Part shown: positions 1 through 64,000 of the stretch, piece after piece | Layout: the number at the start of each line of letters is the position of its first letter | How positions within the stretch are numbered: position 1 is the stretch's first letter | Assembly: GCF_044324875.1 (NCBI RefSeq) | Contig: NZ_CP172185.1 | Origin: Escherichia coli | Lineage (GTDB): Bacteria > Pseudomonadota > Gammaproteobacteria > Enterobacterales > Enterobacteriaceae | Strand: one strand, 5' to 3' | Length of the DNA stretch: 64,000 nt | Notes under the pieces: generated by a model | Database searches by the model: none | The model's input: the letters and a program-made list of their open reading frames with translations, nothing else | Told to the model about the DNA's origin: nothing | Made by a program: the position numbers and the translations under genes

Positions 1-2
1 AA

Positions 3-740
3 ATGAAAATGACATTTATGAAAGGACTACCCCTTTTGTTGTTGGTTGCCAGTCTGTGCAGCCACGCTGCACTACAACCCGATCGCACTCGTATTGTGTT
101 TAACGCTAATGATAAAGCTACCAGTCTGCGCGTGGATAATCGTAGCGATAAACTCCCCTACCTCGCTTATTCCTGGCTCGAAAATGAAAAAGGGGAGAAA
201 AGCGACGATCTTCTGGTCGCCCTGCCACCGATACAACGTCTGGAACCGAAAGCAACAACGCAGGTACGGATAGTAAAGCAAGCCTCGACCACAAAATTAC
301 CGGGCGATCGCGAAACGCTATTTTTCTACAATATGCGTGAAATTCCTCCCTCCCCAGAAAAAAACAGCGGCCATGCCGTTCTGCAGGTCGCCATCCAGAG
401 TCGTATCAAGGTGTTCTGGAGACCGTCTGCGTTACGCAAGAAAGCAGGAGAAAAAGTCGAGCTACAGTTACAAGTCAGCCAGCAGGGCAATCAACTTAAC
501 TTAAAAAACCCGACCGGCTATTACCTGACAATCGCCTACCTGGGACGAAATGAGCAAGGTATTCTCCCGGGCTTCAAAACCGTGATGGTTGCGCCTTTTA
601 GTACGGTCAACACAAACACCGGAAGTTATAGCGGCAGGCAGTTTTATCTCGGTTATATGGATGATTACGGCGCGTTACGCATGACGACGCTCAACTGCAG
701 CGGACAATGCCGTTTACAAGCAGTGGAGGCGAAGAAATGA
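3..740 (+). CDS. ybgP: Periplasmic fimbrial chaperone (PapD-like); the usher gene upstream is cut off by the window edge
   Basis: 245-aa ORF with N-terminal signal peptide and chaperone-like sequence; start may be the ATG at 3 or 9; stop overlaps the next gene start. Confidence 0.75.
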
Positions 741-1798
741 GTACTGGCAAAGGATTGTTGCTCGTCATCTGTCTGGTATTTCTGCCATTGAAGTCTGCGC
801 TAGCGCTGAACTGCTATTTTGGTACTTCCGGCGGAACGGTAGAAAAATCGGAAGCAATTCAACCCTTTGCTGTGCCAGGTAATGCCAAACCCGGCGATAA
901 GATCTGGGAATCTGACGATATTAAAATTCCCGTCTATTGTGACAACAATACCAACGGCAACTTTGAAAGCGAACATGTCTACGCATGGGTAAACCCCTAC
1001 CCGGGGGTACAGGATCGTTATTATCAACTCGGCGTGACATACAATGGTGTCGATTACGATGCCAGTCTGGGGAAAAGCCGCATCGACACCAACCAGTGTA
1101 TCGACAGTAAGAACATTAACATTTATACCCCTGAGCAGATTATCGCGATGGGCTGGCAGAACAAAATATGCTCGGGTGACCCCGCTAATATTCACATGTC
1201 GCGAACCTTTCTCGCTCGTATGCGGTTATACGTTAAGATTCGCAAAATGCCGCCGCATGATTATCAAAGTACGCTTAGCGACTATATCGTCGTGCAATTT
1301 GACGGTGCCGGTAGCGTTAACGAAGACCCTACCGCCCAAAACCTGAAATATCATATTACTGGTCTGGAAAACATTCGCGTGCTGGATTGCAGCGTCAATT
1401 TTTCCATTTCACCGGAAACACAGGTGATTGATTTTGGTAAATTTAATTTGCTGGATATTCGTCGCCACACAATGTCGAAAACATTCAGTATTAAGACGAC
1501 AAAATCACAAAATGACCAATGCACCGACGGATTTAAAGTCAGTTCCTCCTTTTATACCGAAGAAACGTTGGTTGAAGAAGATAAAGCACTGCTGATTGGT
1601 AATGGTCTGAAGCTACGTTTGCTGGATGAAAACGCCTCGCCTTATACCTTCAATAAATATGCTGAATACGCCGATTTCACCAGCGATATGCTGATCTACG
1701 AAAAAACCTATACGGCTGAACTTTCGTCCATTCCAGGTACCCCCATCGAGGCTGGCCCCTTCGATACAGTGGTGCTTTTTAAGATTAACTATAACTGA
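737..1798 (+). CDS. ybgO: Fimbrial adhesin-like protein
   Basis: ORF 707..1798; likely start is the ATG at 737 (MSTGKGLLL..., signal peptide), overlapping the ybgP stop as ATGA; sits downstream of the chaperone. Confidence 0.7.
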
Positions 1799-1949
1799 TT
1801 TGCCATGATGCCCTTTGCAGCCGGAAAGGGCATCTCTTTCAGAAAATTGCTGATTTTCCCCTTTTCCTTGATTGCTGTTATTTTTTCCTGGCCCGGCTTT
1901 CTTTATGCTGTATCGATACACCAAAGAAAAAATAATGAGGGAACGAAGG

Positions 1950-2996
1950 ATGCCAGTTTTGCAGTGGGGAATGTTATGTGTGCTCTCACTTCTCCTTTCT
2001 ATTGGTTTCCTCGCGGTTCATCTCCCGGCGGCGCTATTACTTGGGCCGATGATCGCCGGGATCATCTTTAGTATGCGCGGAATTACTCTGCAACTTCCCC
2101 GCTCTGCTTTTCTCGCCGCCCAGGCCATTCTTGGCTGCATGATTGCGCAAAACCTCACTGGTTCGATTCTCACCACGCTGGCCGTCAACTGGCCGATCGT
2201 GCTTACAATTTTACTGGTGACGCTGCTTTCCAGCGCCATTGTTGGGTGGCTACTGGTGCGCTATAGCTCATTACCTGGAAATACCGGTGCCTGGGGTTCT
2301 TCTCCTGGCGGCGCGGCGGCAATGGTCGCTATGGCGCAAGATTACGGCGCAGATATTCGCCTGGTGGCGTTTATGCAATATCTGCGAGTGCTGTTCGTCG
2401 CGGGGGCCGCTGTTCTGGTCACCCGCATGATGCTGGGTGATAACGCTGAAGCGGTTAACCAGCAAATCGTCTGGTTCCCTTCAGTGAGCATTAATCTCCT
2501 GCTTACGATTTTGCTCGCAGTCGTTGCCGGTACAGTGGGATGCTTGCTACGTCTTCCTTCCGGCACGATGCTCATCCCGATGCTGGCGGGCGCAGTGCTC
2601 CAGTCTGGTCAGCTCATCACCATCGAACTACCGGAATGGCTGCTTGCGATGGCGTATATGGCAATTGGTTGGCGGATTGGTCTTGGTTTCGATAAACAAA
2701 TATTACTGCGGGCATTGCGCCCGCTGCCACAAATCCTGCTGTCGATTTTTGCTCTGCTGGCTATTTGTGCGGGTATGGCGTGGGGACTGACCCGATTTAT
2801 GCACATTGATTTTATGACTGCCTACCTCGCCACCAGCCCCGGCGGGCTTGATACCGTGGCGGTCATCGCCGCAGGGAGCAATGCCGATATGGCGCTTATT
2901 ATGGCGATGCAAACCCTGCGCCTGTTCAGTATTTTGCTGACGGGGCCAGCCATTGCGCGGTTTATTTCAACCTATGCGCCGAAACGGTCGGCCTAG
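1950..2996 (+). CDS. abrB: AbrB-family putative membrane transporter/regulator
   Basis: ORF 1872..2996; very hydrophobic multi-pass membrane protein; internal start MPVLQWGML gives about 348 aa. Confidence 0.75.
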
Positions 2997-3784
2997 TGCT
3001 GGCAGCCCGGACACCAGTAAAACGGGCGCGAGGACAGCGTGGTTTTCTCAATGATGCTGCCACAGCGTTCACACGGTTCGCCATCACGATGAAAAACCTT
3101 AAAGCGAAACAACGCCCCATGATGTTTATTCTCATCCACCTGCCCCCGCGTAGCGTAAGAAAGTCGAGGAATATCCAGTAACGCGTCTGCGAGTGCATCC
3201 AGTTGCGCCGCACTGAGATCTTTCGCTTTATGATTGCCGGTTAACCCCACCTGCCAGAGGATCTCCACCCGCAAATAATTACCAAGTCCTGCCAGAAACG
3301 CCTGATCGAGCAGTAATCCAGCAAACTGACGGTTACGAAAGCGCGGCGACAATAATCGTTCCTTTACCACCTCTGGCGTCAGATTCGGATCCAGCACATC
3401 TGGACCAACGCGTTGTAAAAACGGATGCGTGGTCAGTTGTTCCGGGGTCAACATCTCAATATCCGAGGCGCTATAAAGCAGAATGGTTTTGTCAGCCGTT
3501 TGCAGTTTTACCCGCAATACTCGCGTGGTCTGCGGCTCTTCGCCGGTTTCAACCACGCGCCAGACGCCGTAAAGCTGATTATGGCTGTAGAGCGTTAAGT
3601 CGTTGGAAAAATGAGTTAACAACGCCTTACCACGCGTTTCCACATGGGTAACGTGTTGACCGATAAGTCGTGATTGATAAGATTTTAACTGCGGGAAGGC
3701 AAACCAGACATCAGTTAGTGGTTTGCCTTTGATCGCCGCCTCCAGGTTATCCGCTGCACGGCGGATCTCCGGGCCTTCAGGCAT
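2993..3784 (-). CDS. nei: Endonuclease VIII (Fpg/Nei DNA glycosylase)
   Basis: 263-aa ORF starting MPEGPEIRR (catalytic N-terminal Pro) with a C-terminal CxxC...CxxC zinc finger. Confidence 0.9.
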
Positions 3785-3819
3785 GGTGATATCCTTTTTT
3801 CATTCTTTATTAAGCGGGG

Positions 3820-4554
3820 TTATGCTGCGACAACAATCCCCTTTTCGGCAAATGTAGAGCGTAGTCGGCGGGCGAACGCCAGTGCGTGCTCGCCATCGCC
3901 ATGCAGGCAGACCGTTTGCGCCGTGACCGTTGCCCATTCGCCGGTGATGCTTTTGACTCTGCCGTGTTGCACCATCTCCAACGTTTGCGCCAGCGCCTGT
4001 TCTTCGTTTTCAATCAACGCGCCTGGCTGGCTTCGCGGCACCAGCGAACCGTCTGCCTGATAACCGCGATCGGCAAACACTTCCTCGCGCGTTGTCAGGC
4101 CATATTGCTTGCCTGCACGAATCAGCTCGCTTCCTGCCAGCCCGACGAGAATCAATACCGGATCGCAAGCGTATACCGCTCTGGCGATGGCGTCTGCCAG
4201 TTGTGCCTCTTTCGCCGCCTGGTTGTATAACATGCCGTGCGGTTTGACATGACACATTACGCCGCCTTGCGCACGGGTAATCGCTGCCAGCGCGCCAATT
4301 TGATACAGCGTCTGGGCGTAAACGGTTTCTGGCGGCAGCTGCATGGCGCTGCGACCAAAATTTTCCCTGTCGGGAAAACTCGGGTGAGCGCCAATCGCGA
4401 CACCATTTTTTATTGCTTCACGCACGCAAGCCTGCATGGTTTGCGCATTGCCTGCATGAAATCCACAGGCAATATTGGCAGAGGAAACCAGCGTTAATAG
4501 CTCTGCGTCGCTGGCGCAGCCTTCGCCCAGATCGGCGTTCAGATCAATTTTCAT
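3820..4554 (-). CDS. pxpA: 5-oxoprolinase subunit A (LamB/YcsF family)
   Basis: 244-aa ORF, LamB/YcsF-like; first in an overlapping three-gene set with the two genes upstream. Confidence 0.85.
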
Positions 4555-5476
4555 TGTGCAGCCGCCACGCTAATTGTTCGAAATAACGTTGCTGATCTTG
4601 CCGTGCTTTCAGTGCCTCTTCCAGTGAACACTGGACAAAATGAATCGGCTGACCGAGCGGAATTTGCGCCAGATGGTACATATCAGCCTCAATGATACAG
4701 GCAATACGCGGATAACCACCCGTGGTCTGTGCGTCGTTCATTAACACAATGGGCTGCCCGTTATGCGGCACCTGCACCACACCCGGTAACAAACCGTGAG
4801 ATAACAGTTCGCGATCGGTGGTGCGTTTTAAAATTTGCCCCTGTAAGCGATAGCCCATTCGGTTACTTTGCGAGCTAAGCTGCCAGGGCGAACGCCAGAA
4901 TGCATCCTGCGAGGCGCGATCGAACTCATGATATTCCGGCCCCGGCAAGGCGCGAATGCGGTTGCCCCACAGCAACTGTTTAACGCCCTGCGCTTCCATA
5001 AAATCACGCTTCGATTTGCCCATCGGAAGTCGGTCACCATCCTTCAGTAAACGGCCTTCCAGCCCGCCAATCCCCACTTTGAGATCGGTGCTGCATGACC
5101 CCATTACCGGCGGAACATCAATACCACCCGCGACCGCCAGATAACTGCGCATCCCGTGCTGCGGGCGTTTAAGCGTTAAACGCTGGCCTGCTTTCATCGG
5201 CAATCGCCAGCCAGTCCAGACGGCATTATCATCCAGCCGCGCTTCGCAACCTGCCCCCGTCAGGGCAAACCACCCATCAGTTTCGAACTCTACCGTTAAC
5301 TGACCGAGCGTGATCTCCAGCGCGGGGGCATTGGCGTCATTACCCACCAGCAGGTTAGCAATGCGTAACGCAGGCATATCCAGTGCGCCGCAGTGGCTGA
5401 TACCCGACTGGCGAAAACCGTGACGACCGCCATCCTGCACAGTGGTATACATGCCCGCACGAATAATCTTCAGCAT
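4544..5476 (-). CDS. pxpC: 5-oxoprolinase subunit C (allophanate hydrolase subunit 2-like)
   Basis: 310-aa ORF overlapping its neighbours on both sides; conserved operon context. Confidence 0.85.
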
Positions 5477-6126
5477 ACTCCCTCCTTCTGCGGTACAAAG
5501 CGCACGCTGTCTCCCGGACGTAATAAGATGGGTTCGTCACGCGCCGGATCAAACAGGCTGAGTGAGGTATGACCAATCAACTGCCAGCCCCCCGGCGTTG
5601 CCAGCGGATAAACACCAGTCTGCGGCCCGCCGATCCCGACAGAACCTGCCGGAACGAGCAAGCGCGGTTCAGCGCGACGTGGCGTGTGTAGTTGTTCCGG
5701 CAAACTCCCGAGATACGGGAAGCCCGGTTGAAAACCTAAAAACCAGACCACGTATTCCACGGAGGAGTGCAATTCAACAACCTGTTTTTCGCTCAACCCA
5801 CAATGCGCCGCGACCACCGCCAAATCCGGTCCGCCTGCGCCACCGTAAACCACCGGAATTTCAATAAAACGAGACTCCGGCTCCAGCGCCTCACTCTCCT
5901 CCCACCAGCGTTGCAAACGCTCTATGGCATCCAGTGCCAGCGACTCAGGATTACGTAAAATCACCGTGATATTGTTCATGCCGGGAATGGCTTCAACCAC
6001 ATTCGGCATATCCACCAGACGCTGCGCCAGTCGCCAGATCCGTTTCTGGCTAGCCAGCGTCACCGGCGGTTCCAGCTCCAGCACTACCGCCGTTTCACCT
6101 ATCAGATAACAACGCGCTCGTTGCAC
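5470..6126 (-). CDS. pxpB: 5-oxoprolinase subunit B (allophanate hydrolase subunit 1-like)
   Basis: 218-aa ORF overlapping pxpC; conserved operon context. Confidence 0.85.
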
Positions 6127-6148
6127 TTTCGATCCCTCTGATTATTCG

Positions 6149-6892
6149 TTATGCAGGATTAGGAATATCAATAAAGGTCACATCAAGATCGGTATTTTCA
6201 TTCAGCCACTCGCTCAATGCGCGAATACCACCGCGTTCAGTGGCATGGTGACCCGCAGCATAAAAATGCAATCCCTGCTCGCGGGCTGAATGAATGGTCT
6301 GTTCTGAAACTTCGCCAGTAATAAAAGCATCCACGCCAAAACGCGCGGCGCTATCGATAAAACTTTGCCCGCCGCCCGTGCACCAGGCAACGCGCTGGAC
6401 CACCTCAGGTCCGGTATCGCCACACCATAACGGCTTACGTCCCAGACGCGCTTCAATCCAGGAGGCTAGTTCCAGTCCCGGCACAGGCATGGTCAGTTCG
6501 CCCCACGGCACCAACGGCTCAATTTCGCCCATGACCGTGATCCCCAGTAACGCCGCCAGCTGTGCGTTATTGCCCAGCTCAGGATGTGCGTCAAGCGGCA
6601 AATGCCAGCCATACAGGTTGATATCATTTGCCAGCAACGTTTTTAAACGGTTACGCTTCATTCCGCGAATGACCGGAGATTCGCCTTTCCAGAAGTAGCC
6701 ATGATGCACAATGACCGCATCCGCGCCCAGACGCACTGCCTCATCGAGCAAAGCCTGGCTGGCAGTGACACCGGTAACAATTTTTTGCACCGTCTCTTTG
6801 CCTTCCACCTGCAAACCATTCGGCGCGTAATCACTAATCGCCGCGCTGTTCAGTTTTTCGTTAATCAGTTGTTCCAGTTCGGTGTTTTTCAT
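6149..6892 (-). CDS. ybgI: Nif3-family metal-binding protein (GTP cyclohydrolase 1 type 2 homolog)
   Basis: 247-aa ORF; NIF3/YbgI family; first gene of the ybgI-pxpBCA cluster. Confidence 0.85.
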   Translation of the reverse strand: MKNTELEQLINEKLNSAAISDYAPNGLQVEGKETVQKIVTGVTASQALLDEAVRLGADAVIVHHGYFWKGESPVIRGMKRNRLKTLLANDINLYGWHLPLDAHPELGNNAQLAALLGITVMGEIEPLVPWGELTMPVPGLELASWIEARLGRKPLWCGDTGPEVVQRVAWCTGGGQSFIDSAARFGVDAFITGEVSEQTIHSAREQGLHFYAAGHHATERGGIRALSEWLNENTDLDVTFIDIPNPA

Positions 6893-6979
6893 CTTCGCGC
6901 CTTCCGTATTCTGATAGCTACACCGTTAACATAGCGTTACCTCGCCTGTTCGTCGATAGCCAATCTTTTGACATATTAA

Positions 6980-8644
<1,665 letters not shown>

Positions 8645-8658
8645 CAGGCCAGCACCAT

Positions 8659-8691
8659 GCCTGATAAAACGCTCGCTGCGTTTTATCAGGC
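8659..8691. terminator. Bidirectional hairpin between convergent dtpD and phr
   Basis: Palindrome gcctgataaaacgc...gcgttttatcaggc overlapping the phr stop. Confidence 0.5.
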
Positions 8692-10104
8692 TCCTTTCCT
8701 CGCTTCTTCGTACGCTGCCAGCGTTCGCAGCCTTGCCTCTTTATGATCAACTATCGGTTGCGGATAATCCAGCGTCACACCTGATTTATCTGCCCACTTC
8801 CACGGCTCATGCACCACTTTCCCTGGCACATCGCGCAGTTCCGGTAGCCACTGGCGGATAAACTCGCCTTCGCGGTCAAATTTCTCGCCCTGGGTTGTCG
8901 GGTTAAAAATACGAAAATACGGCGCTGCATCGGTTCCGGTTGAAGCGGCCCACTGCCAGCCACCGTTATTAGCTGCCAAATCACCATCAATCAGCTGCGA
9001 CATGAAATATCGCTCGCCTTCGCGCCAGTCGATCAACAAATCTTTCACCAGAAAACTGGCTGTAATCATCCGTAGCCTGTTATGCATCCAGCCAGTGCTG
9101 TTAAGCTGACGCATGGCAGCATCGACAATCGGGTATCCCGTTTTGCCTTCCTGCCAGGCCTGTAAATGTGCGGGATTGCTCTGCCACTGCACACGATCCG
9201 TCCAGGCAATAAACGGACAATGTTTACACAACGAGGGGTAATACGTCATCAGATGACGGTAGAACTCGCGCCAGATCAGCTCACTAAGCCAGACACTACC
9301 GGCCCCACCGTCCAGCGCCTGCGGCTGTTCCGCCAACAAGCGATGCAAACACTGGCGAGGCGATAACCCGCCCGTTGCCAGGCTGGCGGACAAACGACTG
9401 GTGCCTTCCACTGCCGGAAAATCTCGTTGTTGCTCATATTCTCCGGCACCGTTCTGGCAAAACTGGCGTAATTGCGCAATCGCAGCTTTTTCTTCCACCG
9501 GGAAATGCGCAGTATCGAAAGGCTGACGAGGATAATTCAGCGTAATGGATGGCGCGGGAGCTATCGATCCGCTACTACGTACTTTTGGCGCAGCGACGCA
9601 CTCCGGCATCCCTTCTCGCAGCCGTTTCAGCCAGGCGTTTTTAAATGGCGTAAAAACTTTGTACATCTCATGATTGCCAGTCATCACCGCCCCCGGCGGC
9701 AGGATCACGCTGTCATCAAATCCTTCACACACCACGTTACGCAGCGTTCTCTCAACCTGCACATCCCGCGCCCGCTCATTCACCTCATACTGATAGTTAT
9801 AAAAAAGATGAGTAACGCGGTTTTCCGCGCACACCTGATTAACTGTTTCGACACTGGCGGCAAAGTCATCCACTTCACGGAACAATAAAGGAATACCTTT
9901 TTCTGCCAGTGCTGTTTGTAGCCCGTTCAGTTGCGCATTGATAAATTCAGCCTGACGCGGCGACATATTATGCGCTGCCCACTGGCGCGGTGTGGCTATA
10001 TACAGCGCCAGCACGCGTGCAGACGAATTGCGGCAGGCGGCAGCCAGTGCGAGATTATCGTGCAGACGTAAATCCTGGCGAAACCAGACCAGATGGGTAG
10101 TCAT
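8686..10104 (-). CDS. phr: Deoxyribodipyrimidine photolyase
   Basis: ORF 8686..10143; internal start MTTHLVWFRQDLRL gives 472 aa; FAD-binding photolyase C-terminal domain. Confidence 0.9.
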   Translation of the reverse strand: MTTHLVWFRQDLRLHDNLALAAACRNSSARVLALYIATPRQWAAHNMSPRQAEFINAQLNGLQTALAEKGIPLLFREVDDFAASVETVNQVCAENRVTHLFYNYQYEVNERARDVQVERTLRNVVCEGFDDSVILPPGAVMTGNHEMYKVFTPFKNAWLKRLREGMPECVAAPKVRSSGSIAPAPSITLNYPRQPFDTAHFPVEEKAAIAQLRQFCQNGAGEYEQQRDFPAVEGTSRLSASLATGGLSPRQCLHRLLAEQPQALDGGAGSVWLSELIWREFYRHLMTYYPSLCKHCPFIAWTDRVQWQSNPAHLQAWQEGKTGYPIVDAAMRQLNSTGWMHNRLRMITASFLVKDLLIDWREGERYFMSQLIDGDLAANNGGWQWAASTGTDAAPYFRIFNPTTQGEKFDREGEFIRQWLPELRDVPGKVVHEPWKWADKSGVTLDYPQPIVDHKEARLRTLAAYEEARKGA

Positions 10105-10610
10105 AAAACTCCTGCATGGCGCAAGTGAATAATACGCGGCCAAAGTTCGAAATAACGCTGCCCTGAAAGCCAGGCGTCAGGATAAAGCGCCATATAGTGT
10201 TTGATACGCATCAGCGGCGCAAGAAGCGGTTGCTCGCCACGGCGATAACTGTCGATAAGCGCCGCCAGCTGCTGGCGTTCTGTGGAATCAATATGTGGGC
10301 GAAAATATCCCTGAACGTGCATCAAAACGTTAGTATGATCACGCCGGTTGGCAGGGTGAGAAAGCAAAACAATTACGCGTTGGCGGTACTGGTTGTAATA
10401 GTCATCCAGATTTTGCCACCGGTGAATATCTGCCACGAACGGGCCAAGTTTGCGGTACTCGGGCTGGGAATGGGCCAGAAAGACGAGTTTATAGCGGCTG
10501 TGATAATCGTTGAGTGCCCCGCGCGTTAAGCCATGTTCTTTCAGTCGATGTAACTCGTGGAGAGCGAAGATACGGATTAGGGTGCTTTCATCAAATCGTT
10601 GCTGATTCAT
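10101..10610 (-). CDS. ybgA: DUF1722 protein, upstream partner of phr
   Basis: 169-aa ORF; its stop overlaps the phr start. Confidence 0.8.
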   Translation of the reverse strand: MNQQRFDESTLIRIFALHELHRLKEHGLTRGALNDYHSRYKLVFLAHSQPEYRKLGPFVADIHRWQNLDDYYNQYRQRVIVLLSHPANRRDHTNVLMHVQGYFRPHIDSTERQQLAALIDSYRRGEQPLLAPLMRIKHYMALYPDAWLSGQRYFELWPRIIHLRHAGVL

Positions 10611-10694
10611 TACTGCTCCTGAACGGTTTACAGGAGTAAGTGTAGACGGCAGTATTGAAAAAACGAAACGAATAAATGAGATCGGTAAAGAAAT

Positions 10695-11102
10695 TCAATA
10701 ACTCATAATAAATTTCATGGTGGCGATAAATAGTTTCTTTTCTTCATCACTCATGGTAGAAGCGTTTAACATGTTGCCATAAAATTTACTGATGATATTT
10801 TTTAATTGCAGCAAATGCAAAGGAGAAAAATAGTCACTCCCGATGAGATTACTCAATACCAGCAATAATTCTCCATTATATAAATAACCTACCATAAGAT
10901 TAATCTCTATCATCTCAATTGCTTTTTGTACAGCAAGCGCTGGTAAGATATTCTGACGAAGCATTTTGGCAATATCATTTTCATCCAGTTCATCCGGTGT
11001 TTTATCCAATAAAGAGTTATACCAGTTTATTAAACCACTTTTGAAAGCGAATGAATCATATTGCAGGTGATAAATCTGTTTTAGGGTTTCTTTATTTTTC
11101 AT
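10695..11102 (-). CDS. Hypothetical protein (135 aa) in an AT-rich islet
   Basis: ORF in a very AT-rich stretch; 12 bp downstream of the 94-aa ORF on the same strand; no family recognised. Confidence 0.45.
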   Translation of the reverse strand: MKNKETLKQIYHLQYDSFAFKSGLINWYNSLLDKTPDELDENDIAKMLRQNILPALAVQKAIEMIEINLMVGYLYNGELLLVLSNLIGSDYFSPLHLLQLKNIISKFYGNMLNASTMSDEEKKLFIATMKFIMSY

Positions 11103-11114
11103 TTTATAATGTCT

Positions 11115-11399
11115 TTATTTGCTATGATTTTTCTGATTTAATTCTATATCATTTAAAGCATTTTCAAGCCAATCATCCATGTTCTTAATTTTAGCCCGCT
11201 CATACAAATCATGCACAACATCTTCATAACGCCGTCCATCATTGACCATACAATTAGCTGTATGAGGCAGAACATGTATAAAATCAGACAATATAAAACA
11301 AGCCTTTGCATTTCCAGAGTTAGCTGCAGTTCTGATATCAATCAAGCCTCTGGCAATTAATTTAAGAATAACACTAACATCTTGCATTTTAATTTCCAT
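11115..11399 (-). CDS. Hypothetical protein (94 aa) in an AT-rich islet
   Basis: ORF in the AT-rich islet, co-oriented with its neighbours; no family recognised. Confidence 0.4.
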   Translation of the reverse strand: MEIKMQDVSVILKLIARGLIDIRTAANSGNAKACFILSDFIHVLPHTANCMVNDGRRYEDVVHDLYERAKIKNMDDWLENALNDIELNQKNHSK

Positions 11400-11481
11400 A
11401 TCATCCAGTTAAATTTTAGTCGTAAATCGTCTATCTAAAAAAGATGAAATTAACATTTATAAATTTATTACAATATAAAAA

Positions 11482-11835
11482 TCAAAAATATACATCATCA
11501 GCTTCTACTGAAAACTCCATGGCTCCTAAGGCACCTAAATCAATACTAAATATGGTATCACTTTCCTTAGCACTCCCAACATAGATAAAATAGCCTAAAT
11601 CCCCATCCTGACCTATCAAAAAATAGTCAGGCTCCACTCGTTGAATATCATATGTTTCATTTCTTTCAATAAGATCAGAATAGTTATACAGATATAATAT
11701 TTCATGCTTCTTATTAGTTATTTCATAGGCCTCACTATCTTTAATTTCTTCTATTAAGAAACGTTTATACACTGGAGGAAATTTGATTGACATGTCAAAT
11801 TCAATTTTATTTATATATTCTATGATTTTATTCAT
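11482..11835 (-). CDS. SUKH/SMI1-KNR4-like protein (putative orphan immunity protein, 117 aa)
   Basis: Motifs FPPVYKRFL and DYFLIGQDGDLGYFIYVGS resemble the SMI1/KNR4 (SUKH) immunity family; AT-rich; no toxin gene upstream. Confidence 0.5.
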   Translation of the reverse strand: MNKIIEYINKIEFDMSIKFPPVYKRFLIEEIKDSEAYEITNKKHEILYLYNYSDLIERNETYDIQRVEPDYFLIGQDGDLGYFIYVGSAKESDTIFSIDLGALGAMEFSVEADDVYF

Positions 11836-12069
11836 GTTAAGAATACCTGAGCGGTTAATTATCGGTTATTGTGATGAATATATATTCGCTTTTAATTTTC
11901 AATAACTCATCACGGAAATACATATTGCTTTGTAGGCAAGCGCTAATAATACTTTATGAACCTGACTTCCGCCAGATATTCAACCTAAATATTCATGACG
12001 CAGTAATGTTTTAGAAAGCCACTAACTGCCCAGATAGTGCATCATCTACTACATTGGCGATTATACTCT

Positions 12070-12258
12070 AAATAATTCAAGTTGCAGGAAGGCGACAAGC
12101 GAGTGACAAATTCGTCAGGAACGAATTTGCCCAGTCGCAGGCTGACCTTCGGTGAGAGACATGGATGTCTCTCATTAATCCCCAGGAGCTTACATAAGTA
12201 AGTGACTGGGGTGAACGAACGCAGTCGCAGCACATGCAACTTGAAGTATGACGAGTAT
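12070..12258. repeat. ERIC (enterobacterial repetitive intergenic consensus) element
   Basis: Contains the ERIC core cccaggagcttacataagtaagtgactggggtga and the flanking gcatgcaacttgaagtatgacgagtat. Confidence 0.55.
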
Positions 12259-12302
12259 ATAAAAAACCCCTGATTCCAGTTCCTTGTGCTGCGATCCTAA
12301 CC

Positions 12303-12337
12303 AAAAAAAAACCGCCAGCGTTTCCGCTGGCGGTTTT
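12303..12337 (-). terminator. Rho-independent terminator downstream of ybfA
   Basis: Stem ccgccagcg/cgctggcgg with a 4-nt loop; 9-nt T-run on the minus strand. Confidence 0.7.
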
Positions 12338-12359
12338 CAATGTATTCAGAACTCAGCAA

Positions 12360-12566
12360 TCAGTAAAAATCACCGGTTGCCTTTTCGGCCTGATCCATCC
12401 AAACCGGTTTATCGCTGGTTTTCGACCAGACGCGATGCAGATAGCTGTAAAAGCGGGCGCGGTCTTTCCAGAAAAGCATGAAAGGCAGCGCCAGAACGCC
12501 CACTGCAACCGCATAAGTACGGCGTAAAAAGATAAGCCATGCAGGATATTCTCTGTAGAGTTCCAT
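12360..12566 (-). CDS. ybfA: Small DUF2517 membrane protein
   Basis: 68-aa [17 protein letters not shown]..., divergent from kdpF. Confidence 0.75.
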
Positions 12567-12775
12567 ACTTTTCTCCCCCTTTTGTATCTACCCGGTGAAT
12601 GGCACCGGAAAAATGAATTCGTTTATCTGATGAAAATAGTACCGCCTTTTGTGTAATTTTACTACTCATCCGACCACTTATTTTTGCTTATTGATGGTTT
12701 ATTTACATTCACCGTGTAATTAAGTTACACAAAGGTTAAATTAATACTAAACATTAGTTAAATCATGGCTTTTGC

Positions 12776-12805
12776 CATTTTTATACTTTTTTTACACCCC
12801 GCCCG
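12776..12805 (+). promoter_or_regulatory. KdpE-binding region and promoter of kdpFABC
   Basis: Sequence catttttatactttttttacaccccgcccg upstream of kdpF matches the KdpE operator region as I remember it. Confidence 0.55.
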
Positions 12806-12878
12806 CAGATTTTTGCGAAATCTTTGCAGCCAGAATTCTACCCTTCCGGTATCACTTTTAGGCCACTGGAGGTGCACT

Positions 12879-12968
12879 GTGAGTGCAGGCGTGATAGCCG
12901 GCGTGTTGCTGGTGTTTTTATTACTGGGTTATCTGGTTTATGCCCTGATCAATGCGGAGGCGTTCTGA
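12879..12968 (+). CDS. kdpF: K+-transporting ATPase small subunit F (29 aa)
   Basis: GTG start; peptide [29 protein letters not shown]; stop overlaps the kdpA start (TGATG). Confidence 0.8.
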
Positions 12969-14641
12969 TGGCTGCGCAAGGGTTCTTACTGATCGCCACG
13001 TTTTTACTGGTGTTAATGGTGCTGGCACGTCCTTTAGGCAGCGGGCTGGCGCGGCTGATTAATGACATACCTCTTCCCGGTACAGCGGGCGTTGAACGTA
13101 TACTCTTTCGTTTACCTGGCGTCTCTGACCATGAGATGAACTGGAAGCAGTATCTCTGTGCCATTCTCGGCCTGAACATGCTGGGGCTGGCGGTGCTGTT
13201 TTTTATGTTGCTCGGTCAGCACTATCTGCCGCTTAATCCACAGCAGTTGCCGGGGCTGTCGTGGGATCTGGCGCTGAATACTGCCGTCAGCTTTGTCACC
13301 AATACCAACTGGCAATCTTACAGCGGTGAAACTACGTTGAGCTATTTCAGCCAGATGGCTGGCTTAACGGTGCAAAACTTTCTTTCTGCCGCCAGCGGGA
13401 TTGCGGTGATTTTTGCCCTCATCCGTGCGTTTACCCGCCAGAGCATGAGCACACTCGGGAATGCCTGGGTCGATCTGCTACGCATCACGTTATGGGTGCT
13501 AGTCCCTGTGGCGTTGTTGATCGCACTGTTTTTTATTCAACAAGGTGCGCTGCAAAACTTTCTGCCCTATCAGGCGGTGAATACCGTTGAAGGAGCGAAA
13601 CAGCTGTTACCAATGGGTCCGGTGGCTTCTCAGGAAGCGATCAAGATGCTCGGCACTAACGGCGGTGGCTTCTTTAATGCCAACTCGTCGCATCCGTTTG
13701 AAAACCCAACCGCACTGACCAACTTCGTGCAAATGCTGGCGATCTTCTTGATCCCAACAGCGCTGTGCTTTGCCTTTGGTGAAGTGGCGGGCGATCGTCG
13801 TCAGGGGCGCATGTTGCTGTGGGCGATGTCAGTGATTTTTGTCATCTGCGCAGGCGTGGTGATGTGGGCAGAAGTTCAGGGTAATCCTCATCTGCTGGCG
13901 CTGGGCGCGGACAGCAGCATCAATATGGAAGGTAAAGAGAGCCGTTTCGGCGTGCTGGTCAGTAGCCTGTTTGCGGTCGTGACTACGGCGGCTTCCTGCG
14001 GCGCGGTGATTGCGATGCATGATTCGTTTACCGCCCCCGGTGGCATGGTGCCGATGTGGCTGATGCAAATTGGTGAAGTGGTATTCGGCGGTGTCGGTTC
14101 TGGTCTTTACGGCATGATGCTGTTTGTCCTGCTGGCGGTGTTTATTGCCGGGCTGATGATTGGTCGTACACCGGAATATCTGGGTAAAAAAATCGACGTA
14201 CGCGAGATGAAACTGACCGCACTGGCGATTCTGGTCACCCCGACGCTGGTGCTGATGGGCGCGGCGCTGGCGATGATGACCGACGCCGGACGTAGCGCCA
14301 TGCTCAACCCGGGCCCGCATGGTTTTAGCGAAGTGCTGTACGCCGTGTCATCCGCCGCTAACAACAACGGCAGCGCCTTTGCCGGATTAAGCGCCAACTC
14401 CCCATTCTGGAACTGTTTGCTGGCGTTCTGCATGTTTGTTGGTCGCTTCGGGGTGATTATTCCGGTGATGGCAATTGCTGGTTCGCTGGTGAGTAAAAAG
14501 AGCCAACCCGCCAGCTCCGGCACACTGCCTACGCACGGCCCGCTGTTTGTTGGCCTGTTAATCGGCACCGTGTTGCTGGTTGGCGCACTGACCTTTATCC
14601 CTGCCCTGGCGCTTGGTCCGGTGGCGGAATATCTCTCCTGA
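12968..14641 (+). CDS. kdpA: K+-transporting ATPase subunit A
   Basis: 557 aa from [12 protein letters not shown]...; multi-pass membrane protein. Confidence 0.95.
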
Positions 14642-14663
14642 TGATATTGAGTGAGCACTGAAT

Positions 14664-16712
14664 ATGAGTCGTAAACAACTGGCGCTATTCGAACCAACAC
14701 TTGTCGTTCAGGCGCTGAAAGAAGCGGTGAAAAAATTAAACCCGCAGGCGCAATGGCGCAATCCGGTGATGTTTATCGTCTGGATCGGCAGTCTGCTGAC
14801 CACCTTTATTAGCATCGCAATGGCAAGCGGTGCGATGCCTGGCAATGTGCTGTTTAGCGCGGCAATCAGCGGCTGGCTGTGGGTCACCGTACTGTTCGCT
14901 AATTTCGCCGAGGCGCTGGCAGAAGGCCGCAGTAAAGCGCAGGCCAACAGTCTGAAAGGGGTGAAAAAAACTGCCTTTGCCCGCAAGCTGCGTGAGCCGA
15001 AATATGGCGCTGCGGCGGACAAAGTTCCCGCCGATCAACTGCGTAAAGGCGATATCGTACTGGTAGAAGCTGGCGATATTATCCCCTGCGATGGTGAAGT
15101 CATTGAAGGGGGTGCATCGGTCGATGAAAGCGCCATCACCGGGGAATCGGCACCGGTGATCCGTGAATCCGGCGGCGATTTTGCCTCCGTCACTGGCGGC
15201 ACGCGTATTCTTTCTGACTGGCTGGTGATTGAGTGCAGCGTTAACCCCGGCGAGACATTTCTGGATCGGATGATCGCGATGGTGGAAGGTGCGCAGCGAC
15301 GTAAAACGCCGAACGAGATTGCCCTGACCATCCTGCTGATTGCCCTGACTATCGTCTTTTTACTGGCAACCGCCACGCTGTGGCCGTTTTCCGCGTGGGG
15401 CGGTAATGCAGTCAGTGTAACGGTACTGGTGGCGCTGCTGGTCTGTCTGATCCCAACCACTATTGGCGGCCTGTTGTCAGCGATCGGCGTCGCCGGGATG
15501 AGTCGGATGCTGGGCGCGAATGTGATTGCCACCAGCGGACGTGCAGTTGAAGCGGCAGGTGACGTTGACGTTCTGCTACTGGATAAAACCGGCACCATCA
15601 CACTCGGTAACCGTCAGGCGTCGGAGTTTATCCCCGCGCAGGGCGTGGATGAAAAAATGCTGGCTGACGCCGCACAACTGGCTTCGCTGGCTGATGAAAC
15701 GCCGGAAGGCCGCAGTATTGTGATCCTCGCCAAGCAGCGTTTTAACCTGCGCGAGCGCGATGTGCAGTCGCTCCATGCCACCTTTGTACCGTTTACTGCG
15801 CAAAGCCGGATGAGCGGGATCAACATCGACAACCGCATGATCCGTAAAGGTTCTGTCGATGCCATTCGCCGCCATGTTGAGGCTAATGGTGGTCACTTCC
15901 CAGCCGATGTTGATCAAAAAGTCGATCAGGTTGCGCGTCAGGGAGCCACGCCGCTTGTAGTAGTAGAAGGCTCCCATGTGCTTGGCGTTATTGCGCTGAA
16001 AGATATCGTCAAAGGCGGTATTAAAGAGCGCTTCGCGCAGTTGCGTAAAATGGGCATTAAAACGGTGATGATTACCGGTGATAACCGTCTGACTGCCGCC
16101 GCGATAGCTGCGGAAGCGGGTGTCGATGATTTTCTCGCCGAAGCGACACCGGAGGCCAAGCTGGCATTGATTCGTCAGTATCAGGCGGAAGGCCGTTTGG
16201 TGGCGATGACCGGCGATGGCACCAACGATGCTCCGGCGCTGGCGCAGGCAGATGTCGCGGTGGCGATGAACTCTGGTACTCAGGCGGCGAAAGAAGCGGG
16301 CAATATGGTGGATCTCGACTCTAACCCGACCAAGTTGATCGAGGTGGTGCATATTGGCAAACAGATGCTGATGACCCGTGGCTCGCTGACCACCTTCAGC
16401 ATTGCCAACGATGTGGCGAAATACTTCGCCATTATTCCGGCGGCGTTCGCGGCAACGTATCCGCAGTTAAATGCGCTGAACATCATGCGCCTGCATTCGC
16501 CCGACTCCGCCATTCTCAGTGCGGTCATTTTCAACGCCTTGATTATCGTCTTTTTGATTCCCCTGGCGTTAAAAGGCGTGAGTTATAAACCGTTTACCGC
16601 TTCTGCCATGTTGCGCCGTAACTTATGGATTTACGGTCTGGGTGGGCTGCTGGTGCCGTTTATTGGTATCAAAGTCATTGATTTACTGCTGACCGTTTGC
16701 GGTCTGGTGTGA
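14664..16712 (+). CDS. kdpB: K+-transporting P-type ATPase subunit B
   Basis: 682 aa; P-type ATPase motifs DKTGT and GDGTND present. Confidence 0.95.
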
Positions 16713-16720
16713 GGTTTACC

Positions 16721-17293
16721 ATGAGTGGATTACGTCCGGCATTATCAACATTTATCTTTCTGTTATTGATTACTGGCGGCGTTTACCCGCTGCTGACCAC
16801 CGCGCTGGGGCAATGGTGGTTTCCCTGGCAGGCCAACGGTTCGTTGATTCGTGAAGGTGATACGGTGCGCGGTTCAGCATTAATCGGGCAGAATTTTACC
16901 GGCAACGGCTATTTTCATGGTCGCCCGTCGGCAACGGCAGAAATACCCTATAATCCACAGGCTTCTGGCGGGAGCAATCTGGCGGTCAGTAACCCTGAGC
17001 TGGATAAACTAATAGCCGCACGCGTTGCTGCATTACGGGCCGCTAACCCGGATGTCAGCGCGAACGTTCCGGTTGAACTGGTGACGGCATCGGCAAGCGG
17101 ACTGGACAATAACATCACCCCGCAAGCGGCAGCCTGGCAGATCCCACGCGTGGCGAAAGCGCGTAATCTCAGCGTTGAACAGCTCACGCAACTGATCGCA
17201 AAATACAGCCAACAACCGCTGGTGAAATATATCGGCCAGCCGGTCGTCAACATTGTCGAACTCAATCTGGCGCTGGATAAACTTGATGAATAA
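16721..17293 (+). CDS. kdpC: K+-transporting ATPase subunit C
   Basis: ORF 16697..17293; start [11 protein letters not shown] gives 190 aa. Confidence 0.9.
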
Positions 17294-19970
17294 CGAACCC
17301 TTACGTCCCGACCCCGATCGTCTGCTGGAACAAACTGCCGCGCCGCATCGGGGGAAGCTGAAAGTTTTCTTCGGTGCCTGTGCGGGCGTCGGAAAGACCT
17401 GGGCGATGCTGGCAGAAGCCCAGCGACTGCGGGCGCAAGGGCTGGATATTGTGGTTGGCGTGGTTGAAACCCACGGGCGGAAAGATACCGCCGCAATGCT
17501 GGAAGGGCTGGCTGTTCTGCCGCCCAAACGCCAGGCGTACCGTGGGCGGCATATCAGCGAGTTTGATCTCGATGCCGCCCTCGCCCGCCGTCCGGCGCTG
17601 ATCTTAATGGACGAACTGGCGCACAGTAATGCGCCAGGTTCTCGTCATCCTAAACGCTGGCAGGACATCGAAGAGCTGCTGGAAGCTGGCATTGATGTTT
17701 TCACAACCGTCAACGTTCAGCATCTGGAAAGTCTGAATGATGTGGTCAGCGGCGTCACCGGAATTCAGGTACGGGAAACCGTGCCCGATCCTTTTTTCGA
17801 TGCCGCCGACGACGTGGTGCTGGTGGACTTGCCCCCGGACGATCTGCGTCAACGGCTGAAAGAAGGTAAAGTCTATATTGCCGGGCAGGCGGAACGCGCC
17901 ATTGAACATTTTTTTCGTAAAGGTAATCTGATCGCCCTGCGCGAACTGGCACTGCGCCGTACTGCCGATCGCGTTGATGAGCAAATGCGCGCCTGGCGGG
18001 GGCATCCTGGCGAAGAGAAAGTCTGGCACACGCGCGACGCGATCCTTTTATGCATCGGGCATAACACCGGCAGCGAAAAACTGGTCCGCGCGGCGGCGCG
18101 GCTGGCGTCACGGCTGGGTAGCGTCTGGCACGCTGTGTATGTTGAAACCCCTACCCTGCACCGCTTACCGGAGAAAAAACGTCGGGCAATTCTCAGCGCC
18201 TTACGTCTGGCACAGGAGCTGGGCGCAGAGACGGCAACACTTTCTGATCCAGCGGAAGAGAAAGCGGTAGTGCGTTATGCCCGTGAACATAATCTCGGCA
18301 AGATTATTCTCGGTCGCCCGGCCTCGCGCCGCTGGTGGCGTCGGGAAACGTTTGCTGACCGACTGGCGCGAATCGCCCCCGATCTCGATCAGGTGCTGGT
18401 CGCGCTTGATGAACCACCCGCCCGCACGATAAACAACGCGCCGGATAGCCGCTCTTTTAAAGACAAGTGGCGGGTACAGATTCAGGGATGCGTGGTTGCC
18501 GCCGCGTTATGCGCCGTTATCACCTTAATTGCCATGCAGTGGCTGATGGCGTTTGATGCCGCCAACCTGGTGATGCTGTATCTGCTTGGCGTGGTGGTGG
18601 TGGCACTATTTTATGGACGCTGGCCTTCGGTGGTTGCCACCGTTATTAATGTGGTGAGTTTCGATCTCTTTTTTATCGCCCCACGCGGCACGCTCGCCGT
18701 CTCTGATGTGCAATATCTGTTGACCTTCACGGTGATGTTAACCGTCGGGCTGGTGATCGGGAACCTTACTGCTGGCGTGCGTTATCAGGCGCGGGTAGCC
18801 CGTTACCGCGAACAACGTACACGGCACTTATATGAAATGTCGAAAGCTCTGGCGGTGGGCCGCAGTCTGCAGGACATCGCCGCCACCAGCGAACAATTTA
18901 TTGCCTCCACGTTTCATGCCCGCAGTCAGGTGCTGTTACCCGATGACAACGGTAAATTGCAGCCGTTAACACATCCGCAAGGAATGACGCCGTGGGACGA
19001 TGCCATCGCGCAGTGGAGTTTTGATAAAGGCCTGCCTGCGGGCGCGGGCACCGACACGTTACCCGGTGTACCGTACCAGATTTTGCCGCTAAAAAGCGGC
19101 GAGAAAACCTACGGGCTGGTGGTGGTGGAACCGGGGAATCTGCGCCAGTTGATGATCCCGGAACAGCAACGCCTGCTGGAGACGTTTACGCTGTTAGTCG
19201 CCAATGCCCTTGAGCGGCTGACACTGACCGCCAGCGAAGAACAGGCGCGGATGGCAAGCGAACGAGAACAGATCCGCAACGCCCTGCTGGCGGCGCTTTC
19301 GCATGATTTACGCACTCCGCTTACGGTGCTGTTCGGTCAGGCAGAAATCTTAACGCTCGATCTGGCAAGCGAAGGATCGCCTCACGCCCGCCAGGCCAGC
19401 GAGATTCGCCAGCATGTGCTGAACACGACCCGACTGGTGAATAATCTACTGGATATGGCGCGAATTCAGTCCGGCGGCTTTAATTTGAAGAAAGAGTGGT
19501 TAACGCTGGAAGAAGTGGTCGGCAGCGCGCTGCAAATGCTGGAACCGGGTTTATCGTCGCCCATCAATCTTTCTCTGCCAGAACCGCTGACCTTAATCCA
19601 CGTTGACGGGCCGCTCTTTGAACGGGTGCTGATTAATCTGCTGGAGAACGCGGTGAAATACGCGGGGGCGCAGGCCGAAATTGGTATCGATGCCCACGTT
19701 GAGGGCGAGAAGCTACAACTGGATGTCTGGGATAACGGCCCCGGTCTTCCGCCAGGCCAGGAGCAGACGATATTTGATAAGTTTGCTCGCGGGAATAAAG
19801 AGTCGGCGGTACCGGGTGTCGGGCTTGGGCTGGCAATTTGTCGGGCGATTGTGGATGTACACGGCGGCACCATTACCGCGTTCAACCGACCGGAAGGTGG
19901 TGCCTGTTTTCGTGTTACACTTCCCCAGCAAACTGCCCCTGAACTTGAAGAATTTCATGAGGATATGTGA
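17286..19970 (+). CDS. kdpD: Sensor histidine kinase KdpD
   Basis: ORF 17253..19970; start [10 protein letters not shown] gives about 894 aa; Usp-like domain, membrane segments and a HisKA/HATPase C-terminus (SHDLRTPL). Confidence 0.9.
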
Positions 19971-20644
19971 CAAACGTTCTGATTGTTGAAGATGAACAGG
20001 CTATTCGTCGCTTTCTGCGCACGGCGCTGGAGGGCGACGGTATGCGCGTCTTTGAGGCCGAAACGCTGCAACGCGGCTTGCTGGAAGCGGCAACCCGTAA
20101 GCCAGATTTGATTATTCTCGATCTCGGCCTGCCCGATGGTGATGGGATTGAGTTTATCCGCGACCTGCGCCAGTGGAGCGCGGTGCCGGTGATTGTGCTT
20201 TCCGCACGTAGCGAAGAGAGCGATAAAATCGCCGCGCTGGATGCCGGAGCGGATGATTACCTGAGTAAGCCATTTGGTATTGGCGAATTGCAGGCCCGTC
20301 TGCGCGTCGCTTTACGCCGCCACTCCGCCACCACCGCGCCCGATCCGCTGGTGAAATTTTCCGATGTTACCGTCGATTTAGCGGCTCGTGTGATCCATCG
20401 CGGTGACGAAGAGGTGCATCTCACCCCGATTGAGTTCCGCCTGCTGGCGGTGCTACTTAACAATGCCGGAAAAGTACTCACCCAGCGCCAGTTACTCAAT
20501 CAGGTGTGGGGACCAAACGCGGTCGAACACAGCCACTATTTGCGTATTTATATGGGGCATCTGCGACAAAAACTGGAACAGGATCCCGCCCGCCCACGCC
20601 ATTTCATTACTGAAACCGGTATTGGGTATCGGTTTATGCTTTAG
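19967..20644 (+). CDS. kdpE: Response regulator KdpE (OmpR family)
   Basis: 225 aa; receiver domain plus winged-helix; start overlaps the kdpD stop. Confidence 0.95.
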   Translation: MTNVLIVEDEQAIRRFLRTALEGDGMRVFEAETLQRGLLEAATRKPDLIILDLGLPDGDGIEFIRDLRQWSAVPVIVLSARSEESDKIAALDAGADDYLSKPFGIGELQARLRVALRRHSATTAPDPLVKFSDVTVDLAARVIHRGDEEVHLTPIEFRLLAVLLNNAGKVLTQRQLLNQVWGPNAVEHSHYLRIYMGHLRQKLEQDPARPRHFITETGIGYRFML

Positions 20645-20654
20645 GGTCTGAATT

Positions 20655-20736
<82 letters not shown>

Positions 20737-20755
20737 GGCACTCATCGCGATATGT

Positions 20756-21250
20756 TTAATGCGTATTTATCTGTTTCAACTCTTGCTGGCATTTTTCTGA
20801 CTGGCAGCGTCGCAACTCGATAATCCCGACATGCATCATCGAGCCAAAAAATCCGCTTTCGCTGACATAATCCTCATTAACAATCGGTCGAGTGCCAGGC
20901 TTGCCCTGGCAAACCCGCATAAAAAATGAGGTGTAGCACTGCCAGCCACGATTTAAACTGCTCTTTTCTTGTGGTGACATATCGTGAAGATAAGTAAGTT
21001 CTTTTTCGTTCCCGCCTGACAACTGCCAGCGGCGGGTATTATCAGGTAAGTTATCGCCACGGCAATTTGTCTTACACCGGGAAGGCGCAATATTTACCGC
21101 AATGCTACCCGTTAATCCTCTGGTTTTATCTTTAGGGGTCAGTAACCAGTCACCAGCTAATGATGATTGTTCAGGTTGGGCGCATGCTGTCAGCAGTAGT
21201 GTGGCGGTAATTAATGCCACTCTGACGACCAGACTCCTTTTGGTCTTCAT
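20756..21250 (-). CDS. ybfP: Predicted lipoprotein
   Basis: ORF 20756..21301; start MKTKRSLVV gives 164 aa; lipobox LTAC. Confidence 0.7.
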   Translation of the reverse strand: MKTKRSLVVRVALITATLLLTACAQPEQSSLAGDWLLTPKDKTRGLTGSIAVNIAPSRCKTNCRGDNLPDNTRRWQLSGGNEKELTYLHDMSPQEKSSLNRGWQCYTSFFMRVCQGKPGTRPIVNEDYVSESGFFGSMMHVGIIELRRCQSEKCQQELKQINTH

Positions 21251-21301
21251 TTTGAATTCCCTTGAGCTATTCAGTTTGTTGGCAAAGTGCTCGTTGTTCA
21301 T

Positions 21302-21400
21302 GCCGGATGCAGCGTGAACGCCTTATCCGGCCTACAAAATAGCGCAAATTCAATATATTGCACCATCTTCCCAGGCCTGATAAGCGTAGCGCATCAGGCA
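21302..21400. repeat. REP/BIME element
   Basis: gccggatgcagcgtgaacgccttatccggcctac ... aggcctgataagcgtagcgcatcaggca. Confidence 0.8.
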
Positions 21401-21410
21401 GTCATAAGTA

Positions 21411-21441
21411 AAAAAGGGCGATCTTCCGACCGCCCTTTTTC
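21411..21441 (-). terminator. Hairpin terminator downstream of pgm
   Basis: agggcg...cgccct stem flanked by A-run and T-run, just 3-prime of the pgm stop. Confidence 0.55.
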
Positions 21442-21454
21442 TTATTTAATGTGT

Positions 21455-23095
21455 TTACGCGTTTTTCAGAACTTCGCTAACAATCTCAACCGCTTCTTTC
21501 TCGATCTGCTTGCGATGCTCTTCACCGAGGAAGCTTTCGCAATAAATCTTGTACGCGTCTTCCGTGCCTGACGGACGCGCGGCGAACCAGCCGTTGTCAG
21601 TCATCACTTTCAGACCGCCGATAGAAGCACCGTTGCCCGGTGCCGCCGTCAGGCGCGCGGTGATCGGGTCGCCTGCCAGGGTGCTGGCGCTCACCATTTC
21701 CGGAGACAGCTTAGACAACGCCGCTTTTTGTGCGGAAGTCGCAGCTGCCTGCAAACGGTTGTAGCTCGGCGCACCAAAGCGTTTTGCCAGTTCGTTGTAG
21801 TGTTCCTGCGGGTTCTTACCGGTGACAGCGGTGATTTCCGCCGCCAGCAGACACATGATGATGCCGTCTTTGTCGGTGGACCACGGCGTGCCGTCGAAAC
21901 GCAGGAAGGAAGCCCCTGCGCTCTCTTCGCCGCCAAAGCCGAAGCTGCCGTCGAACAGACCATCAACAAACCATTTGAAACCTACCGGGACTTCTACCAG
22001 CTTACGGCCCAAGTCATTGACCACACGGTCGATCATCGCAGATGAAACCAGCGTTTTACCGACAGCAACATCTTTGCCCCACTGCGGACGATGCTGGAAC
22101 AGGTAGTTGATCGCCACCGCCAGGTAGTGGTTCGGATTCATCAAACCTGCCGGAGTGACGATACCGTGACGGTCATAATCCGGGTCGTTAGCAAACGCCA
22201 GATCGAACTTATCACGCAGTGCCAGCAGGCCCGCCATCGCACACTCGGAGGAGCAGTCCATACGGATCGCACCGTCTTTATCGAGGTGCATAAAGCGGAA
22301 GGTTTGATCGACCTGATCGTTAACGATGGTCAGGTTGAGGTTGTAATACTCGCCAATGCGCTTCCAGTATTCGATACCGGAACCGCCCAACGGATCAACG
22401 CCCAGCGTCAGGCCCGCTTTCTGAATCGCCGCCATATCAACGATATCGGCCAGCCCTTCCACGAACGGCTGCACCAGATCCTGCTCTTTCACATGACCGG
22501 ATGCCATCGCTTCGTCGAGGGAGATACGCTTCACGCCTTTCAGGCCATCGGCCATCAGTGCGTTGGCCCTGTCTTCCACCACTTTGGTGACGTTGGTATC
22601 AGCCGGGCCACCATTTGGCGGATTGTACTTGATACCACCATCTTCCGGCGGGTTATGGGACGGTGTAATCACGATACCGTCTGCCAGCGGGCCACCTTTT
22701 TTATTGTGAACCAGGATGGCATTGGAAACGGCAGGCGTCGGAGTGAAGCCATTGTTTTCCTGCACAATAACATCTACGCCGTTCGCTGCCAGCACTTCCA
22801 GTACGGAAATGAACGCAGGCTCGGACAGAGCGTGAGTATCTTTACCCACATAGCAAGGGCCAGTGATGCCGTTTTTCGCACGTTCTTCAGCAATTGCCTG
22901 AGCGATCGCCAGAATGTGCGGCTCGTTAAAGCTGTGGCGCGCTGCACTGCCACGGTGACCGGAAGTACCGAATTTCACCGCGTGCTCCGCATTCCCTGCT
23001 TCTGGTTTCAGTACATAATATTGCGCCGTCAGTTGGGCGACGTTAATCAAATCACTCTGTTGTGCAGGTTGGCCTGCACGATTGTGGATTGCCAT
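21455..23095 (-). CDS. pgm: Phosphoglucomutase
   Basis: ORF 21455..23146; start [16 protein letters not shown] gives 546 aa; phosphohexomutase motif TPSHNP. Confidence 0.9.
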
Positions 23096-23120
23096 TGCTT
23101 TGTCCTTTGTCTGCAACGTT

Positions 23121-23666
23121 TTAGATAGTTCCGCAAACCTTCTCAATCAATTCCGCCGGGAATTGCATCGACTGCATGATGTGTTCGATCATGCTGCATT
23201 TACGGCCGGTGTTGGTGTTGGTGATCACCCAATACGGCGTGCCTGGCACATGTTTCGGCTTGGTCTGATTACCATTTTTCAGCAGCGTTTGTTCATCTGC
23301 CGCAAAGTAAACGCGTGTACGACCGTGCAACGATTCCGTTGCTTCGGCAAACGCCTGGGCGTCAAGAGAATATAGTGTAGACAACAGCAGCATAAAGCGA
23401 TTGACCGCTCGCTTTTGCTCTGCGTATTCATCCGAAAGCAGAAGTTCACGCATTGCGCGAACCTTGTCTTTAATCGTTTTGACCGGCTTCGCTTCGACGA
23501 TAGCAGGTGACGCAACGCGAACCTCTTTCGTCACCGGAGCAGCAGGCTGTGATGCGGCGGAAAATTTCAACATACGCCGTAAAATGTCGGATGCGCTCTC
23601 GCCGATATGCTTAGTGTGGCTGGCAATATAGCTGTAGAGTTCATCATCAACTTCAATCGTTTTCAT
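23121..23666 (-). CDS. seqA: Negative modulator of replication initiation SeqA
   Basis: ORF 23121..23801; start [18 protein letters not shown] gives 181 aa; immediately upstream of pgm. Confidence 0.9.
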
Positions 23667-23850
23667 CTTAATCCAGTGCAGTGTCTTAGCTGAATACAAG
23701 TCGCCAGGAGTATATGAATAAATCCCGGCAGCGGATAGCGTCAAGCCTGGCTTGCAGAAAAACTCGGAATAAACCTTATTTGTTGCAGCCCTGTGGCACA
23801 ATGGTCAACATAATACCCTAACCCGACAACGCGAAAAAAAGAACTTTGCC

Positions 23851-24615
23851 ATGAAATTGAATATCCGCGCGCAAACTGCACAAAACCAGCACAATAATTC
23901 TCCCATCGTTCTTGTCCATGGTCTGTTTGGTAGCCTAGACAACCTTGGCGTACTGGCTCGCGATCTGGTAAACGATCACAATATCATCCAGGTTGATATG
24001 CGTAACCACGGTCTTTCACCGAGAGATCCGGTAATGAATTACCCGGCGATGGCCCAGGATCTTGTTGATACCCTGGATGCACTGCAGATCGACAAAGCAA
24101 CATTTATCGGTCACTCCATGGGCGGTAAAGCGGTAATGGCACTTACTGCACTGGCCCCCGATCGGATTGACAAGCTGGTGGCAATTGATATTGCTCCGGT
24201 CGATTATCACGTTCGCCGGCATGATGAGATTTTCGCGGCCATCAACGCAGTCAGTGAATCGGACGCACAAACTCGCCAGCAAGCAGCGGCAATAATGCGC
24301 CAGCATCTTAATGAAGAAGGGGTGATTCAGTTTCTGCTGAAATCTTTTGTTGACGGGGAGTGGCGCTTTAACGTGCCGGTATTGTGGGAACAGTATCCGC
24401 ATATTGTGGGTTGGGAGAAAATCCCGGCATGGGATCACCCTGCCCTTTTTATCCCAGGCGGCAATTCTCCGTATGTTAGCGAGCAGTATCGTGATGATTT
24501 ACTGGCGCAATTTCCACAGGCGCGGGCACATGTGATTGCAGGCGCGGGTCACTGGGTCCATGCTGAAAAACCGGATGCGGTATTACGCGCTATCCGTCGC
24601 TATCTCAATGATTAA
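23851..24615 (+). CDS. ybfF: Alpha/beta-hydrolase esterase
   Basis: 254 aa; GHSMGG nucleophile-elbow motif. Confidence 0.9.
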   Translation: MKLNIRAQTAQNQHNNSPIVLVHGLFGSLDNLGVLARDLVNDHNIIQVDMRNHGLSPRDPVMNYPAMAQDLVDTLDALQIDKATFIGHSMGGKAVMALTALAPDRIDKLVAIDIAPVDYHVRRHDEIFAAINAVSESDAQTRQQAAAIMRQHLNEEGVIQFLLKSFVDGEWRFNVPVLWEQYPHIVGWEKIPAWDHPALFIPGGNSPYVSEQYRDDLLAQFPQARAHVIAGAGHWVHAEKPDAVLRAIRRYLND

Positions 24616-24754
24616 CGCAACTGATTAAAAACCCAGCGTCCGCGTCGCTTTCCGCGCGCGGGCGTTGGCGTGACTCATCGCGCTGATGTATTATGGCGCG
24701 CTATCCATCCGGGCAGAGGCCTGGCTGATTGTTTCCCCCGAAGTCACCAAGATC

Positions 24755-25048
24755 ATGGCCAAAGAACAAACGGACCGTACGACATTAGATCTGTTCGCGC
24801 ACGAGCGTCGACCGGGACGACCGAAAACTAATCCGCTTTCGCGCGATGAACAGCTGCGTATTAATAAACGCAACCAGCTAAAACGCGACAAAGTACGTGG
24901 CCTTAAGCGTGTCGAACTGAAGCTGAACGCGGAAGCTGTCGAGGCGCTGAACGAGCTGGCGGAGTCGCGCAATATGAGCCGTAGCGAACTGATCGAAGAG
25001 ATGTTAATGCAGCAACTGGCGGCGCTGCGTAGTCAGGGCATCGTTTAA
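24755..25048 (+). CDS. ybfE: Small conserved protein YbfE
   Basis: ORF 24686..25048; start [11 protein letters not shown] gives 97 aa. Confidence 0.65.
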
Positions 25049-25187
25049 ATTTCCACTTTCATTTAGCACAGTGTGCAGTCCTGCTCGTTTGCTGATTCCG
25101 CAAGACTGCCTGTTCTGCTATGATTGCCTTTATCCGTGGGCAATTTTCCACCCCCATTTCAATAAGTTTCAAGAGGTTATTTCACTC

Positions 25188-25718
25188 ATGGCTATCACTG
25201 GCATCTTTTTCGGCAGCGACACCGGTAATACCGAAAATATCGCAAAAATGATTCAAAAACAGCTTGGTAAAGACGTTGCCGATGTCCATGACATTGCAAA
25301 AAGCAGCAAAGAAGATCTGGAAGCATATGACATTCTGCTGCTGGGCATCCCAACCTGGTATTACGGCGAAGCGCAGTGTGACTGGGATGACTTCTTCCCG
25401 ACTCTCGAAGAGATTGATTTCAATGGCAAACTGGTTGCGCTGTTTGGTTGTGGTGACCAGGAAGATTACGCTGAATACTTCTGTGACGCATTGGGCACCA
25501 TCCGCGACATCATTGAACCGCGCGGTGCAACCATCGTTGGTCACTGGCCAACCGCGGGCTACCACTTCGAAGCGTCAAAAGGTCTGGCTGATGATGACCA
25601 CTTTGTCGGTCTGGCTATCGACGAAGACCGTCAGCCGGAACTGACCGCTGAACGTGTAGAAAAATGGGTTAAACAGATTTCTGAAGAGTTGCATCTCGAC
25701 GAAATTCTCAATGCCTGA
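25188..25718 (+). CDS. fldA: Flavodoxin 1
   Basis: ORF 25071..25718; start [16 protein letters not shown] (FMN-binding motif) gives 176 aa. Confidence 0.9.
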
Positions 25719-25728
25719 TGTGATGCGG

Positions 25729-25760
25729 CGTAGACTCATGTCTACGCCGTATTAATAGAT
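25729..25760 (+). terminator. Hairpin downstream of fldA
   Basis: gcggcgtagactcatgtctacgccg palindrome followed by a T/A-rich stretch. Confidence 0.45.
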
Positions 25761-25923
25761 AATGCCAATCAAAATAATTGCTACAAATTTGTAACTTTTG
25801 CTGTTGTACCTGTACAATGTCCCAGTGTTCAAGTGGCCTTGCCGTTGTAAATGTAAGCAGTGCCACGTTTTTATTAACAATATTTGCCAGGGACTTGTGG
25901 TTTTCATTTAGGCGTGGCAATTC

Positions 25924-25942
25924 TATAATGATACGCATTATC
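25924..25942 (+). promoter_or_regulatory. Fur box-like sequence at the uof/fur promoter
   Basis: tataatgatacgcattatc resembles the Fur consensus GATAATGATAATCATTATC; overlaps the uof start. Confidence 0.5.
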
Positions 25943-26014
25943 TCAAGAGCAAATTCTGTCACTTCTCCTAATGAAGTGAACCGCTTAGTAACAGGACAGA
26001 TTCCGCATGACTGA
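25928..26014 (+). CDS. uof: Upstream ORF of fur (28-aa leader peptide)
   Basis: MIRIISRANSVTSPNEVNRLVTGQIPHD; stop overlaps the fur start by 8 nt. Confidence 0.6.
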   Translation: MIRIISRANSVTSPNEVNRLVTGQIPHD

Positions 26015-26453
26015 TAACAATACCGCCCTAAAGAAAGCTGGCCTGAAAGTAACACTTCCTCGCTTGAAAATCCTGGAAGTTCTTCAGGAGCCGGACAACC
26101 ATCACGTCAGTGCGGAAGATTTATACAAACGTCTGATCGATATGGGTGAAGAAATTGGTCTGGCTACGGTATATCGCGTACTGAACCAGTTTGACGACGC
26201 TGGTATCGTCACCCGCCACAATTTTGAAGGCGGTAAATCCGTATTTGAACTTACACAGCAACATCACCACGATCACCTGATCTGCCTCGACTGCGGCAAG
26301 GTAATCGAATTTAGTGATGATTCCATCGAAGCGCGTCAGCGTGAAATTGCCGCAAAACATGGCATTCGCCTGACTAACCACAGTCTCTATCTTTACGGTC
26401 ACTGTGCCGAAGGCGATTGCCGCGAAGATGAGCACGCGCACGAAGGCAAATAA
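26007..26453 (+). CDS. fur: Ferric uptake regulator
   Basis: 148 aa; Fur-family winged helix plus metal-binding HHHDH/CxxC region. Confidence 0.95.
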   Translation: MTDNNTALKKAGLKVTLPRLKILEVLQEPDNHHVSAEDLYKRLIDMGEEIGLATVYRVLNQFDDAGIVTRHNFEGGKSVFELTQQHHHDHLICLDCGKVIEFSDDSIEARQREIAAKHGIRLTNHSLYLYGHCAEGDCREDEHAHEGK

Positions 26454-26467
26454 GCCAGCCGGAACGA

Positions 26468-26497
26468 GAAAAGCCAACCTGCGGGTTGGCTTTTTTA
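26468..26497. terminator. Bidirectional rho-independent terminator between fur and chiQ
   Basis: aagccaacc-tgcg-ggttggctt stem followed by tttttt. Confidence 0.7.
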
Positions 26498-26536
26498 TAC
26501 ACGGGAAATAAGAAAAGCGAGAGTTACAGCTCTCAC

Positions 26537-26863
26537 TTATTTGTTATTACTGCGAATTTCCTGCCAGACCTTATCACAGTCGGCTTTTACCGCCTGATCA
26601 TTTCCGGTTTGCGTTGCGCGCAGACACTGCTGATAATCCAGTACGCGTACACTTTCCTGGTCGGCAAACTGCTGATGTTGTTTCTCTTTCTTCAGCACGT
26701 TTAACACGCTCTGGCAGGCTTCAATTTTTTCTGGCGAACCTTGTGCGGTGTTGATACAGGCGCTGTATGCCTCTTTCAGACGGCTGTCTTCCTGTGGCGC
26801 GGTTGATTGCGCACAAGCCACCAGCCCCGATGCCATCATGGCGATGAGAATCAGTTTTTTCAT
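26537..26863 (-). CDS. chiQ: Lipoprotein ChiQ
   Basis: 108 aa; lipobox LVAC; directly downstream of chiP. Confidence 0.8.
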   Translation of the reverse strand: MKKLILIAMMASGLVACAQSTAPQEDSRLKEAYSACINTAQGSPEKIEACQSVLNVLKKEKQHQQFADQESVRVLDYQQCLRATQTGNDQAVKADCDKVWQEIRSNNK

Positions 26864-26912
26864 AGCAAATTCCTCAAACGTGCGGCAGGCACAAAACCTG
26901 CCGCGTCGGGCA

Positions 26913-28319
26913 TCAGAAGATGGTGAATGGTGCGATTACCATAAATTTCACGTCACGCTCATCCTGGAAGATGTTGCCGTAACCACCGCCCCAGCTTGGG
27001 ATGTCGGAGTGGTTGTCGTATTCGGTGAAGTGCAGTTTGAACATCGTGCCTTTGGCGCGACCGTCCTGAATGGTGTAGACCGCATCCAGGCTGTAGGCAG
27101 ACTCTTCAATAGTCCGGTTTTTGTCGTAGTACGCATCCGGATTGCTCTGCCAGGTAGCGGGTTTAGCATCCCATGCGTAAACGTAGGAAGCGCCGATGGC
27201 GAAGCCTGGAAGATTCCAGTTTTTCAAGTCATACATCGCACCGAAGAAGACCGCTTTTTCGCCGTTGGCGTTGAAGTCGGAACGGTTATCCCACCAGATA
27301 TCCAGGCGACCGTTCGAGGAAGCGTAGGTTGGAGTCATACGTTGCAGGAAGTATCCCTGCTGACCGTCAGCCTTAACCCAGGTGCCTTCGAGGCGCAAAT
27401 CCACTACGTCAGCCGCCCGGTAACCAAAGGTCAACGCTTGCAGCCAGGCGGTGCCGTCATAAAGATCGTTGACGCTGCGATCGTCAACTTTATCGCGCGT
27501 ACCGTAGAACTGGTAGCTGGTGGTTAACGGGCTACCGGCGATATCAAATTTGTAGCTGGCTTTGGCAAAATATTGATCGATATACCCTTCCGCCTGACCA
27601 AATGCCGCTTCCAGTACGAAGTTATTTTTGAAGTCGTATTTCGCACCGATGGAGTGCAGATAATCAACTTTGGTGGTTTTATCGTTCTGATAAAACTCAT
27701 CCATTTCCAGATGCCACGGTGCTTTGTATTCGTTGGTCCACATGTAGGAGAAACTCAACGCACCAGCATCGCCGTAATCAAAATTCGCCCCGGCTTCCGC
27801 CCCCTGATAAGTACCCGGCATAAAGCTCCAGTGCGGCGCTAACAGCGTTTGACCAGTTGGCTGAATGTAACCTGCCCTCGCCCAAACCGGACCGTATTTA
27901 AATTTGGCCGCTGCTTTATACAGGCTTATACCGCTTTTGTCGCCGGACCAGTCTTCGTCATAGGCTTTATTGCTTTTTGAAAACGCGATTTCGTTCGGGT
28001 GAGAGCTGTCACCGTTTTCCGCCATTTCAATCGCCGTAAACGCAGCAATATCAAGGCCGAACATATCAGCAGCATAACCAGACTGAAAATCGAGGTTGGC
28101 GTTCCAGGTGGAGTGAGAAAGGTTGGTTTTGTATTTGTCGCCGTCGGTAACATCTTTACGGTCGCGTTCACGCTGCCAGTAATAGATACCGCCGGTTAAG
28201 GTTGAATCGTCGATAAATCCTTCGGCGCGAGCCTCCGGCATTGCCATAAAGCCCGACATTGCTGTAACACCGGCGATAGCCAGCGCCAGCGTACTACGTT
28301 TGCCACTAAACGTACGCAT
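26913..28319 (-). CDS. chiP: Chitoporin (outer-membrane porin, OprD family)
   Basis: 468 aa; signal peptide; beta-barrel with C-terminal aromatic residue (...PFTIF). Confidence 0.9.
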
Positions 28320-28674
28320 GGGTTAATCCTCTTTGACGTATAAATTGCTGCACCAAAGGTGAACAGCGAAAAAAATAAAAATTAAAAAAGTAGCGTTGAG
28401 AAAAGTCTCGCTGACTACAGGAACAGACTATTTTTCGCGACGCGAATTATCAATCTCTTTCTGTAACCAGAATGTAAGAACATGAGCAACCGCACATATT
28501 TTGATGATTTTTGTTACAGGGCTTAAGTTTGCGGTTGAAAGGCTTGCAGAAGAATAAAAGCGTGAATTTCCAGCAAGATGAAAGCGGTTACATTTTATTT
28601 AATTATGTTTTGTTATTTTAAATTTATTTTATGGATAAATTGCGAAGCGGAATTAATTCGCGAAGAAAAGCAGA

Positions 28675-28702
28675 AAAAACGCCGCTGAACGCGGCGTTTT
28701 GG
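28675..28702 (-). terminator. Hairpin terminator downstream of glnS
   Basis: aaacgccgc...gcggcgttt stem with T-run on the minus strand. Confidence 0.5.
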
Positions 28703-28720
28703 ATTGTTTGCATATTTCTT

Positions 28721-28887
28721 GCCGGATGCGGCGTGAACGCCTTATCCGGCCTACAAAAGCACGCAAACTCAATATATTGCAGAGATCATGTAGGCCTGAT
28801 AAGCGTAGCGCATCAGGCAATTTAGCGTTTGAAACTGTTTGTCTGTTCCTTGCCGGATGCAACGTAAACGCCCCATCCGGCATAGCG
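28721..28887. repeat. BIME cluster (three REP units)
   Basis: Three gccggatgc...-type REP palindromes in alternating orientation. Confidence 0.8.
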
Positions 28888-28897
28888 AAACTTAAAA

Positions 28898-30562
28898 TTA
28901 CTCGCCTACTTTCGCCCAGGTATCACGCAGCCCAACGGTGCGGTTAAATACCGGTTTTTCCGCCGTAGAATGGCGGCTATCGAGGCAGAAATAACCTTCA
29001 CGCTCAAACTGGAATGCTTTACCCGCTACCGCGTCTTTCAGAGACGGTTCAGCAAAGCCCTGTTTGATCACCAGCGATTCCGGGTTAATCACCGACAGGA
29101 AATCATCCGCAGCACCAGGGTTCGGCACGCTGAAAAGACGGTCGTACAGGCGGATTTCAACCGGCAGCGCATGTGCCGCGCTCACCCAGTGAATAACGCC
29201 TTTCACTTTACGACCATCTGCCGGATCCTTGCTTAAGGTGTCGGCGTCATAAGTACAGAAGATGGTGGTGATATTGCCTTCGGCATCTTTCTCCACGCGT
29301 TCAGCCTTAATGACGTAAGCATTACGCAGACGCACTTCTTTACCCAGCACCAGACGTTTGTACTGCTTGTTAGCTTCTTCGCGGAAATCGGCGCGGTCGA
29401 TCCAAATCTCACCGCTAAACGGCACCTGACGGCTACCCATTTCCGGTTTGTTCGGATGGTTCGGCATGGTGACCATTTCGCCTTCGCCCTGATAGTTTTC
29501 GATAACCAGTTTCACCGGATCGATAACCGCCATTGCGCGCGGCGCATTTTCGTTGAGATCTTCACGGATGCAGGATTCCAGCGACGCCATCTCAATGGTG
29601 TTGTCCTGCTTGGTCACGCCGATGCGTTTGCAGAACTCACGAATAGAAGCCGCAGTGTAACCACGACGACGCAGACCGGAAATGGTCGGCATACGCGGGT
29701 CATCCCAGCCTTCAACGTGCTTGTCGGTCACCAGCAGGTTCAGCTTACGCTTGGACATCACGGTGTATTCCAGATTCAGGCGCGAGAATTCGTACTGGCG
29801 CGGGTGAACAGGAATGGTGATGTTGTCCAGTACCCAGTCGTACAGACGACGGTTGTCCTGGAACTCAAGCGTACACAGAGAGTGCGTAATACCTTCCAGC
29901 GCATCGCTGATGCAATGGGTGAAGTCGTACATCGGGTAGATGCACCACTTGTTGCCAGTCTGGTGGTGTTCAGCAAATTTAATGCGGTACAGCACCGGAT
30001 CGCGCATTACGATAAATGGCGACGCCATGTCGATTTTCGCACGCAGGCAGGCTTTACCTTCTTCAAAACCACCGGTACGCATTTTTTCGAACAGCGCCAG
30101 GTTCTCTTCAACGCTGCGGTCGCGGTACGGGCTGTTTTTACCCGGCTGCGTCAGGGTGCCGCGGTATTCGCGGATCTGTTCCGGTGTCAGTTCATCAACG
30201 TACGCCAGGCCTTTATTGATCAGTTCGATCGCATAGGCGTGGAGCTGATCAAAATAATCGGAGGAGTAACGGACGTTACCAGACCAGTGAAAACCTAACC
30301 ACTCAACGTCGTTTTTGATCGACTCAACATACTCGATATCTTCTTTTACCGGGTTAGTGTCGTCGAAACGCAGGTTGCACTGGCCTTTATAGTCCTGGGC
30401 GATCCCGAAGTTCAGGCAGATAGATTTCGCATGGCCAATATGCAGATAGCCATTCGGCTCCGGCGGGAAACGGGTGTGTACTGTGGTGTGCTTACCACTG
30501 GCCAGATCTTCATCGATGATCTGACGAATAAAGTTAGTCGGGCGGGCTTCTGCCTCACTCAT
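28898..30562 (-). CDS. glnS: Glutaminyl-tRNA synthetase
   Basis: 554 aa; class I aaRS HIGH motif (HIGH) and KMSKS-like motif (VMSKR). Confidence 0.95.
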
Positions 30563-30689
30563 CGTGGATTCCTCAAAGCGTAAACAACGTATAACGGCGT
30601 ATGATCTTATAAGCGGGACAGGCTGACAACTGTTAGTTAGTGAAAATCGAAAATCTCACTGAGATTATGGGGATGATTGATGAAAAAAA

Positions 30690-30756
30690 AAGCGGCAGAG
30701 AAGATCTCCACCGCTTGTCATTGTTGGATGCGACGCTCAAGCGTCGCATCAGGCAT
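30690..30756 (-). terminator. REP unit plus hairpin downstream of nagE
   Basis: ggatgcgacgctcaagcgtcgcatcaggcat REP, then agcgg...ccgct hairpin with a 9-nt T-run on the minus strand. Confidence 0.5.
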
Positions 30757-30764
30757 AAAGAAGA

Positions 30765-32711
30765 TTACTTTTTGATTTCATACAGCGGCGTTTGACCCGC
30801 CACGACATGGCCCTGAGCTTTAATGATCAAGCCACTGAAATCGTCGATATTGCTGCAAACCACCGGGCTAATCATCGAGCGGGCGTTAGCGTTCAGGTAA
30901 TCCAGATCCATTTCCAGAATCGGTTGCCCTGCGCTTACCTGCGCGCCCTCTTCCACCAGACGTTTAAAGCCTTTACCTTCCAGCGCTACGGTGTCGATAC
31001 CCATATGGACGACGATCTCCGCGCCTTTTTCGGTTTCCAGGCAGAACGCGTGGTTGGTATTGAAGATTTTCACGATTGTCCCTGCGGCTGGTGATACGAC
31101 GATTTTATCTGTCGGTTTCACCGCCACACCGTCACCCACCGCTTTGCTGGCGAATGCTTCGTCAGGAACCTGATCCAGTGCCACAACATCACCGGTAATC
31201 GGCGATACCAGCTCCGCGATAGACACCGCGTTTGGTACAGCCTGCGGTTTTGCTACAGGAGCGGCAGTTGCCGGAGTTGCTTCAGCTGACGCAGCGGCTA
31301 CCGGACCACGGGCAACAACTTTCTTCATTGCATCGCCAATGGATTCCGCTTTCGCGCCAACAATCACCTGAATAGTCTGTTTGTTCAGTTTCACTACCCC
31401 AGAAGCACCCAGCCGTTTACACATCGCATCGTTGACGCGAGCCGAGTCAACCACGGTCAGGCGCAGACGAGTAATACAGGCGTCAATTGCTTTCAGGTTG
31501 TCAGTACCGCCAACCGCAGCAATATAGTTGGTCGCCAGTTGAGTCAGACCTTCTTCCGTGTTGCTGTTGGCTTCTTCAGTAACGATCTCGTCTTCTTTAT
31601 CTTCACGGCCCGGCGTTTTCAGGTTGAACATACGGATAACCAAACTGAACACCACGAAGTAGATAGCGAAGAAGACAACACCCATCACCAGCAGCATCCA
31701 GACGTTCTGGCTGGCGGCCGGCAGGTTATACATCAACGCGTAGTCGATAGCCCCCGCAGAGAAGGAGAAGCCCGCGTGGATACCCAGCAGCGTTGCCACA
31801 AACAGGCTGATACCGGTCAGCAGTGCGTGCAGGAGGTACAGCAGCGGCGCAAGGAACATGAACAGGAATTCCAGCGGCTCAGTCACACCGGTCAGGAACG
31901 CAGTAACAGCAACAGAAAGCAGCATACCGCCAACCATCGGACGACGCTCTTTCGGTGCTGCAAAGTACATCGCCAGCGCCGCACCCGGCAGACCGAACAT
32001 CATGATCGGGAAGAAGCCGGACATGAACATCCCCGCGGTGCCGTCACCGGCATAGAAGCGGTTAATGTCGCCGTGGAAAACCGTACCCGCCGCGTTGGTG
32101 AATTCACCAATCTGGAACCAGGCGATGGTGTTCAGTACCTGATGCAGACCGGTTGGGATCAGCAGACGGTTGATGAAACCAAAGATACCGGAACCCAGCG
32201 CGCCCGCAGAAACGATCCACTCGCCGCCTGCATGGATAGCGTGCTGTACCGGCGGCCAGACGTAACCAAAAATGGCCGCCAGCACCAGGCAGAAGAAGCC
32301 GGTGGCAATCGGCACAAAGCGTTTGCCGCCGAAGAAGCTCAGGAAGTCAGGCAGTTTAATATCGGACCAACGGTTATAGGCTGCGCCACCAACCAGACCG
32401 GTAATGATACCCGCCAGTACACCCATGTTAATTTCTGGGTTGATGGTCACCATCGCTTTGGTTAACACAAAGTAACCTACCGCACCCGCCAGCGCCGCCG
32501 CACCCGCGCTGTCTTTCGACCAGCTGGATGCCACACCGATGGCGAAGATTAATGCGAGGTTATCAAAAATCGCACCGCCCGCCTGGGCAATAAACGCAAC
32601 GTTAAGTAAATCTGGCTGACCGAATCGCAGCAACAGCGCCGCCACCGGCAGCACCGCGATAGGGAGCTGTAACGCCCTACCGAGTCGCTGGAAAAAACCT
32701 AAAATATTCAT
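30765..32711 (-). CDS. nagE: PTS N-acetylglucosamine transporter EIICBA
   Basis: 648 aa; EIIC membrane domain with EIIB and EIIA domains at the C-terminus. Confidence 0.95.
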   Translation of the reverse strand: MNILGFFQRLGRALQLPIAVLPVAALLLRFGQPDLLNVAFIAQAGGAIFDNLALIFAIGVASSWSKDSAGAAALAGAVGYFVLTKAMVTINPEINMGVLAGIITGLVGGAAYNRWSDIKLPDFLSFFGGKRFVPIATGFFCLVLAAIFGYVWPPVQHAIHAGGEWIVSAGALGSGIFGFINRLLIPTGLHQVLNTIAWFQIGEFTNAAGTVFHGDINRFYAGDGTAGMFMSGFFPIMMFGLPGAALAMYFAAPKERRPMVGGMLLSVAVTAFLTGVTEPLEFLFMFLAPLLYLLHALLTGISLFVATLLGIHAGFSFSAGAIDYALMYNLPAASQNVWMLLVMGVVFFAIYFVVFSLVIRMFNLKTPGREDKEDEIVTEEANSNTEEGLTQLATNYIAAVGGTDNLKAIDACITRLRLTVVDSARVNDAMCKRLGASGVVKLNKQTIQVIVGAKAESIGDAMKKVVARGPVAAASAEATPATAAPVAKPQAVPNAVSIAELVSPITGDVVALDQVPDEAFASKAVGDGVAVKPTDKIVVSPAAGTIVKIFNTNHAFCLETEKGAEIVVHMGIDTVALEGKGFKRLVEEGAQVSAGQPILEMDLDYLNANARSMISPVVCSNIDDFSGLIIKAQGHVVAGQTPLYEIKK

Positions 32712-32832
32712 CTTATTCCCCCTACGAGAACCCTATTTGGCTCGTTTAAAGCCGTATTTTTATTTTGCTGCAAATTGTACTGCCGATGTTCTGTAATCAG
32801 ATTGTTAGATCATCTGCTACAGAGTGTGTGAA

Positions 32833-32950
32833 AATTTAATTCGTATCGCAAATTAAAAGCGTGTCTTTTGTGAGTTTTGTCACCAAATATCGTTATCATC
32901 ACTCCCTTTTACTGGCTAAACCAGAAAACTTATTTTATCATTCAAAAAAT
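32833..32950. promoter_or_regulatory. Divergent nagE / nagBACD control region with two NagC-operator candidates and a CRP site
   Basis: Palindrome tttaattcgtatcgcaaattaaa (32833-32857); CRP-like TGTGA-N6-TCACC (32869-32884); cttattttatcattcaaaaaat (32929-32950) near the nagB start. Confidence 0.55.
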
Positions 32951-33043
32951 CAGGTCGGATTGACGCCTGTCTGCGCAAATCCAGGTTACGCTTAAAGATG
33001 CCTAATCCGCCAACGGCTTACATTTTACTTATTGAGGTGAATA

Positions 33044-35052
<2,009 letters not shown>

Positions 35053-35060
35053 GAGAAAGT

Positions 35061-36281
35061 ATGACACCAGGCGGACAAGCTCAGATAGGTAATGTTGATC
35101 TCGTAAAACAGCTTAACAGCGCGGCGGTTTATCGCCTGATTGACCAGTATGGGCCAATCTCGCGGATTCAGATTGCCGAGCAAAGCCAGCTTGCCCCCGC
35201 CAGCGTAACCAAAATTACGCGTCAGCTTATCGAACGCGGGCTGATCAAAGAAGTTGATCAGCAGGCCTCCACCGGGGGCCGCCGCGCTATCTCTATCGTC
35301 ACCGAAACCCGCAATTTCCACGCAATCGGTGTACGGCTTGGTCGTCACGACGCCACCATTACTCTGTTCGATCTCAGTAGCAAAGTGCTGGCAGAAGAAC
35401 ATTACCCGCTGCCGGAACGTACCCAGCAGACGCTGGAACATGCCCTGCTGAATGCCATTGCTCAGTTTATTGATAGCTACCAGCGCAAGCTGCGCGAGCT
35501 GATTGCTATTTCCGTGATCCTGCCAGGGCTTGTTGACCCGGACAGCGGCAAAATTCATTACATGCCGCATATTCAGGTAGAAAACTGGGGGCTGGTAGAA
35601 GCACTGGAAGAGCGTTTTAAAGTGACCTGTTTTGTCGGCCACGATATCCGTAGTCTGGCGCTGGCAGAGCACTACTTCGGTGCAAGTCAGGATTGCGAAG
35701 ACTCCATTTTAGTGCGTGTCCATCGCGGGACCGGGGCAGGGATTATCTCTAACGGGCGCATTTTTATTGGCCGCAACGGTAACGTCGGTGAAATTGGCCA
35801 TATTCAGGTCGAACCGCTGGGTGAACGCTGCCACTGCGGCAACTTTGGCTGCCTGGAAACTATTGCTGCCAACGCTGCTATTGAACAACGGGTGTTGAAT
35901 CTGTTAAAGCAGGGCTACCAGAGCCGCGTGCCGCTGGACGACTGCACCATAAAAACTATCTGCAAAGCTGCGAACAAAGGCGATAGCCTGGCGTCGGAAG
36001 TGATTGAGTATGTGGGTCGTCATCTGGGCAAAACCATCGCCATTGCGATCAACTTATTTAATCCGCAAAAAATTGTTATTGCCGGTGAAATCACCGAAGC
36101 CGATAAAGTGCTGCTCCCTGCTATTGAAAGCTGCATTAATACCCAGGCGCTGAAGGCGTTTCGTACTAATCTGCCGGTGGTACGTTCTGAGCTGGATCAC
36201 CGCTCGGCAATCGGCGCTTTTGCGCTGGTAAAACGCGCCATGCTCAACGGTATTTTGCTCCAGCATTTGCTGGAAAATTAA
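35061..36281 (+). CDS. nagC: NagC transcriptional regulator (ROK family)
   Basis: 406 aa; N-terminal HTH plus ROK sugar-kinase-like domain with CxCGxxGC motif. Confidence 0.9.
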   Translation: MTPGGQAQIGNVDLVKQLNSAAVYRLIDQYGPISRIQIAEQSQLAPASVTKITRQLIERGLIKEVDQQASTGGRRAISIVTETRNFHAIGVRLGRHDATITLFDLSSKVLAEEHYPLPERTQQTLEHALLNAIAQFIDSYQRKLRELIAISVILPGLVDPDSGKIHYMPHIQVENWGLVEALEERFKVTCFVGHDIRSLALAEHYFGASQDCEDSILVRVHRGTGAGIISNGRIFIGRNGNVGEIGHIQVEPLGERCHCGNFGCLETIAANAAIEQRVLNLLKQGYQSRVPLDDCTIKTICKAANKGDSLASEVIEYVGRHLGKTIAIAINLFNPQKIVIAGEITEADKVLLPAIESCINTQALKAFRTNLPVVRSELDHRSAIGAFALVKRAMLNGILLQHLLEN

Positions 36282-36328
36282 TGTGCTTTTATAGTGGCGC
36301 TTATTGTTGTCAATATTCTGGGTAGTCC

Positions 36329-37082
36329 ATGACCATTAAAAATGTAATTTGCGATATCGACGGCGTGCTGATGCACGATAACGTCGCCGTACCGGGTGCA
36401 GCGGAATTTTTGCACGGGATTATGGATAAAGGCCTGCCGCTGGTGTTGCTGACCAACTATCCTTCGCAGACCGGGCAAGATCTGGCGAACCGCTTTGCCA
36501 CTGCCGGTGTCGATGTACCTGACAGCGTGTTTTATACCTCTGCGATGGCGACCGCCGATTTCCTGCGTCGCCAGGAAGGCAAGAAAGCGTATGTGGTGGG
36601 CGAAGGCGCACTGATTCATGAACTGTACAAAGCCGGTTTCACTATTACCGATGTGAACCCTGATTTTGTGATTGTTGGCGAAACGCGTTCCTACAAACTG
36701 GGACATGATGCATAAAGCAGCCTATTTCGTCGCTAACGGTGCACGTTTTATCGCCACCAACCCGGACACCCACGGGCGCGGTTTTTATCCGGCGTGTGGT
36801 GCGCTGTGTGCGGGGATCGAAAAAATCTCCGGACGTAAACCGTTCTATGTTGGTAAGCCGAGTCCGTGGATCATCCGCGCAGCATTAAACAAAATGCAGG
36901 CGCATTCGGAAGAAACGGTGATTGTCGGCGATAACCTGCGTACCGATATTCTGGCGGGCTTCCAGGCCGGTCTGGAGACGATTCTGGTACTCTCCGGCGT
37001 TTCGTCGCTCGACGATATCGACAGTATGCCATTCCGCCCCAGCTGGATTTACCCATCGGTCGCCGAAATTGACGTTATCTGA
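36329..37082 (+). pseudogene. nagD: HAD-family UMP phosphatase NagD/UmpH, interrupted by a +1 frameshift
   Basis: Two overlapping ORFs (36329..36715 and 36672..37082) cover the N- and C-terminal halves of one HAD protein; the frame changes in an AAA run at about 36695-36697. Confidence 0.7.
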
Positions 37083-37133
37083 ATACCACCCACGTCTGCG
37101 GACGTGGTTGGCTCTGATGACAAGCGCCAAACT

Positions 37134-38442
<1,309 letters not shown>

Positions 38443-38475
38443 GCAGCTCCTGCAATATATTGAATTTTCATGCTT

Positions 38476-38512
38476 TTGTAGGCCGGATAAGGCGTTCACG
38501 CCGCATCCGGCA
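38476..38512. repeat. REP unit (right-flank half of the BIME split by the IS)
   Basis: gtaggccggataaggcgttcacgccgcatccggca preceded by the BIME linker tgcaatatattgaa. Confidence 0.75.
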
Positions 38513-38758
38513 TGAACAAATCGCACTTTGTCAGCAATTTGGCCCCCGTAAAATATAACCATTCAATAAAACCCGCTAAAAATTATCGATTCATCAATAA
38601 ATACATCCTTACACCAGACCTTTTTTCACCAATCGACAATCACCATTACGTTTTTTATTTTTTCACCGCCAAATCGCTTGCGCACAGTGCTGCTTTGCGG
38701 CATTTTTTTAAACAAGCAAACACAACAAGCAACAAATACCAGGTTAACGGAGAAGGTT

Positions 38759-40423
38759 ATGTGTTCAATTTTTGGCGTATTCGATATCAAAACAGACGCA
38801 GTTGAGCTGCGTAAGAAAGCACTCGAGCTGTCACGCCTGATGCGTCATCGTGGCCCGGACTGGTCCGGTATTTATGCCAGCGATAACGCCATTCTCGCCC
38901 ACGAACGTCTGTCCATTGTTGACGTTAACGCGGGGGCGCAACCTCTCTACAACCAACAAAAAACTCATGTGCTGGCAGTAAACGGTGAAATCTACAACCA
39001 CCAGGCATTGCGCGCTGAATATGGCGATCGTTACCAGTTCCAGACCGGGTCTGACTGTGAAGTGATCCTCGCGCTGTATCAGGAAAAAGGGCCGGAATTT
39101 CTCGACGACTTACAGGGCATGTTTGCCTTTGCCCTGTACGACAGCGAAAAAGATGCCTACCTGATTGGTCGCGACCATCTGGGGATCATCCCACTGTATA
39201 TGGGCTATGACGAACATGGTCAGCTGTATGTGGCCTCAGAAATGAAAGCCCTGGTGCCGGTATGCCGCACGATTAAAGAGTTCCCGGCGGGGAGCTATTT
39301 GTGGAGTCAGGACGGCGAAATCCGTTCTTATTATCATCGCGACTGGTTCGACTACGATGCGGTGAAAGATAACGTGACCGACAAAAACGAGCTGCGTCAG
39401 GCACTGGAAGATTCCGTTAAAAGCCATCTGATGTCTGATGTGCCTTACGGTGTGCTGCTATCTGGTGGCCTGGATTCCTCAATCATTTCCGCTATCACCA
39501 AGAAATACGCAGCCCGTCGCGTGGAAGATCAGGAACGCTCTGAAGCCTGGTGGCCGCAGCTGCACTCCTTTGCTGTAGGTCTGCCGGGTTCACCGGATCT
39601 GAAGGCAGCCCAGGAAGTGGCAAACCATCTGGGCACTGTGCATCATGAAATTCACTTCACTGTACAGGAAGGTCTGGACGCCATCCGCGACGTGATTTAC
39701 CACATCGAAACCTATGATGTGACCACTATTCGCGCTTCAACACCGATGTATTTAATGTCGCGTAAGATCAAGGCGATGGGCATTAAAATGGTGCTGTCCG
39801 GTGAAGGATCTGATGAAGTGTTTGGCGGTTATCTTTACTTCCACAAAGCGCCGAATGCCAAAGAACTGCATGAAGAGACGGTGCGTAAACTGCTGGCCCT
39901 GCATATGTATGACTGCGCCCGTGCCAACAAAGCGATGTCAGCCTGGGGCGTGGAAGCACGCGTTCCGTTCCTCGACAAAAAATTCCTCGACGTGGCGATG
40001 CGCATTAACCCACAGGATAAAATGTGCGGTAACGGCAAAATGGAAAAACACATCCTGCGTGAATGTTTTGAAGCGTATCTGCCTGCAAGCGTGGCCTGGC
40101 GGCAGAAAGAGCAGTTCTCCGATGGCGTCGGTTACAGTTGGATCGATACCCTGAAAGAAGTGGCGGCGCAGCAGGTTTCTGATCAACAGCTGGAAACTGC
40201 CCGCTTCCGCTTCCCGTACAACACACCGACCTCAAAAGAAGCGTATCTGTACCGGGAGATCTTTGAAGAACTCTTCCCGCTTCCGAGCGCCGCTGAGTGC
40301 GTGCCGGGCGGCCCGTCCGTCGCGTGTTCTTCCGCTAAAGCGATTGAGTGGGATGAGGCGTTCAAGAAAATGGACGATCCGTCTGGTCGTGCGGTTGGCG
40401 TTCACCAGTCGGCGTATAAGTAA
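38759..40423 (+). CDS. asnB: Asparagine synthetase B (glutamine-hydrolysing)
   Basis: ORF 38678..40423; start MCSIFGV (N-terminal Cys nucleophile) gives 554 aa; SGGLDSS PP-loop motif. Confidence 0.95.
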   Translation: MCSIFGVFDIKTDAVELRKKALELSRLMRHRGPDWSGIYASDNAILAHERLSIVDVNAGAQPLYNQQKTHVLAVNGEIYNHQALRAEYGDRYQFQTGSDCEVILALYQEKGPEFLDDLQGMFAFALYDSEKDAYLIGRDHLGIIPLYMGYDEHGQLYVASEMKALVPVCRTIKEFPAGSYLWSQDGEIRSYYHRDWFDYDAVKDNVTDKNELRQALEDSVKSHLMSDVPYGVLLSGGLDSSIISAITKKYAARRVEDQERSEAWWPQLHSFAVGLPGSPDLKAAQEVANHLGTVHHEIHFTVQEGLDAIRDVIYHIETYDVTTIRASTPMYLMSRKIKAMGIKMVLSGEGSDEVFGGYLYFHKAPNAKELHEETVRKLLALHMYDCARANKAMSAWGVEARVPFLDKKFLDVAMRINPQDKMCGNGKMEKHILRECFEAYLPASVAWRQKEQFSDGVGYSWIDTLKEVAAQQVSDQQLETARFRFPYNTPTSKEAYLYREIFEELFPLPSAAECVPGGPSVACSSAKAIEWDEAFKKMDDPSGRAVGVHQSAYK

Positions 40424-40437
40424 GAAATGCGGTACTG

Positions 40438-40463
40438 CCCCGGAGAAATCCGGGGCTGTTTTA
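40438..40463. terminator. Hairpin between convergent asnB and the 145-aa ORF
   Basis: ccccgg-agaaat-ccgggg followed by ctgtttta. Confidence 0.55.
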
Positions 40464-40464
40464 G

Positions 40465-40902
40465 TTATTGAGCTGCTTGTTGATTCTGATATGCAGTAAG
40501 GAAATGTTCCGGGTTTGCCACATCACTGTTTGACAACTCATCACTGTAGGCCACCGACCAGGTCGCCTGCTCATCCGGAATATGCAGGCTGCCATTCCCC
40601 TCTTTCAGGCGTAATAACTCAAAAGATTTGCCCTTAATTACGGCGGTATAGGATTTTTCACCTTCCTGTAATGCTTTCACTTTACAGCGAAAAATATGGC
40701 CATCGATGTCATTATCAACATGCGATACCTGAATGAGGGCTTCATTAGAGGCTTTCGGCCCTATCCGCATCATCCACACCACAGCGCCTTCCTGCCCACG
40801 ATAGCCAAAAACATATTTACCGATTTCCGGTTTGACCGTATCGGCAAACGCAGATTGCATAAGTAATAACGCACCCATCAGCGCCGTCATAAAACGCAGC
40901 AT
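40465..40902 (-). CDS. Hypothetical exported protein (145 aa, signal peptide)
   Basis: N-terminal MLRFMTALMGALLLMQSAFA-DT signal peptide; no family recognised. Confidence 0.55.
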   Translation of the reverse strand: MLRFMTALMGALLLMQSAFADTVKPEIGKYVFGYRGQEGAVVWMMRIGPKASNEALIQVSHVDNDIDGHIFRCKVKALQEGEKSYTAVIKGKSFELLRLKEGNGSLHIPDEQATWSVAYSDELSNSDVANPEHFLTAYQNQQAAQ

Positions 40903-41165
40903 AGTATTCCCTCAATAAATCGCCTGAAGTGGTAGCAGAGATGCAGGCGTAGCGATCCCTGCCCTGTCCTGTTGCAACGGGCCAGTATTTCATAGATTAA
41001 TTTCCCACCACTATTGTTGAATTCCGAATTTCATCCTGTATGACAAAAGAATGGCTGTAGGGTGGGAAAAAAACACAAAGTAAACAATAATTGACGAATA
41101 TAGCGCCACGCTGTTCGCAACCTAACCAAACAGTCACTTTCGAGCAATTTTCCTTGAAAAAGAGG

Positions 41166-41194
41166 TTGACGCTGCAAGGCTCTATACGCATAAT
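41166..41194 (+). promoter_or_regulatory. Promoter of the tRNA operon (sigma70 -35 TTGACG, 17-bp spacer, -10 CATAAT, GC-rich discriminator)
   Basis: ttgacgctgcaaggctctatacgcataatgcgcccc about 45 bp upstream of the first tRNA. Confidence 0.5.
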
Positions 41195-41235
41195 GCGCCC
41201 CGCAACGCCGATAAGGTATCGCGAAAAAAAAAGAT

Positions 41236-41312
41236 GGCTACGTAGCTCAGTTGGTTAGAGCACATCACTCATAATGATGGGGTCACAGGTTCGAATCCCG
41301 TCGTAGCCACCA
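41236..41312 (+). tRNA. metT: tRNA-Met (elongator, anticodon CAU)
   Basis: 77-nt cloverleaf ggctacgtagctcag...ccacca with anticodon loop ctCATaa. Confidence 0.9.
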
Positions 41313-41321
41313 TCTTTTTTT

Positions 41322-41406
41322 GCGGGAGTGGCGAAATTGGTAGACGCACCAGATTTAGGTTCTGGCACCGCAAGGTGTGCGAGTTCAAGTCTCGCCTCCC
41401 GCACCA
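41322..41406 (+). tRNA. leuW: tRNA-Leu (anticodon UAG)
   Basis: 85-nt class II tRNA gcgggagtggcgaaattggtagac... with long variable arm; anticodon TAG. Confidence 0.9.
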
Positions 41407-41429
41407 TTCACCAGAAAGCGTTGTACGGA

Positions 41430-41504
41430 TGGGGTATCGCCAAGCGGTAAGGCACCGGTTTTTGATACCGGCATTCCCTGGTTCGAATCCAGGTACCCCA
41501 GCCA
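41430..41504 (+). tRNA. glnU: tRNA-Gln (anticodon UUG)
   Basis: 75-nt tggggtatcgccaagcggtaaggcaccggtttTTGata... Confidence 0.9.
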
Positions 41505-41519
41505 TCGAAGAAACAATCT

Positions 41520-41596
41520 GGCTACGTAGCTCAGTTGGTTAGAGCACATCACTCATAATGATGGGGTCACAGGTTCGAATCCCGTCGTAGCCACCA
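41520..41596 (+). tRNA. metU: tRNA-Met (elongator, anticodon CAU), second copy
   Basis: Identical in sequence to the first tRNA-Met. Confidence 0.9.
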
Positions 41597-41644
41597 AATT
41601 CTGAATGTGTCGAATGCGTTCGGCAAATTCACAAACCAATTTGT

Positions 41645-41719
41645 TGGGGTATCGCCAAGCGGTAAGGCACCGGATTCTGATTCCGGCATTCCGAGGTTCG
41701 AATCCTCGTACCCCAGCCA
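41645..41719 (+). tRNA. glnV: tRNA-Gln (anticodon CUG)
   Basis: 75-nt tggggtatcgccaagcggtaaggcaccggattCTGatt... Confidence 0.9.
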
Positions 41720-41724
41720 CATTA

Positions 41725-41750
41725 AAAAAGCTCGCTTCGGCGAGCTTTTT
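41725..41750 (+). terminator. Rho-independent terminator of the tRNA operon
   Basis: agctcgc-ttcg-gcgagct stem followed by ttttt. Confidence 0.8.
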
Positions 41751-41774
41751 GCTTTTCTGCGTATATTCAATGTC

Positions 41775-41865
41775 GAATGCGATGTTGACTCGTCTTATCC
41801 TTCAAAGTCGGATGCGACGCTGACGCGTCTTATCCGACCTACGGTTGGCATGCATCCGGCAATGT
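41775..41865. repeat. REP units between the tRNA operon and ubiF
   Basis: gtcgaatgcgatgttgactcgtcttatcc / gtcggatgcgacgctgacgcgtcttatccgacctac REP palindromes. Confidence 0.7.
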
Positions 41866-41872
41866 TGTAAGG

Positions 41873-43048
41873 CTACAACCCTAACGCATATTTCAGCGCC
41901 TGACGTTTCAACATGCCAGCACGCTCCGCCGCCATCAAACCAAGATTACGCACAAAACGCAGTGGTGGCAGATTATTGCTGAATCCGGCATAAAACAGAT
42001 CCATACCGCTCTGCATAATGAAGTTATCCGCCATGCGCCGCATCTGGTAACGCTTGAGGATCGGATAACTGGCCCACGCTTCGCCATGGCTGCGAGCGTT
42101 GACCAGAACGTCAATCAGGGCATCGACATCACGATAACCAAGATTCACCCCCTGCCCCGCCAGCGGATGGATGGTATGCGCGGCATCGCCCACCAGTGCC
42201 AGTCCCGGCTGCACATACTGCAACGCATGGCGGCGCGTCAGCGGAAAAGCGCCAGCGGCAAGCGGTGTTACATACCCAAGACGTGACGGGAAATGCTTCG
42301 CGATTTCCGCCTGTAGCTGCGCCATATTCATATTCTGCAACTGGCGAATGCGTGCCGGAGAGTCATACCACACCAGCGATGCCCAGTTATCAAACAACGG
42401 CAGAAACGCACGAGGTCCATCCGGGGTAAATTGCTGCCAGGTGCTGTCGCCGGGATCGTTCTCACACTGTACGCTAATCAACATACACGACTGTGCATAC
42501 TGCCAGGCATGAACGCCAATTCCCGCCATCTGCCGCACCTGCGAATTTGCGCCGTCGGCACCAATCACCAGCTTCGCGCGGATCGTTTCACCGCCCTTCA
42601 GTTCCAGCTCCTGAAGATCATTATGGCGATGCAGCGCAATCAGCGAGCCTGGCACACGTAACGTTACTTTCGGATGCGCTTCCAGCGCCTGCCACAGCGC
42701 CTGTTGCAGGACAGTGTTTTCCACCATGTAGCCAAGCAGCGGTAGCTTAAGTTCAGCGGCGTCAAACACCACATGCGCCGTTTCCCACTCCCACGTTTCC
42801 AGTCTGCGGTAAGGATGGCAACGCATAGCCTGTACCGCGTCCCAGACGCCTAAACCTTTAAGCAATGATACCGAAGCCGCACTGATCGCCGAGATCCGCA
42901 CGTCCGGCTGGCTGTCAGCGACAAACGGTGCAGGTTGGGCATGTTCGATAACCATTACCGAAAATCCGTGCTGAGCCAGTCCCAGCGCCAGTGCGCCGCC
43001 GACCATTCCTCCGCCGACAATGGCAATTTCCGTTGGTTGATTTGTCAT
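41873..43048 (-). CDS. ubiF: Ubiquinone biosynthesis flavin-dependent hydroxylase
   Basis: ORF 41873..43054; FAD-binding motif IVGGGMVGGALAL at the N-terminus. Confidence 0.9.
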   Translation of the reverse strand: MTNQPTEIAIVGGGMVGGALALGLAQHGFSVMVIEHAQPAPFVADSQPDVRISAISAASVSLLKGLGVWDAVQAMRCHPYRRLETWEWETAHVVFDAAELKLPLLGYMVENTVLQQALWQALEAHPKVTLRVPGSLIALHRHNDLQELELKGGETIRAKLVIGADGANSQVRQMAGIGVHAWQYAQSCMLISVQCENDPGDSTWQQFTPDGPRAFLPLFDNWASLVWYDSPARIRQLQNMNMAQLQAEIAKHFPSRLGYVTPLAAGAFPLTRRHALQYVQPGLALVGDAAHTIHPLAGQGVNLGYRDVDALIDVLVNARSHGEAWASYPILKRYQMRRMADNFIMQSGMDLFYAGFSNNLPPLRFVRNLGLMAAERAGMLKRQALKYALGL

Positions 43049-43193
43049 GGTCAATCATCCTGTTAGCAATATGCTTTAAGTTTACAGGATTTTTACCCCC
43101 AAGGGCTGATAACGCTCATACTGGTCACAACGGCAGCAAAGCATTACACTATGCGCCCTGCATTCCTGGCTACTATTTCGCAAGAGCAAGTCG

Positions 43194-44618
43194 ATGACCA
43201 AAAAACTCCATATTAAAACCTGGGGCTGTCAGATGAACGAGTACGATTCATCGAAGATGGCCGATCTGCTGGATGCCACCCACGGCTATCAACTGACCGA
43301 CGTGGCGGAAGAAGCGGATGTGCTGCTGCTGAACACCTGCTCAATCCGCGAGAAGGCTCAGGAAAAAGTCTTCCATCAGTTGGGTCGCTGGAAACTGTTA
43401 AAAGAGAAGAATCCAGACCTGATTATCGGCGTCGGCGGCTGCGTGGCATCGCAAGAAGGCGAGCACATTCGCCAGCGCGCCCACTATGTCGATATTATTT
43501 TTGGGCCGCAAACGCTGCACCGCCTGCCGGAGATGATCAACTCCGTGCGCGGCGACCGCAGCCCGGTTGTAGATATCAGCTTCCCGGAAATCGAGAAGTT
43601 TGACCGTCTGCCGGAACCGCGTGCCGAAGGGCCGACCGCGTTTGTCTCCATCATGGAAGGCTGCAATAAATATTGCACCTACTGCGTAGTGCCTTACACC
43701 CGTGGTGAAGAGGTAAGCCGTCCGTCCGACGATATTCTGTTTGAGATTGCCCAACTTGCTGCTCAGGGCGTGCGTGAAGTTAACCTGCTCGGCCAGAACG
43801 TGAACGCCTGGCGCGGTGAGAACTACGACGGCACCACCGGATCGTTTGCCGATCTACTGCGTCTGGTTGCTGCGATCGACGGGATCGATCGTATTCGCTT
43901 TACCACCAGCCATCCGATCGAATTCACCGACGATATCATCGAAGTGTACCGCGACACGCCGGAGCTGGTGAGCTTCCTGCATCTGCCGGTACAGAGCGGT
44001 TCCGATCGCATTCTGAACCTGATGGGACGTACCCATACAGCGCTGGAGTACAAAGCGATCATCCGTAAACTGCGTGCGGCGCGTCCGGATATTCAGATCA
44101 GTTCTGACTTCATCGTTGGCTTCCCTGGTGAAACCACCGAAGACTTCGAGAAAACGATGAAGCTGATTGCCGACGTCAATTTCGACATGAGCTACAGCTT
44201 TATCTTCTCTGCACGTCCGGGTACGCCAGCCGCCGATATGGTTGATGATGTTCCGGAAGAAGAGAAGAAGCAGCGTCTGTATATTCTACAAGAACGTATT
44301 AATCAGCAAGCGATGGCATGGAGCCGCCGGATGCTCGGCACCACCCAGCGTATTCTGGTAGAAGGTACATCGCGTAAGAGCATCATGGAGCTTTCCGGTC
44401 GCACTGAAAATAACCGCGTGGTCAACTTCGAGGGCACACCGGATATGATCGGTAAATTCGTCGATGTAGAAATTACCGACGTCTACCCGAACTCTCTGCG
44501 CGGTAAAGTGGTGCGAACTGAAGATGAAATGGGTCTGCGCGTGGCAGAAACACCGGAATCGGTGATTGCCCGTACCCGCAAAGAAAACGACCTTGGCGTG
44601 GGTTATTATCAGCCGTAA
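43194..44618 (+). CDS. miaB: tRNA (i6A37) methylthiotransferase, radical SAM
   Basis: 474 aa; radical-SAM CxxxCxxC (CNKYCTYC) plus N-terminal MTTase cysteines. Confidence 0.95.
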
Positions 44619-44623
44619 TTCTC

Positions 44624-44655
44624 AGGCCCGCCGTTCCGGTGGGCCTTGTTTTTTC
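44624..44655 (+). terminator. Hairpin plus T-run after miaB (terminator/attenuator)
   Basis: ggcccgccgttccggtgggcc followed by ttgttttttc. Confidence 0.5.
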
Positions 44656-44770
44656 TCTCTTTATCCCCATCTTTATCGCAATGCTTGCGCCTTTTTCCTG
44701 TGGCGTGAATAATTTCCTTATAGGCCGGTGAATGTTCAGCTTCCGGCGGCATACAGATAAGAGGAACGGT

Positions 44771-45811
44771 TTGAACATAGACACTCGCGAAATCACCCTG
44801 GAGCCAGCAGACAACGCGCGTCTGTTGAGCCTGTGCGGCCCGTTTGATGACAACATCAAACAACTCGAACGCCGTCTCGGCATCGAGATCAATCGCCGCG
44901 ATAACCACTTTAAACTGACCGGCCGTCCGATTTGCGTCACCGCTGCGGCAGACATTCTGCGTAGCCTGTATGTCGATACCGCCCCGATGCGCGGTCAGAT
45001 TCAGGATATTGAACCGGAACAGATCCACCTTGCGATTAAAGAAGCGCGGGTACTGGAGCAAAGCGCGGAGAGCGTGCCGGAGTACGGCAAAGCGGTCAAT
45101 ATCAAGACCAAACGCGGCGTAATCAAACCGCGCACGCCAAACCAGGCGCAGTACATTGCCAATATTCTCGACCATGACATCACCTTCGGCGTTGGCCCGG
45201 CGGGTACGGGTAAAACCTACCTGGCAGTGGCTGCGGCAGTTGATGCCCTGGAGCGTCAGGAAATTCGCCGTATTCTGCTGACTCGTCCGGCGGTAGAAGC
45301 CGGTGAGAAACTGGGCTTCCTGCCTGGCGATTTAAGCCAGAAAGTAGACCCGTATTTGCGCCCGCTGTACGACGCGCTGTTTGAAATGCTGGGCTTTGAG
45401 AAAGTCGAGAAACTGATTGAGCGCAACGTTATTGAAGTCGCGCCGCTGGCCTATATGCGTGGCCGTACGCTGAACGACGCGTTTATCATTCTCGATGAGA
45501 GCCAGAACACTACCATCGAACAGATGAAGATGTTCCTGACCCGTATCGGTTTTAACTCAAAAGCGGTTATCACCGGCGACGTCACGCAGATCGACCTGCC
45601 GCGTAATACCAAGTCAGGCTTACGTCATGCCATCGAAGTGCTGGCTGACGTCGAAGAGATCAGCTTTAACTTCTTCCACAGCGAAGACGTGGTTCGTCAC
45701 CCGGTGGTGGCGCGTATCGTTAACGCTTATGAAGCCTGGGAAGAAGCAGAACAAAAACGTAAAGCGGCGCTGGCAGCAGAACGCAAGCGCGAAGAACAGG
45801 AACAAAAATGA
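44771..45811 (+). CDS. ybeZ: PhoH-like ATPase
   Basis: ORF 44732..45811; probable TTG start ([10 protein letters not shown]) gives 346 aa; Walker A GPAGTGKT. Confidence 0.85.
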
Positions 45812-46275
45812 GTCAGGTGATCCTCGATTTACAACTGGCATGTGAAGATAATTCCGGGTTACCGGAAGAGAGCCAGTTTCAGACATGGCTGAATGCGGTG
45901 ATCCCGCAGTTTCAGGAAGAATCGGAAGTGACGATTCGCGTGGTCGATACCGCCGAAAGCCACAGTCTGAATCTGACCTATCGTGGTAAGGATAAGCCGA
46001 CCAACGTGCTCTCCTTCCCGTTTGAAGTACCGCCTGGCATGGAAATGTCGCTACTGGGCGATCTGGTTATCTGCCGTCAGGTGGTTGAGAAGGAAGCACA
46101 GGAGCAAGGCAAACCACTGGAGGCGCACTGGGCGCATATGGTGGTGCACGGCAGTCTGCATTTGTTAGGTTACGATCACATCGAAGATGACGAAGCAGAA
46201 GAAATGGAAGCCCTCGAAACAGAGATTATGCTTGCTCTGGGCTATGAGGATCCGTACATTGCCGAGAAAGAATAA
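45808..46275 (+). CDS. ybeY: Endoribonuclease YbeY (16S rRNA maturation)
   Basis: 155 aa; metalloprotease-like motif [11 protein letters not shown]; start overlaps the ybeZ stop. Confidence 0.95.
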
Positions 46276-46364
46276 TTTGCCAGGCATTTGACTGGCAGAC
46301 GTCCCCGCCGTTGGTGATTAACGACGGCGTTTTGATTAACTAACATGAGAACCCATACGACGCC

Positions 46365-47243
46365 ATGAGCGACGACAATTCACACAGTAGTGACACGATA
46401 AGCAACAAGAAGGGATTTTTCTCCCTGTTACTCAGCCAACTTTTCCACGGTGAACCGAAAAACCGTGACGAACTGCTGGCGCTGATCCGTGATTCCGGGC
46501 AGAACGACCTTATCGACGAAGATACGCGCGATATGCTCGAAGGGGTGATGGACATCGCAGACCAACGCGTCCGCGACATCATGATCCCCCGCTCCCAGAT
46601 GATTACCCTGAAACGCAACCAGACGCTGGACGAATGCCTTGATGTCATCATCGAGTCCGCCCACTCACGTTTCCCGGTGATTAGCGAAGACAAAGATCAC
46701 ATTGAAGGGATTCTGATGGCGAAAGACTTGCTGCCGTTTATGCGCAGCGATGCTGAAGCCTTCAGCATGGACAAAGTGTTACGTCAGGCGGTTGTCGTTC
46801 CTGAAAGTAAGCGCGTAGACCGGATGCTGAAAGAGTTTCGCTCTCAGCGTTACCACATGGCGATCGTCATTGACGAATTCGGTGGGGTTTCCGGTCTGGT
46901 GACCATTGAAGACATCCTGGAACTGATTGTTGGTGAGATTGAAGACGAGTATGACGAAGAAGATGATATCGACTTCCGTCAACTTAGCCGCCACACCTGG
47001 ACCGTGCGCGCACTGGCTTCCATCGAAGATTTCAACGAAGCGTTCGGCACCCACTTTAGCGATGAAGAGGTTGACACTATCGGTGGTCTGGTGATGCAGG
47101 CATTTGGGCATCTTCCGGCGCGTGGCGAAACCATCGACATCGACGGTTACCAGTTCAAAGTGGCGATGGCCGACAGTCGGCGTATTATTCAGGTTCATGT
47201 CAAAATCCCGGATGACTCACCCCAGCCGAAGCTGGATGAATAA
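46365..47243 (+). CDS. corC: Magnesium/cobalt efflux protein CorC (CBS domains plus CorC_HlyC)
   Basis: 292 aa. Confidence 0.9.
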
Positions 47244-47267
47244 AACCGAAACTGGATAGATAACTAC

Positions 47268-48806
47268 ATGGCTTTTGCCTCATTAATTGAACGCCAGCGC
47301 ATTCGCCTGCTGCTGGCGTTATTATTCGGTGCCTGCGGAACGCTGGCCTTCTCTCCTTGCGACGTCTGGCCTGCGGCGATTATTTCGCTGATGGGGCTTC
47401 AGGCGCTGACCTTTAACCGCCGTCCACTCCAGTCTGCCGCTATTGGCTTTTGCTGGGGATTTGGTCTCTTTGGCAGCGGTATTAACTGGGTCTATGTCAG
47501 CATCGCGACTTTTGGCGGAATGCCTGGCCCGGTTAACATCTTCCTGGTGGTGCTGCTGGCGGCGTATTTGTCGCTGTATACCGGACTGTTTGCTGGCGTG
47601 CTGTCGCGTCTGTGGCCGAAAACCACCTGGCTGCGCGTGGCGATTGCCGCCCCTGCTCTCTGGCAAGTGACCGAGTTTCTGCGCGGTTGGGTGCTGACCG
47701 GCTTCCCGTGGTTACAGTTCGGCTATAGCCAGATTGATGGCCCGTTAAAAGGGCTGGCACCGTTAATGGGCGTGGAAGCCATTAACTTCCTGCTGATGAT
47801 GGTTAGTGGCCTGCTGGCACTGGCGTTGGTCAAACGCAACTGGCGTCCGCTGGTGGTGGCCGTCGTGCTGTTCGCTCTTCCCTTCCCGCTGCGTTACATC
47901 CAGTGGTTCACCCCGCAACCGGAGAAAACCATTCAGGTTTCGATGGTTCAGGGCGATATTCCGCAATCACTGAAATGGGACGAAGGCCAGCTTCTTAATA
48001 CGCTGAAGATTTACTACAACGCAACGGCACCGCTGATGGGCAAATCATCGTTGATTATCTGGCCGGAGTCGGCGATAACCGATCTGGAAATTAATCAGCA
48101 ACCGTTCCTCAAAGCACTGGACGGTGAGTTGCGCGATAAAGGTAGCTCGCTGGTCACCGGGATTGTCGACGCGCGTCTCAATAAGCAGAACCGCTACGAT
48201 ACCTACAACACCATCATCACGCTGGGGAAAGGTGCGCCGTACAGCTACGAATCAGCCGATCGCTATAACAAAAACCATCTGGTGCCGTTTGGCGAGTTTG
48301 TCCCGCTGGAGTCGATTCTGCGTCCGTTAGCGCCGTTCTTTGATCTGCCGATGTCGTCGTTCAGCCGTGGGCCATATATCCAGCCACCGCTGTCGGTAAA
48401 CGGTATTGAGCTTACTGCGGCTATTTGCTACGAGATCATTCTCGGCGAGCAAGTGCGTGATAACTTCCGCCCGGATACCGACTACCTGCTGACCATCTCC
48501 AACGATGCGTGGTTTGGTAAATCTATTGGTCCATGGCAACACTTCCAGATGGCGCGAATGCGTGCGCTGGAGCTGGCGCGCCCGCTGTTGCGTAGCACCA
48601 ATAACGGTATTACGGCGGTGATTGGCCCGCAGGGGGAGATTCAGTCGATGATCCCGCAATTCACCCGCGAAGTGTTAACCACTAACGTGACACCGACCAC
48701 CGGACTCACACCATACGCACGTACCGGCAACTGGCCGCTGTGGGTACTGACGGCACTGTTTGGTTTTGCCGCTGTGTTGATGAGTCTGCGAGCACGTAAA
48801 CGTTAA
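47268..48806 (+). CDS. lnt: Apolipoprotein N-acyltransferase
   Basis: 512 aa; N-terminal membrane domain plus nitrilase-like CN-hydrolase domain. Confidence 0.95.
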
Positions 48807-48883
48807 TGTGCCTGATGTATCCGGCATAAACAAAACATACTTTCTCTTTGAGCTGTGGGGCGTGATTATCATGCCCCTTTTTC

Positions 48884-50761
48884 TTACGGTTCAGGGATAC
48901 AAGCCACATCGCCATATTGGGGATGCCGAATAATTGCCTGCGGATCAAGCGAGCGCGTCCTGTCCATTTGGATTAACCCGTTCTTCGCCATAACAAATAT
49001 CTTTCTACCATCCGCTGAAAAACGAAGATGATTAACGTAGCTGGCAGGATAAACGCCAATAATCTGCCCGGCATTAATATTGAGCAGAATGACATAACCT
49101 TGCAGGCCATATGACACCAACGCTAAATACTGACCGTCCGGGCTAATACCCTCAACGGAATAAACGCTCCTGCTACACCATTGCGTCATAATGCTGGCTT
49201 GCTGATCCCCAACTCTTATACGTGAAATCCCCTGGCTGTCGGCAAAAATTACATCCCCGTTTTCAGGTCGAAAACGCATCGCCGATATCGTTCCACGCGC
49301 ATCACTAGCCGGATAGCTTTCTTTTTGATGCGTGATGGTATTGATGCGTACAATGTCACCTCTGACCATACCGGGTATCAACAATGTTTTTTCATCCGGG
49401 GAAAGTGCCATAACCCAGGCGCCTGGTTTACCGCTCGTCCCCGTCCCGTCGTATTTCTCCAGCGGGATATCCGCCACATGCTGATAAGCCACCAGATCAA
49501 TGGCTGACACACTATTACTGGTGCGATTCATCACCCAGGCTTTTGTGCCATCGCGCGAGAGGATAAGGCTGTCAGGATGTGCGCCGGTGGTAATCGACTG
49601 AATAATCTCCCCCGTCGCCACGTTAATGACCGATAACGCATTCGCTTCAAATGAAGTTGCATAAAGCAACGTTTCATCCGGGCTTAACGCCAGCGATCTG
49701 ACGGCCTGATCTTTACAGCCACCACAATGTTTGAGTGACTTTTCTTTCGCTATGGGCGCTGTAAAGGTATGCAGGATTTTCTTTTGTCCGAGGTCGAAAA
49801 CAACAATGCTGTTGGTGTTTTCAATTGCGGCATACAACGTATTACCATCCCGACTGATCGCCATATCATGGATATCGGCAATCTCAGCGAGCAAATCACC
49901 ACTGGCCTGCTCACGACTTACCGGAGCGGATAATGTTTCCCTGAGGGCGTTGCGCTCCTCCACTAACTGCTGCTTTTTTTGTCGTCGCTCTTGTTCAATC
50001 TCCTGCGGATAAAACTCTTCACGCAGGCTGTGCCTGACCAGTAAAACTGATTCATCAATCTGCTGCTGCACAAGCCAGATAGCCCCGGTAAGAAGAAGAC
50101 TGCCCGCAACAATAATCCCGCCTTCCGTAACAAGCCGGTTTTGCCCAGATAAACGCGCACTCAGCCACCCCAACGCACCACCCGCAATCAGGCCGCCAAT
50201 ATGACAAGCATTATCTATTCCTGTTTGCCGGGCACCATACAACAGTGTCAGCGCCACCATACCCAACAGAGAAAATACTCGCCGCTGGTTTTTATGGTAT
50301 GTGCCCGCACCTGAAGCAAGCTGTGTTGCTATCGCAGCGCCAGCAATTCCCATAATTGCCCCGGATGCCCCAACGCTGATGACTATCTGCTCACTTTCGC
50401 GTAACGCATAACAGGCGCTGATTAGCCCACCAAAGACGCCAGAGAATAGCCAGACAATCAGGAGTCGCCATTTCCCCAGTATCCGTTCCGCCACTGCCCC
50501 CACCACCAGGAGTGCAAACATATTCATCAGCAAATGGGGAAAACTACTGTGCAGAAAGACACTGCTCAATAAGCGCCAGGGTTCACCCGACAACGTGAGA
50601 GAAGCAACGTTAGCACCAAGATGGATGAGTGCGGATTGATCGACGTCTTCATAACTCATCCATTGTGCGAGATAACAAAATATCCCAACACAGAGCGCAA
50701 AAAGGATAAGAGTTATTGCGGGTAATTGAACATTTAACGGCTTAACCGAAGATGCAGACAT
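48884..50761 (-). CDS. Rhomboid-family intramembrane serine protease fused to a C-terminal YVTN/WD40-like beta-propeller (625 aa)
   Basis: N-terminal polytopic region with rhomboid motifs GASGAIMG (Ser) and HIGGLIAG (His); linker rich in E/R/Q; C-terminal repeats SRDGNTLY, SPDETLLYA, SRDGTKAWV, SPDEKTLLI, SPDGQYLAL, SADGRKIFV. Confidence 0.75.
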   Translation of the reverse strand: MSASSVKPLNVQLPAITLILFALCVGIFCYLAQWMSYEDVDQSALIHLGANVASLTLSGEPWRLLSSVFLHSSFPHLLMNMFALLVVGAVAERILGKWRLLIVWLFSGVFGGLISACYALRESEQIVISVGASGAIMGIAGAAIATQLASGAGTYHKNQRRVFSLLGMVALTLLYGARQTGIDNACHIGGLIAGGALGWLSARLSGQNRLVTEGGIIVAGSLLLTGAIWLVQQQIDESVLLVRHSLREEFYPQEIEQERRQKKQQLVEERNALRETLSAPVSREQASGDLLAEIADIHDMAISRDGNTLYAAIENTNSIVVFDLGQKKILHTFTAPIAKEKSLKHCGGCKDQAVRSLALSPDETLLYATSFEANALSVINVATGEIIQSITTGAHPDSLILSRDGTKAWVMNRTSNSVSAIDLVAYQHVADIPLEKYDGTGTSGKPGAWVMALSPDEKTLLIPGMVRGDIVRINTITHQKESYPASDARGTISAMRFRPENGDVIFADSQGISRIRVGDQQASIMTQWCSRSVYSVEGISPDGQYLALVSYGLQGYVILLNINAGQIIGVYPASYVNHLRFSADGRKIFVMAKNGLIQMDRTRSLDPQAIIRHPQYGDVACIPEP

Positions 50762-51215
50762 GAGGTAATTCTTCCTTGAAAAGACAGGTAAAAAGCATTT
50801 TTCTCGTGTGCAGTTACCATCCCGGCAAACGTCCCATACCGAAAAGTTAACCCTGTCCGAAATATGACTTTTTCAGCCTGAAATTACAATCGTAATTAAT
50901 TCACCCCTAACTATTTTTTGGCATGTAAGTTGCTTTAATTACTGTGTAAGCAATGAAATCAGCCGCAACGAAACCGGGTTGCACCACCACAAATCAACGG
51001 TAGCGCCAAAAAGGTGCGGTTTAAGAATTTTGCTTCGGAATGGTGCGGCGCATCTCGCAAAAACAAACAATAAAACAGCAATATCTTTACATTTAGCCAA
51101 ACTAAATGTTACCTAACAAGCACAACACTGCACAATAAAGTTGCAGATGATAACAACACAAACACTCACAACGGGTATCCATGCGTTCTTAACGCAGAAG
51201 ATAAAGGAGTTGGAT

Positions 51216-52124
51216 ATGCAATTACGTAAACCTGCCACAGCAATCCTGGCCCTGGCGCTTTCCGCAGGACTGGCACAGGCAGATGACGCCGCCCCGGCAG
51301 CGGGCAGTACGCTGGACAAAATCGCCAAAAACGGTGTGATTGTCGTCGGTCACCGTGAATCTTCAGTACCTTTCTCTTATTACGACAATCAGCAAAAAGT
51401 GGTGGGTTACTCGCAGGATTACTCCAACGCCATTGTTGAAGCAGTGAAAAAGAAACTCAACAAACCGGACTTGCAGGTGAAACTGATTCCGATCACCTCA
51501 CAAAACCGTATTCCTCTGCTGCAAAACGGCACTTTCGATTTTGAATGTGGTTCTACCACCAATAACGTCGAACGCCAGAAACAGGCGGCTTTCTCTGACA
51601 CTATTTTCGTGGTCGGTACGCGCCTGCTGACCAAAAAGGGCGGCGATATCAAAGATTTTGCCGACCTGAAAGGCAAAGCCGTAGTCGTCACTTCCGGCAC
51701 TACCTCTGAAGTTTTGCTCAACAAATTGAATGAAGAGCAAAAAATGAATATGCGCATCATCAGCGCCAAAGATCACGGTGACTCTTTCCGCACCCTGGAA
51801 AGCGGTCGTGCTGTTGCCTTTATGATGGATGACGCTCTGCTGGCAGGTGAACGTGCGAAAGCGAAGAAACCGGACAACTGGGAAATCGTCGGCAAGCCGC
51901 AGTCTCAGGAAGCCTACGGTTGTATGTTGCGTAAAGATGATCCGCAGTTCAAAAAGCTGATGGATGACACCATCGCGCAGGTGCAGACCTCCGGTGAAGC
52001 GGAAAAATGGTTTGATAAGTGGTTCAAAAATCCCATTCCGCCGAAAAACCTGAACATGAATTTCGAGCTGTCAGACGAAATGAAAGCACTGTTCAAAGAA
52101 CCGAATGATAAGGCACTGAACTAA
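51216..52124 (+). CDS. gltI: Glutamate/aspartate ABC transporter periplasmic binding protein
   Basis: ORF 51141..52124; start MQLRKPATAILALALSAGLAQA (signal peptide) gives 302 aa. Confidence 0.9.
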   Translation: MQLRKPATAILALALSAGLAQADDAAPAAGSTLDKIAKNGVIVVGHRESSVPFSYYDNQQKVVGYSQDYSNAIVEAVKKKLNKPDLQVKLIPITSQNRIPLLQNGTFDFECGSTTNNVERQKQAAFSDTIFVVGTRLLTKKGGDIKDFADLKGKAVVVTSGTTSEVLLNKLNEEQKMNMRIISAKDHGDSFRTLESGRAVAFMMDDALLAGERAKAKKPDNWEIVGKPQSQEAYGCMLRKDDPQFKKLMDDTIAQVQTSGEAEKWFDKWFKNPIPPKNLNMNFELSDEMKALFKEPNDKALN

Positions 52125-52281
52125 TTACAAGAACCAGGGGCGGAAATTCCAGCCCTCTCGATTGTTACGTAGCACGGACAGACTATACGCCTGATGGTCG
52201 TTCCCCATCGGGCCTGAAAACCGCAATACGCTGGGTAACAATCTTCGAGGGTAGCAGTTAACGCTGCTACCCTCTTTTTTC
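52125..52281 (+). ncRNA. sroC: Candidate sRNA SroC, processed from the gltI-gltJ intergenic region
   Basis: Intergenic stretch ending in hairpin gagggtagcagttaacgctgctaccctc plus ttttttc (52248-52281); position matches where SroC is described. Confidence 0.45.
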
Positions 52282-52293
52282 TGGAGTAGATTT

Positions 52294-53034
52294 ATGTCTA
52301 TAGACTGGAACTGGGGTATTTTTTTACAACAAGCCCCGTTCGGCAACACCACCTATCTTGGTTGGATCTGGAGTGGTTTTCAGGTGACGATCGCTTTGTC
52401 GATCTGCGCCTGGATTATCGCTTTCCTCGTCGGTTCATTTTTCGGCATTTTACGTACCGTTCCAAACCGTTTTCTCTCCGGTCTGGGTACGTTGTATGTC
52501 GAACTGTTCCGCAACGTGCCGTTGATTGTGCAATTCTTTACCTGGTATCTGGTGATCCCGGAGCTGCTGCCGGAGAAAATCGGCATGTGGTTTAAGGCCG
52601 AGCTGGATCCCAATATTCAGTTTTTCCTTTCATCCATGCTCTGCCTGGGGCTGTTTACCGCCGCCCGTGTTTGCGAACAGGTACGCGCCGCGATCCAGTC
52701 GCTGCCGCGAGGGCAAAAAAATGCCGCGCTGGCGATGGGCCTGACGCTACCGCAGGCTTATCGATACGTACTGTTGCCTAACGCTTATCGCGTTATCGTC
52801 CCGCCGATGACCTCCGAGATGATGAACCTGGTGAAAAACTCTGCCATCGCCTCGACTATTGGTCTGGTGGATATGGCGGCGCAGGCGGGTAAATTGCTTG
52901 ATTACTCAGCCCACGCCTGGGAGTCGTTTACCGCCATCACGCTGGCGTATGTATTGATTAACGCTTTTATCATGCTGGTGATGACGCTGGTTGAACGTAA
53001 AGTTCGCCTGCCTGGCAACATGGGGGGCAAATAA
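52294..53034 (+). CDS. gltJ: Glutamate/aspartate ABC transporter permease
   Basis: 246 aa; membrane protein. Confidence 0.9.
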
Positions 53035-53708
53035 TGTACGAGTTTGACTGGAGTTCCATTGTCCCTTCCCTGCCATATCTGCTCGACGGGCTGGTGATCA
53101 CGCTGAAAATCACCGTCACAGCAGTCGTGATTGGTATTTTGTGGGGCACCATGCTGGCGGTGATGCGCTTGTCCAGCTTTGCGCCCGTAGCGTGGTTTGC
53201 CAAAGCCTACGTTAACGTATTCCGCTCGATTCCTTTAGTTATGGTTTTGCTGTGGTTTTACCTGATCGTGCCGGGTTTTCTGCAAAACGTACTGGGATTA
53301 TCACCAAAAAATGACATCCGTTTAATTTCGGCGATGGTGGCGTTTTCGATGTTTGAAGCAGCCTACTATTCAGAGATTATCCGTGCCGGTATTCAAAGTA
53401 TTTCCCGTGGTCAGTCGAGCGCCGCGCTGGCGTTGGGGATGACTCACTGGCAGTCGATGAAACTGATTATTCTGCCGCAGGCTTTCCGCGCAATGGTGCC
53501 GCTGCTGCTCACTCAGGGCATCGTACTGTTCCAGGATACCTCGCTGGTGTATGTGTTATCTCTGGCCGATTTCTTCCGTACCGCTTCAACCATTGGTGAA
53601 CGTGATGGTACGCAGGTCGAGATGATCCTGTTTGCCGGATTTGTTTATTTCGTTATTAGCCTTAGCGCGTCGTTGTTGGTCAGCTACTTGAAAAGAAGGA
53701 CAGCATAA
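53034..53708 (+). CDS. gltK: Glutamate/aspartate ABC transporter permease
   Basis: 224 aa; membrane protein. Confidence 0.9.
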
Positions 53709-54433
53709 TGATTACCCTGAAAAATGTTTCAAAATGGTATGGTCACTTTCAGGTGCTGACCGACTGCTCAACCGAAGTGAAAAAAGGCGAAGTGGTGGTG
53801 GTTTGCGGCCCGTCTGGTTCCGGCAAATCAACGCTGATTAAAACCGTCAACGGCCTCGAACCGGTGCAGCAAGGTGAAATTACCGTCGATGGCATCGTGG
53901 TTAACGATAAGAAAACCGATCTGGCAAAGCTGCGTTCCCGCGTCGGGATGGTGTTCCAGCATTTCGAGTTGTTCCCCCATTTGTCGATTATTGAAAACCT
54001 GACCCTGGCGCAGGTGAAAGTGCTTAAACGCGATAAAGCACCCGCTCGTGAAAAAGCATTGAAATTGCTGGAGCGCGTCGGGCTTTCCGCTCATGCCAAT
54101 AAGTTTCCGGCGCAGCTTTCCGGCGGTCAGCAGCAGCGTGTGGCGATCGCTCGCGCATTGTGCATGGATCCTATTGCCATGCTGTTCGACGAACCGACAT
54201 CGGCGCTGGATCCGGAGATGATCAACGAAGTGCTGGACGTAATGGTCGAACTGGCGAACGAAGGAATGACCATGATGGTGGTGACCCACGAAATGGGCTT
54301 TGCCCGTAAAGTGGCGAATCGGGTGATCTTTATGGACGAGGGTAAAATTGTCGAAGACTCGCCGAAAGACGCTTTCTTCGATGATCCGAAATCGGACCGC
54401 GCAAAAGACTTCCTCGCGAAAATCCTGCATTAA
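53708..54433 (+). CDS. gltL: Glutamate/aspartate ABC transporter ATP-binding protein
   Basis: 241 aa; Walker [10 protein letters not shown] and ABC signature LSGGQQQR. Confidence 0.95.
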
Positions 54434-54550
54434 TCACTCTGGCGCGCATACCCAAGTGCGCGCCATCTCACGCTTTATCGTTTCGCCCCTCGTATCTGTT
54501 ACATCCTGGCGTTACCCTTGTCGCAAAGAAGCACACAACAAGGAGCAACA

Positions 54551-55486
54551 ATGGCACTGCCAATTCTGTTAGATTGCGACCCAGGTCATGATGACGCTAT
54601 CGCAATAGTTCTCGCCCTCGCCTCACCAGAGCTTGATGTCAAAGCAATTACGTCTTCCGCCGGAAACCAGACACCAGAAAAAACCTTACGCAATGTTCTG
54701 CGTATGCTGACCTTGCTTAATCGCACCGATATTCCGGTGGCAGGCGGCGCGGTAAAACCGTTAATGCGTGAGTTGATTATCGCGGACAATGTGCACGGCG
54801 AAAGCGGTCTCGACGGCCCGGCATTACCGGAACCGACGTTCGCACCGCAAAACTGTACGGCGGTGGAGCTGATGGCGAAAACGCTGCGTGAAAGTGCGAA
54901 ACCTGTCACGATTGTTTCTACCGGGCCGCAAACTAACGTTGCCTTGCTGCTCAATAGCCATCCGGAACTGCATAGCAAAATTGCTCGTATCGTGATTATG
55001 GGCGGCGCAATGGGGCTTGGTAACTGGACGCCTGCGGCTGAATTTAATATTTACGTTGACCCGGAAGCGGCAGAAATTGTTTTCCAGTCAGGGATCCCGG
55101 TGGTGATGGCCGGTCTGGATGTTACTCATAAAGCGCAAATCCACGTTGAAGACACCGAGCGTTTCCGCGCGATTGGCAACCCTGTTTCAACCATTGTTGC
55201 CGAACTGCTGGATTTCTTCCTCGAATATCATAAAGACGAAAAATGGGGCTTTGTCGGCGCACCGCTGCATGACCCATGCACCATCGCCTGGCTGTTAAAA
55301 CCGGAGTTGTTTACCACTGTTGAGCGCTGGGTTGGCGTGGAAACACAAGGGAAATATACCCAGGGTATGACGGTTGTTGATTATTATTATCTGACCGGCA
55401 ATAAACCGAATGCCACTGTAATGGTCGATGTTGATCGTCAGGGCGTTGTTGATTTACTGGCTGATTGTCTGAAATTTTACGCTTAA
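54551..55486 (+). CDS. rihA: Pyrimidine-specific ribonucleoside hydrolase
   Basis: ORF 54518..55486; start [16 protein letters not shown] (IU-nucleoside hydrolase DxDxxxDD motif) gives 311 aa. Confidence 0.9.
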
Positions 55487-55569
55487 CACACGTCATTGAT
55501 TAAGATCACCACGCGTTACCCGGGTGGTCTTAATCTGTTTATCTCTTTTTCTTTCAAGATATAAATGCA

Positions 55570-57240
55570 ATGGATAATGCAGAACTCGCCATTGGTATCG
55601 ATCTCGGTACTACCAATAGTTTAATTGCCGTCTGGAAAGACGGTGCCGCGCAATTAATTCCAAATAAGTTCGGTGAATATTTAACACCATCCATAATTAG
55701 CATGGATGAAAATAATCATATTTTAGTCGGAAAACCCGCTGTATCACGGCGCACTTCGCATCCGGATAAAACGGCAGCGTTATTTAAACGTGCAATGGGC
55801 AGTAATACCAACTGGCGGTTAGGCAGCGACACATTTAACGCGCCAGAACTGTCCTCTTTGGTATTACGCTCATTAAAAGAAGATGCCGAAGAATTTCTGC
55901 AACGTCCGATTAAAGATGTGGTGATCTCCGTTCCGGCTTATTTCAGCGATGAACAACGCAAGCATACCCGTTTAGCAGCGGAGTTAGCCGGGTTAAATGC
56001 GGTACGCTTAATTAATGAACCCACAGCAGCTGCGATGGCATATGGCCTGCATACGCAACAAAATACCCGCTCGCTGGTTTTTGATCTCGGTGGCGGCACG
56101 TTTGACGTCACGGTGCTCGAATACGCCACGCCGGTGATTGAAGTTCACGCCTCCGCTGGCGACAACTTTCTTGGCGGCGAAGATTTTACTCATATGCTGG
56201 TGGATGAAGTTTTAAAACGCGCCGCAGTGGCTAAAAACATGCTCAACGAAAGTGAGCTGGCAGCCCTGTACACCAGCGTGGAAGCGGCAAAATGCGGCAA
56301 TCAATTACCGCTGCAAATTAGCTGGCAGTATCAGGAAGAAACGCGTGAGTGCGAATTTTACGAGAACGAACTGGAAGATTTGTGGTTGCCGCTGCTCAAT
56401 CGCTTGCGAGTGCCGATTGAACAGGCGTTGCGCGATGCACGTCTGAAGCCCAGTCAAATCGACAGTCTGGTGCTGGTTGGCGGCGCATCACAAATGCCGC
56501 TGGTGCAGCGAATCGCCGTACGTCTGTTTGGCAAATTACCATATCAAAGTTACGACCCGAGCACCATTGTCGCGCTGGGCGCAGCAATCCAGGCCGCCTG
56601 CCGCTTACGCAGTGAAGATATTGAAGAGGTGATCCTCACTGATATTTGCCCTTACTCGTTGGGTGTTGAAGTTAACCGCCAGGGCGTTTCCGGCATTTTC
56701 TCGCCGATAATTGAACGAAACACCACTGTACCGGTGTCGCGTGTAGAAACTTACTCGACCATGCACCCGGAACAGGATTCAATTACGGTTAACGTCTATC
56801 AAGGAGAAAATCACAAAGTTAAAAATAACATTCTGGTGGAATCCTTTGATGTGCCGTTGAAGAAAACCGGGGCTTATCAGTCGATTGATATTCGCTTTAG
56901 TTATGATATCAACGGGTTGCTTGAAGTTGACGTGCTTCTGGAAGACGGCAGCGTTAAGTCCAGAGTCATTAATCACAGTCCTGTAACATTGAGCGCACAG
57001 CAGATTGAAGAGAGTCGGACGCGGTTATCCGCATTGAAAATTTATCCGCGCGATATGCTCATCAACCGTACCTTTAAAGCCAAACTGGAAGAGTTGTGGG
57101 CGCGGGCGCTGGGTGACGAGCGAGAAGAGATCGGCCGGGTGATCACCGATTTTGATGCGGCGTTGCAGTCAAACGATATGGCCCGCGTCGATGAAGTTCG
57201 GCGACGGGCGAGCGATTATTTGGCTATTGAGATCCCTTAA
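55570..57240 (+). CDS. hscC: Hsp70-family chaperone HscC
   Basis: 556 aa; Hsp70 signatures IDLGTTNS and DLGGGTFD. Confidence 0.9.
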   Translation: MDNAELAIGIDLGTTNSLIAVWKDGAAQLIPNKFGEYLTPSIISMDENNHILVGKPAVSRRTSHPDKTAALFKRAMGSNTNWRLGSDTFNAPELSSLVLRSLKEDAEEFLQRPIKDVVISVPAYFSDEQRKHTRLAAELAGLNAVRLINEPTAAAMAYGLHTQQNTRSLVFDLGGGTFDVTVLEYATPVIEVHASAGDNFLGGEDFTHMLVDEVLKRAAVAKNMLNESELAALYTSVEAAKCGNQLPLQISWQYQEETRECEFYENELEDLWLPLLNRLRVPIEQALRDARLKPSQIDSLVLVGGASQMPLVQRIAVRLFGKLPYQSYDPSTIVALGAAIQAACRLRSEDIEEVILTDICPYSLGVEVNRQGVSGIFSPIIERNTTVPVSRVETYSTMHPEQDSITVNVYQGENHKVKNNILVESFDVPLKKTGAYQSIDIRFSYDINGLLEVDVLLEDGSVKSRVINHSPVTLSAQQIEESRTRLSALKIYPRDMLINRTFKAKLEELWARALGDEREEIGRVITDFDAALQSNDMARVDEVRRRASDYLAIEIP

Positions 57241-57244
57241 ACAC

Positions 57245-57285
57245 GGCTGCCGGATGCGGCATAAACGCTGCATCCGGCATCGGCG
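57245..57285. repeat. REP-like palindrome between convergent hscC and djlC
   Basis: ctgccggatgcggcataaacgctgcatccggcatcgg. Confidence 0.6.
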
Positions 57286-57299
57286 CAAAAAACACTTCC

Positions 57300-58751
57300 T
57301 CAGCTAAACAACATCGCGATTTTTCCGAGAGCATAACCTATCACCAGCACCGTTAAGCTGATTTTGATAATGCTGGTAATGCTCTGTGGTTTTTCATCCT
57401 CATCATTTTTTTCTTCGTGGTTTTCAGGTGTTGGCTCATCGACATCTTCATCCTCCGGCTCGAGTTTCACTTTCGTCAACAGCATCCGGGTGATAATGGC
57501 CTCTAATGGATGAGCATCTCCACCTTCCAGCCTTGTATTAAGACGGGCCAGCATCTCTTGTTTCGGGAACGCTTCCAGCACAACCTGTTCCGCTACCCGA
57601 TACAAATCCAGTAACGGTGAATCTTGTTCTGTCTCGCTACCGACTCTCGATTTCCACCACGCCCATGCTTTGCGCTTGAAGAATAACGACTCAATAAACG
57701 ATTGACCTAACGGCGATAATTTTCCGCTATGTAAAATTTCCGCCCATAACAGCCGCGTCCGGGCGCTCTCACCAGGAACATATTTCAACGGTTGACCTTG
57801 CGCATCAACCATGCTCTGCGCTTCGATAACCATCACTAACAGCGCGAAATAATCCGGGCAATGACGCTTGCTCCACTGCAACAACAAATTATCGGCTTGT
57901 GTAGATGGGTAACTCTCCCGGTATGCGCAGAGATCGGCAAGCAGGCTTTCCCCCTCGCCACAGTACAACCGTTGCGCACACTGGTAATAACGGGCATCTT
58001 CGCTTTCTGGTTCTTCTGCTTGCCACTGTTGGGCAACAGGAATGAGTTCCGCCATACCTCTTTTCACCGAGCTGTACCAGCGCAACAGTTTGCGATGTAA
58101 CTTGACATCATCAGGAATGAACCACGGACCTTCCATTGCCATAAACGCAGTGACATAGTCGGGATGGTAACGGCAACAGCGTTCCAGCGCGAAGTAATAC
58201 TCAACAGTCTGGTTCTGCAACGCGACGGGATATTCCAGAAGGCTAAGGAAATCGAAACAATCACCAGCCTGAATGGCCTCAAGAAAAGCCTCCCTTTCTT
58301 CCTCATCCATTCCTTCGCTGTCATTAAACGAATGCCAGTTCAAACGCTCTGCCAGCAAAGAAGCACAATTTAATGAAAGATATCGCGCTTCTATAGCGAT
58401 TGCACACAGCGGCCAGCGTAATTGATCGACATCCTCCATGTTCCAGGTATTTAATTGCTGAATAAATTTCTGCCAGGCGGAGGGCTGAAAACGATCACTT
58501 TCTGAATCCAGTAATGTCCTGAATGCACGTAGTATTTCATGTTCAGCGGCGGCATCTTTTTCTTCATCATCTGCTTCCTCGACAGGATTTACCGCCAGTC
58601 GCAGCGCCTCTTCATAGGCCTGGCGTAATGCTTTAAACCCCTGCGGATCGGTTTCGGGATGACACAACGGTAAGCGAGCAAGATAAGCCTGGCGGATAAT
58701 GTCTATTTGCGTCGTGCTTTCAATTTCGAGGATTTGCCAACATGTTTTCAT
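57300..58751 (-). CDS. djlC: J-domain co-chaperone of HscC (membrane-anchored at the C-terminus)
   Basis: 483 aa; N-terminal J-like domain with an HPE tripeptide; C-terminal hydrophobic segment; start overlaps the ybeU stop. Confidence 0.8.
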
Positions 58752-59455
58752 AGGTCGCTCACATCCTTAAGCGTTACCGGGCATTCAGGCTGGGCAGTCA
58801 ATGGCTGCCAGGGAAGCGTGGCATAGAAACGATCGCTTCCCGCTGCCAGCTCTTCGAACATCCGACTCCCGGCGCTATCGTATTTGTACAGGGTTAGCGC
58901 CTCGCGTAACGAAGCGTTGTCTTCGCATTGAGAAGATTGCCAGTAGAGACGCCCTAGTGAATAGGCAGAAAAATAGTGCATCCAGCTGTGATAGTAATGG
59001 TGTGCTCGGACATAGATGCGCGATTGCAGCCATAAACTCTCTTCTTCCGTCAGCCACTTGTTGAGCACACCGACCCGTGACAGAAACCCCATTCGAACAT
59101 AATCCCAGGCTTTGATTCCCCCTTCTCCACAGCACATAGCGGTTTGGGCAACGAATTGGGTATAAATCAACCCTCTCTCCGAGCCACCAGCAATTAATGC
59201 TTTCCACTCTTCAGGGGAAGAGCGATGCCATGTCAGATATAAGCCAGCTAAATCATTGGCATGACCATCATCGGTCATCTGATAAATAGTCTGAATTAAA
59301 TCATCACGATTATTTATTCCCCAGGATGATGAGAGATCGAATTCTTTTATCCCGGTATACATTTTTGGCGAGTCATGCGCGGGCTTGCAACCCTGATTAA
59401 GTATTTCCATGGGCGTAGAAAGCGCAAAAAGAAGATATTGTTCTTCCTTATTCAT
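58748..59455 (-). CDS. ybeU: DUF1266-family protein
   Basis: 235 aa; translationally coupled to djlC; paralogous to the ybeR product. Confidence 0.8.
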
Positions 59456-59556
59456 TTGTTAATAATCCCTTAAGTGCATTAACTGACTACTTTTTTATTA
59501 TTGATGAGTATAAACTTGACGCTTTCAAAATAAAAAGAAAATCGAAGTATTCACAC

Positions 59557-60111
59557 ATGAATAAAAAATTAATGTATATATTCGCAATATTTATAGTTGC
59601 AGCAATAACCTGTATTAGTCAACCCAAGAAAACGACGTTGCGTGATAAAGCCATGGTGAATTATGCCTTTGATTATTTAAGCTCACCGGGCAGTCTTCCA
59701 TTCACCACGGCAGCCACGGAGCTTTCCGCGATTCATGGTCACTCAACGTCGCAATATCGCCTTGGAGAATTTTATCTTCATGGTAGCGACGGTAAACCAC
59801 TGGATTATACACAGGCGAGATACTGGTATGAGCAATCAGCGGAACAGGAAAATCCACGCGCGCAAAGTAAACTGGGGTGGATCTACCTCAAAGGTCTGGG
59901 GGTCAAACCCGATACCCGTAAAGCAATTCTCTGGTATAAGGAAGCAGCTGAACAAGGGTATGCTCATGCTCAATATACTTTAGGTTTGATCTACAGAAAC
60001 GGCTCAGGTATTAATGTTAACCATTATGAATCTCAAAAATGGTTAAAACTGGCCGCCAAACAACATTACAAAAATGCGGAAAGATTACTTGCCGGGCTTC
60101 CCGCACATTAA
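59557..60111 (+). CDS. ybeT: Sel1-repeat (TPR-like) protein with signal peptide
   Basis: 184 aa; Sel1 repeats (AQ..LG..Y..G.GV..D...A..WY..AA.QG). Confidence 0.8.
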
Positions 60112-60120
60112 CGTCGACTG

Positions 60121-61548
60121 TCACCCGAACAGATGGAGTATTTTCCCTATCAAACCAGCAAAGATAAAAATATAGAAAATAATTTTGATGACGCCCAGAC
60201 AGCCCGGCCCACCATCGTCAACGGGCATTGGCTGCGGTTGCGGCTCCGGTTCAACAGTTTGCTTCTCGGTAAAATTCGCCGCCTGAATTAATAATCGACG
60301 AATAATTAATGCTTCCAGTGGACAACGATCTTCTGCATCAAGGCGGCTCACAATCGGCATTAATGATTCTTCTGTCGGTTGGCTGGCCTGCACTAATTGT
60401 TTGGCAACTAGATATAATGGCCATAAGGGATGTTCTGTATCACGCGTGAGTGAGATCCGCGGCTTACGTCCTTTGTGCAAAACCATCTCGACCAGAGAAC
60501 GCCCCAGCGCAGAGAGTTTTTCATCACTGAGTATTTCGTATAAATGAAAACGCGTACGAGCGCTGTCACCAGGGACATAAAGTAGCGGTTTTCCCTGATC
60601 GTTAACCAGATCACGCGCTTCAATCATCATCACCACTAATGGGTAATAATCGACCCGATGCTGACGGCACCATTGCAACATTAAAGCATCCGCCTGGGTG
60701 GAGGGATACTCGCGCCAGTAGTCACAAAGTTCTGCCAGCAGGCTTTCGCCTTCTCCACAATAGACGCGTTGCGCGTATTCATAATAACGCGCATCTTCAT
60801 TATCAGGTTCAGCTTCCCGCCACGACCGGGCGTAATCCAGAAGTTCGGGGATTCCCAGGCGGCTTGCGCTATACCAGCGGAGTAAATTTCTGTGCAGTTT
60901 TGCATCATCGGGGATAATCACTGCGCGATGTTGCGCTAAATACAATGTCAGCCATTCTGGATGCGATGACCAAATCCGAGCGAACATTTGGTAAAAATCG
61001 ATGGTGTCATTTTGCACGGCAACGGGCAGATGCAGAATGGTCTGGAAGTTAAAAACATTCCCCTTCGCAATGGCATATAAAAAGGATTCCAGTTCTTCTT
61101 CGTCTATTTCCCCGGTGTTTTCCTCCTGCAACCACCGCAGTCTTTCTGCTAATAACACCACGCACTCGAAGGATAAATGGGCAGTGTTCATGGCGATTGT
61201 GCACAGCGACCAGCGTAATTCATCAATCTCTTCCATCGAGCAATAATTTAATTGCTGAATGAATCGCTGCCAGGCGGAAGGCAGAAAACGTTCGCTATCA
61301 GAGGCGAGTAACGCACGAAAGGCGAGCAGAATTTCATGTTCTGCAACTTCATGTTCTTCTGGTTGCCAAACAGATTTAGCAGGGGACTGCGCAATCCGTA
61401 GCGCATCCTCATACGCCTGACGAAGTTGTTTAAAACCCTGCGGATCTGTTTCTGGATGAAAGGACGGTAACAAGGCCAGATAAGCGCGACGGATAATATC
61501 GACGTCAGTCGTTTGAGGTATATCGAGGATCTGCCAGCAAGTTTTCAT
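60121..61548 (-). CDS. djlB: J-domain protein, paralog of DjlC
   Basis: 475 aa; same architecture as djlC (N-terminal J-like domain with HPE, C-terminal hydrophobic tail). Confidence 0.8.
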
Positions 61549-62252
61549 AGGTCGCTCATATCCTTAAGCGTTTCCGGGCATGTGGGGTAGTCAACCAGTG
61601 GTTGCCAGGGTAAGGTCGCGTAATATGCATCGTCACTGGCAAATAATTGATAAAACATATCATTGCCGGAATCGTCGTATTCTTTACGCGCTAAGAATTC
61701 ACGTAATAACTGAAGATTATCATCTTCGGGAGACTGCCAATATTGCCGACCAAAGGTATAACCGGCAAAGTATTGCTGCCAGTTACTATAATAACGTAGC
61801 GCCCGTAGATGAATGCGCGACTGGATCCATAGACTTTCTTCTTCGCTTAACCAGTTATTAAGTACGCCCATTCGGCTTAAAAAACCCATCCGGACATAAT
61901 CCCAGGCTTTAATTCCTCCCTCACCACAGCATTCGGCGGTGCTGGCGACAAATTGCGCATAAGCCTGACCTTGCTCATTTAATTCAGCAAGATAGTCACG
62001 CCATTCACATGGCGAATAACGAAACCAGCAGTGATAAAACCCTGCCAACCGCGCGGCATGACCGTTATCAATCATTCGGTGAATTGTGCGCAGCAGGTCA
62101 TCACGGTCATCAATTCCCCAGGAGGAAGAAAGGTCAAAAAAGCGTGTACCTAAATACATTTTGGGAGATGAATGCGAAGGTAAACAGCATTCATTGCGTA
62201 TTTCCATCGGAGTGGAAAGTGCAAACAATATTTTTTGCGACTCCATGTCCAT
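61545..62252 (-). CDS. ybeR: DUF1266-family protein, paralog of YbeU
   Basis: ORF 61545..62279; probable start at the internal [13 protein letters not shown]; translationally coupled to djlB. Confidence 0.75.
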
Positions 62253-62409
62253 ATAATTTATCCTTAAATATTCATTCAATGAATATTAACCACGTTGCGA
62301 GGCTCATTTATTTATACTTTTCTGACGCAACATAATACGCATAAAATAAGGCTTACGCAAAAATGGAACACATAAAAATATAATATGTTTTATATGCAAC
62401 CATAAGGAA

Positions 62410-63393
62410 ATGATAATGATTTTTACGTCAAGTTGCTGCGATAATTTATCAATAGATGAGATTATCGAACGTGCTGAAAAAGGCGATTGCGAGGCTCAAT
62501 ATATTATTGGGTTTTATTATAATCGCGATAGCGCAATTGACTCTCCGGACGACGAAAAAGCCTTCTACTGGCTGAAGCTGGCCGCTGAGCAAGGCCATTG
62601 TGAAGCACAATATTCCTTAGGGCGGAAATACTCCGAGGATAAAAGCCGTCATAAAGATAATGAGCAAGCCATCTTTTGGCTGAAAAAAGCTGCCCTACAA
62701 GGCCATACTTTCGCTTCCAACGCCCTTGGCTGGATACTGGATCGTGGAGAAGACCCCAACTATAAAGAAGCGGTTGCCTGGTATCAGATAGCCGCGGAGA
62801 GCGGAATGTCTTATGCGCAAAATAATCTTGGATGGATGTACAGAAATGGCAACGGAGTCGCTCAAGACTATGCGCTGGCATTTTTCTGGTACAAACAAGC
62901 TGCATTACAAGGCCATAGTTACGCACAAGACAATCTGGCCGATCTTTATGAAGACGGAAAAGGCGTTGCTCAAAACAAGACACTCGCCGCATTCTGGTAT
63001 TTGAAAAGCGCACAGCAGGGTAATCGGCATGCCCAGTTTCAAATTGCATGGGATTATAACGCTGGCGAAGGGGTGGACCAGGACTATAAGCAAGCCATGT
63101 ACTGGTATCTGAAGGCTGCCGCTCAGGAAAGCGTCGGCGCTTACGTCAACATCGGTTATATGTATAAACATGGACAAGGCGTTGAGAAAGATTATCAGGC
63201 CGCCTTTGAATGGTTTATGAAAGCCGCTGAATGCAATGACGCCACTGCCTGGTATAACCTGGCCATTATGTATCACTACGGAGAAGGAAGACCTGTCGAT
63301 CTCCGACAGGCTCTCGACCTGTATCGTAAAGTTCAGGCATCCGGTACCAGGGATGTCAGTCAAGAAATCCGTGAGATTGAAGATTTACTGTAA
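62410..63393 (+). CDS. ybeQ: Sel1-repeat protein
   Basis: 327 aa; multiple Sel1 repeats. Confidence 0.8.
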   Translation: MIMIFTSSCCDNLSIDEIIERAEKGDCEAQYIIGFYYNRDSAIDSPDDEKAFYWLKLAAEQGHCEAQYSLGRKYSEDKSRHKDNEQAIFWLKKAALQGHTFASNALGWILDRGEDPNYKEAVAWYQIAAESGMSYAQNNLGWMYRNGNGVAQDYALAFFWYKQAALQGHSYAQDNLADLYEDGKGVAQNKTLAAFWYLKSAQQGNRHAQFQIAWDYNAGEGVDQDYKQAMYWYLKAAAQESVGAYVNIGYMYKHGQGVEKDYQAAFEWFMKAAECNDATAWYNLAIMYHYGEGRPVDLRQALDLYRKVQASGTRDVSQEIREIEDLL

Positions 63394-63463
63394 GAGATAA
63401 AAACAAGGGCCGGGGAATTTTATTCGGCCCATATTCTCTTTATTGCTGTGCGAAATCAGACCA

Positions 63464-63946
63464 TTAAGGCTCGAACGGGCGTCTCTGGAACTGGTCATGA
63501 CCACATTTCGGGCATAGCGTCAGCACTTCCGGTGTATAGATCGGGAGATGGAAATGACATTTCTCGCAGACCAGATTACCCAGCCCTACCACTTCTCCGC
63601 TGTGATAAACCCCGTGATGATTGAGGTCCTGGAAAACTTCGCGCCATTCAAGCTGCGTTTTATCGGTGATGTCTGCCAGCTCCTGCCACAAGCTTTCTTT
63701 AATCACCCGCATAAAGACGCTGTCAGACTCTTCTTTCAGGCTCTCTTCATAGCTCATGGCGAACTCTTCCAGGTCACGTCTGACAGCTCGCGTCAGCTCA
63801 TCGACCTCGGTTCGCGTTAACTCCCCTGTTTTTATTACGCGCTCGCGCGCCTGCTCCACCAGTGCGTCGATATCACGTTCGCCATTACGCAGGCGTTCGC
63901 TCAGTGACGCGACCAGTTCACGGTAATATTGAGCAACCTTGTTCAT
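63464..63946 (-). CDS. ybeL: DUF1451 zinc-ribbon protein
   Basis: 160 aa; C-terminal CxxC...CPKC zinc-ribbon-like motif. Confidence 0.8.
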   Translation of the reverse strand: MNKVAQYYRELVASLSERLRNGERDIDALVEQARERVIKTGELTRTEVDELTRAVRRDLEEFAMSYEESLKEESDSVFMRVIKESLWQELADITDKTQLEWREVFQDLNHHGVYHSGEVVGLGNLVCEKCHFHLPIYTPEVLTLCPKCGHDQFQRRPFEP

Positions 63947-64000
63947 CGTTTCATCTCCCGGGTCGTTAACTGACTATAATAATAGACGTTCTTTGTTCCT

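Follow-up and report, generated by a model that had tools for sequence, protein, structure and literature searches.

The convergent genes nei and abrB of Escherichia coli overlap tail to tail by four base pairs, and this arrangement is a minimal overlap in which the stop codons alone are shared; the transcripts very probably end farther on, inside the partner gene. The junction lies near the start of the stretch analysed here, a window of 64,000 nucleotides (NCBI RefSeq assembly GCF_044324875.1, contig NZ_CP172185.1), whose features are collected in Table 1. The plus strand across the junction reads ...cggtcggCCTAGtgctgg... (...CGGTCGGCCTAGTGCTGG...) with C2993, T2994, A2995 and G2996 forming a tetranucleotide of the type [C/T]TA[A/G], in which either strand has a stop. 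According to the list of open reading frames, abrB stops at TAG 2994-2996 on the plus strand and nei at the TAG read from 2995 to 2993 on the minus strand, so that the coding sequences overlap via the central TA of both stops, with zero shared sense codons and zero intergenic bases. Since no amino-acid codon is under double constraint, the overlap is free of coding cost. The initial annotation had named both genes and placed both stops correctly, as is evident from the open reading frames, the RefSeq annotation and the PDB and Pfam matches, and its description of a CTAG common to both stops with no intergenic space is borne out. RefSeq annotates the same 4-bp overlap in E. coli Ecol_316, K-12 MG1655 and three more strains, which are all E. 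coli records examined; in K-12 MG1655 nei (745935..746726, plus strand) and abrB (746723..747769, minus strand) are b0714 and b0715, and the junction sequence is also CCTAGT. The 1.2 kb round the junction is 100% identical to E. coli Ecol_316 and is present in 5,424 of 5,426 complete E. coli genomes. The particular allele of the window (2400-3600) is uncommon, being matched at an identity of at least 99% in 32 of these 5,424 genomes; 5,302 genomes fall into the 95-99% band, where the sampled ones cluster near 96%.

Table 1. Features of the nei/abrB junction in the window and spacers between the two genes in related species
Feature	Position or length	Strand	Basis or remark
abrB (ybgN), 348 aa, hydrophobic PF05145 protein, apparently of the membrane	1950..2996	+	ORF; annotated start at window 1950
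Candidate rut/Rho-release zone: C-rich, G-poor stretch of nei-strand RNA, C/G 1.6-2.1	2618..2717	-	composition
Putative 3' UTR of the ybgI-pxpBCA-nei transcript, running antisense along the final ~310 nt of abrB	2683..2992	-	published Rho region
GC-rich hairpin GCGGGCGCAAUGCCCGC followed by AGUAAUAUUUGUUUAU; candidate weak terminator-like site or block to exonuclease trimming	2708..2724	-	consensus scan
CTAG with both stop codons	2993..2996	both	sequence and ORF list
nei, endonuclease VIII, 263 codons, C-terminal zinc finger ...CPGCQH right before the stop	2993..3784	-	ORF
Putative rut site: C-rich, G-poor stretch of abrB-strand RNA opposite the 3' part of nei (antisense), C/G 1.5-2.4	3047..3171	+	composition
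pxpA, pxpC, pxpB, ybgI, upstream of nei in the same orientation, nei being last in the row	3820..6892	-	ORFs, annotation
nei-abrB spacer, S. enterica arizonae	6 bp
nei-abrB spacer, C. sedlakii	25 bp
nei-abrB spacer, S. enterica diarizonae	54 bp		REP-like element now provides the abrB stop
nei-abrB spacer, two Citrobacter	about 930 bp		286-aa ORF between the genes

There is nothing out of the ordinary about the overlap, which is already annotated and belongs to a well-described class. Convergent stop-stop overlaps of four bases (CTAG, CTAA, TTAG and TTAA) have been described, four base pairs being the modal overlap length, and their geometry, with the stops of opposite-strand genes sharing the central TA, is identical to that of nei and abrB (Lillo and Krakauer, 2007; PMC2174442). 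For the frequency in E. coli we rely on the published figure of 58 convergent overlaps; a rho-independent terminator, which must sit in the coding sequence of the partner, is predicted for just 23 of the 116 genes involved (about 20%), so that most genes of the class are without one and nothing essential differs at nei/abrB (PMC2174442). Because the overlap belongs to a known class, chance is the wrong yardstick for it. Earlier surveys of overlapping prokaryotic genes had likewise recorded convergent overlaps of four bases. As the overlap already stands in the K-12 reference annotation and the class was described nearly twenty years ago, its mere occurrence matters little; what is added here is that all four tetramers occur among orthologous junctions and that the overlap takes the place of a terminator found in relatives.

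Within the window, nei/abrB is the sole overlap among ten convergent junctions, the other nine having gaps of 9-153 bp; the djlB/ybeT junction (58807-58817) has the gap of 9 bp. No tetranucleotide is rarer in the window than CTAG, of which there are nine copies (at 800, 2993, 6050, 6466, 13499, 23935, 49305, 58954 and 60408); base composition would predict about 250 and a second-order Markov model 39. Read on the nei strand, the context of the junction is CTAGG, one of the contexts targeted by very-short-patch repair. If the T of this CTAGG changed to C, both stops would be abolished, and AbrB would grow by about 8 residues and Nei by 7.

Both partners are genuine protein-coding genes that lie tail to tail on opposite strands, as the PDB and Pfam matches attest. 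Nei ends with ...FYWCPGCQH immediately before the stop and matches the crystallised E. coli endonuclease VIII (PDB 1K3W) from residue 2 to the final His at residue 263 (E 1e-175); it carries the domains Fapy_DNA_glyco, H2TH and zf-FPG_IleRS, the zinc-finger domain covering residues 235-263, and its stop is found at codon 264 in all 80 species-representative Enterobacteriaceae loci that form the comparison set of this study. In AbrB, PF05145 spans residues 29-339 of 348 (E 2e-98) and thus reaches within 9 residues of the stop, and the nine-residue tail is of equal length in all Escherichia and Citrobacter loci with the overlap (14 species). It has been reported that some convergent overlaps in databases are errors of 3' extension (PMC2478687), and one of the two stops might accordingly not be the true protein end. 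Such errors, however, concern long overlaps, both reading frames are well supported and close at the first stop they meet, and the structure match of Nei, the Pfam domains, the constant length of Nei in 80 species and the AbrB tails refute an artefact of annotation, which we regard as next to impossible. The initial annotation had itself named a different, homologue-supported stop of either gene as the observation that would overturn it, and the homologues (1K3W, the 80 loci, PF05145 and the AbrB tails) support no such alternative on either side. Gifford and Wallace are said to have mapped the nei operon in 2000, with the ybgI/pxpBCA genes forming one operon that ends at nei.

Several further observations concern the two genes themselves. 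RefSeq names AbrB an 'AbrB family transcriptional regulator', and PF05145 is matched over the whole length of the protein. It is very hydrophobic, with a mean Kyte-Doolittle value of +1.07, 7.5% charged residues and several hydrophobic segments of 19 residues, and its sequence suggests a polytopic membrane protein more than a regulator that binds DNA. In E. coli OkiPb01694 (locus L085, 1-2500) a prophage that encodes a site-specific integrase and a regulator of the cox family, and that these two genes alone mark as P2-like, is inserted inside abrB about 100 bp ahead of its stop (equivalent to window position ~2895), and the remaining 108 bp of abrB still overlap nei by 4 bp; the 3' part of abrB therefore is a phage attachment site in some strains. 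In E. coli CEC01302 (locus L086, 794-1584) nei is annotated as a frameshifted pseudogene and abrB is intact.

The comparison of the 80 loci places the junction in an evolutionary context. abrB adjoins nei only in Escherichia, in part of Citrobacter and in Salmonella, and 14 of the 19 species with abrB near nei have the exact 4-bp overlap, as CTAG in five species and as CTAA, TTAG and TTAA in three each. Together with the window and K-12 these species make up the 16 overlapped loci referred to below. In the remaining five species, which belong to Salmonella and to some Citrobacter, a spacer of 6-946 bp replaces the overlap. A REP-like palindromic element, ...GCCTGGTGGCGCTACGCTTATCGGGCCTAC..., lies between the two genes in Salmonella enterica subsp. 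diarizonae (locus L011, 3793-3849), and with the stop of abrB inside this element the tail of the protein becomes ...APKQPL. In the Citrobacter werkmanii/youngae group (locus L012, 3795-4643; also L013, L015, L022 and L025), a 282-aa regulator of the AraC type, which is unrelated to abrB, converges on nei with the two stops 2 bp apart; tight tail-to-tail packing on nei has therefore come about not with abrB alone but also with a gene unrelated to it. In a Pluralibacter metagenome-assembled genome (locus L048), the equivalent open reading frame appears to overlap nei by 10 bp. In about 40 species without abrB at this place, gltA is the convergent neighbour of nei at a distance of 41-648 bp.

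These relatives also differ from the overlapped loci in how transcription can end behind nei. In genera that lack abrB beside nei, a hairpin-plus-T terminator mostly stands between nei and gltA; under a strict criterion, one was found in the first 400 nt behind nei in 29 such loci, often as a symmetric arrangement of A-tract, hairpin and T-tract, and in none of the 16 overlapped loci. Klebsiella, Enterobacter and Kluyvera are among the genera in which nei is followed by a bidirectional intrinsic terminator of this type, one example between nei and gltA being AAAAACGCGCC-TTCA-GGCGCGTTTTTT; it is missing from E. coli and from every other locus with the 4-bp overlap. The overlap therefore occupies the place of the bidirectional terminator of the relatives. 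Under the strict criterion, and over the same 400 nt behind nei, loci with a spaced abrB and those with the AraC-type neighbour likewise yielded no terminator. As to the origin, the lineage of Escherichia, Citrobacter and Salmonella would have come to carry abrB together with the fimbrial genes ybgOPQD between nei and gltA, and abrB would thereby have come to abut nei where other Enterobacteriaceae have a bidirectional hairpin terminator; the direction of this change, insertion of abrB as opposed to its loss elsewhere, is judged by parsimony alone. That the 4-bp geometry is retained is evident from the comparison, and its persistence is probably to be explained by the stop codons themselves: both stops need the central TA and the outer bases are free (C or T, G or A), so that CTAG, CTAA, TTAG and TTAA interconvert without any change of protein. 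The junction can thus serve as a worked example of how an ancestral bidirectional terminator can give way to convergent genes that share their stops, with the TA locked and the outer bases drifting through the four tetramers.

A bidirectional intrinsic terminator at nei/abrB, that is, a GC-rich hairpin with a T-run on both strands, was looked for and rejected, as no overlapped locus (0/16) has a strict match within 400 nt on the nei strand or within 800 nt on the abrB strand. On the abrB strand no strict terminator is present within 800 nt past the stop in any of the 16 overlapped loci, and even loose matches are lacking across all of nei in the window, in K-12 and in the closest Escherichia loci. 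A consensus scan of window positions 1700-4700 returned five terminators as compared with 3.8 expected from shuffled sequences and two sigma-70 promoters as compared with 2.3, hence no enrichment, and a scan of positions 1-8000 against Rfam (E ≤ 1) returned no RNA family. The initial annotation had concluded that the two genes leave no room for separate terminators; this holds in so far as neither strand has a convincing intrinsic terminator, but the conclusion was too strong, since terminators can lie in the coding sequence of the partner, as predicted for about 20% of such genes (PMC2174442).

Published data point to termination inside the partner gene on the nei strand. Adams et al. (2021; PMC7815308, supplementary file 2) labelled as 'antisense abrB' a region of Rho-dependent termination at MG1655 position 747036 on the plus strand; its Rho score is 2.87 (p 7.6e-5). 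The reads upstream and downstream of this position amount to 68 and 30 in untreated cells and to 75 and 95 after treatment with bicyclomycin, in one dataset with low counts (PMC7815308). Mapped by its offset from the nei stop, the position lies 310 nt past this stop, at about 2683 in the window, the end point being approximate because the data were evaluated in windows of 800 nt and are thus of coarse resolution (PMC7815308). The read-through that the initial annotation had proposed finds support on the nei strand in this bicyclomycin-sensitive region antisense to abrB. The curated Term-seq tables of the same study list no 3' end between 746500 and 747099, so that no discrete end is called at or near the junction, and for the abrB strand under nei or pxpA neither a significant Rho region nor a Term-seq 3' end is listed (PMC7815308), probably owing to low expression.

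The composition of both RNAs is compatible with an action of Rho. The nei-strand RNA is C-rich and G-poor from +176 to +375 past its stop, with C/G ratios of 1.7 at +176 and 2.1 at +276 that are confounded by the codon content of abrB, and at the same offsets the ratio exceeds 1.2 in all 16 overlapped loci, which may simply reflect abrB codons. On the abrB strand a similar stretch extends from +51 to +175 past the stop, where it is confounded by the codon content of nei. Seen from composition, the C-rich stretches downstream of both stops may be by-products of the codon usage of the partner rather than selected rut sites. In the preferred reading, transcription does not stop at the junction: the transcript of the nei operon continues within abrB for about 300 nt, as RNA that is antisense and not translated, until Rho ends it, as the published experimental evidence indicates (PMC7815308). 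The transcripts of abrB most likely enter nei in turn, and Rho would end them as well, in the C-rich stretch 50-175 nt beyond the stop. In E. coli, Rho is known to terminate RNA that is untranslated or antisense (Adams et al., 2021, PMC7815308, and Peters et al., 2012, as cited there). Past its stop the nei-strand RNA is likewise untranslated and antisense to a gene and shows bicyclomycin-sensitive read-through about 310 nt downstream, and its C-rich, G-poor stretch may be a further resemblance; it differs from known Rho-dependent terminators in that it is seen in one genome-wide dataset with low counts and that its candidate rut and release sites are taken from composition. Termination would thus have been moved into the partner gene and left to Rho, and an intergenic distance of zero does not mean the absence of a terminator.

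Termination inside abrB could also be intrinsic, with the hairpin at 2708-2724 and the U-rich stretch that follows it acting as the real terminator of the nei operon. The hairpin emerged from the consensus scan with seven pairs, six of them G-C, it lies about 25 nt upstream of the published Rho coordinate, and a terminator inside the partner's coding sequence is predicted for about 20% of the genes that take part in convergent overlaps (PMC2174442). Its tail AGUAAUAUUU, however, is a poor U-tract that fails the stricter criterion, its folding energy of -13.8 kcal/mol is no better than that of shuffled sequence (z = -1.0), and read-through in this region is sensitive to bicyclomycin (PMC7815308), all of which makes embedded intrinsic termination improbable. 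The hairpin is kept only in E. coli and the closest clades and is broken in E. whittamii, in E. albertii and in all Citrobacter loci that keep the overlap, so that it was rejected as a conserved intrinsic terminator. More plausibly, it protects a 3' end that is terminated by Rho and trimmed by exonucleases, rather than terminating transcription itself.

The convergence of nei and abrB without any spacer also brings to mind that RNA polymerases coming from the nei operon and from abrB might meet near the junction, each terminating the other, a mechanism documented for hundreds of E. coli genes (bioRxiv 10.1101/2022.10.23.513370). Overlapping bidirectional terminators of this collision type (Ju et al., 2019, as cited in Wang et al., 2022; bioRxiv 10.1101/2022.10.23.513370) likewise concern convergent pairs whose transcripts overlap at their 3' ends, and in E. 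coli a small stem GCCGA/UCGGC is present just inside abrB beside the CTAG. The mechanism, however, needs a stem-loop for positioning and works better at high expression (bioRxiv 10.1101/2022.10.23.513370). Folding at the junction is not stronger than in shuffled sequence (z = -0.2 and -0.6), 15 species together yield a weak consensus structure of -8 kcal/mol, and the stem of E. coli is unconserved, so that a conserved stem-loop fixing the site of collision was rejected. In contrast to collision-type terminators, nei and abrB are lowly expressed, and the sole measured signal, on the nei strand, has low read counts, depends on Rho and lies about 310 nt beyond the junction. Collision-type termination at nei/abrB is unlikely, and we give a collision-driven bidirectional terminator little credence. 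The initial annotation had also raised transcriptional interference; as the expression of either gene appears to be weak, at tens of reads per 800 nt, interference is not expected to be strong, and polymerase collisions and antisense pairing would probably be of little consequence.

It might further be argued that the 3' overlap of the transcripts, of about 300 nt, has been selected for a mutual antagonism of the nei operon and abrB similar to an excludon. Read-through of the nei transcript antisense to abrB has been measured (PMC7815308), and the geometry of the overlap persists in Escherichia as well as in several Citrobacter. This retention is explained without a regulatory role by the double constraint on the TA, and spacers of 6-946 bp separate the genes in Salmonella and some Citrobacter, other Citrobacter have an unrelated AraC-type gene 2 bp from nei, most genera are without abrB at this place, and a reciprocal expression of the nei operon and abrB is unsupported. 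Regulatory antisense coupling thus appears very improbable. In its most explicit form, selection would maintain both the overlap and the antisense overlap of about 300 nt, so that the ybgI-pxp-nei operon, which serves the repair of oxidative DNA damage, would be negatively coupled with abrB, a gene named for regulating aidB of the alkylation response, via collision of RNA polymerases or cleavage of the duplex by RNase III, and this too we consider highly doubtful. A shared pair of stops with Rho-dependent ends inside the partner gene remains the preferred reading.

Two further places in the window attracted attention. Between ybfA and ybgA (10695-12000), three small accessory genes are annotated, one of which encodes an immunity protein of contact-dependent growth inhibition; in K-12 the RhsC element occupies this position. 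At 47581-49457 lies a gene for an intramembrane protease of the rhomboid family, which is annotated as frameshifted in Ecol_316.

What the first reader, a model, noticed from the sequence alone, without database searches (positions are those of the whole stretch)
10611..12060. AT-rich three-ORF islet at the locus where K-12 carries the RhsC element
Between ybgA and ybfA there is about 1.75 kb of strongly AT-rich DNA, quite unlike the flanking core genes. It holds three small co-oriented ORFs of 135, 94 and 117 aa. From memory, K-12 has the roughly 10-kb RhsC element and its downstream orphan modules at this position. Here there is no Rhs core and no toxin gene, so this looks like an orphan immunity-gene array, or possibly an uncharacterised small defence or toxin-antitoxin module.
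Basis: partly seen in the sequence, partly recalled or inferred. Interest (0 to 1): 0.7.

Follow-up and report, generated by a model that had tools for sequence, protein, structure and literature searches.

The report
Orphan toxin-immunity gene array in E. coli
Where laboratory E. coli K-12 carries the 10-kb RhsC toxin element, this strain has three small genes that look like antidotes to toxins injected by rival bacteria, with no toxin gene beside them; this kind of locus is already known, so the finding is real but fairly ordinary.

Summary
Three co-oriented minus-strand ORFs of 135, 94 (more likely 90) and 117 aa fill a ~30% GC islet between ybgA and ybfA. K-12 has the 9.66-kb RhsC element at this position.

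- **ORF1** belongs to Pfam CdiI_3. It is distantly related to CdiI of E. coli 536 and to the immunity gene of an orphan Ntox28 module in EC93.
- **ORF3** is a SUKH/SMI1-KNR4 protein. Its 69-70% homologues lie directly after Rhs proteins ending in the Tox-SHH DNase domain in E. marmotae and Cronobacter.
- **ORF2** matches no Pfam family. It belongs to an unnamed family of ~85-aa helical proteins. In three independent contexts its relatives directly follow Rhs proteins ending in one conserved, unclassified ~90-aa toxin domain.

The islet holds no toxin gene, no Rhs core, and no hit to known defence systems.

It occurs in 170 of 5426 complete E. coli genomes; 1311 have an empty site and about 2500 carry a K-12-like RhsC element. 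E. fergusonii holds a four-gene version at the same locus.

ORF3 is under strong purifying selection, ORF1 moderate and ORF2 weak. Expression and actual protection are untested.

Verdict: a new member of a known kind, of modest interest.

The parts
11482..11835 (-). ORF3, 117 aa: SUKH-1 (SMI1/KNR4) immunity protein, predicted to neutralise a Tox-SHH (His-Me finger DNase) toxin
   Evidence: Pfam SMI1_KNR4 E = 2.3e-4, with weaker SUKH_5 and SUKH_6 matches. PDB 3D5P E = 6.6e-6. Homologues of 69-70% identity lie 20-22 bp downstream of PAAR-Rhs-Tox-SHH genes in Cronobacter malonaticus (L007) and E. marmotae (L014-L016). dN/dS is 0.05-0.07.
11115..11387 (-). ORF2, 90 aa from the second ATG (94 aa from 11399): member of an unnamed family of ~85-aa five-helix proteins, predicted immunity protein for an unclassified ~90-aa Rhs C-terminal toxin domain
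   Evidence: No Pfam, NCBIfam or PADLOC hit. The family has 58 clusters at E <= 1e-3. The AF2 model has pLDDT 96 and is all-helical. No PDB fold match was found, and AFDB matched only its own family. It is 54% identical to the gene directly after a VgrG-linked Rhs in about 100 E. coli genomes. Relatives of 43% and 38% identity follow the same toxin domain in a metagenome contig and a Hahella MAG. dN/dS is 0.48-0.64.
10695..11102 (-). ORF1, 135 aa: CdiI_3-family immunity protein, predicted to neutralise an Ntox28/EC536-type tRNase toxin
   Evidence: Pfam CdiI_3 PF18616 E = 5.9e-17. PDB 5J5V chain C (CdiI of E. coli 536) E = 1.7e-5 (identity of that entry from PMC11724271). It is 33% identical over residues 21-86 to the immunity gene that follows an orphan 'polymorphic toxin type 28' module on EC93 plasmid pCP127. 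RefSeq names it a CDI immunity protein. dN/dS is 0.15-0.45.
11836..12061 (-). AT-rich untranslated leader upstream of ORF3; any promoter for the array must lie here or in the ERIC element
   Evidence: The segment is shared with the four-gene islet variant. The ybfA terminator at 12307-12338 insulates the array from ybfA. No promoter-like site stands out above the shuffle expectation. No toxin remnant was found.
11136..11145 (.). Junction of an ~802-bp deletion relative to the four-gene form of the islet; it fuses the 3' end of ORF2 to the sequence just upstream of ORF1
   Evidence: Alignment with E. coli 2013C-4282 and E. fergusonii and blastn breakpoints. The missing segment carries the 3' remnant of a toxin-like gene and a 155-aa gene.
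10649..12295 (.). Full variable segment: islet plus ERIC, bounded by the ybgA leader and the ybfA terminator
   Evidence: Boundaries come from alignments with K-12, 2013C-4282 and E. albertii and from the empty site of E. coli 042.

Best explanation
The islet is a heterogeneous polyimmunity locus. It is a tandem array of three unrelated orphan immunity genes from polymorphic-toxin systems, sitting in the ybfA/ybgA hot spot that holds the RhsC element in K-12.

- ORF3 (SUKH) against a Tox-SHH His-Me-finger DNase carried by T6SS PAAR-Rhs proteins.
- ORF2 against an unclassified ~90-aa Rhs C-terminal toxin.
- ORF1 (CdiI_3) against an Ntox28/EC536-type tRNA anticodon nuclease delivered by CdiA or an analogous carrier.

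Because no toxin is encoded next to them, their only plausible use is protection against non-kin attack.

What is shown: family membership for ORF1 and ORF3, conserved toxin-adjacent position of relatives for all three, absence of a toxin gene, presence/absence polymorphism at the locus, and purifying selection on ORF3 and ORF1.

What is inferred: that the genes are expressed, that they still bind toxins in circulation, and which toxin each one blocks. The three-gene form derives from a four-gene form (as in E. fergusonii) by an ~802-bp deletion; that direction is also an inference.
For: - ORF1 matches CdiI_3 at E = 5.9e-17, matches the 5J5V CdiI chain, and has a 33% relative after an Ntox28 orphan toxin on EC93 pCP127.
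- ORF3 matches SUKH. Its 69-70% homologues lie directly after Rhs-Tox-SHH in two genera. Zhang et al. 2012 list Imm-SUKH as a partner of Tox-SHH, and Tox-SHH effectors are DNases neutralised by cognate immunity.
- ORF2 relatives of 54%, 43% and 38% identity directly follow one conserved toxin domain in an E. coli T6SS Rhs, a metagenome Rhs C-terminus and a Hahella Rhs.
- The islet has no toxin and no Rhs and no significant PADLOC defence-system match.
- dN/dS is 0.05-0.07 for ORF3 and 0.15-0.45 for ORF1, against 0.06-0.13 for the flanking core genes.
- The array is kept at the same locus in E. coli (170 genomes) and E. fergusonii, and E. albertii shares ORF1.
- All three ORFs are intact and at least 99.7% identical in 156 genomes.
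Against: - No expression evidence exists, and no promoter stands out above chance.
- The closest toxin-linked relatives are only 70% (ORF3), 54% (ORF2) and 33% (ORF1) identical. Immunity is usually highly specific, so current protective value is uncertain.
- No complete E. coli genome carries the E. marmotae-type Tox-SHH C-terminus detectable by blastn.
- ORF2 has relaxed constraint (dN/dS 0.48-0.64, on small counts), and its C-terminus was rewritten by the deletion.
- ORF1 is frameshifted in E. coli 2013C-4282.
- One genome has an IS1 inside the interval.
Confidence: 0.8

Rival explanations
1. The genes are relics. The array is what remains of toxin-immunity modules whose toxins were displaced or deleted. 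The genes persist by hitch-hiking in a clonal lineage and no longer protect against anything.
For: ORF2 dN/dS is 0.48-0.64 and its 3' end was altered by an ~802-bp deletion. ORF1 is frameshifted in 2013C-4282. The four-gene form still carries a toxin 3' remnant. No convincing promoter was found. 156 of the 170 carriers are near-identical, so persistence within E. coli says little about selection. All three genes are well diverged from any toxin-linked homologue.
Against: ORF3 dN/dS of 0.05-0.07 equals that of the core genes, measured over dS of about 0.2. All three ORFs are intact in E. fergusonii, and ORF1 is intact in E. albertii, at the same locus. Open frames of this length are unlikely to survive in 30% GC DNA without selection.
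Confidence: 0.15
2. The array is a small anti-phage defence system or a toxin-antitoxin module, in which one of the three proteins is a toxin or effector and another is its antidote or sensor.
For: It is a small AT-rich accessory islet of co-oriented genes in a variable hot spot, which is typical of defence islands. ORF2 has no annotated family.
Against: PADLOC gave no significant match: none for ORF2 or ORF3, and one weak partial match for ORF1 (E = 0.007). ORF1 and ORF3 belong to immunity families. ORF2's relatives sit behind Rhs toxin domains rather than beside defence genes. The gene content varies module by module between species, as expected for independent immunity cassettes rather than an obligate multi-part system.
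Confidence: 0.03
3. The ORFs are chance open frames in horizontally acquired AT-rich non-coding DNA.
For: The DNA is AT-rich and the ribosome-binding sites are weak or unremarkable.
Against: None of 5000 shuffles gave three ORFs of 90 aa or more on one strand. There are significant HMM matches, a confident AF2 model for ORF2, a family of 58 clusters and dN/dS below 1.
Confidence: 0.01

Closest known systems
Heterogeneous polyimmunity loci of polymorphic toxin systems (Zhang, Aravind et al. 2012, PMC3482391)
   Same: It is a tandem array of structurally unrelated immunity genes (SUKH, CdiI_3 and one more) with no adjacent toxin. The array is proposed to protect against toxins from non-kin strains, and SUKH is the commonest component of such loci.
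   Different: It is very small, with three genes. It sits in a chromosomal Rhs hot spot of Escherichia rather than next to a toxin locus. One of its members belongs to a family that Pfam does not contain, and so is probably not in the Imm1-Imm75 catalogue.
Orphan cdiA-CT/cdiI and rhs-CT/rhsI modules downstream of CDI and Rhs loci (Poole et al. 2011, PMC3150448; Koskiniemi et al. 2014, PMC3967940), including K-12 RhsC with ybfB, ybfO and ybfC
   Same: It occupies the same chromosomal site as RhsC. It has the same gene types, small immunity genes of polymorphic toxin systems. The four-gene variant retains a toxin 3' fragment, as displaced orphan modules do.
   Different: It has no Rhs core, no orphan toxin fragment, no H-repeat or ISAs1, and no sequence similarity to ybfB, ybfC or the RhsC C-terminus. 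These are immunity-only genes.
Orphan immunity genes of T6SS clusters (Vibrio cholerae, Kirchberger et al. 2017; E. coli, Ma et al. 2017, as reviewed in PMC6730261) and the acquired interbacterial defence islands of Bacteroidales (Ross et al. 2019, cited from memory)
   Same: Immunity genes are retained or acquired without their effector and are thought to protect against attack by other strains.
   Different: The islet is not inside a T6SS cluster and not on a mobile element or integron-like structure. It mixes CDI-type and T6SS-Rhs-type immunities.
CdiI of E. coli 536 (PDB 5J5V), immunity to the CysK-activated CdiA-CT tRNase
   Same: ORF1 falls in the same Pfam family, CdiI_3, and aligns over about 93 residues.
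   Different: The relationship is distant (E = 1.7e-5). No cdiBA genes are nearby, and the cognate toxin is unknown.

Membership tests
Heterogeneous polyimmunity locus / orphan immunity array | Two or more adjacent genes from unrelated immunity-protein families | tested here: met
   ORF1 is CdiI_3 and ORF3 is SUKH. ORF2 belongs to a third, unnamed family whose members sit in the immunity position.
Heterogeneous polyimmunity locus / orphan immunity array | No cognate toxin gene adjacent to the immunity genes | tested here: met
   The ORF list and tblastn with seven candidate toxin or partner proteins show none. The flanks are core genes.
Heterogeneous polyimmunity locus / orphan immunity array | Relatives of each gene lie immediately downstream of a toxin domain elsewhere | tested here: met
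   ORF3: Rhs-Tox-SHH in Cronobacter and E. marmotae. ORF2: E. coli T6SS Rhs, metagenome contig L021 and Hahella L023. ORF1: only distant relatives, an Ntox28 orphan module in EC93 at 33% and 5J5V.
Heterogeneous polyimmunity locus / orphan immunity array | The proteins bind and neutralise toxins delivered by other cells | not testable with these tools
   This needs co-expression or competition experiments.
Rhs element (RhsC type) | Large Rhs core ORF with YD repeats and the PxxxxDPxGL boundary, followed by a C-terminal toxin | tested here: not met
   There is no ORF above 135 aa in the interval, no tblastn hit to Rhs C-termini, and only the flanks align with K-12.
Pfam CdiI_3 (PF18616) | Significant match to the family HMM | tested here: met
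   ORF1 has i-Evalue 5.9e-17 and score 61.9, covering residues 10-85 against model positions 2-79 of 95.
SUKH superfamily (SMI1_KNR4, PF09346) | Significant match to the family HMM or to a solved SUKH structure | tested here: met
   ORF3 matches PF09346 at E = 2.3e-4 and 3D5P at E = 6.6e-6. Homologues carry precomputed PF09346, PF14567 and PF14568 hits. The match is weak but consistent.
Known anti-phage defence systems (PADLOC) / type II toxin-antitoxin modules | Match to a defence-system protein model, or an adjacent toxin and antitoxin pair | tested here: not met
   PADLOC gave no hit for ORF2 or ORF3 and one weak partial hit for ORF1 (E = 0.007). There is no toxin-like partner.

The most novel reading that the evidence does not exclude
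ORF2 and its relatives (58 clusters at 50% identity, with conserved motifs LxDIR, LADLFHNxP and WLxNA, and a confident five-helix model with no PDB counterpart) are a previously undescribed immunity family. It is paired with a previously undescribed ~90-aa Rhs C-terminal toxin domain (LHSPETIGxRPDL...VDGNSR...DPNSSIT...YTPDxSxFWDM) of unknown activity. In addition, the three-gene array, apparently fixed in a successful human-associated E. coli lineage (probably ST69), may be actively maintained as an acquired defence against T6SS and CDI attack by other Enterobacteriaceae.
Probability: 0.45. Interest if true: 0.45.

Novelty: new member of a known kind. Interest (0 to 1): 0.3.

Why it matters
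The locus shows that the classical RhsC site of E. coli is a three-state hot spot: empty, a full Rhs element, or an immunity-only array. It also shows that one widespread lineage carries antidotes without weapons. If the genes protect, they would shape which competitors that lineage can withstand in the gut.

The work also turns up a testable toxin/immunity pair that has no family assignment, the FWDM-type Rhs C-terminus with the ORF2 family. Beyond that, the finding confirms a known concept rather than opening a new one.

Tried and rejected
- **Database searches with no hits.** NCBIfam gave nothing for any of the three ORFs. PADLOC gave nothing significant.
- **ORF2 family assignment.** Pfam on ORF2 and on 41 family members found no family. 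Fold searches with the ORF2 model found no PDB match (best E = 2.3), and AFDB50 matched only its own uncharacterised family.
- **Toxin remnants or K-12 RhsC-locus genes inside the islet.** None were found.
- **Promoter and terminator scan.** Nothing stood out above the shuffle expectation except the ybfA terminator.
- **Rfam.** Only sub-threshold hits were found, all on the ERIC and terminator region.
- **Genome-wide locus scans.** The narrower alignment returned a single locus.
- **Other ORF2-family contexts.** They were short contigs or immunity-like arrays and gave no information on toxins.
- **Lineage.** Fetching UMN026 to test the ST69 idea failed because the record is not in the collection.
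- **Literature.** Searches by protein accession found nothing.
- **E. albertii neighbours.** The 251-aa and 155-aa proteins have no family.

Full report
**1. The observation**

The minus strand between ybgA (10101-10610) and ybfA (12360-12566) carries three non-overlapping ORFs: 10695-11102 (135 aa, ORF1), 11115-11399 (94 aa, ORF2) and 11482-11835 (117 aa, ORF3). GC falls to 0.28-0.33 across about 10650-12050, against about 0.52 in the flanks. This is the lowest GC in the 64-kb window. None of 5000 shuffles of 10611-12060 gave three ORFs of 90 aa or more on one strand.

The neighbours are dtpD, phrB and ybgA on one side and ybfA and kdpFABC on the other. In K-12 the same interval holds rhsC-ybfB-ybfO-ybfC-ybfQ-ybfL-ybfD, 9.66 kb in all.

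There are two refinements. RefSeq and the family alignment put the ORF2 start at the second ATG (11387), giving 90 aa. The ybfA-proximal ~300 bp is not part of the AT-rich block. It consists of a long ERIC repeat (12062-12259) and the ybfA terminator.

**2. What the three proteins are**

*ORF1.* It matches Pfam CdiI_3 (PF18616) at E = 5.9e-17. It also matches the CdiI chain of PDB 5J5V at E = 1.7e-5. That entry is the complex of the CdiA-CT tRNA anticodon nuclease of E. coli 536 with its immunity protein and CysK (PMC11724271). On plasmid pCP127 of E. coli EC93, a gene 33% identical to ORF1 directly follows an orphan 'polymorphic toxin type 28' module downstream of cdiBAI. ORF1 is thus a distant member of the family that neutralises Ntox28-type tRNases.

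*ORF3.* It matches SMI1_KNR4/SUKH-1 (E = 2.3e-4, with weaker SUKH_5 and SUKH_6 hits) and the SUKH structure 3D5P (E = 6.6e-6). Homologues of 69-70% identity lie 20-22 bp after VgrG-DcrB-PAAR-Rhs proteins whose C-terminus is the Tox-SHH domain. This is seen in Cronobacter malonaticus (L007) and in E. marmotae (L014-L016). The two toxin C-termini are themselves alike. Zhang et al. list Imm-SUKH among the partners of Tox-SHH, an HNH/EndoVII-fold nuclease (PMC3482391). Tox-SHH T6SS effectors have been shown to be DNases neutralised by their cognate immunity proteins (PMC10902643).

*ORF2.* It has no Pfam, NCBIfam or PADLOC match. An exhaustive HMMER search found 58 clusters of relatives, mostly 80-100 aa and some tandemly duplicated. 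They share the motifs LxDIR, LADLFHNxP and WLxNA, and none of 41 members hits any Pfam family. AlphaFold2 gives a confident five-helix model (pLDDT 96). That model has no PDB counterpart, and in AFDB it matches only uncharacterised members of its own family.

Function comes from genomic context:
- In about 100 complete E. coli genomes, a 54%-identical 85-aa gene lies one base after a VgrG-linked Rhs core protein at the yafV/ISEc1 T6SS locus.
- On a metagenome contig, a 43% relative lies one base after an Rhs C-terminus, downstream of the DPLGL boundary.
- In a Hahella MAG, a 38% relative overlaps the end of an Rhs C-terminal ORF.

In all three cases the toxin ends in the same ~90-aa domain, with 48 invariant columns and the ending FWDM or FWDK. 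That domain has no Pfam hit and no PDB sequence relative. Its model was too poor for a meaningful fold search. ORF2 is therefore best read as the immunity protein of an unclassified Rhs toxin domain.

**3. What is absent**

The islet has no Rhs core, no toxin fragment and no relative of the K-12 RhsC-locus genes. The window contains no Rhs- or CdiA-sized ORF. No complete E. coli genome holds both the islet and the 54% ORF2 homologue with its Rhs, apart from at most one genome with two matching places. None carries the E. marmotae-type Tox-SHH C-terminus at blastn sensitivity. The genes are therefore orphans at the locus and, as far as could be tested, in the species.

**4. Population and history**

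Among 5426 complete E. coli genomes:
- 170 carry the islet.
- 1311 have an essentially empty junction. In strain 042 the ybfA terminator is followed after 8 nt by the ybgA leader.
- 2534 hold at least 80% of the K-12 RhsC element. Some of these best matches may lie at other Rhs loci.

All three states share the same boundaries: the ybfA terminator on one side and about 41 bp upstream of the ybgA ATG on the other.

Of the 170 carriers, 156 have the window's three-gene form at 99.7% identity or more. Two of those records are named 'O15:H18 strain ST69' and 'UPEC69'. This suggests the ST69 lineage, but MLST was not run.

The other 14 carry a form that is ~92-93% identical and has an extra ~802 bp between ORF2 and ORF1. 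E. fergusonii has this four-gene form at the same locus. The extra DNA carries a 155-aa gene and the 3' remnant of a toxin-like gene. E. albertii has that toxin-like gene complete (251 aa, glycine-zipper C-terminus) in a different array that ends with an 87%-identical ORF1.

The simplest history is successive module displacement followed by a deletion in the window's lineage. The deletion junction (about 11136-11145) gave ORF2 a new C-terminal tail. That direction of events is an inference.

The flanking core genes are unusually diverged. phrB-ybgA is 94% identical to K-12, and the best flank match outside the islet lineage is 96.1%. By contrast, ybfA dS against E. fergusonii is only 0.023. 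This hints that the locus moved together with its flanks by recombination.

**5. Selection and expression**

| Gene | dN/dS (window vs four-gene E. coli form, E. fergusonii, E. albertii) |
|---|---|
| ORF3 | 0.05-0.07 |
| ORF1 | 0.15-0.45 |
| ORF2 | 0.48-0.64 (5-6 synonymous vs 12-13 non-synonymous differences) |
| ybgA, phrB (core) | 0.06-0.13 |

ORF3 is as constrained as a housekeeping gene, ORF1 is moderately constrained, and ORF2 is weakly constrained. ORF1 is frameshifted in E. coli 2013C-4282.

The ybfA terminator insulates the array from upstream transcription. No promoter-like site exceeds the shuffle expectation. No terminator separates ORF1 from ybgA-phrB, which has the same orientation, so read-through is possible. 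Expression remains untested.

**6. Mechanism and rivals**

The best-supported explanation is a small heterogeneous polyimmunity locus. Its three cytoplasmic immunity proteins would each sequester one incoming toxin domain: a Tox-SHH DNase, the FWDM-type Rhs toxin, or an Ntox28-type tRNase. This would protect a cell that does not itself make those toxins.

Specificity is the main doubt. The nearest toxin-linked relatives are 70%, 54% and 33% identical. Non-cognate protection has been documented for another immunity family (PMC12483513).

The main rival is that the genes are relics with no present function (confidence 0.15). A defence-system or toxin-antitoxin reading (0.03) and a chance-ORF reading (0.01) are disfavoured.

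**7. Comparison with known systems and novelty**

The concept is established. Polyimmunity loci were described by Zhang et al. 2012 (PMC3482391). Orphan CDI and Rhs modules were described in PMC3150448 and PMC3967940. Orphan T6SS immunity genes, including in E. coli, are reviewed in PMC6730261. RefSeq already names ORF1 a CDI immunity protein and, in some records, ORF3 an SMI1/KNR4 protein.

The new points are modest. They are the description of this particular array and its allelic relationship to RhsC and to an empty site, and the recognition that ORF2 belongs to an unnamed family paired with an unnamed Rhs toxin domain. No paper mentions these proteins by accession.

I rate the finding a new member of a known kind, with interest 0.3.

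Noticed in passing
window 12062-12259: A long (~198-nt) ERIC/IRU repeat lies between the islet and the ybfA terminator. Its inverted-repeat arms are at 12062-12086 and 12235-12259, and both classical ERIC primer cores match at 12174-12217. E. coli genomes hold about 10 copies, usually ~127-130 nt, so this copy has an internal insertion. It is absent from the four-gene islet variant.
   Followed up: yes
window 11136-11145; L005 4485-5294; L010 ~9260-10060: There is an ~802-bp indel between ORF2 and ORF1. E. fergusonii and 14 E. coli genomes carry here the 3' remnant of a toxin-like gene plus a 155-aa gene, and the window lacks both. The junction rewrites the last residues of ORF2 to ...DIELNQKNHSK.
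   Followed up: yes
L004 ~7245-7520 (minus strand); L021 2-346; L023 ~3700-3977: An unclassified ~90-aa Rhs C-terminal toxin domain (LHSPETIGxRPDL...VDGNSR...DPNSSIT...YTPDxSxFWDM) is conserved from E. coli to Hahella and is always followed by an ORF2-family gene. It has no Pfam or PDB match, and its activity is unknown.
   Followed up: partly
window 8693-10648 and 12306-14700: The core genes flanking the islet are unusually diverged. phrB-ybgA is 94.0% and ybfA-kdpA 97.1% identical to K-12, and the best flank match outside the islet lineage is 96.1%. By contrast, ybfA dS against E. fergusonii is only 0.023. This suggests the locus was imported together with its flanks by recombination.
   Followed up: partly
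L009 6195-7959 (E. albertii, same ybfA/ybgA locus): E. albertii has a different array here: a 147-aa gene, a 251-aa protein with a glycine-zipper hydrophobic C-terminus (toxin-like), a 155-aa partner, and then an 87%-identical ORF1. None of the first three has a Pfam or NCBIfam family.
   Followed up: partly
L026 661-763 (E. coli 042): This is a true empty site. The ybfA terminator is followed after 8 nt by the 41-nt ybgA leader. Only about 41 bp upstream of ybgA is conserved across all locus states, so any ybgA-phrB promoter must lie in the variable DNA or transcription must read through.
   Followed up: partly
E. coli genome hits H131-H185: The three-gene form is at least 99.7% identical in 156 genomes, mostly human isolates. 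Records named 'O15:H18 strain ST69' and 'UPEC69' are among them, which suggests fixation in the ST69 lineage. MLST was not done. One carrier has an IS1 inserted in the interval.
   Followed up: partly
window 59251-59750 and 62001-62750; window 37353-38333: Two other low-GC patches (0.37-0.39) lie near paralogous ~480-aa ORFs at 57300-58751 and 60121-61548. Separately, a 326-aa ORF beginning [19 protein letters not shown] looks, from memory only, like an IS110-family transposase.
   Followed up: no

Follow-up and report, generated by a model that had tools for sequence, protein, structure and literature searches.

Probable orphan immunity genes of polymorphic-toxin systems in an AT-rich islet between ybfA and ybgA of Escherichia coli

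The two small adjacent genes that lie in an AT-rich islet between ybfA and ybgA in this E. coli strain are, judged from sequence comparison, probably independent orphan immunity genes of polymorphic-toxin systems, and with a SUKH-like neighbour they would form a stack of three. One of them, o135 (10695..11102, minus strand, 135 aa), is a putative orphan immunity gene of the CdiI_3 family; the other, o94 (11115..11399, minus strand, a maximal ORF of 94 aa), appears to be an orphan copy from an uncatalogued family of Rhs-toxin immunity proteins. Positions are those of the window, the whole stretch of 64,000 nucleotides that was analysed. An earlier note had described ORFs of 94 and 135 aa at 10695-11399, on the same strand and 12 bp apart, and this is exact; the strand is the minus strand. 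It had also placed them in AT-rich DNA about 80 bp downstream of a SUKH-like gene, and the measured gap is 82 nt.

On the minus strand the order of the islet is ybfA, the SUKH-like ORF, 82 nt, o94, 12 nt, o135 and ybgA. The upstream boundary gene, ybfA (12360..12566, minus strand), is followed by a strong terminator-like hairpin (12307-12338, minus strand), and the downstream boundary gene is ybgA (10101..10610, minus strand), with ybgA-phrB lying beyond the islet. The islet itself (10640..12040) holds all three small genes and is indeed AT-rich, with a GC content of 31.1% (29.9% at 11001-12000) against about 50% in the surrounding DNA. The first gene of the stack, the SUKH/SMI1-KNR4-like ORF (11482..11835, minus strand, 117 aa), matches Pfam SMI1_KNR4 (E = 2.3e-4) and, weakly, SUKH_5 and SUKH_6 (E = 0.02-0.04); it has no NCBIfam match, and some of its alleles are named 'SMI1/KNR4 family protein' in RefSeq. 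A promoter and terminator scan inside the islet gave no site above chance, and the interval from the islet to ybgA holds no terminator-like site. Searches of the 64-kb window gave no toxin-domain or Rhs match, and there is no large ORF between ybfA and ybgA.

Both o94 and o135 are real genes and not chance ORFs. When the islet was shuffled 2000 times with its dinucleotides preserved, 1/2000 shuffles gave an ORF of 135 aa or more, 11/2000 gave one of 117 aa or more, and 0/2000 gave a set of three ORFs of 90 aa or more. At an identical locus RefSeq annotates each of the two as a CDS, and each has homologues. The start of o94 is probably the second ATG, at 11387, as given by RefSeq and by the family alignment, which makes a protein of 90 aa; its RefSeq accession is WP_001154413.1.

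The sequence of o135 assigns it to the CdiI_3 family of contact-dependent growth inhibition (CDI) immunity proteins, as a probable relative of the CdiI of UPEC 536. It matches Pfam PF18616 (CdiI_3) with E = 5.9e-17 over residues 10-85 (model positions 2-79 of 95), and phmmer aligned its residues 22-114 with PDB 5j5v_C, 'Immunity protein CdiI' (E = 1.7e-5). [quoted passage not shown] Thus o135 is like UPEC 536 CdiI in matching both the family HMM and the solved protein, but its identity to the latter is low, making the similarity a remote one, and no CysK-dependent tRNase or other toxin adjoins it. Since neither the islet nor the 64-kb window contains a toxin, o135 is an orphan member of its family. 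A blastn search of E. coli found no diverged paralogues of o135 or of the SUKH-like gene, and no cognate toxin was found by this route. Close homologues of o135, all carrying the PF18616 annotation (precomputed), were limited to E. coli and E. albertii proteins and E. fergusonii-type loci; the gene stands directly before ybgA at each locus that was examined, and in E. fergusonii and E. albertii the gene upstream of CdiI_3 is a 155-aa ORF. The earlier note had recognised neither protein, which does not hold for o135, already named 'contact-dependent growth inhibition system immunity protein' in RefSeq, but does hold for o94, whose family is uncatalogued.

No match to o94 was found in Pfam, NCBIfam, PADLOC, PHROGs or PDB, its matches in the AlphaFold database are all 'uncharacterized', and a search of the full-text literature with the RefSeq accessions found nothing. 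A word-indexed search with o94 returned Escherichia copies only; an exhaustive HMMER search returned 93 cluster representatives at E <= 1e-3, mostly of 80-100 aa. A family alignment of 40 sequences (A3) was built, with residues numbered as in o94, and 0/40 of its members have a Pfam match. Two of its residues are invariant (R23 and W77) and four nearly so (I22, D39, H42 and P45), and o94 keeps all of them; the consensus reads 'LLxRALLDIRxAA..(5-6)..FxLADLFHNxP...Y...L..L..RA..KG...WLxNA'. Against the HMM of this immunity family o94 scores 107.8 bits. Tandem two-domain proteins account for 18/142 members of the family. AlphaFold2 run with A3 predicts a helical bundle (pLDDT 94.1), for which there was no informative structural neighbour; a model from a shallow alignment was poor (pLDDT 66) and was left unused. 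Complete E. coli genomes gave no match to the nearest relatives of o94 from outside Escherichia (L021 and L013). The HMMER search also returned large proteins with 7-11 matched stretches, which suggested Sel1-like repeats; these have no match to the broader-family HMM, there was no Pfam Sel1 match, and they were set aside as spurious. The remote-homology and structure checks named in the earlier note have thus been run, and they lead o135 to CdiI_3 and o94 to an uncatalogued family with a predicted helical bundle.

The genes that neighbour o94 homologues point to the role of the family. In 7/10 independent contexts a family member begins 1-18 nt downstream of either an Rhs/YD toxin or an orphan piece of such a toxin, all of them ending in one conserved domain of ~90 aa, with the consensus '..DL..LHSPE..G.RPDL..LSD.ELL.SV.NP.N.DP..VNT.TG.V.DGN.RAYEL.RRA.DP.S.ITPDT.IP...YTPD.S.FWD', for which there is no Pfam, NCBIfam or PDB match. 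In a Hahella MAG a YD-shell+RHS protein that ends in the domain is followed, after 11 nt, by the o94 homologue; elsewhere the homologue stands behind a 1864-aa YD-shell+PT-HINT protein with the domain (L012), or behind a YD-shell fragment with the domain in an array that combines Rhs fragments with small ORFs (L016). In another locus (L022) the Rhs core-end motif '...GWVDPLGL' is followed by the toxin domain, and the immunity gene begins 1 nt past the stop codon. The domain also occurs free-standing, as a 96-aa protein (E = 2e-47) 15 nt upstream of an o94 homologue and beside a transposase (L025-27). The remaining 3/10 contexts have no adjacent toxin: two are stacks of small ORFs, in one of which a CPCC Cys-rich protein lies upstream of the o94 homologue, and one is unrelated. 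One of the seven contexts with a toxin was reached from the toxin side, where one genome scan was made and returned 2 loci; in this context, a Chitinophagaceae MAG, the next ORF matches the immunity HMM (E = 6e-18), although it lies outside the training set of that HMM. On these comparisons we assign o94 to an uncatalogued family of ~85-aa, probably helical proteins that occupy the immunity position behind Rhs toxins.

As to the nature of the toxin domain, a ParB/Srx-like fold was considered, the motif '..V.DGN.R.YEL..' being suggestive. It was rejected: hhalign against an approximate Spo0J N-domain sequence gave a probability of 0.8%, there was no Pfam ParBc match, and PDB profile searches were empty.

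A complete version of this toxin-immunity arrangement is present in other E. coli. When the o94 DNA served as query in a sensitive blastn search, a stretch 68.5% identical to it turned up in 100 further E. coli records. In one of these strains, E62, the stretch is an 85-aa ORF about 50% identical to o94. This ORF begins 1 nt downstream of the gene for a 1497-aa RHS element core protein, which belongs to an Hcp-VgrG-Rhs cluster. The protein matches NCBIfam RHS_core over residues 4-1257, and the toxin HMM, which was trained on non-Escherichia sequences only, matches its 90 C-terminal residues (E = 1e-38); the 85-aa ORF matches the immunity HMM (E = 1.5e-32). The RefSeq accession of the E62-type Rhs protein is WP_000508713.1, and that of its 85-aa partner is WP_000786991.1. 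In at least one genome the toxin and the immunity gene are mis-annotated as one fused 'RHS core protein'. Nothing of the kind precedes o94 in the window, where no toxin lies directly upstream and the 82-nt gap leads to the SUKH-like gene, so the window gene is an orphan copy.

Among 5426 complete E. coli genomes the toxin-coding DNA is found in 101 and the whole ybfA-ybgA spacer of the window in 170. There are 270 o94-like places, in 270 records from 269 genomes, with exactly one place per record; one genome has two such records, and the toxin search gave a parallel single case. Since at the DNA level there is one o94-like place per record, the islet and the E62-type weapon occur together in at most one genome, and probably in none. 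About 100 complete E. coli genomes therefore have the full Hcp-VgrG-Rhs(toxin)-immunity locus and the 170 islet genomes are apparently without it. The islet is at least 99% identical to that of the window in 156/170 genomes and about 92-93% identical, with an extra ~800 bp, in 14/170. The SUKH-like ORF is found in the same 170 genomes as the islet. A divergent E. coli allele has the same three genes with the same 12-nt gap, and its proteins are 86% (o94) and about 82-86% (o135) identical in amino acid sequence to those of the window.

The site is one at which Rhs elements are found. In K-12 it is occupied by the RhsC element, in the order ybfA-rhsC-ybfB-ybfO-ybfC-ybfQ-ybfL-ybfD...ybgA. The window gave no Rhs-motif match, and none of the islet genomes (0/170) has an Rhs gene between ybfA and ybgA; the spacer matches there are unbroken or are split only by IS1 or by the ~800-bp segment. 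The IS1 insertion is in the islets of two strains.

The close spacing of o94 and o135 invites the reading that they cooperate against a single toxin, as a two-subunit immunity complex or as a read-through fusion. They share a reading frame, with only a TAA and four codons between them (the 12-nt spacer, 11103..11114, minus strand); each of the 170 E. coli genomes with one of them also has the other; and the tandem members of the o94 family show that fusions of immunity domains exist. However, the co-occurrence is confined to one inherited islet. In E. fergusonii-type loci and in the 14 E. coli genomes, ~800 bp separate the two genes. In this segment lie what is left of an IS630 transposase, the final 46 codons of a toxin tail that is glycine-rich and hydrophobic, and the 155-aa ORF. 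The corresponding site in E. albertii has a 147-aa ORF, a 251-aa ORF with the same toxin tail, the 155-aa ORF and CdiI_3; both the SUKH-like gene and o94 are absent. Neither the 155-aa nor the 251-aa ORF of these related loci has a Pfam, NCBIfam or PDB match. Conversely, in the contexts examined outside the islet, which include the Rhs locus of E. coli and those of other phyla, no o94 homologue has a CdiI_3 neighbour.

The in-frame layout can itself be accounted for. When the DNA of the two locus forms is aligned, homology stops after '...AATGATATA' and restarts at 'TCAGAAAAAT...', and in each of the three species the TCAGAAAAAT side forms the CdiI_3 leader. The ~800-bp indel ends at the 12-nt spacer, and this spacer and the final ~9 codons of o94 correspond to the CdiI_3 cassette leader: a 149-aa form of CdiI_3 has an N-terminal extension, MLFQKNYSKQ, to which the o94 tail ELNQKNHSK* is homologous and with which it is in frame. 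Since the tail of o94 appears to be encoded by the CdiI_3 leader, the shared frame follows from this homology and the 12-nt gap would be a rearrangement junction between two cassettes. We thus take the 12-bp spacing as a cassette junction and not as a sign of functional coupling, and consider cooperation of the two proteins very unlikely.

The same observations bear on the proposal of the earlier note that the arrangement fits a two-gene module, such as a toxin-antitoxin (TA) system or a stacked immunity pair. A type II TA module, in which one ORF poisons the cell and the other neutralises it, would agree with the layout, in which two small genes share a strand and stand 12 bp apart within DNA of foreign appearance, and with nothing else in the data. 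No TA domain was found for either protein in Pfam, NCBIfam, PADLOC or PHROGs, nor any defence or phage family match (the only PADLOC hit, to PDC-M63A with E = 0.0074, is not significant), and no DNA-binding domain of antitoxin type was detected. Moreover, o135 belongs to a recognised immunity family, the homologues of o94 pair with secreted Rhs toxins, and the two genes are found apart or with 800 bp between them. The TA reading is therefore scarcely credible. A two-gene module of any kind is not borne out either, since the genes are apart in E. albertii, ~800 bp apart in E. fergusonii and 14 E. coli, and never neighbours in the other contexts examined; looked for across genomes, as the note had suggested, the pair is essentially not conserved outside this one chromosomal islet. 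What survives is the stacking of immunity genes (CdiI_3, the Rhs-immunity family and the SUKH-like neighbour), without the idea of a functional pair.

A further alternative to orphan immunity genes in use is that the genes are relics: what remains of a polymorphic-toxin locus after its displacement or decay, neither expressed nor protective any longer, and tolerated only because the islet is small and harmless. The selection data give this some weight. Pairwise dN/dS is 0.23-0.61 for o135 and 0.35-0.54 for o94, compared with 0.05-0.07 for the SUKH-like gene and 0.06-0.13 for ybgA, and values for o94 and o135 that lie so far above those of flanking genes are compatible with relaxed constraint. 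Pooling three alleles of o94 gave 8 synonymous and 15 non-synonymous changes (omega about 0.46), which is not significantly below neutrality (one-sided p = 0.067). The debris in related loci (the IS630 remnant and the 46-codon toxin tail), the IS1 insertions in two strains, the junction sequence that in either locus form stands in place of the original 3' end of o94 and the lack of an above-chance promoter signal all fit with decay. Immunity genes, on the other hand, are typically fast-evolving. The three ORFs remain intact not only in the window but also in the divergent E. coli allele (86% amino acid identity) and in E. fergusonii-type loci, across a dS of 0.12-0.28, and this speaks for some constraint on them. 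Purifying selection is clear in some comparisons (o135 at 0.23, and the SUKH-like gene throughout its range), and o94 keeps every invariant and nearly invariant residue of its family. Taken with these points, the relic reading seems to us rather unlikely.

Some observations also weigh against orphan immunity as such. AT-rich islets are often silenced in E. coli, and truncated variants exist in the databases (P0025, P0028). Immunity proteins are usually specific for their cognate toxin, and between o94 and the immunity protein of the E. coli Rhs locus identity is only about 50%, so that cross-protection by o94 is not assured.

Orphan immunity genes have precedents. Such genes are established in CDI, Rhs and T6SS loci, where they are read as a defence against rivals (PMC9086364, PMC6730261), and orphan toxin-immunity modules lie downstream of cdi and rhs loci (Poole et al. 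2011, PMC3150448). The islet is like these modules in its toxin-less, stacked immunity genes, its atypical GC content and its Rhs-associated site, and in that homologues in other strains lie directly behind a toxin. It differs in having no cdiBA, rhs or T6SS genes, sitting instead between two housekeeping genes, and in that toxin fragments are kept at the site by related species and not by the window strain. E. coli also has Rhs-CT/immunity pairs in which an RhsI-type protein is encoded directly behind a T6SS-associated Rhs effector (Ma et al. 2017, as summarised in PMC6730261). The likeness of o94 to such RhsI-type proteins lies in its E62 homologue, 1 nt after an RHS core protein, a position common to several phyla; unlike them, o94 in the window is detached from any Rhs, and its family and the toxin domain are uncatalogued. 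In S. Typhi there is an islet with an orphan CdiI and no cdi genes, which was read as protection from rivals (Barretto and Fowler 2020, as cited in PMC9086364). That islet likewise has a CDI-type immunity gene in a region without cdi genes, but the immunity family and the species are different, and here three different families are stacked. Type II TA modules share with the islet only the two small adjacent same-strand genes; the islet has no TA domains, its pairing is not conserved, and both proteins are of immunity type.

The orphan immunity stack is thus a known kind of arrangement and an ordinary example of it. What is new is the assignment of o94 to an uncatalogued immunity family and the recognition of its partner Rhs toxin domain, likewise uncatalogued, together with the near-exclusive occurrence of the weapon and the detached shield among E. 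coli genomes. That o94 and the ~90-aa Rhs C-terminal domain represent an undescribed pair of toxin and immunity families, present in several phyla and with weapon and shield in different strains of E. coli, is a proposal we make tentatively, putting it at somewhat below an even chance.

Under the orphan-immunity explanation, each protein is predicted to be small and cytoplasmic, binding one particular toxin domain delivered from a rival cell and blocking it. The target of o94 would be the ~90-aa C-terminal toxin domain of T6SS-delivered Rhs proteins, and that of o135 a CdiA or Rhs C-terminal toxin of the class neutralised by CdiI_3 proteins. Jointly they would shield a strain that does not own the weapons. 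Because no toxin is present in the islet or the 64-kb window, the genes would be either purely defensive against the weapons of other strains or relics.

The analysis turns two 'hypothetical' ORFs into testable predictions, with o94 as a putative detached immunity copy for a toxin present in about 100 sequenced E. coli, and it flags an Rhs toxin domain and an immunity family that annotation pipelines leave unnamed. If the proposal is right, the weapon (in about 2% of complete E. coli genomes) and the shield (in about 3%) are carried by different strains, and the islet would show orphan immunity at work in nature, directed against a T6SS Rhs effector from within its own species. Since the islet strains apparently do not have the matching toxin, they may offer a compact natural system for orphan-immunity protection.

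The 94-aa ORF of the window (o94) and the 135-aa CdiI_3 ORF share one reading frame, and at their junction (window 11099-11129, minus strand) only a TAA and four codons lie between them. The codon homologous to this TAA is CAA in the E. fergusonii and E. albertii loci, where the CdiI_3 ORF has a 149-aa form and the codon lies in its N-terminal extension. One base change would be enough to fuse the two window ORFs.

Two tandem copies of the domain are present in a single polypeptide of about 170-235 aa in 18 of 142 members examined of the o94 family, P0074, P0077, P0079, P0087 and P0088 among them. In E. coli PapM-36-2 (NZ_CP050646.1; locus L024, 3483-8234), a one-base frameshift joins the Rhs toxin to its own 85-aa immunity protein, and RefSeq lists the fusion product as one 'RHS element core protein' of 1583 aa. 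The conserved C-terminal toxin domain of the Rhs/YD proteins, ∼90 aa long, lies at 7690-7975 of L023 in E. coli E62 and is also present in loci L012, L015, L016, L020, L022 and L025. It carries the motif ..LHSPE..G.RPDL..LSD.ELL.SV.NP.N.DP..VNT.TG.V.DGN.R.YEL.RRA.DP.S.ITPDT.. and had no match in Pfam, NCBIfam or PDB.

The E. albertii locus (L008, 8734-9959) holds a 251-aa ORF with a glycine-rich, hydrophobic C-terminal tail (..GAVAGGAMAGLMCGPGAPVCVLIGGFVGGALAAWEMGRLWN), followed after 2 nt by a 155-aa ORF, the stop of which overlaps an upstream ATG of the CdiI_3 ORF. The pair looks like another toxin-immunity module. In the E. fergusonii-type locus (L003, 10442-11052), the 251-aa ORF is reduced to its last 46 codons; neither ORF nor this remnant matched Pfam, NCBIfam or PDB.

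A stretch lying between the terminator of ybfA and the islet (window about 12060-12260) is repeated, with a median of 7 copies per E. coli genome and 36,733 places in total, and may be an ERIC/IRU intergenic repeat. An IS1 lies within the islet in two E. coli strains from hospital wastewater (NZ_CP146564.1, NZ_CP146571.1).

The nearest relatives of o94 outside Escherichia (L021, 1-249, and L014, 217-729; 45-48% identity) lie on short metagenome contigs in stacks of small ORFs, which include a DUF6985 protein and a CPCC Cys-rich protein, the latter with a stop that overlaps the start of the o94-like ORF. These stacks look like further immunity arrays.

Follow-up and report, generated by a model that had tools for sequence, protein, structure and literature searches.

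The 64-kb stretch of Escherichia coli DNA analyzed here (referred to below as the window) raises the question of why a chromosome would carry an immunity gene of the polymorphic-toxin type with no toxin beside it, and what such a gene might still do. The gene is an intact 117-amino-acid (aa) open reading frame (ORF) on the minus strand (11482-11835) that runs from ATG to stop, and a preliminary description had read it as an orphan SUKH/SMI1-KNR4-like immunity gene. RefSeq lists the product as WP_001033414.1, "hypothetical protein," and its naming is inconsistent, with the 117-aa protein carrying that name in most genomes and the name "SMI1/KNR4 family protein" going to near-identical forms, namely, single-base variants, a 2%-different variant with a 9-bp insertion, and truncated variants. 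These flips between near-identical variants indicate that the protein sits close to the annotation threshold. By our own calculation, about 0.2 ORFs of 117-aa length would arise by chance in a 1.66-kb islet at ∼30% GC, and ORF length by itself is not decisive for whether the gene is real. What persuades us that it is real is its set of 40 homologues, which reach down to 43% identity and span two phyla, together with a dN/dS of 0.05 to 0.14 in every comparison.

The family assignment in the preliminary description drew on SUKH-type motifs in the product, and both motifs are present in the ORF (KFPPVYKRFLIEE and DYFLIGQDGDLGYFIYVGS). By itself, the 117-aa protein matches the Pfam SMI1_KNR4 profile (PF09346) with an i-E value of 2.3e-4 and 22.2 bits, residues 6-95 aligning to positions 5-103 of the 125-position model, a score that we judge borderline; matches to SUKH_5 and SUKH_6 were weaker, and an NCBIfam scan of the three proteins encoded in the islet gave zero matches. 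The homologue search found the 40 relatives in Escherichia, Cronobacter, Serratia, Photorhabdus, Xenorhabdus, and Mangrovibacter as well as in the Bacteroidota genera Tenacibaculum and Zobellia, and 27 of them were taken into a family alignment. The PF09346/SUKH profile search, which had been proposed as a check, came out in favor of the assignment, with 21 of the 27 aligned members matching at E ≤ 1e-3 (best, 1e-9). A profile built from the family matched the SMI1/KNR4 structure 3d5p in the PDB at an E value of 1.5e-10, with no other credible match, and an AlphaFold2 model from the same alignment (pLDDT 89.9, pTM 0.85) had as its top Foldseek matches in the PDB 3d5p (E 1.6e-6, TM 0.70), Bacillus subtilis YobK (2prv), 2icg, and 2pag, with Knr4 (8aj2) further down. 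With both a profile match and the alpha+beta fold found, we consider membership of the SUKH superfamily to be established, as judged from sequence and predicted fold. The superfamily has members that are not immunity proteins. The occurrence of Knr4 among the fold matches is in keeping with a housekeeping or regulatory role for the SUKH fold that has no link to toxins, as in yeast Knr4/Smi1 or E. coli Syd, and the strong purifying selection described below would fit any cellular role.

The neighborhoods of the relatives bear directly on that alternative. The preliminary description had also pointed to homologues lying downstream of polymorphic toxins in other genomes as a check on its reading, and such an arrangement is what we observed: outside E. 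coli and E. fergusonii, a Tox-SHH domain or a remnant of one ends 22 to 40 bp upstream of the SUKH relative in 13 of the 15 loci examined. The relatives linked to a toxin or a remnant are 45 to 70% identical to the window protein and belong to Cronobacter, E. marmotae, Photorhabdus, Serratia, and Tenacibaculum. In loci with an intact toxin gene, Tox-SHH forms the C terminus of a T6SS-linked Rhs protein. In two Cronobacter loci (L007/L009), which encode a 70% identical protein, the SUKH gene starts 21 bp past the stop codon of a 1,534-aa PAAR-Rhs-Tox-SHH gene that is itself preceded by VgrG and a DcrB-family gene, and the same VgrG/DcrB-family/PAAR-Rhs-Tox-SHH architecture is found in four E. 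marmotae loci (L010-L013; 69% identical protein), where the Rhs C terminus matches Pfam Tox-SHH over the full model length (E 6.2e-36). In Photorhabdus (L017/L018), an Rhs-Tox-SHH gene likewise lies directly upstream of the SUKH relative. Remnants account for the other linked loci: a Tox-SHH fragment of 95 to 99 aa lies upstream in Serratia fonticola (L014-L016), within an orphan array behind a PAAR-Rhs gene, and in Tenacibaculum (L019-L021) a 37-residue remnant of the Tox-SHH C terminus (E 2e-10) ends 39 bp before the SUKH relative.

The two exceptions among the 15 loci are both from Cronobacter and encode an identical SUKH protein, there an orphan behind an Rhs gene with a different tip. This one protein (P0007) is thus found in two settings, as a cognate behind Rhs-Tox-SHH (L007/L009) and as an orphan (L006/L008), and in the latter the other Rhs tip has its own 206-aa downstream gene and ∼59 bp of the Tox-SHH 3′ end is left. 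The comparison looks like replacement of a toxin tip that left the old immunity gene behind. As a separate observation on these neighborhoods, SymE-family toxin genes (PF08845) lie downstream of the SUKH relative on the opposite strand in Serratia (L014-L016, 6425-6999), at a distance of 62 bp, and in Photorhabdus (L018, 1653-1973), ∼0.7 kb away past one small ORF; a further SymE-family copy is located inside the Serratia orphan array.

The position of Tox-SHH next to the relatives identifies the cognate toxin class of the lineage to which the window gene belongs, and on the evidence of these gene neighborhoods that class is Tox-SHH (HNH/EndoVII, His-Me finger DNase). A table in Zhang et al. 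2012 (PMC3482391) had already paired Imm-SUKH with Tox-SHH, and Tox-SHH effectors are DNases neutralized by an adjacent immunity protein, as in the blocking of effector V2c by V3c (PMC10902643); we found no solved Tox-SHH structure. The window protein shares its fold and sequence family with the Imm-SUKH proteins of polymorphic toxin systems (SUKH-1/SMI1_KNR4, PF09346; Zhang et al. 2011/2012; 3d5p, YobK 2prv), and its relatives share the published partner class, HNH/EndoVII families including Tox-SHH (PMC3482391). It resembles them also in being small and predicted to be cytoplasmic and, as far as its relatives are concerned, in being encoded directly after the toxin, but it differs in its borderline Pfam score, in its length at the short end of the range (relatives, 115 to 127 aa), and in having no toxin gene adjacent to its own. 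A subfamily tied to Tox-SHH in two phyla is not what a housekeeping or regulatory SUKH protein would lead one to expect, nor are the presence of the gene in only 3% of E. coli genomes and its location in a low-GC accessory islet with a CDI immunity gene alongside, and we regard a role with no toxin link as very improbable.

A toxin gene immediately upstream on the same strand, present in the relatives, is absent for the window gene, which for lack of an adjacent toxin is an orphan. The absence of a toxin tip had been noted in the preliminary description, as had a non-coding upstream region with an ERIC repeat beyond it, and each of these statements holds. The 226-bp AT-rich leader of the SUKH gene (11836-12061, minus strand) is non-coding, with stop codons in all three frames; it contains no minus-strand ORF of ≥40 aa, the nearest one beginning within the ERIC-type repeat (12062-12259), and a weak Shine-Dalgarno-like AGG (11846-11848) lies ahead of the SUKH gene. 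When five Tox-SHH C termini were compared by tblastn with the 865 bp upstream of the gene, only noise was returned (E ≥ 0.08); blastn with a word size of 7 for a decayed toxin upstream also stayed at noise level, and Smith-Waterman alignment of a 230-bp leader with toxin 3′ ends did not rise above shuffles. A likeness of the leader triplets GAT AAT TAA to the last codons of the toxin, seen in a MAFFT alignment, was not above chance and was dropped. The DNA of the Cronobacter locus is homologous to the window from only 13 bp ahead of the SUKH ATG. In comparison with the SUKH genes of E. marmotae and Cronobacter (P0008 and P0007; proteins 69 to 70% identical to that of the window), which share homology from 13 bp upstream of the ATG onward, the window is without the whole VgrG/DcrB-family/PAAR-Rhs-Tox-SHH operon and has its gene at a different chromosomal site, between ybfA and ybgA. 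Unlike Serratia, Tenacibaculum, and Cronobacter L006, the window retains no fragment of an Rhs core or of a toxin C terminus, and its full 64 kb contains no Rhs-sized gene, the longest ORF being kdpD at 905 aa. The window SUKH gene is without a cognate toxin in cis, and the toxin-free layout is common to all 170 genomes that carry the islet.

In E. coli, several rhs loci and T6SS islands are often present in a single strain. The cognate could in principle be detached, with the gene for a Tox-SHH-type toxin at another place on the genome and the SUKH gene guarding against self or kin intoxication, and the multiplicity of such loci (PMC7216683), together with the fact that the window covers only 64 kb of the genome, would leave room for it. 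However, when Tox-SHH DNA of four lineages (E. marmotae, Cronobacter, Photorhabdus, and Serratia) was compared by blastn with 5,426 complete E. coli genomes, the 170 islet carriers among them, no toxin match was found at the DNA level of this survey, whose floor lies at ∼65 to 70% identity and which a divergent Tox-SHH could escape; only the SUKH gene and the conserved end of the Rhs core were matched. In addition, every toxin-linked relative has its pair adjacent, 22 to 40 bp apart. We consider a detached cognate decidedly unlikely. Two further searches concerned the wider occurrence of the toxin: a homologue search with the Tox-SHH domain gave short fragment proteins only and no full Rhs protein, and is uninformative about E. 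coli, and tblastn of the toxin against plasmids returned only Bacillus LXG toxins and matches in Paraburkholderia, Burkholderia, and Bernardetia, with no enterobacterial plasmid among them.

The setting of the gene is a variable islet of 1,657 bp (10649-12305, minus strand) that lies in a stretch of ∼30% GC within a backbone of ∼53% GC. Homology to the K-12 backbone stops at window position 10648 and resumes at 12306, which places the islet between ybgA and the terminator of ybfA, with dtpD, phrB, and ybgA flanking it on one side and ybfA and kdpFABC on the other; these neighbors mark the region as part of the E. coli chromosome. On the minus strand, the order is ERIC-type repeat, 226-bp leader, SUKH gene, a 94-aa ORF (11115-11399), and a CdiI_3-family CDI immunity gene (10695-11102), the SUKH gene being the first of the three genes. 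In K-12, the same site is occupied by the 9.6-kb rhsC element (rhsC-ybfB-ybfO-ybfC-ybfQ-ybfL-ybfD), in the same orientation. The islet has the insertion site and orientation of that element in common with it, but has no sequence similarity to it and no Rhs core, C-terminal toxin fragment, or H-repeat. An attempt to count K-12-type rhsC occupancy with the 188-bp rhsC leader was abandoned, as this leader is repeated at other rhs loci (median of 2 places per genome) and is not locus specific. A terminator-like hairpin after ybfA (12307-12338, minus strand; a 14-bp stem followed by a T run) marks the upstream boundary of the islet and is predicted to separate it from ybfA transcription. The dispersed repeat next to the leader is a 198-bp element (no strand assigned) with 25-nucleotide terminal inverted arms at 12062-12086 and 12235-12259; copies of it are found in 5,425 of the 5,426 complete E. 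coli genomes, with a median of 6 places per genome, and it is presumably an ERIC/IRU repeat.

The CdiI_3-family gene is a second orphan immunity gene in the islet. Its 135-aa product (WP_000790734.1) matches Pfam PF18616 (5.9e-17) and PDB 5j5v chain C, "Immunity protein CdiI" (E 1.7e-5), in agreement with the RefSeq product name. The islet thereby resembles the toxin-free arrays of immunity genes known as AID clusters in Bacteroidales (bioRxiv 10.1101/471110) and SAIDI-1 in S. Typhi (PMC7400221): with SUKH and CdiI_3 it forms an immunity array without a toxin, it shares with SAIDI-1 a mixed origin in T6SS/Rhs-type and CDI-type systems, and in all of these cases cognate toxins are not detected in the carrier species, which for the present islet refers to the DNA-level Tox-SHH survey. 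It is, however, much smaller (three genes, 1.66 kb) and shows no sign of carriage on a mobile element, with no integrase or transposase gene in the ORF list or the RefSeq annotation.

Megablast recovered the locus at 100% identity in many complete E. coli genomes, and overall the islet is present in 170 of the 5,426 (∼3%), with all three of its genes co-occurring in these same 170 genomes. Two types can be distinguished, the window type in 156 genomes and a second type, ∼93% identical to it, in 14. The second type also occurs, again with no toxin, on contigs of a cluster named E. fergusonii by NCBI. Its leader is ∼91% identical to that of the window type; it is without the ERIC insertion, and it has an extra 810 bp (L024, 9686-10495) with ORFs of 46 and 155 aa, the longer of which has no Pfam match. 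We note that window positions 12066-12304 are missing from the second type (L024); only the window-type islet has received the ERIC-type repeat as an insertion, which separates its SUKH leader from the ybfA terminator.

The existence of two orphan alleles allowed the SUKH gene to be compared with its flanks, and this comparison bears on the proposal that the gene is a functionless relic, an ORF left to drift once the toxin of an ancestral Rhs toxin/immunity module had disappeared from the rhsC hot spot. The window and second-type alleles differ by 13 synonymous and 3 to 4 nonsynonymous changes, giving a dS of 0.23, a dN of 0.011 to 0.014, and a dN/dS of 0.05 to 0.06 (binomial P of 3e-7 against neutrality), and the gene is as constrained as the neighboring housekeeping gene ybgA, for which the same comparison gave a dN/dS of 0.085 at a dS of 0.21. 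A dN/dS of ∼0.05 between orphan alleles places the SUKH gene under purifying selection, and the substitution pattern indicates that it evolved as a protein-coding gene while toxin-less, diverging in step with its flanks. The equality of its dS with that of flanking ybgA further suggests vertical descent, or co-transfer with the flanks, over recent mobile acquisition. At least 169 of the 170 carrier genomes also have the ORF intact, as judged over the whole length of the match. A relic would account for the absence of a toxin in cis and of a recognizable promoter in the leader, for the weak constraint on the middle ORF of the islet (dN/dS of 0.47 between the two islet types; that of the CdiI_3 gene is 0.23), and for the independent IS1, IS5, and IS630 insertions that are seen inside the islet in some E. 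coli genomes (H1/H2, L005, H118-H120). One of these, the IS5 of strain WP7-S17-ESBL-01, truncates the SUKH gene at its 3′ end, and loss of the gene is thus tolerated there. Set against a level of constraint equal to that of ybgA and against near-universal integrity of the ORF, these points leave a drifting relic unlikely in our judgment.

Each of the three alternatives, relic, detached cognate, and non-immunity SUKH protein, is less likely than the reading we prefer. We consider it probable that the gene encodes a cytoplasmic SUKH immunity protein, the partner of a Tox-SHH lineage whose toxin has been lost, and that it serves from a toxin-free islet as a shield against foreign Tox-SHH. The starting points of this reading are the family, the fold, the linkage to a toxin class, the absence of a toxin in cis, the chromosomal site, and the constraint. 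The toxin would have disappeared from this E. coli lineage, leaving the antidote alone at the ybfA-ybgA site, and the steps that the reading adds concern binding, neutralization, specificity, expression, and ecological benefit. We hypothesize that the antidote, if expressed, would bind the His-Me-finger DNase domain (Tox-SHH) of Rhs effectors entering the cell, that cleavage of DNA by the bound DNase would be blocked, and that a carrier cell could then survive contact with attackers whose weapon it does not make. Besides the DNA-level scope of the toxin survey, the borderline Pfam score with its shifting RefSeq names, and the IS insertions noted above, two further points weigh against this proposal. 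The nearest toxin-linked relatives are ∼70% identical, immunity is usually highly specific, and the protein may neutralize none of the toxins circulating at present; and the leader, as scanned, is without a promoter-like site on the SUKH strand, the whole scanned region being no richer in such sites than shuffles. E. coli often silences its AT-rich islets.

For comparable orphan immunity islets, protection has been either documented or proposed (bioRxiv 10.1101/471110, PMC10539506, PMC7400221). Prior work had already established the SUKH family and its pairing with Tox-SHH, as well as orphan immunity genes and islets, and the gain here is incremental. Relative to the preliminary description, the analysis contributes the cognate toxin class, the rhsC site, the three-gene islet, and the signature of purifying selection. 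Specific to this case is the occupation of the rhsC hot spot by an immunity islet without a toxin, found in a minority of E. coli and in E. fergusonii, with a SUKH gene under purifying selection whose cognate class was undetected in E. coli by the DNA-level survey. The case also illustrates that a toxin-free antidote gene can be matched to a toxin class through comparative context alone, and it singles out a candidate factor by which a defined 3% of E. coli genomes might resist the T6SS of other species. Should the protection prove real, the E. coli lineages that withstand Tox-SHH-armed neighbors in the gut or the environment would be predictable from their carriage of the islet, and an immunity-only alternative to an armed rhsC would be documented at the same hot spot.

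The backbone beside the islet differs between its two sides. The ybgA-phr flank (8693-10648) is 94.0% identical to K-12 and the kdp side (ybfA-kdpA, 12306-14700) is 97.1% identical, and in the ybgA-phr flank the window type, K-12, and the second-type strain EC42405 are about equally distant from one another (93 to 94%). By sequence comparison, this flank is a deep haplotype split among genomes labeled E. coli, located beside the rhsC hot spot. A more far-reaching version of our reading, which we advance tentatively and regard as possible but doubtful, is that at the rhsC hot spot the islet constitutes an old, toxin-free, immunity-only allele passed down with the chromosome, shared by E. fergusonii and a minority of E. 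coli, and maintained by selection as a shield against the Tox-SHH Rhs toxins and the CDI toxins of enterobacteria such as E. marmotae and Cronobacter, toxins that E. coli itself apparently does not carry. If this were true, the islet would represent a long-lived, defense-only haplotype alternative to the attack strategy of an armed rhsC, and the deep divergence of ybgA-phr would be a footprint of their coexistence.

The middle gene of the islet appears close to neutral or weakly constrained, as judged from its substitutions. The 94-aa ORF (minus strand; 90 or 94 aa long in RefSeq) has no Pfam, NCBIfam, or PDB sequence match, and its AlphaFold2 model, a five-helix bundle with a pLDDT of 93.9, has no PDB fold match. 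The ORF has 59 remote relatives, either 80 to 110 aa long or tandem forms of 170 to 185 aa, one of them annotated in a Desulfobacterales genome; a further match of 1,800 aa (P0087) is a repetitive protein and was set aside as probably spurious. The contexts of the remote relatives are short contigs or uninformative arrays of small ORFs, and one relative overlaps the stop codon of a CPCC-motif ORF by 4 bp.

Follow-up and report, generated by a model that had tools for sequence, protein, structure and literature searches.

A genuine ERIC/IRU repeat of the long form lies at positions 12062-12259 of a 64,000-nucleotide stretch of Escherichia coli DNA (the window), between an AT-rich islet and the terminator of ybfA. 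This copy of the family probably inserted as a unit, in a MITE-like manner, after the junction between the islet and ybfA had formed. A first-pass annotation of the same DNA had proposed that the ERIC may show where loss or replacement of an Rhs element left a junction. The setting behind that proposal, an islet at the RhsC site with a link to Rhs biology, was recovered in our comparisons, but the ERIC is not at the junction, and the sequences compared here indicate that it is most likely an ordinary copy of the repeat and not a scar of Rhs loss.

The ERIC element and its internal insert

The layout of the region was read from the RefSeq annotation of the identical region in strain 118UI and from the open reading frame list. 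The genes phrB and ybgA (ybgA at 10101-10610), on the minus strand, are the left-hand neighbours of a variable site. The site holds the AT-rich islet (10649-12061, minus strand; GC content 0.28-0.37), which comprises three orphan immunity-type ORFs and a 227-bp upstream spacer, and whose right end lies just left of the ERIC. Further right are the intrinsic terminator of ybfA (12307-12338, minus strand), found by a terminator scan as a 14-bp stem with 8 G-C pairs; ybfA itself (12360-12566, minus strand), a conserved right-hand neighbour of 68 aa that appears in both the ORF list and the RefSeq annotation; and, beyond ybfA, kdpFABCDE on the plus strand (RefSeq annotation and ORF list). The ERIC is extragenic, with the 117-aa ORF of the islet (ORF117) on one side and the ybfA terminator on the other, just where the first-pass annotation had placed it.

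The element spans 198 bp including its flanking TA dinucleotides, and its plus strand is defined as the orientation in which the complement of the ERIC1R site lies ahead of the ERIC2 site. These are the sites of the standard ERIC-PCR primers (sequences as in PMC3696847), and they lie back to back, ERIC1R at 12174-12195 on the minus strand (20 of 22 positions, 2 mismatches) and ERIC2 at 12196-12217 on the plus strand (21 of 22, 1 mismatch); dinucleotide shuffles put the number of such matches expected by chance at 0. The 32-nt palindromic core is exact at 12180-12211, which is its single occurrence in the 64-kb window, against an expectation of 0. Core and primer matches together define a central inverted repeat at 12177-12217 (plus strand). 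On either side of it are a left arm at 12064-12105, delimited by invariant or near-invariant alignment columns, and a right arm at 12218-12257, delimited by alignment, both on the plus strand; each includes a terminal inverted repeat, and the two pair with one another in the predicted fold. The outermost parts are the left and right TA (12062-12063 and 12258-12259) of a putative target-site duplication, which was reconstructed by comparison with the sister haplotype described below.

Family similarity was measured against genuine ERIC copies at other loci, in place of a published ERIC/IRU consensus. The alignment partners were the ERICs at panC-rpnC in O157, at yeiS-preT in AST262, upstream of gyrA in GN03139 and at cusF-cusC in K-12. 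The block of homology with these four copies from unrelated loci extends over 12063-12259 (from 12062 in 4 of the 5 copies), is bounded sharply by TATACTC...GAGTATA, and has unrelated flanks. The true limits of the element are 12062-12259; the limits assigned earlier, 12070-12258, miss the first 8 bp and the last one. Used as a megablast query, the ERIC matched 29,851 places in 5425 of 5426 complete E. coli genomes, with a median of 6 per genome, counts that are a lower bound, and no annotated feature lies beneath any of the matches in the RefSeq genomes listed. Elements of this type (ERIC, IRU or RU-1) were reportedly described by Sharples and Lloyd in 1990 and by Hulton et al. in 1991. The window copy resembles them in its core, arms, terminal inverted repeats, TA ends, extragenic site, dispersed copies and stable stem-loop. 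It differs in having a few private substitutions and in measuring 198 bp against the canonical 127 bp, because a 71-bp block interrupts its left arm.

This internal insert (12106-12176, plus strand) defines the long form and is missing from the 127-bp copies (L009 and L011), while an insert 97% identical is present at the same site in the ERICs at panC-rpnC (L002) and upstream of gyrA (L010). Its removal in silico leaves exactly 127 bp, with a full-length identity of 97.6% to the cusF-cusC copy of K-12 and of 96.9% to the yeiS-preT copy. This good match to real copies, together with both primer sites, the exact core and the four-copy alignment, confirms the original recognition of an ERIC element at this position. 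The insert alone is predicted to fold into three short hairpins (-26.8 kcal/mol). Insertions inside ERIC sequences are said to have been described in 1997 both by Sharp ('Insertions within ERIC sequences') and by Cromie, Collins and Leach, and these two reports, along with that of Wilson and Sharp in 2006, reportedly concern insertions of about 70 bp at fixed sites. We take the 71-bp insert to be equivalent to the insertions of Sharp and of Cromie et al., partly on the strength of the copies aligned here. The window copy shares with the known long variants an insert of about 70 bp, a fixed internal site and an insert that itself folds into hairpins, and it differs from them in nothing substantive.

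Two of the partner copies showed features of their own. The ERIC upstream of gyrA in GN03139 (L010 1501-1776) is 276 bp long and contains two inserts, the 71-bp one in the left arm and one of about 79 bp in the right arm; the two are related, lie in the same orientation, and have stems with compensatory changes (CAAATTCGT/ACGAATTTG versus CAAATCCGC/GCGGATTTG). In the long-form ERIC at panC-rpnC in O157 (L002 2478-2529), 7 bp of the left arm, CAAGTTG, are tandemly duplicated.

Occupants of the RhsC site

The variable site has the same limits in every type of occupant compared. Its left breakpoint follows GTGTAGACG (window 10648) and is common to K-12, a B2 strain with an empty site, a sister islet and the window. 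Its right breakpoint is the A-run of the ybfA terminator (12303-12311; a U-tract on the minus strand), common to K-12, a locus with an RHS core (L005), the empty-site strain, the sister islet and the window. At this right end, divergence begins immediately left of the ybfA terminator in the window, K-12, L005, L004, L007 and L008. Across 5426 complete genomes, the site is empty in 1309, where ybgA abuts ybfA, and contains the islet in 170, always at the ybgA-ybfA locus. The islet occurs as a short form with the ERIC in about 157 genomes (156-157) and as a long form without it in 14. The remaining genomes have other occupants, and the three that were examined are Rhs elements. In K-12 the occupant is the RhsC element of about 9.6 kb, made up of rhsC, ybfB, an orphan Rhs C-terminal fragment with ybfC, and ISAs1 remnants. 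Judged by its breakpoints, the islet is an occupant of this RhsC site, and the ybgA-ybfA interval behaves as a cassette site with fixed breakpoints, which may be empty or may hold either an Rhs element or an islet of immunity genes alone.

The islet agrees with the K-12 RhsC element in chromosomal site, in breakpoints and in gene orientation, which is that of Rhs immunity genes. It differs in lacking the Rhs core, the toxin tip and the H-rpt/ISAs1 remnant and in having only three immunity-type ORFs, and the K-12 element differs in turn in containing no ERIC. RefSeq likewise annotates three small ORFs and nothing else in the islet. ORF117 (11482-11835, minus strand) is a putative orphan immunity protein of the SUKH/SMI1-KNR4 type, with a match to Pfam SMI1_KNR4 (E=2e-4) that is below the cut-off. 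Its homologues carry the name SMI1/KNR4, and those in E. marmotae and Cronobacter (L036-L043 8001-8363), with 69-70% identity, follow PAAR-Rhs-Tox-SHH toxins at a distance of 20 bp, in loci that VgrG and DcrB genes adjoin. The middle ORF (11115-11399, minus strand) encodes a hypothetical protein of 94 aa in the ORF list, is 273 nt long in RefSeq, and has no Pfam match. The third (10695-11102, minus strand) encodes an orphan immunity protein of 135 aa in the CdiI_3 family (Pfam PF18616, E=3.9e-17; RefSeq annotation). Searches for a remnant of Rhs-Tox-SHH in 10600-12400 found none, the best tblastn match to the last 400 aa of two such proteins having E=1.4, and neither tblastn nor blastn with Rhs-Tox-SHH C-termini found an Rhs core or toxin remnant beside the ERIC. 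From its gene content, the islet is an orphan toxin-immunity cluster of the Rhs/CDI type with no toxin gene.

Variation at and around the site extends beyond its occupants. Strain B1.H1.18 has an IS1 inserted in an otherwise identical islet (H31/H91, NZ_CP146564.1 4619066-4621893). Strains also differ to an unusual degree in the core genes on either side of it. When window 8686-10610 and 12968-14641 were set against L001-L035, identities to the window were 93.9-97.9% for kdpA, 91.3-97.5% for phrB and 90.4-97.6% for ybgA, even where the islet is 100% identical. The divergence of these flanking core genes suggests frequent recombination around the site.

The sister haplotype and the origin of the ERIC copy

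The long islet, found in 14 genomes, is a sister of the window's islet, with five ORFs and an overall identity of about 92%. Divergence between the two haplotypes is 6.9% in ORF117 together with the spacer beside it, and there is almost no variation within either. The sister islet (L007 2955-3790; L008 3551-3670) has about 790 extra bp and two further small ORFs, and in some of its genomes an IS630 transposase fragment is annotated. It meets the ybfA terminator at the same A-run without an ERIC, and this junction is uninterrupted in 14 of 14 genomes. The ERIC is missing from all 18 sister loci that were read (L007, L008 and L020-L035) and present in all nine sequences examined that have the window's haplotype, namely the window itself and eight further loci. 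No ERIC was found at the empty sites of 1309 genomes, in the complete RhsC element of K-12 or in two further Rhs haplotypes, and thus there is no sign of ERICs as recombination partners in the versions of the site that were compared.

The edges of the element were located by comparing the two haplotypes. The window has 240 bases more than the sister (12066-12305 in the alignment), and the left edge of this difference is exactly the ERIC terminus. The right edge coincides with the other end of the ERIC only if a second event of about 44 bp is assumed. Deletion of 12064-12259, that is, of the ERIC and one TA, yields GATTATAAAAAACC, where the sister has CATTATAAAAAAACC; the sister sequence recovered in this way is ATTATAAAAAA(A)CC. 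Ends in TA and duplication of the target site are among the ERIC properties given in PMC2229807 Table 1. The coincidence, to the base, of the left edge of the difference with the ERIC terminus and a duplicated TA is the signature of insertion or excision of an element, and not that of a rearrangement scar.

The second event concerns a flank immediately right of the ERIC and outside it (12260-12311). About 44 bp of this flank, consisting of 34 unique bases and a second A-run, are specific to the haplotype, with direct repeats of AAAAAACC on either side (12261-12268 and 12306-12313). They occur in 157 of the 5426 E. coli genomes, only in the window's haplotype and always at this locus, and are missing from the sister haplotype. 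No relatives of the flank were found in the region upstream of rhsC in K-12, in the other haplotypes or in any fetched locus, and a 27-mer from it had 0 matches in JGI metagenome contigs. These bases would form an indel separate from the ERIC insertion. Megablast homology between the window and about 5250 other, islet-less genomes breaks at 12303-12306, which is 44-47 bp right of the ERIC; taking the junction as the whole of 12303-12311, it lies about 44-52 bp away from the element that had been thought to mark it.

In the course of events that we favour, the junction between the islet and ybfA would have formed first, and the ERIC would then have entered, as one piece, a TA that lies some 10 bp away from the A-run of the terminator, duplicating that TA. 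Whatever else distinguishes the window from the ERIC-less sister would be due to a separate indel of about 44 bp, and the ERIC, a non-autonomous element in an AT-rich spacer, would have been carried passively since. An element of this kind would resemble bacterial MITEs with TA target duplication, such as Correia/NEMIS and RUP, in being small, in having terminal inverted repeats flanked by TA, and in occurring as filled and empty alleles in related genomes. It would differ from them in that ERIC is not known to have a parent insertion sequence or a transposase that moves it.

As to polarity, we infer that the ERIC was inserted in the window lineage and not precisely lost in the sister. The reverse history, in which the ERIC and the 44-bp flank were ancestral to the islet and the sister lost both by precise excision or deletion, seems rather unlikely to us. 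It would fit the greater abundance of the ERIC-bearing form, which was found in 156-157 genomes against 14 for the sister, a ratio of about 11, the depth of the divergence between the haplotypes would have left time for either event, and palindrome-induced deletions in ERICs are reportedly on record from Sharp and Leach in 1996. However, loss requires two deletions, or else one that ended by chance exactly at the ERIC terminus, and the sister sequence resembles an intact TA target. The sister haplotype is also the more diverse in the sampled loci, with 4 distinct sequences among 18 loci against 1 among 9 for the ERIC haplotype, which weakly favours the ERIC-bearing form as the younger, and one sister variant is named E. 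fergusonii by a source. An outgroup for the islet spacer was sought with a 23-mer that is invariant between the haplotypes, and none was found in 100,044 species-representative genomes. The one match, in Flavobacterium degerlachei (L044 249-275, NZ_FNMV01000001.1), was exact or nearly so over only 23-27 nt, had no surrounding similarity and was dismissed as chance.

It is very improbable that the ERIC was left by, or served as a substrate for, recombination and so marks the junction of an Rhs loss or replacement. That reading gains some plausibility from the occupation of the RhsC site by orphan immunity genes of the Rhs/CDI type, from the position of the ERIC within about 50 bp of the right breakpoint, and from the hypothesis that ERIC-like repeats contribute to plasticity in Xenorhabdus (PMC3184786). 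Yet the sister haplotype has this junction and no ERIC, the 1309 empty-site genomes and the Rhs versions examined offer neither an ERIC nor a partner with which one could have recombined, the breakpoint is the A-run of the terminator and not the ERIC, and no remnant of an Rhs core or of Tox-SHH abuts the element. What these comparisons favour remains insertion of the ERIC into a junction that already existed.

Predicted fold, possible function and significance

The ERIC is predicted to fold very stably on either strand, with an MFE of -86.2 kcal/mol (plus) and -81.5 kcal/mol (minus) and z values of -9.0 and -8.6, respectively; none of 200 shuffles folded as stably. The predicted shape on both strands is a long stem from which side hairpins branch. 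No Rfam family is dedicated to ERIC, and the Vibrio RNA AS5 family (RF02818, V_AS5) matched the element end to end (window 12061-12255) with 35.6 bits and E=7e-5, the gathering score being 96. The V_AS5 family itself appears to be built on an ERIC-type repeat. Sub-threshold Rfam matches to ncr1175, BSnc120, Thr_leader and NsiR1 all fell over the ybfA terminator and were set aside as chance or terminator look-alikes. A consensus scan of 11700-12700 found no sigma-70-like promoter on the minus strand.

If transcribed, for example by minus-strand read-through of the ybfA terminator towards the immunity genes, the ERIC would form a long stem-loop, and in Yersinia the ERIC stem-loop is reported to alter mRNA stability in an orientation-dependent manner (PMC2229807, PMC10969869). 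The window copy could accordingly be imagined as a functional cis-acting RNA element with a hairpin that modulates either ybfA read-through or how stable the immunity-gene mRNA is. The very stable structure predicted for both strands would suit such a role, as would the position of the ERIC, which separates the first immunity ORF from the ybfA terminator, both of them on one strand. We nevertheless regard it as distinctly unlikely. The sister haplotype retains the same genes without the ERIC, the scanned minus strand has no promoter-like site, and palindromic repeats fold stably whether they have a function or none. That the ERIC encodes a small RNA homologous to V_AS5 is extremely improbable: the Rfam match extends from end to end, but its score is far under the gathering score, and the match is explained by ERIC-type repeats that are also present in Vibrio. 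We infer that a locus-specific function of the ERIC is absent and that it is an inserted repeat carried along with the islet.

A more consequential outcome, though decidedly unlikely, would be an ERIC that is not neutral, in which a hairpin of about -80 kcal/mol gates read-through or stabilises the immunity-gene mRNA, combined with the use of the filled and empty pair as a substrate for finding the mobiliser of ERIC. Were this so, the effect of the hairpin would help to explain why the ERIC-bearing islet is so much commoner than its ERIC-less sister, and the allele pair would be clean natural material for tracing what moves ERIC.

The type of element is already familiar, as ERICs, their long variants and their presence or absence among strains have been described since the 1990s and in 2006. 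For this locus, the practical consequence is that an ERIC at the RhsC site is not to be read as a marker of Rhs loss. The positive results, both of them minor, are the recognition of ybgA-ybfA as a fixed-breakpoint cassette site and the allele pair, a clear case of filled and empty forms with a TA duplication that is consistent with the MITE-like view of ERIC.

Follow-up and report, generated by a model that had tools for sequence, protein, structure and literature searches.

The window analysed here is a 64,000-nt stretch of an Escherichia coli chromosome (GCF_044324875.1, contig NZ_CP172185.1), the plus strand of which corresponds to the minus strand of K-12. It carries the control region of fur, in which the flavodoxin gene fldA is followed by the short leader ORF uof and then by fur itself, the same gene order as in K-12 and in XJ6.1 (Table 1). 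The segment from 25700 to 26460 matches 5,424 of 5,426 complete E. coli genomes; the matches listed are 96.7-99.9% identical to it, and each of them has fldA, "uof: fur leader peptide" and fur as the RefSeq features beneath it. In K-12, uof is b4637, annotated as "RyhB-regulated fur leader peptide", at 710639-710725. Aligned over 361 nt, from the end of fldA through the leader to nt 54 of fur, the window shows four differences from K-12 MG1655 (about 99% identity), none of which falls in the Fur box, in the hexamers of Pfur or within the first 40 nt of uof. One of the four differences replaces serine with proline at codon 14 of uof and is the only amino-acid change in the peptide. Among the 5,424 genomes that match, 393 have exactly the uof sequence of the window, with Pro14, and nearly all of the remaining ones are a single base off; phenylalanine is found at this codon in another E. 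coli.

The uof-fur control region seen here is already known, being almost identical to the well-studied K-12 sequence. The locus is very probably a standard, intact E. coli fur control region, consisting of a Fur operator, uof and fur, with both autoregulatory and post-transcriptional control. The first-pass annotation had described it as an intact autoregulatory architecture with nothing new about it, a description borne out by the near-identity to K-12, the RefSeq annotation and the match to NCBIfam NF011344. As a textbook regulatory region in its expected state, it makes a positive control for recognising Fur boxes and leader ORFs. The additions are modest: the overlap between the Fur box, the -10 hexamer and the uof ATG is clarified, the Ser14Pro change is a minority allele, and the leader hairpin is conserved more widely than the uof frame.

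Table 1. Features of the fldA-uof-fur region, with coordinates in the window
Feature	Position	Strand	Basis or remark
fldA (flavodoxin 1) CDS, upstream neighbour	25188..25718	+	NCBIfam NF006735, 403 bits; K-12/XJ6.1 synteny
Stem-loop just 3' of the fldA stop (CGGCGTAGAC-TCAT-GTCTACGCCG), without U-tract	25726..25749	+	read directly
Upstream sigma-70-like promoter TTGTAA-18-TACAAT, Puof candidate	25789..25818	+	promoter scan, 9/12
SNP vs MG1655: A here, G in K-12	25825		upstream of uof
SNP vs MG1655: A here, T in K-12	25860		upstream of uof
Pfur: -35 TTTTCA (25901-25906), 17-nt spacer, perfect -10 TATAAT (25924-25929)	25901..25929	+	promoter scan, 10/12
Fur box (Fur operator) TATAATGATACGCATTATC	25924..25942	.	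16/19 to consensus; 16.99 bits; same as K-12
uof, 28-codon fur leader ORF, including stop	25928..26014	+	direct ORF reading; NF011344; RefSeq annotation
UCA serine codon 6 of uof (TCA in DNA)	25943..25945	+	codon list; MiaB role from PMC11448259
GAGCAA, complementary to RyhB nt 42-47 (UUGCUC; includes G44, C45)	25947..25952	+	duplex prediction
Conserved leader hairpin (UCACUUC/GAAGUGA, 7-nt loop)	25959..25979	+	MFE and centroid folds; covariation
SNP vs MG1655: C here, T in K-12	25968		uof codon 14 Ser to Pro (Ser14Pro), non-synonymous
fur Shine-Dalgarno AGGA (25993-25996) and adjacent ACAGA	25993..26000	+	MFE structure
fur CDS, 148 aa	26007..26453	+	NCBIfam NF006999, 309 bits; annotation in relatives
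SNP vs MG1655: A here, G in K-12	26055		inside fur
fur intrinsic terminator (AGCCAACC-TGCG-GGTTGGCT, then T-run)	26462..26487	+	read directly

The stem-loop behind fldA was not called a terminator by the terminator scan, and at the same place in other genera the alignment has stem-forming sequences made up of other bases; the terminator of fur is absent from the output of the same scan. The spacer between fur and chiQ (26454-26536) is short, uninterrupted and K-12-like, whereas XJ6.1, which at 99.9% identity is the closest complete genome to the 761-nt fldA-fur query among the matches listed, has an IS200C transposase gene between the two (L002, 2420-2878). At 41236-41716 and 52120-52282 the window has five clustered tRNA genes and sroC, an sRNA (175 bits), which is what this region of the E. 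coli chromosome would be expected to carry.

The uof frame and the structure of the leader RNA

Read directly, uof begins with an ATG at 25928-25930 and continues through 28 sense codons to a TGA at 26012-26014. The encoded peptide, MIRIISRANSVTSPNEVNRLVTGQIPHD, matches the NCBIfam equivalog for the fur leader peptide over residues 1-28 of 28 (81.3 bits against a cutoff of 71, E = 3e-23), in agreement with the 28 codons given in the first-pass annotation. The same source had the uof stop overlapping the start of fur, which is right for the reading frames but not for the codons themselves: uof starts 79 nt upstream of the fur ATG (26007-26009), the junction reads ATGACTGA, and the stop therefore does not coincide with the fur ATG but starts 3 nt after it, giving an ORF overlap of 8 nt. 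The uof start has no obvious Shine-Dalgarno sequence on direct reading. With the K-12 uof-fur leader (Vecerek, Moll & Blasi 2007, EMBO J 26:965) the window shares the placement between fldA and fur, the 28 codons, the 8-nt overlap, the UCA at codon 6 and the RyhB-complementary GAGCAA; it differs by the T to C change at 25968, which lies in the loop of the leader hairpin, and by the two SNPs upstream of uof.

How widely is this frame kept? A degenerate pattern for the Fur N-terminus retrieved 120 fur loci from the Enterobacterales. In Escherichia, including E. albertii, as well as in the Citrobacter freundii group and the Enterobacter cloacae complex, uof is intact, with 28 or 29 codons, and ends at +5; it is also intact in Kosakonia, Leclercia, Phytobacter, Kluyvera, Pseudocitrobacter, Pluralibacter gergoviae, Superficieibacter, Siccibacter and Pseudescherichia. 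Length differences of 1 or 2 nt break the frame and bring in an early stop in Salmonella enterica arizonae, C. amalonaticus and C. sedlakii, and likewise in Klebsiella oxytoca, Raoultella, Lelliottia, Pseudenterobacter and Atlantibacter. (The same ATG opens an ORF of 16 codons in Salmonella arizonae and of 14 in K. oxytoca.) In Serratia and Pantoea the conserved ATG opens an ORF of four codons, and Cedecea and Mangrovibacter have an upstream ORF in a different frame that ends in ATGA. The frame in the window is thus of the intact, Escherichia type, while the picture among its wider relatives is mixed. Since the hairpin, the Shine-Dalgarno sequence and the promoter motifs persist in taxa where uof is broken, coupling to this particular ORF is not a universal requirement. 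Y. enterocolitica has been reported to be without uof (PMC7867234); its fur leader and those of Salmonella arizonae and Klebsiella share with the window the fldA-fur synteny, the -10 sequence TATAATGA and the Shine-Dalgarno context ACAGGAC...CCGCATGAC, and the latter two also share the leader hairpin, but unlike the window none of the three has an intact uof. For annotators, this means that homology is no ground for calling a uof in Salmonella or Klebsiella: the motifs around it are conserved there in both RNA and DNA, but its frame is not intact.

Other arrangements occur among these leaders. In Enterobacter asburiae (L025), the second codon of fur is ACA instead of ACT and the uof stop is lost, leaving an upstream ORF of 49 codons that overlaps fur by about 70 nt. 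Four leaders, from Cedecea colo (L087), Dryocola (L107), Enterobacter sp. R1 (L021) and Buttiauxella warmboldiae (L092), have the ATG of TATAATG in frame with fur and no stop in between, so that long transcripts could encode a Fur protein with an N-terminal extension of 22-23 residues.

The leader is also predicted to be structured. The minimum free energy fold of the short leader contains the hairpin at 25959-25979 and, flanking it, pairs UCUGU (25955-25959) with ACAGA (25996-26000) and CC (25981-25982) with the GG of the Shine-Dalgarno AGGA. The fold energy of the leader is not thermodynamically unusual (z = -0.83), and Rfam, scanned with the leader at E <= 10, yielded nothing above noise and no matching family. 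In a covariance-model alignment of 52 leaders, itself fitted to the structure, seven of the eight hairpin pairs have changed on both sides, 87.5% of the cells are paired, and the hairpin score was reached in none of 500 shuffles. For the Shine-Dalgarno region, the same alignment has helix 1 paired in 83% of cells, with three pairs changed on both sides, and helix 3 in 95%. As a control, folds of single sequences place a hairpin at the same position but build it from other stems (CUUCCC/GGGAAG, GCUUCG/CGGAGC, GCUCC/GGAGC, UCCCC/GGGGA and GCCC/GGGC). A plain MAFFT alignment of 44 leaders gave RNAalifold only a trivial 3-bp helix, because the hairpin arms are misaligned in it, and in 18 gapless close relatives the hairpin core is invariant and hence says little about pairing. 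Judged from the aligned sequences, the hairpin is strongly supported by compensatory change, and the flanking pairing may sequester the Shine-Dalgarno sequence of fur.

What, then, has been selected in this leader? One possibility, which we put forward tentatively, is that the primary and ancestral cis-element of the enterobacterial fur leader was a structured RNA, consisting of the hairpin and the helix that pairs with the Shine-Dalgarno region, and that coupling through uof is a lineage-restricted development from a chance ATG in the Pfur -10 and chance stops in the first codons of fur. A related proposal, that uof is largely a by-product, its ATG made up of the last bases of the -10 hexamer and a conserved G and its stop being forced by the codons of fur, with selection acting on the structured leader RNA and uof translation a lineage-restricted add-on, appears unlikely, although much in the alignment agrees with it. 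The first codons of fur, ATG-ACT-GAT, put a TGA in both of the other frames, so a stop beside the fur ATG is automatic. The sequence TATAATGA(G/T/A)ACGCA is kept in 75 distinct leaders, from Escherichia to Serratia, Pantoea and Edwardsiella, even where the ORF stops after four codons. The frame of the ATG reaches fur in 36 of these 75 leaders, compared with 33 of 75 for the control frame, so there is no order-wide enrichment of an open uof frame, and leader lengths of 76, 77, 78, 80 and 81 nt occur beside 79 and 82, showing that indels are not confined to multiples of three. The hairpin covaries and is retained where uof is frameshifted, as in Salmonella arizonae and Klebsiella, and codon 14 can be Ser, Pro or Phe within E. 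coli alone. Codon-position variability can be read in two ways: third positions vary more in codons 18-21, but Salmonella arizonae, with its broken frame, conserves those nucleotides as well. On the other hand, among leaders of 79 or 82 nt, which come from about a dozen genera, the frame stays open in 25 of 26 even though their middle codons (5-16) have diverged strongly, and experiments in K-12 report that translation of uof is needed for translation of fur (PMC7534054, PMC12683245). The by-product proposal and coupling are not mutually exclusive, since the accepted model needs the act of translation and not the peptide.

Promoters and the Fur box

The Fur box begins with the six bases of the perfect -10 hexamer of Pfur and thereby overlaps the core promoter, and the last two bases of the hexamer together with the next G (TATAATG) form the ATG of uof. 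The earlier observation that a Fur-box-like 19-mer overlaps the uof ATG was therefore accurate, and annotators should be aware that the Fur box, the -10 of Pfur and the uof start codon share the same few bases. Because the -10 supplies the bases of the ATG, transcripts from Pfur start inside uof and lack its start codon, and the short, Fur-repressed mRNA consequently cannot translate uof. The uof start codon is present only on the longer mRNAs made from promoters further upstream, a fact already in the literature, where two mRNAs are described, a fur mRNA, whose promoter Pfur is "located within the uof ORF", and a uof-fur mRNA of greater length that comes from Puof (PMC6191717), and where transcription start sites a and b are placed inside uof, with the Fur box over the -10 of Pfura (PMC7867234). 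Both reports include a promoter upstream of uof, and co-transcription of fur from ybfE and fldA is described in PMC4161252.

From the sequence, the motif TTGTAA-18-TACAAT is probably Puof, the source of the uof-containing mRNA. It is present in all 17 aligned leaders, representing 15 genera, across which the TGTACAAT block does not vary and the -35 region hardly does. Just upstream of this promoter and over its -35 sits a further block, AATAATTGCTACAAATTTGTAACTTTT (25768-25800), which is kept in the same 17 leaders with most positions invariant and which in E. coli holds the palindrome TACAAATTTGTA (25782-25793). This block has the look of a site for a transcription factor, and one candidate would be the OxyR site reported for fur.

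The existence of long transcripts raises the possibility that the Fur box acts mainly as a roadblock to RNA polymerase arriving from the upstream promoter or from fldA, instead of occluding Pfur, and so controls the uof-containing transcripts directly. The geometry would permit this, since the box follows the upstream promoter-like motif at a distance of about 110 nt and is transcribed as part of the long mRNAs. However, the box coincides exactly with a perfect -10 hexamer, which is the classical geometry of occlusion, and a mainly roadblocking role appears quite improbable, even though the two modes could coexist.

By its sequence, the 19-mer at 25924-25942 is a strong Fur operator. It agrees with the classical consensus GATAATGATAATCATTATC at 16 of 19 positions and is the sole match with at most three mismatches on either strand of the window, where shuffles lead one to expect 0.02 (two of 100 shuffles gave any match). 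It was also scored with a symmetric 19-bp Fur matrix, iterated from the consensus on 13 Fur-repressed intergenic regions of K-12 (fepA-fes, fepD-entS, fepB-entC, fhuA, fiu, fhuE, tonB, cirA, exbB, fecA, fecI, fhuF and ryhB), fur being excluded. In the scan of the window the site ranks second of 63,982 positions with 16.99 bits, within the 8.1-19.6 bits spanned by the training sites when each is left out in turn, and comparable to the fepB-entC, cirA and fecI sites, and none of 20 shuffled windows reached 16.98 bits. This score and rank, together with identity to a footprinted K-12 site, mean that the matrix score cannot be called weak. The same 19-mer lies over the -10 hexamer in the Fur-autoregulated fur promoter of K-12, with its footprinted operator (de Lorenzo et al. 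1988), from which the sequence here has no detectable difference, and the K-12 fur promoter is among the 11 DNase-footprinted Fur regions used in PMC2189734. That Fur boxes are AT-rich and contain TATAAT-like hexamers, and that three of the 19 positions are off consensus, would suit the notion that this is simply an AT-rich -10 region resembling a Fur box by chance, but given the uniqueness of the match in 64 kb, the bona fide score and the footprint on the identical K-12 sequence, this is scarcely credible. A weak companion site of 3.4 bits is shifted by 6 nt (25918-25936), which fits the clustering of Fur sites with 6-base spacing described in PMC2189734.

The highest matrix score in the window, 18.6 bits, belongs to another sequence, GGAAATGATAATGATTTTT at 62406-62424, which overlaps the ybeQ ATG (62410) in the divergent ybeR/ybeQ intergenic region and, going by this score, could be an unrecognised Fur site. 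Lesser scores of 13-14 bits are found at 50197, 60010 and 55373.

Translational coupling, RyhB and MiaB

The first-pass annotation had recognised in this locus the known arrangement for translational coupling and RyhB control of fur. The literature agrees, in that translation of fur is coupled to that of uof and RyhB blocks initiation at uof (PMC7534054, PMC12683245), as does the annotation of b4637 in K-12. As the literature has it, Fe-Fur would bind the box and repress Pfur, constituting the autoregulatory loop, and the Pfur transcripts would have their 5' ends in uof, a few bases past the -10, and so be without its start codon. Longer mRNAs, arising from the upstream promoter and by read-through from fldA, would carry uof, and ribosomes translating it would run into the start of fur, whose translation would thus be coupled. 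RyhB, made when Fur is inactive, would pair at the uof initiation region, resulting in less uof translation and hence less Fur. The 8-nt overlap and the predicted pairing of the Shine-Dalgarno sequence provide a geometry compatible with a dependence of fur translation on uof, and we suggest that coupling might work through the unfolding of the conserved hairpin and of the flanking helix that pairs with the Shine-Dalgarno region. Similar control is exerted by GcvB on the leader peptides thrL and ivbL, where the sRNA likewise prevents a short upstream ORF from being initiated, so that the gene downstream is expressed less (PMC7534054). In those cases, however, the output is transcription attenuation, whereas for uof it is translational coupling via overlapping ORFs.

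MiaB is an Fe-S tRNA methylthiotransferase. Decoding of the uof UCA codon by a tRNA-Ser that depends on MiaB is reported to make the translation of uof and fur responsive to iron (PMC11448259), and decoding of uof would in this way depend on an Fe-S enzyme. The miaB gene itself is in the same window, at 43194-44618 on the plus strand, 17 kb downstream of fur (TIGR01574, 739 bits).

Inversion of G44/C45 in RyhB abolishes repression of uof/fur (PMC6191717). These two nucleotides belong to the RyhB segment that is complementary to GAGCAA in uof, and UGAUAC at 25929-25934 is complementary to RyhB 60-65; both complementarities are the same as in K-12, and ryhB itself lies outside the window. RyhB control of the uof found here would accordingly be inherited from K-12 by identity. 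Duplexes of full-length RyhB with the leader, computed by RNAduplex, were meaningless whole-molecule pairings, and the leader was instead scanned with the seed only, against a background of random 30-mers from the window. The predicted seed duplex in uof has an energy of -12.9 kcal/mol, at about the 24th percentile of the random 30-mers. Since this is no better than about a quarter of the background, and since an unrelated site upstream does better, RyhB control cannot be confirmed from the sequence, and a benchmark has likewise found that the published RyhB-uof model is not computationally predictable (PMC3018821).

The better site, at 25844-25873, has the best predicted seed duplex of the leader (-17.2 kcal/mol) and falls within the 5' UTR of the long transcript, ahead of uof. 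As it is only within the top 6% or so of random 30-mers, this predicted pairing is probably due to chance. The site includes the strain-specific SNP at 25860, which adds one base pair with RyhB, and the stretch, AAATGTAAGCAGTGCCACGTTT, resembles by eye a pair of CRP half-sites.

Follow-up and report, generated by a model that had tools for sequence, protein, structure and literature searches.

The DNA between the divergent nagE and nagB genes in our 64-kb window (the whole stretch of E. coli chromosome that was analysed, 64,000 nucleotides) is almost certainly the classical nagE/nagBACD control region, at which NagC would repress through a DNA loop, GlcNAc-6-P would release the repressor, and cAMP-CRP would activate transcription. 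We favor this reading because both operators are the published operators, both rank near the top of a scan with an independent matrix, their spacing is conserved across species, and NagC is intact; none of the results speaks against it. What was observed directly is which sites and genes are present, where they lie, how they are spaced and how well they are conserved. The control region is already known in detail, and the copy in the window is intact and wild type.

Gene content and integrity of the nag locus

The nagE gene (minus strand) and the nagB-nagA-nagC genes (plus strand, from 33044) diverge from a 332-bp intergenic interval (32712..33043). Gene identities were assigned from the ORF listing and NCBIfam equivalog models, and all four nag genes were matched over their full length. 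The results showed that nagE (30765..32711, minus strand) encodes a GlcNAc-specific PTS enzyme IIABC of 648 aa (NF007608 equivalog, 1448 bits, full length) with 4 amino-acid differences from the K-12 protein, while nagB (33044..33844, plus strand) encodes a glucosamine-6-phosphate deaminase of 266 aa (NF001685, 627 bits) with none. The GlcNAc-6-P deacetylase gene nagA (33904..35052, plus strand; 382 aa; NF008371, 745 bits) differs from K-12 by 1 amino acid, and nagC (35061..36281, plus strand; 406 aa; NF047937 equivalog, 719 bits), encoding the ROK-family repressor of the two operators, is intact and 100% identical to K-12 NagC. The operator sites are thereby flanked by divergent nagE and nagB-nagA-nagC, with the repressor gene unbroken. 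On the far side of nagE lies glnS (28898..30562, minus strand; ORF listing and NCBIfam).

The last gene of the nagBACD operon, nagD/umpH (36329..37082, plus strand), is frameshifted, its ORF being split into 36329..36715 and 36672..37082. Alignment to K-12 revealed one additional A at an AA run near 36693..36695 (TCCTACAAACTGGG compared to TCCTACAACTGGG in K-12), and this 1-bp insertion puts the sequence out of frame beyond about codon 121. A 93-nt query was matched in 5422 complete E. coli genomes, at best over 92/93 positions, and in none of them with the insertion. Either the mutation is private to this genome or the additional A is a sequencing error in the homopolymer. Elsewhere in the window, the tRNA cluster after asnB (41236..41719) carries five genes (Met, Leu, Gln-UUG, Met, Gln-CUG) compared to seven in K-12, one copy of each tRNA-Gln pair being missing, and the Rfam sRNA family sroC gave a full-length match at 52120..52282 (plus strand, 174.8 bits) that is unrelated to the nag region.

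A sequence-only reading of this DNA had called the interval the nagE/nagBACD divergent control region, which was borne out by the NCBIfam gene identities and by annotated E. coli matches. A 361-nt query covering the nagE/nagB intergenic DNA was matched in 5424 of 5426 complete E. coli genomes, several of them at 100% identity, and the annotated features under the match were nagB and nagE. The 136-bp core was 98.5–100% identical in every sampled E. coli record; together with the presence of the region in nearly all genomes, this agrees with the claim that it is a conserved regulatory region. Alignment to the K-12 nag region, suggested by the same reading as a check, showed that MG1655 differs at 3 single intergenic bases (32748, 32858 and 32897), none of them within a site. 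At 32748, the window has A and K-12 has C; this base belongs to the loop of a small nagE-leader hairpin. At 32858, the same exchange (A, C in K-12) affects the base adjoining the nagE operator on its outside, which is freely variable among species, and at 32897 a C replaces the K-12 T within the spacer between the CRP site and the nagB operator. The strand antisense to the nagE leader also carries a terminator-like hairpin (32738..32754).

Identification of the two NagC operators

The operators of NagC and its paralog Mlc are quasi-palindromes whose sole invariant positions are TT and AA at ±5,6 from the central base; at ±11, C or G marks NagC sites of high affinity and A/T marks Mlc sites (PMC4288165, Bréchemier-Baey et al.). 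Ten experimentally known NagC operators are listed in Table 1 of PMC3098098 (Oberto 2010), and we compared the window with them. The nagE operator, BoxE (TTTAATTCGTATCGCAAATTAAA, a 23-bp quasi-palindrome at 32835..32857, centre 32846), overlaps the predicted nagE -35 and is the exact reverse complement (23/23) of the published nagE operator TTTAATTTGCGATACGAATTAAA. The strong NagC operator of nagB, BoxB (CTTATTTTATCATTCAAAAAATC, 32929..32951, centre 32940), overlaps the predicted nagB -10 and start site and is identical at 23/23 positions to the published nagB operator. The paired NagC-type operators proposed from the sequence are thus base for base the characterised nag operators, and the divergence from these that would have spoken against the proposal was absent from the comparison with Table 1. 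The interval originally given for the region (32833–32950) contains all three elements, apart from the last base of BoxB at 32951, which falls outside it.

Both operators had been described as AT-rich palindromes. The first half of that description applies to both (A+T content 78% in BoxE and 83% in BoxB); the second fits BoxE, which is symmetric at 8/11 half-site positions, and not BoxB, a poor palindrome with only 5/11. The diagnostic bases are in place, namely TT at -6/-5 and AA at +5/+6 (T32840, T32841, A32851 and A32852 in BoxE; T32934, T32935, A32945 and A32946 in BoxB), and in both boxes they are invariant in 52/52 aligned sequences from different species. BoxB has C at -11 (32929), the base associated with high-affinity NagC sites, in 49/52 aligned sequences. 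BoxE has A/T at both ±11 positions, as published, and the A/T character is kept across species. PMC4288165 writes these two bases as -11A,+11T and we read them as T and A, a matter of strand labelling that leaves the A/T character unchanged.

We then scored both strands of the 64 kb with a NagC matrix built from 7 published sites outside the window, which makes it independent of the sites being judged. Among 63,978 positions, the nagE operator ranked 2nd and the nagB operator 3rd, behind the operator of chiP. Two non-overlapping matches at the observed scores occurred in 1 of 5000 shuffles of the intergenic region (0.02%). The top-scoring match, at 28429..28451 (minus strand), reproduces the proximal chiP (ybfM) NagC operator exactly as published. 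About 205 bp upstream of it, a weaker match of 9.55 bits (28634..28656) might be a partner site, and the fourth-best match in the window, CTTTTTTATACACGGGAAATAAG (14.4 bits, 26490..26512), lies about 400 bp past the chiP 3' end.

Identification of the CRP site

A cAMP-CRP site was located between the two operators, as the sequence-only reading had held. The 22-mer TTTTGTGAGTTTTGTCACCAAA (32866..32887, centre 32876.5) contains the core TGTGAGTTTTGTCACC at 32869..32884, which matches 9/10 core bases and is the sole match with at most 1 mismatch in the 64-kb window; with the operator ranks above, this completes the NagC and CRP scan proposed in that reading. The centre of the site is 30.5 bp from that of BoxE and 63.5 bp from that of BoxB. 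Shuffles of the 64 kb contained on average 1.86 cores with at most 1 mismatch, and since about 1.9 are expected per 64 kb, the core alone is weak evidence and becomes persuasive only in context. Within the 332-bp intergenic region, such a core appeared in 0.68% of 5000 dinucleotide-preserving shuffles. Both nagB and nagE have been listed as CRP targets in incoherent feed-forward loops (PMC6121374).

The expectation of one CRP-like core per 64 kb and the 62% A+T content of the intergenic region would be compatible with chance matches in A+T-rich DNA that have no regulatory role. The probability of this explanation is practically nil: the sites are identical to published operators, local shuffling reproduced the operator pair only once in 5000 trials, and in more than 50 species the footprint stands out sharply, so that conservation and identity to characterised sites together refute it.

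Predicted promoters and proposed mechanism of repression

Core promoter elements could be proposed for both genes. For nagE, the putative -10 is CACACT (32823..32828, minus strand; TACACT in many other genera), which appears on the plus strand as the block AGTGT(G/A) to the left of BoxE. This block, which was not used for anchoring the alignment, is conserved and is a plausible -10. The putative nagE -35, TTGCGA (32846..32851, minus strand), lies inside BoxE, 17 bp upstream of the -10. For nagB, the putative -35 is TGGCTA (32913..32918, plus strand), separated by a 17-bp spacer from the putative -10, TATCAT (32936..32941, plus strand), which lies inside BoxB and whose form TAT.AT is nearly invariant across species. 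The nagB -35 falls in a conserved block, cT.GC.a (32912..32918), which was likewise not used for anchoring and reaches 1.28 bits per column within an otherwise variable spacer.

From these elements, transcription would start near 32815/32816 for nagE and near 32948 for nagB, 133 bp apart, and the CRP site would be centred at about -61.5 for nagE and about -71.5 for nagB. The single CRP site lies between the two operators, and on the predicted starts it could serve both promoters. These positions agree with the start sites and CRP positions reportedly given by Plumbridge & Kolb in 1991. A literature search for mapped start sites or CAP positions returned nothing usable. A generic sigma-70 scan called neither the nagE nor the nagB promoter, as expected for weak, activator-dependent promoters; the promoter-like site that it did call, at 33017..33045, was dismissed as irrelevant.

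For NagC and CRP binding, looping and induction by GlcNAc-6-P, we draw on the literature. NagC represses nagE-BACD (PMC2806358), nagE-B requires two sites and looping (PMC5401889), and looping repression of nagE uses the strong nagB operator (PMC4288165). The A/T at ±11 of the wild-type nagE operator has been called 'unusual', and this operator depends on the nagB operator by way of a DNA loop (PMC4288165). The inducer that releases NagC is GlcNAc-6-P (PMC4505101). The fit to NagC looping repression suggested by the sequence-only reading is accordingly supported by PMC4288165 and PMC5401889.

From centre to centre, BoxE and BoxB are separated by 94 bp, or about nine turns of the helix, placing them on the same face of the DNA, each overlapping one promoter. 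In the absence of amino sugar, NagC would occupy BoxE, over the nagE -35, and BoxB, over the nagB -10 and start; with the operator centres about nine turns apart, the bound NagC proteins would touch and the intervening DNA would be looped out. Such a loop would repress both divergent promoters together. BoxE is probably intrinsically weak because of its A/T at ±11, and it would be occupied only through cooperation with the strong BoxB. When NagE imports GlcNAc, the resulting GlcNAc-6-P would release NagC from the DNA, and cAMP-CRP, occupying its one site within the loop, would then activate both promoters from upstream positions, presumably by class-I-type activation at each.

The A/T at ±11 of BoxE, kept across species, is the mark of an Mlc site, and BoxE might on this account really be an Mlc operator, with nagE mainly under the glucose regulator Mlc and not NagC. 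We regard this as highly improbable. In published work, deletion of mlc is reported to be without effect on nagE expression, while deletion of nagC derepresses nagE. The fixed 94-bp partnership of BoxE with a C(-11) NagC operator, found across 61 loci, fits NagC cooperativity. In addition, cross-regulation does not occur at physiological protein levels, and with the nagB operator present, NagC is the preferred regulator of nagE (PMC4288165).

Conservation of operator spacing across species

We scanned genomes with a NagB query, one genome per species, and obtained 80 loci from Escherichia to Vibrio, Aeromonas and Photobacterium, of which 79 were usable. The best two NagC-matrix matches upstream of nagB were 94 bp apart in 51/79 loci and 93 bp apart in 10/79. 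The 61 loci with 93/94-bp spacing belonged to Enterobacterales, Aeromonas, Photobacterium, Grimontia, Enterovibrio, Salinivibrio and one Vibrio, and in 56 of them a CRP core (≤2 mismatches) lay at the same distance from the operator on the nagE side. Other spacings were found in 18 loci, mostly from Vibrio, Photobacterium and related genomes, and for most of these 18, nothing resembling nagE was detected upstream of nagB.

We aligned 52 distinct sequences (median pairwise identity 47%) without gaps, with the operator pair as anchor, and information content was averaged over each element. Anchoring on both NagC matches inflates operator conservation, so the values for the nagE operator (1.55 bits per column) and the nagB operator (1.50 bits per column) are upper-leaning figures; the CRP site and the nagB -35 did not serve as anchors. 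The CRP 22-mer averaged 1.33 bits per column, with 1.84 and 1.72 in its half-sites and 0.70 in the central six bases, compared to 0.38–0.42 in the spacers and 0.14–0.20 in the outer flanks. The best-conserved stretch of the whole region was the CGCAAATTAA half of BoxE.

If a loop depends on helical phase, the spacing should be fixed and the sequence of the spacer free to vary, as is seen here, and, judged from the alignment, selection acts strongly on spacing and phasing but not on spacer sequence. This bears on the possibility that the two operators are independent, each occluding its own promoter with no loop between them. Steric repression of this kind is conceivable, since the core promoter elements of each gene are overlapped by its own operator, and yet we consider it very unlikely: independent sites would not need a spacing held at 93–94 bp while the spacer drifts, and NagC does not repress from a lone wild-type nagE operator, which needs the nagB operator via looping (PMC4288165, PMC5401889). 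The cross-species footprint lends the looping model support at the level of sequence.

The nagE genes divergent from nagB fell into two lineages that are 45% identical over 391 aa (for example, 2-1174 on the minus strand of locus L008 compared to 31539..32711 on the minus strand of the window). Proteins of the E. coli type start with MNILGFFQRLG and those of the other with VSILGYLQKVG; both lineages scored best against TIGR01998 (GlcNAc-specific PTS IIBC), and 2/3 partial proteins were above its cutoff. Their distribution was patchy among close relatives, differing between Enterobacter cloacae and E. asburiae and between two Cedecea species, and one locus labelled E. coli strain SCPM-O-B-8794 (L003) combined an E. 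coli nagB and leader with the other nagE type. The NagC-CRP-NagC control region was kept behind both lineages. The 93–94 bp spacing and the CRP offset have been maintained over three Gammaproteobacteria orders, even with a nagE lineage of 45% identity.

Conserved blocks in the nagB leader

Inside the coordinates of the control region itself nothing novel remains. Just downstream, the nagB 5' leader (32948..33043, about 96 nt) contains three blocks that are kept across Enterobacterales in otherwise drifting sequence. Block 1 (ACGGATTG, about 32956..32963, about +9 to +16) contains CGGATTG at 32957..32963. Block 2 has the form TTAC-N-CTTA, here TTACGCTTA (32986..32994, about +39 to +47); it is nearly invariant in Escherichia, Citrobacter, Enterobacter, Yersinia, Serratia and Hafnia, where it stands 58–68 nt ahead of the ATG and about 38–45 nt past the predicted start. 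Block 3 (TCCGCCAAC, also (C)AATCCGCC; about 33002..33015, about +60) contains CTAATCCG at 33002..33009.

Blocks 1 and 3 form an inverted repeat, CTAATCCG being the partner of CGGATTG, with a few compensatory changes and weak covariation. A hand-specified 7-pair helix of the two blocks was 73% paired compared to 28–51% in slid controls, which is suggestive of a structured RNA without establishing one. The single-sequence fold of the leader was unremarkable (z = -0.77). RNAalifold returned no structure for 26 leader sequences and, for 17 Enterobacteriaceae leaders, only a 5-pair long-range helix at -0.3 kcal/mol, which is negligible support. Rfam had no family in the nagE-nagB region.

Two small RNAs were considered as partners of the leader motif and rejected. 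Spot 42 offered only a 5-nt complement, and the 8-nt complement in SgrS (TTAAGCGT, nt 82-89) is inside sgrT, outside the known seed region. Unconstrained duplex energies were no better than those of shuffles (fractions 0.11 and 0.05), and we treat the complementarity as chance. Our literature search found no report linking nagB to an sRNA. In an informal comparison by eye, the leader motif resembled neither the consensus sites of the common regulators Cra, ArcA, IHF, PmrA, CpxR and GntR-type proteins nor a sigma-54 promoter. The three blocks together may be an undescribed cis-regulatory element of nagB, acting as an RNA structure, a target of an sRNA or protein, or a DNA site for another factor, a proposal that we put forward as a long shot. 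If true, it would add an extra control layer to a system thought to be fully described.

Comparison with known systems

The region is among the best-studied bacterial cases of DNA-looping repression combined with CRP activation, and its discovery value is correspondingly small. The earlier reading does show that a real regulatory architecture can be recognised from raw sequence alone. The closest system is the same locus in K-12, the nagE-nagBACD region of Plumbridge & Kolb, in which BoxE, the CRP core and BoxB are base-identical to those in the window, and gene order, NagC and the 94-bp operator spacing are the same. The window differs from K-12 in the three single-base exchanges outside the sites and in the frameshift of nagD/umpH.

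A 23-bp quasi-palindrome with TT/AA at ±5,6 is also present at other NagC targets, namely chbBCARFG, glmUS, fimB and chiP, and NagC binds cooperatively to two sites, as at nagE-nagB, at chbBCARFG, glmUS and fimB. Site spacings and promoter geometry differ from target to target, and galP uses a single site. At glmUS, NagC activates and does not repress (PMC2806358). The operators of the paralogous ROK repressor Mlc (ptsG, manXYZ, malT and mlc) have an operator logo almost indistinguishable from that of NagC, and BoxE shares their A/T at ±11, whereas physiological cross-regulation with nag is reported to be absent (PMC4288165).

Beyond NagC and Mlc, the overall layout of the nag region recurs in other looping systems. 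In the gal, lac, deo and ara loops, two operators are likewise an integral number of helical turns apart, with the site of a DNA-bending activator in or beside the loop. The effector logic of Mlc differs from that of NagC, since Mlc is sequestered by the glucose transporter PtsG. The repressors of the gal, lac, deo and ara loops belong to different families (LacI/GalR, DeoR and AraC), and the nag loop differs from them in silencing two divergent promoters at once.
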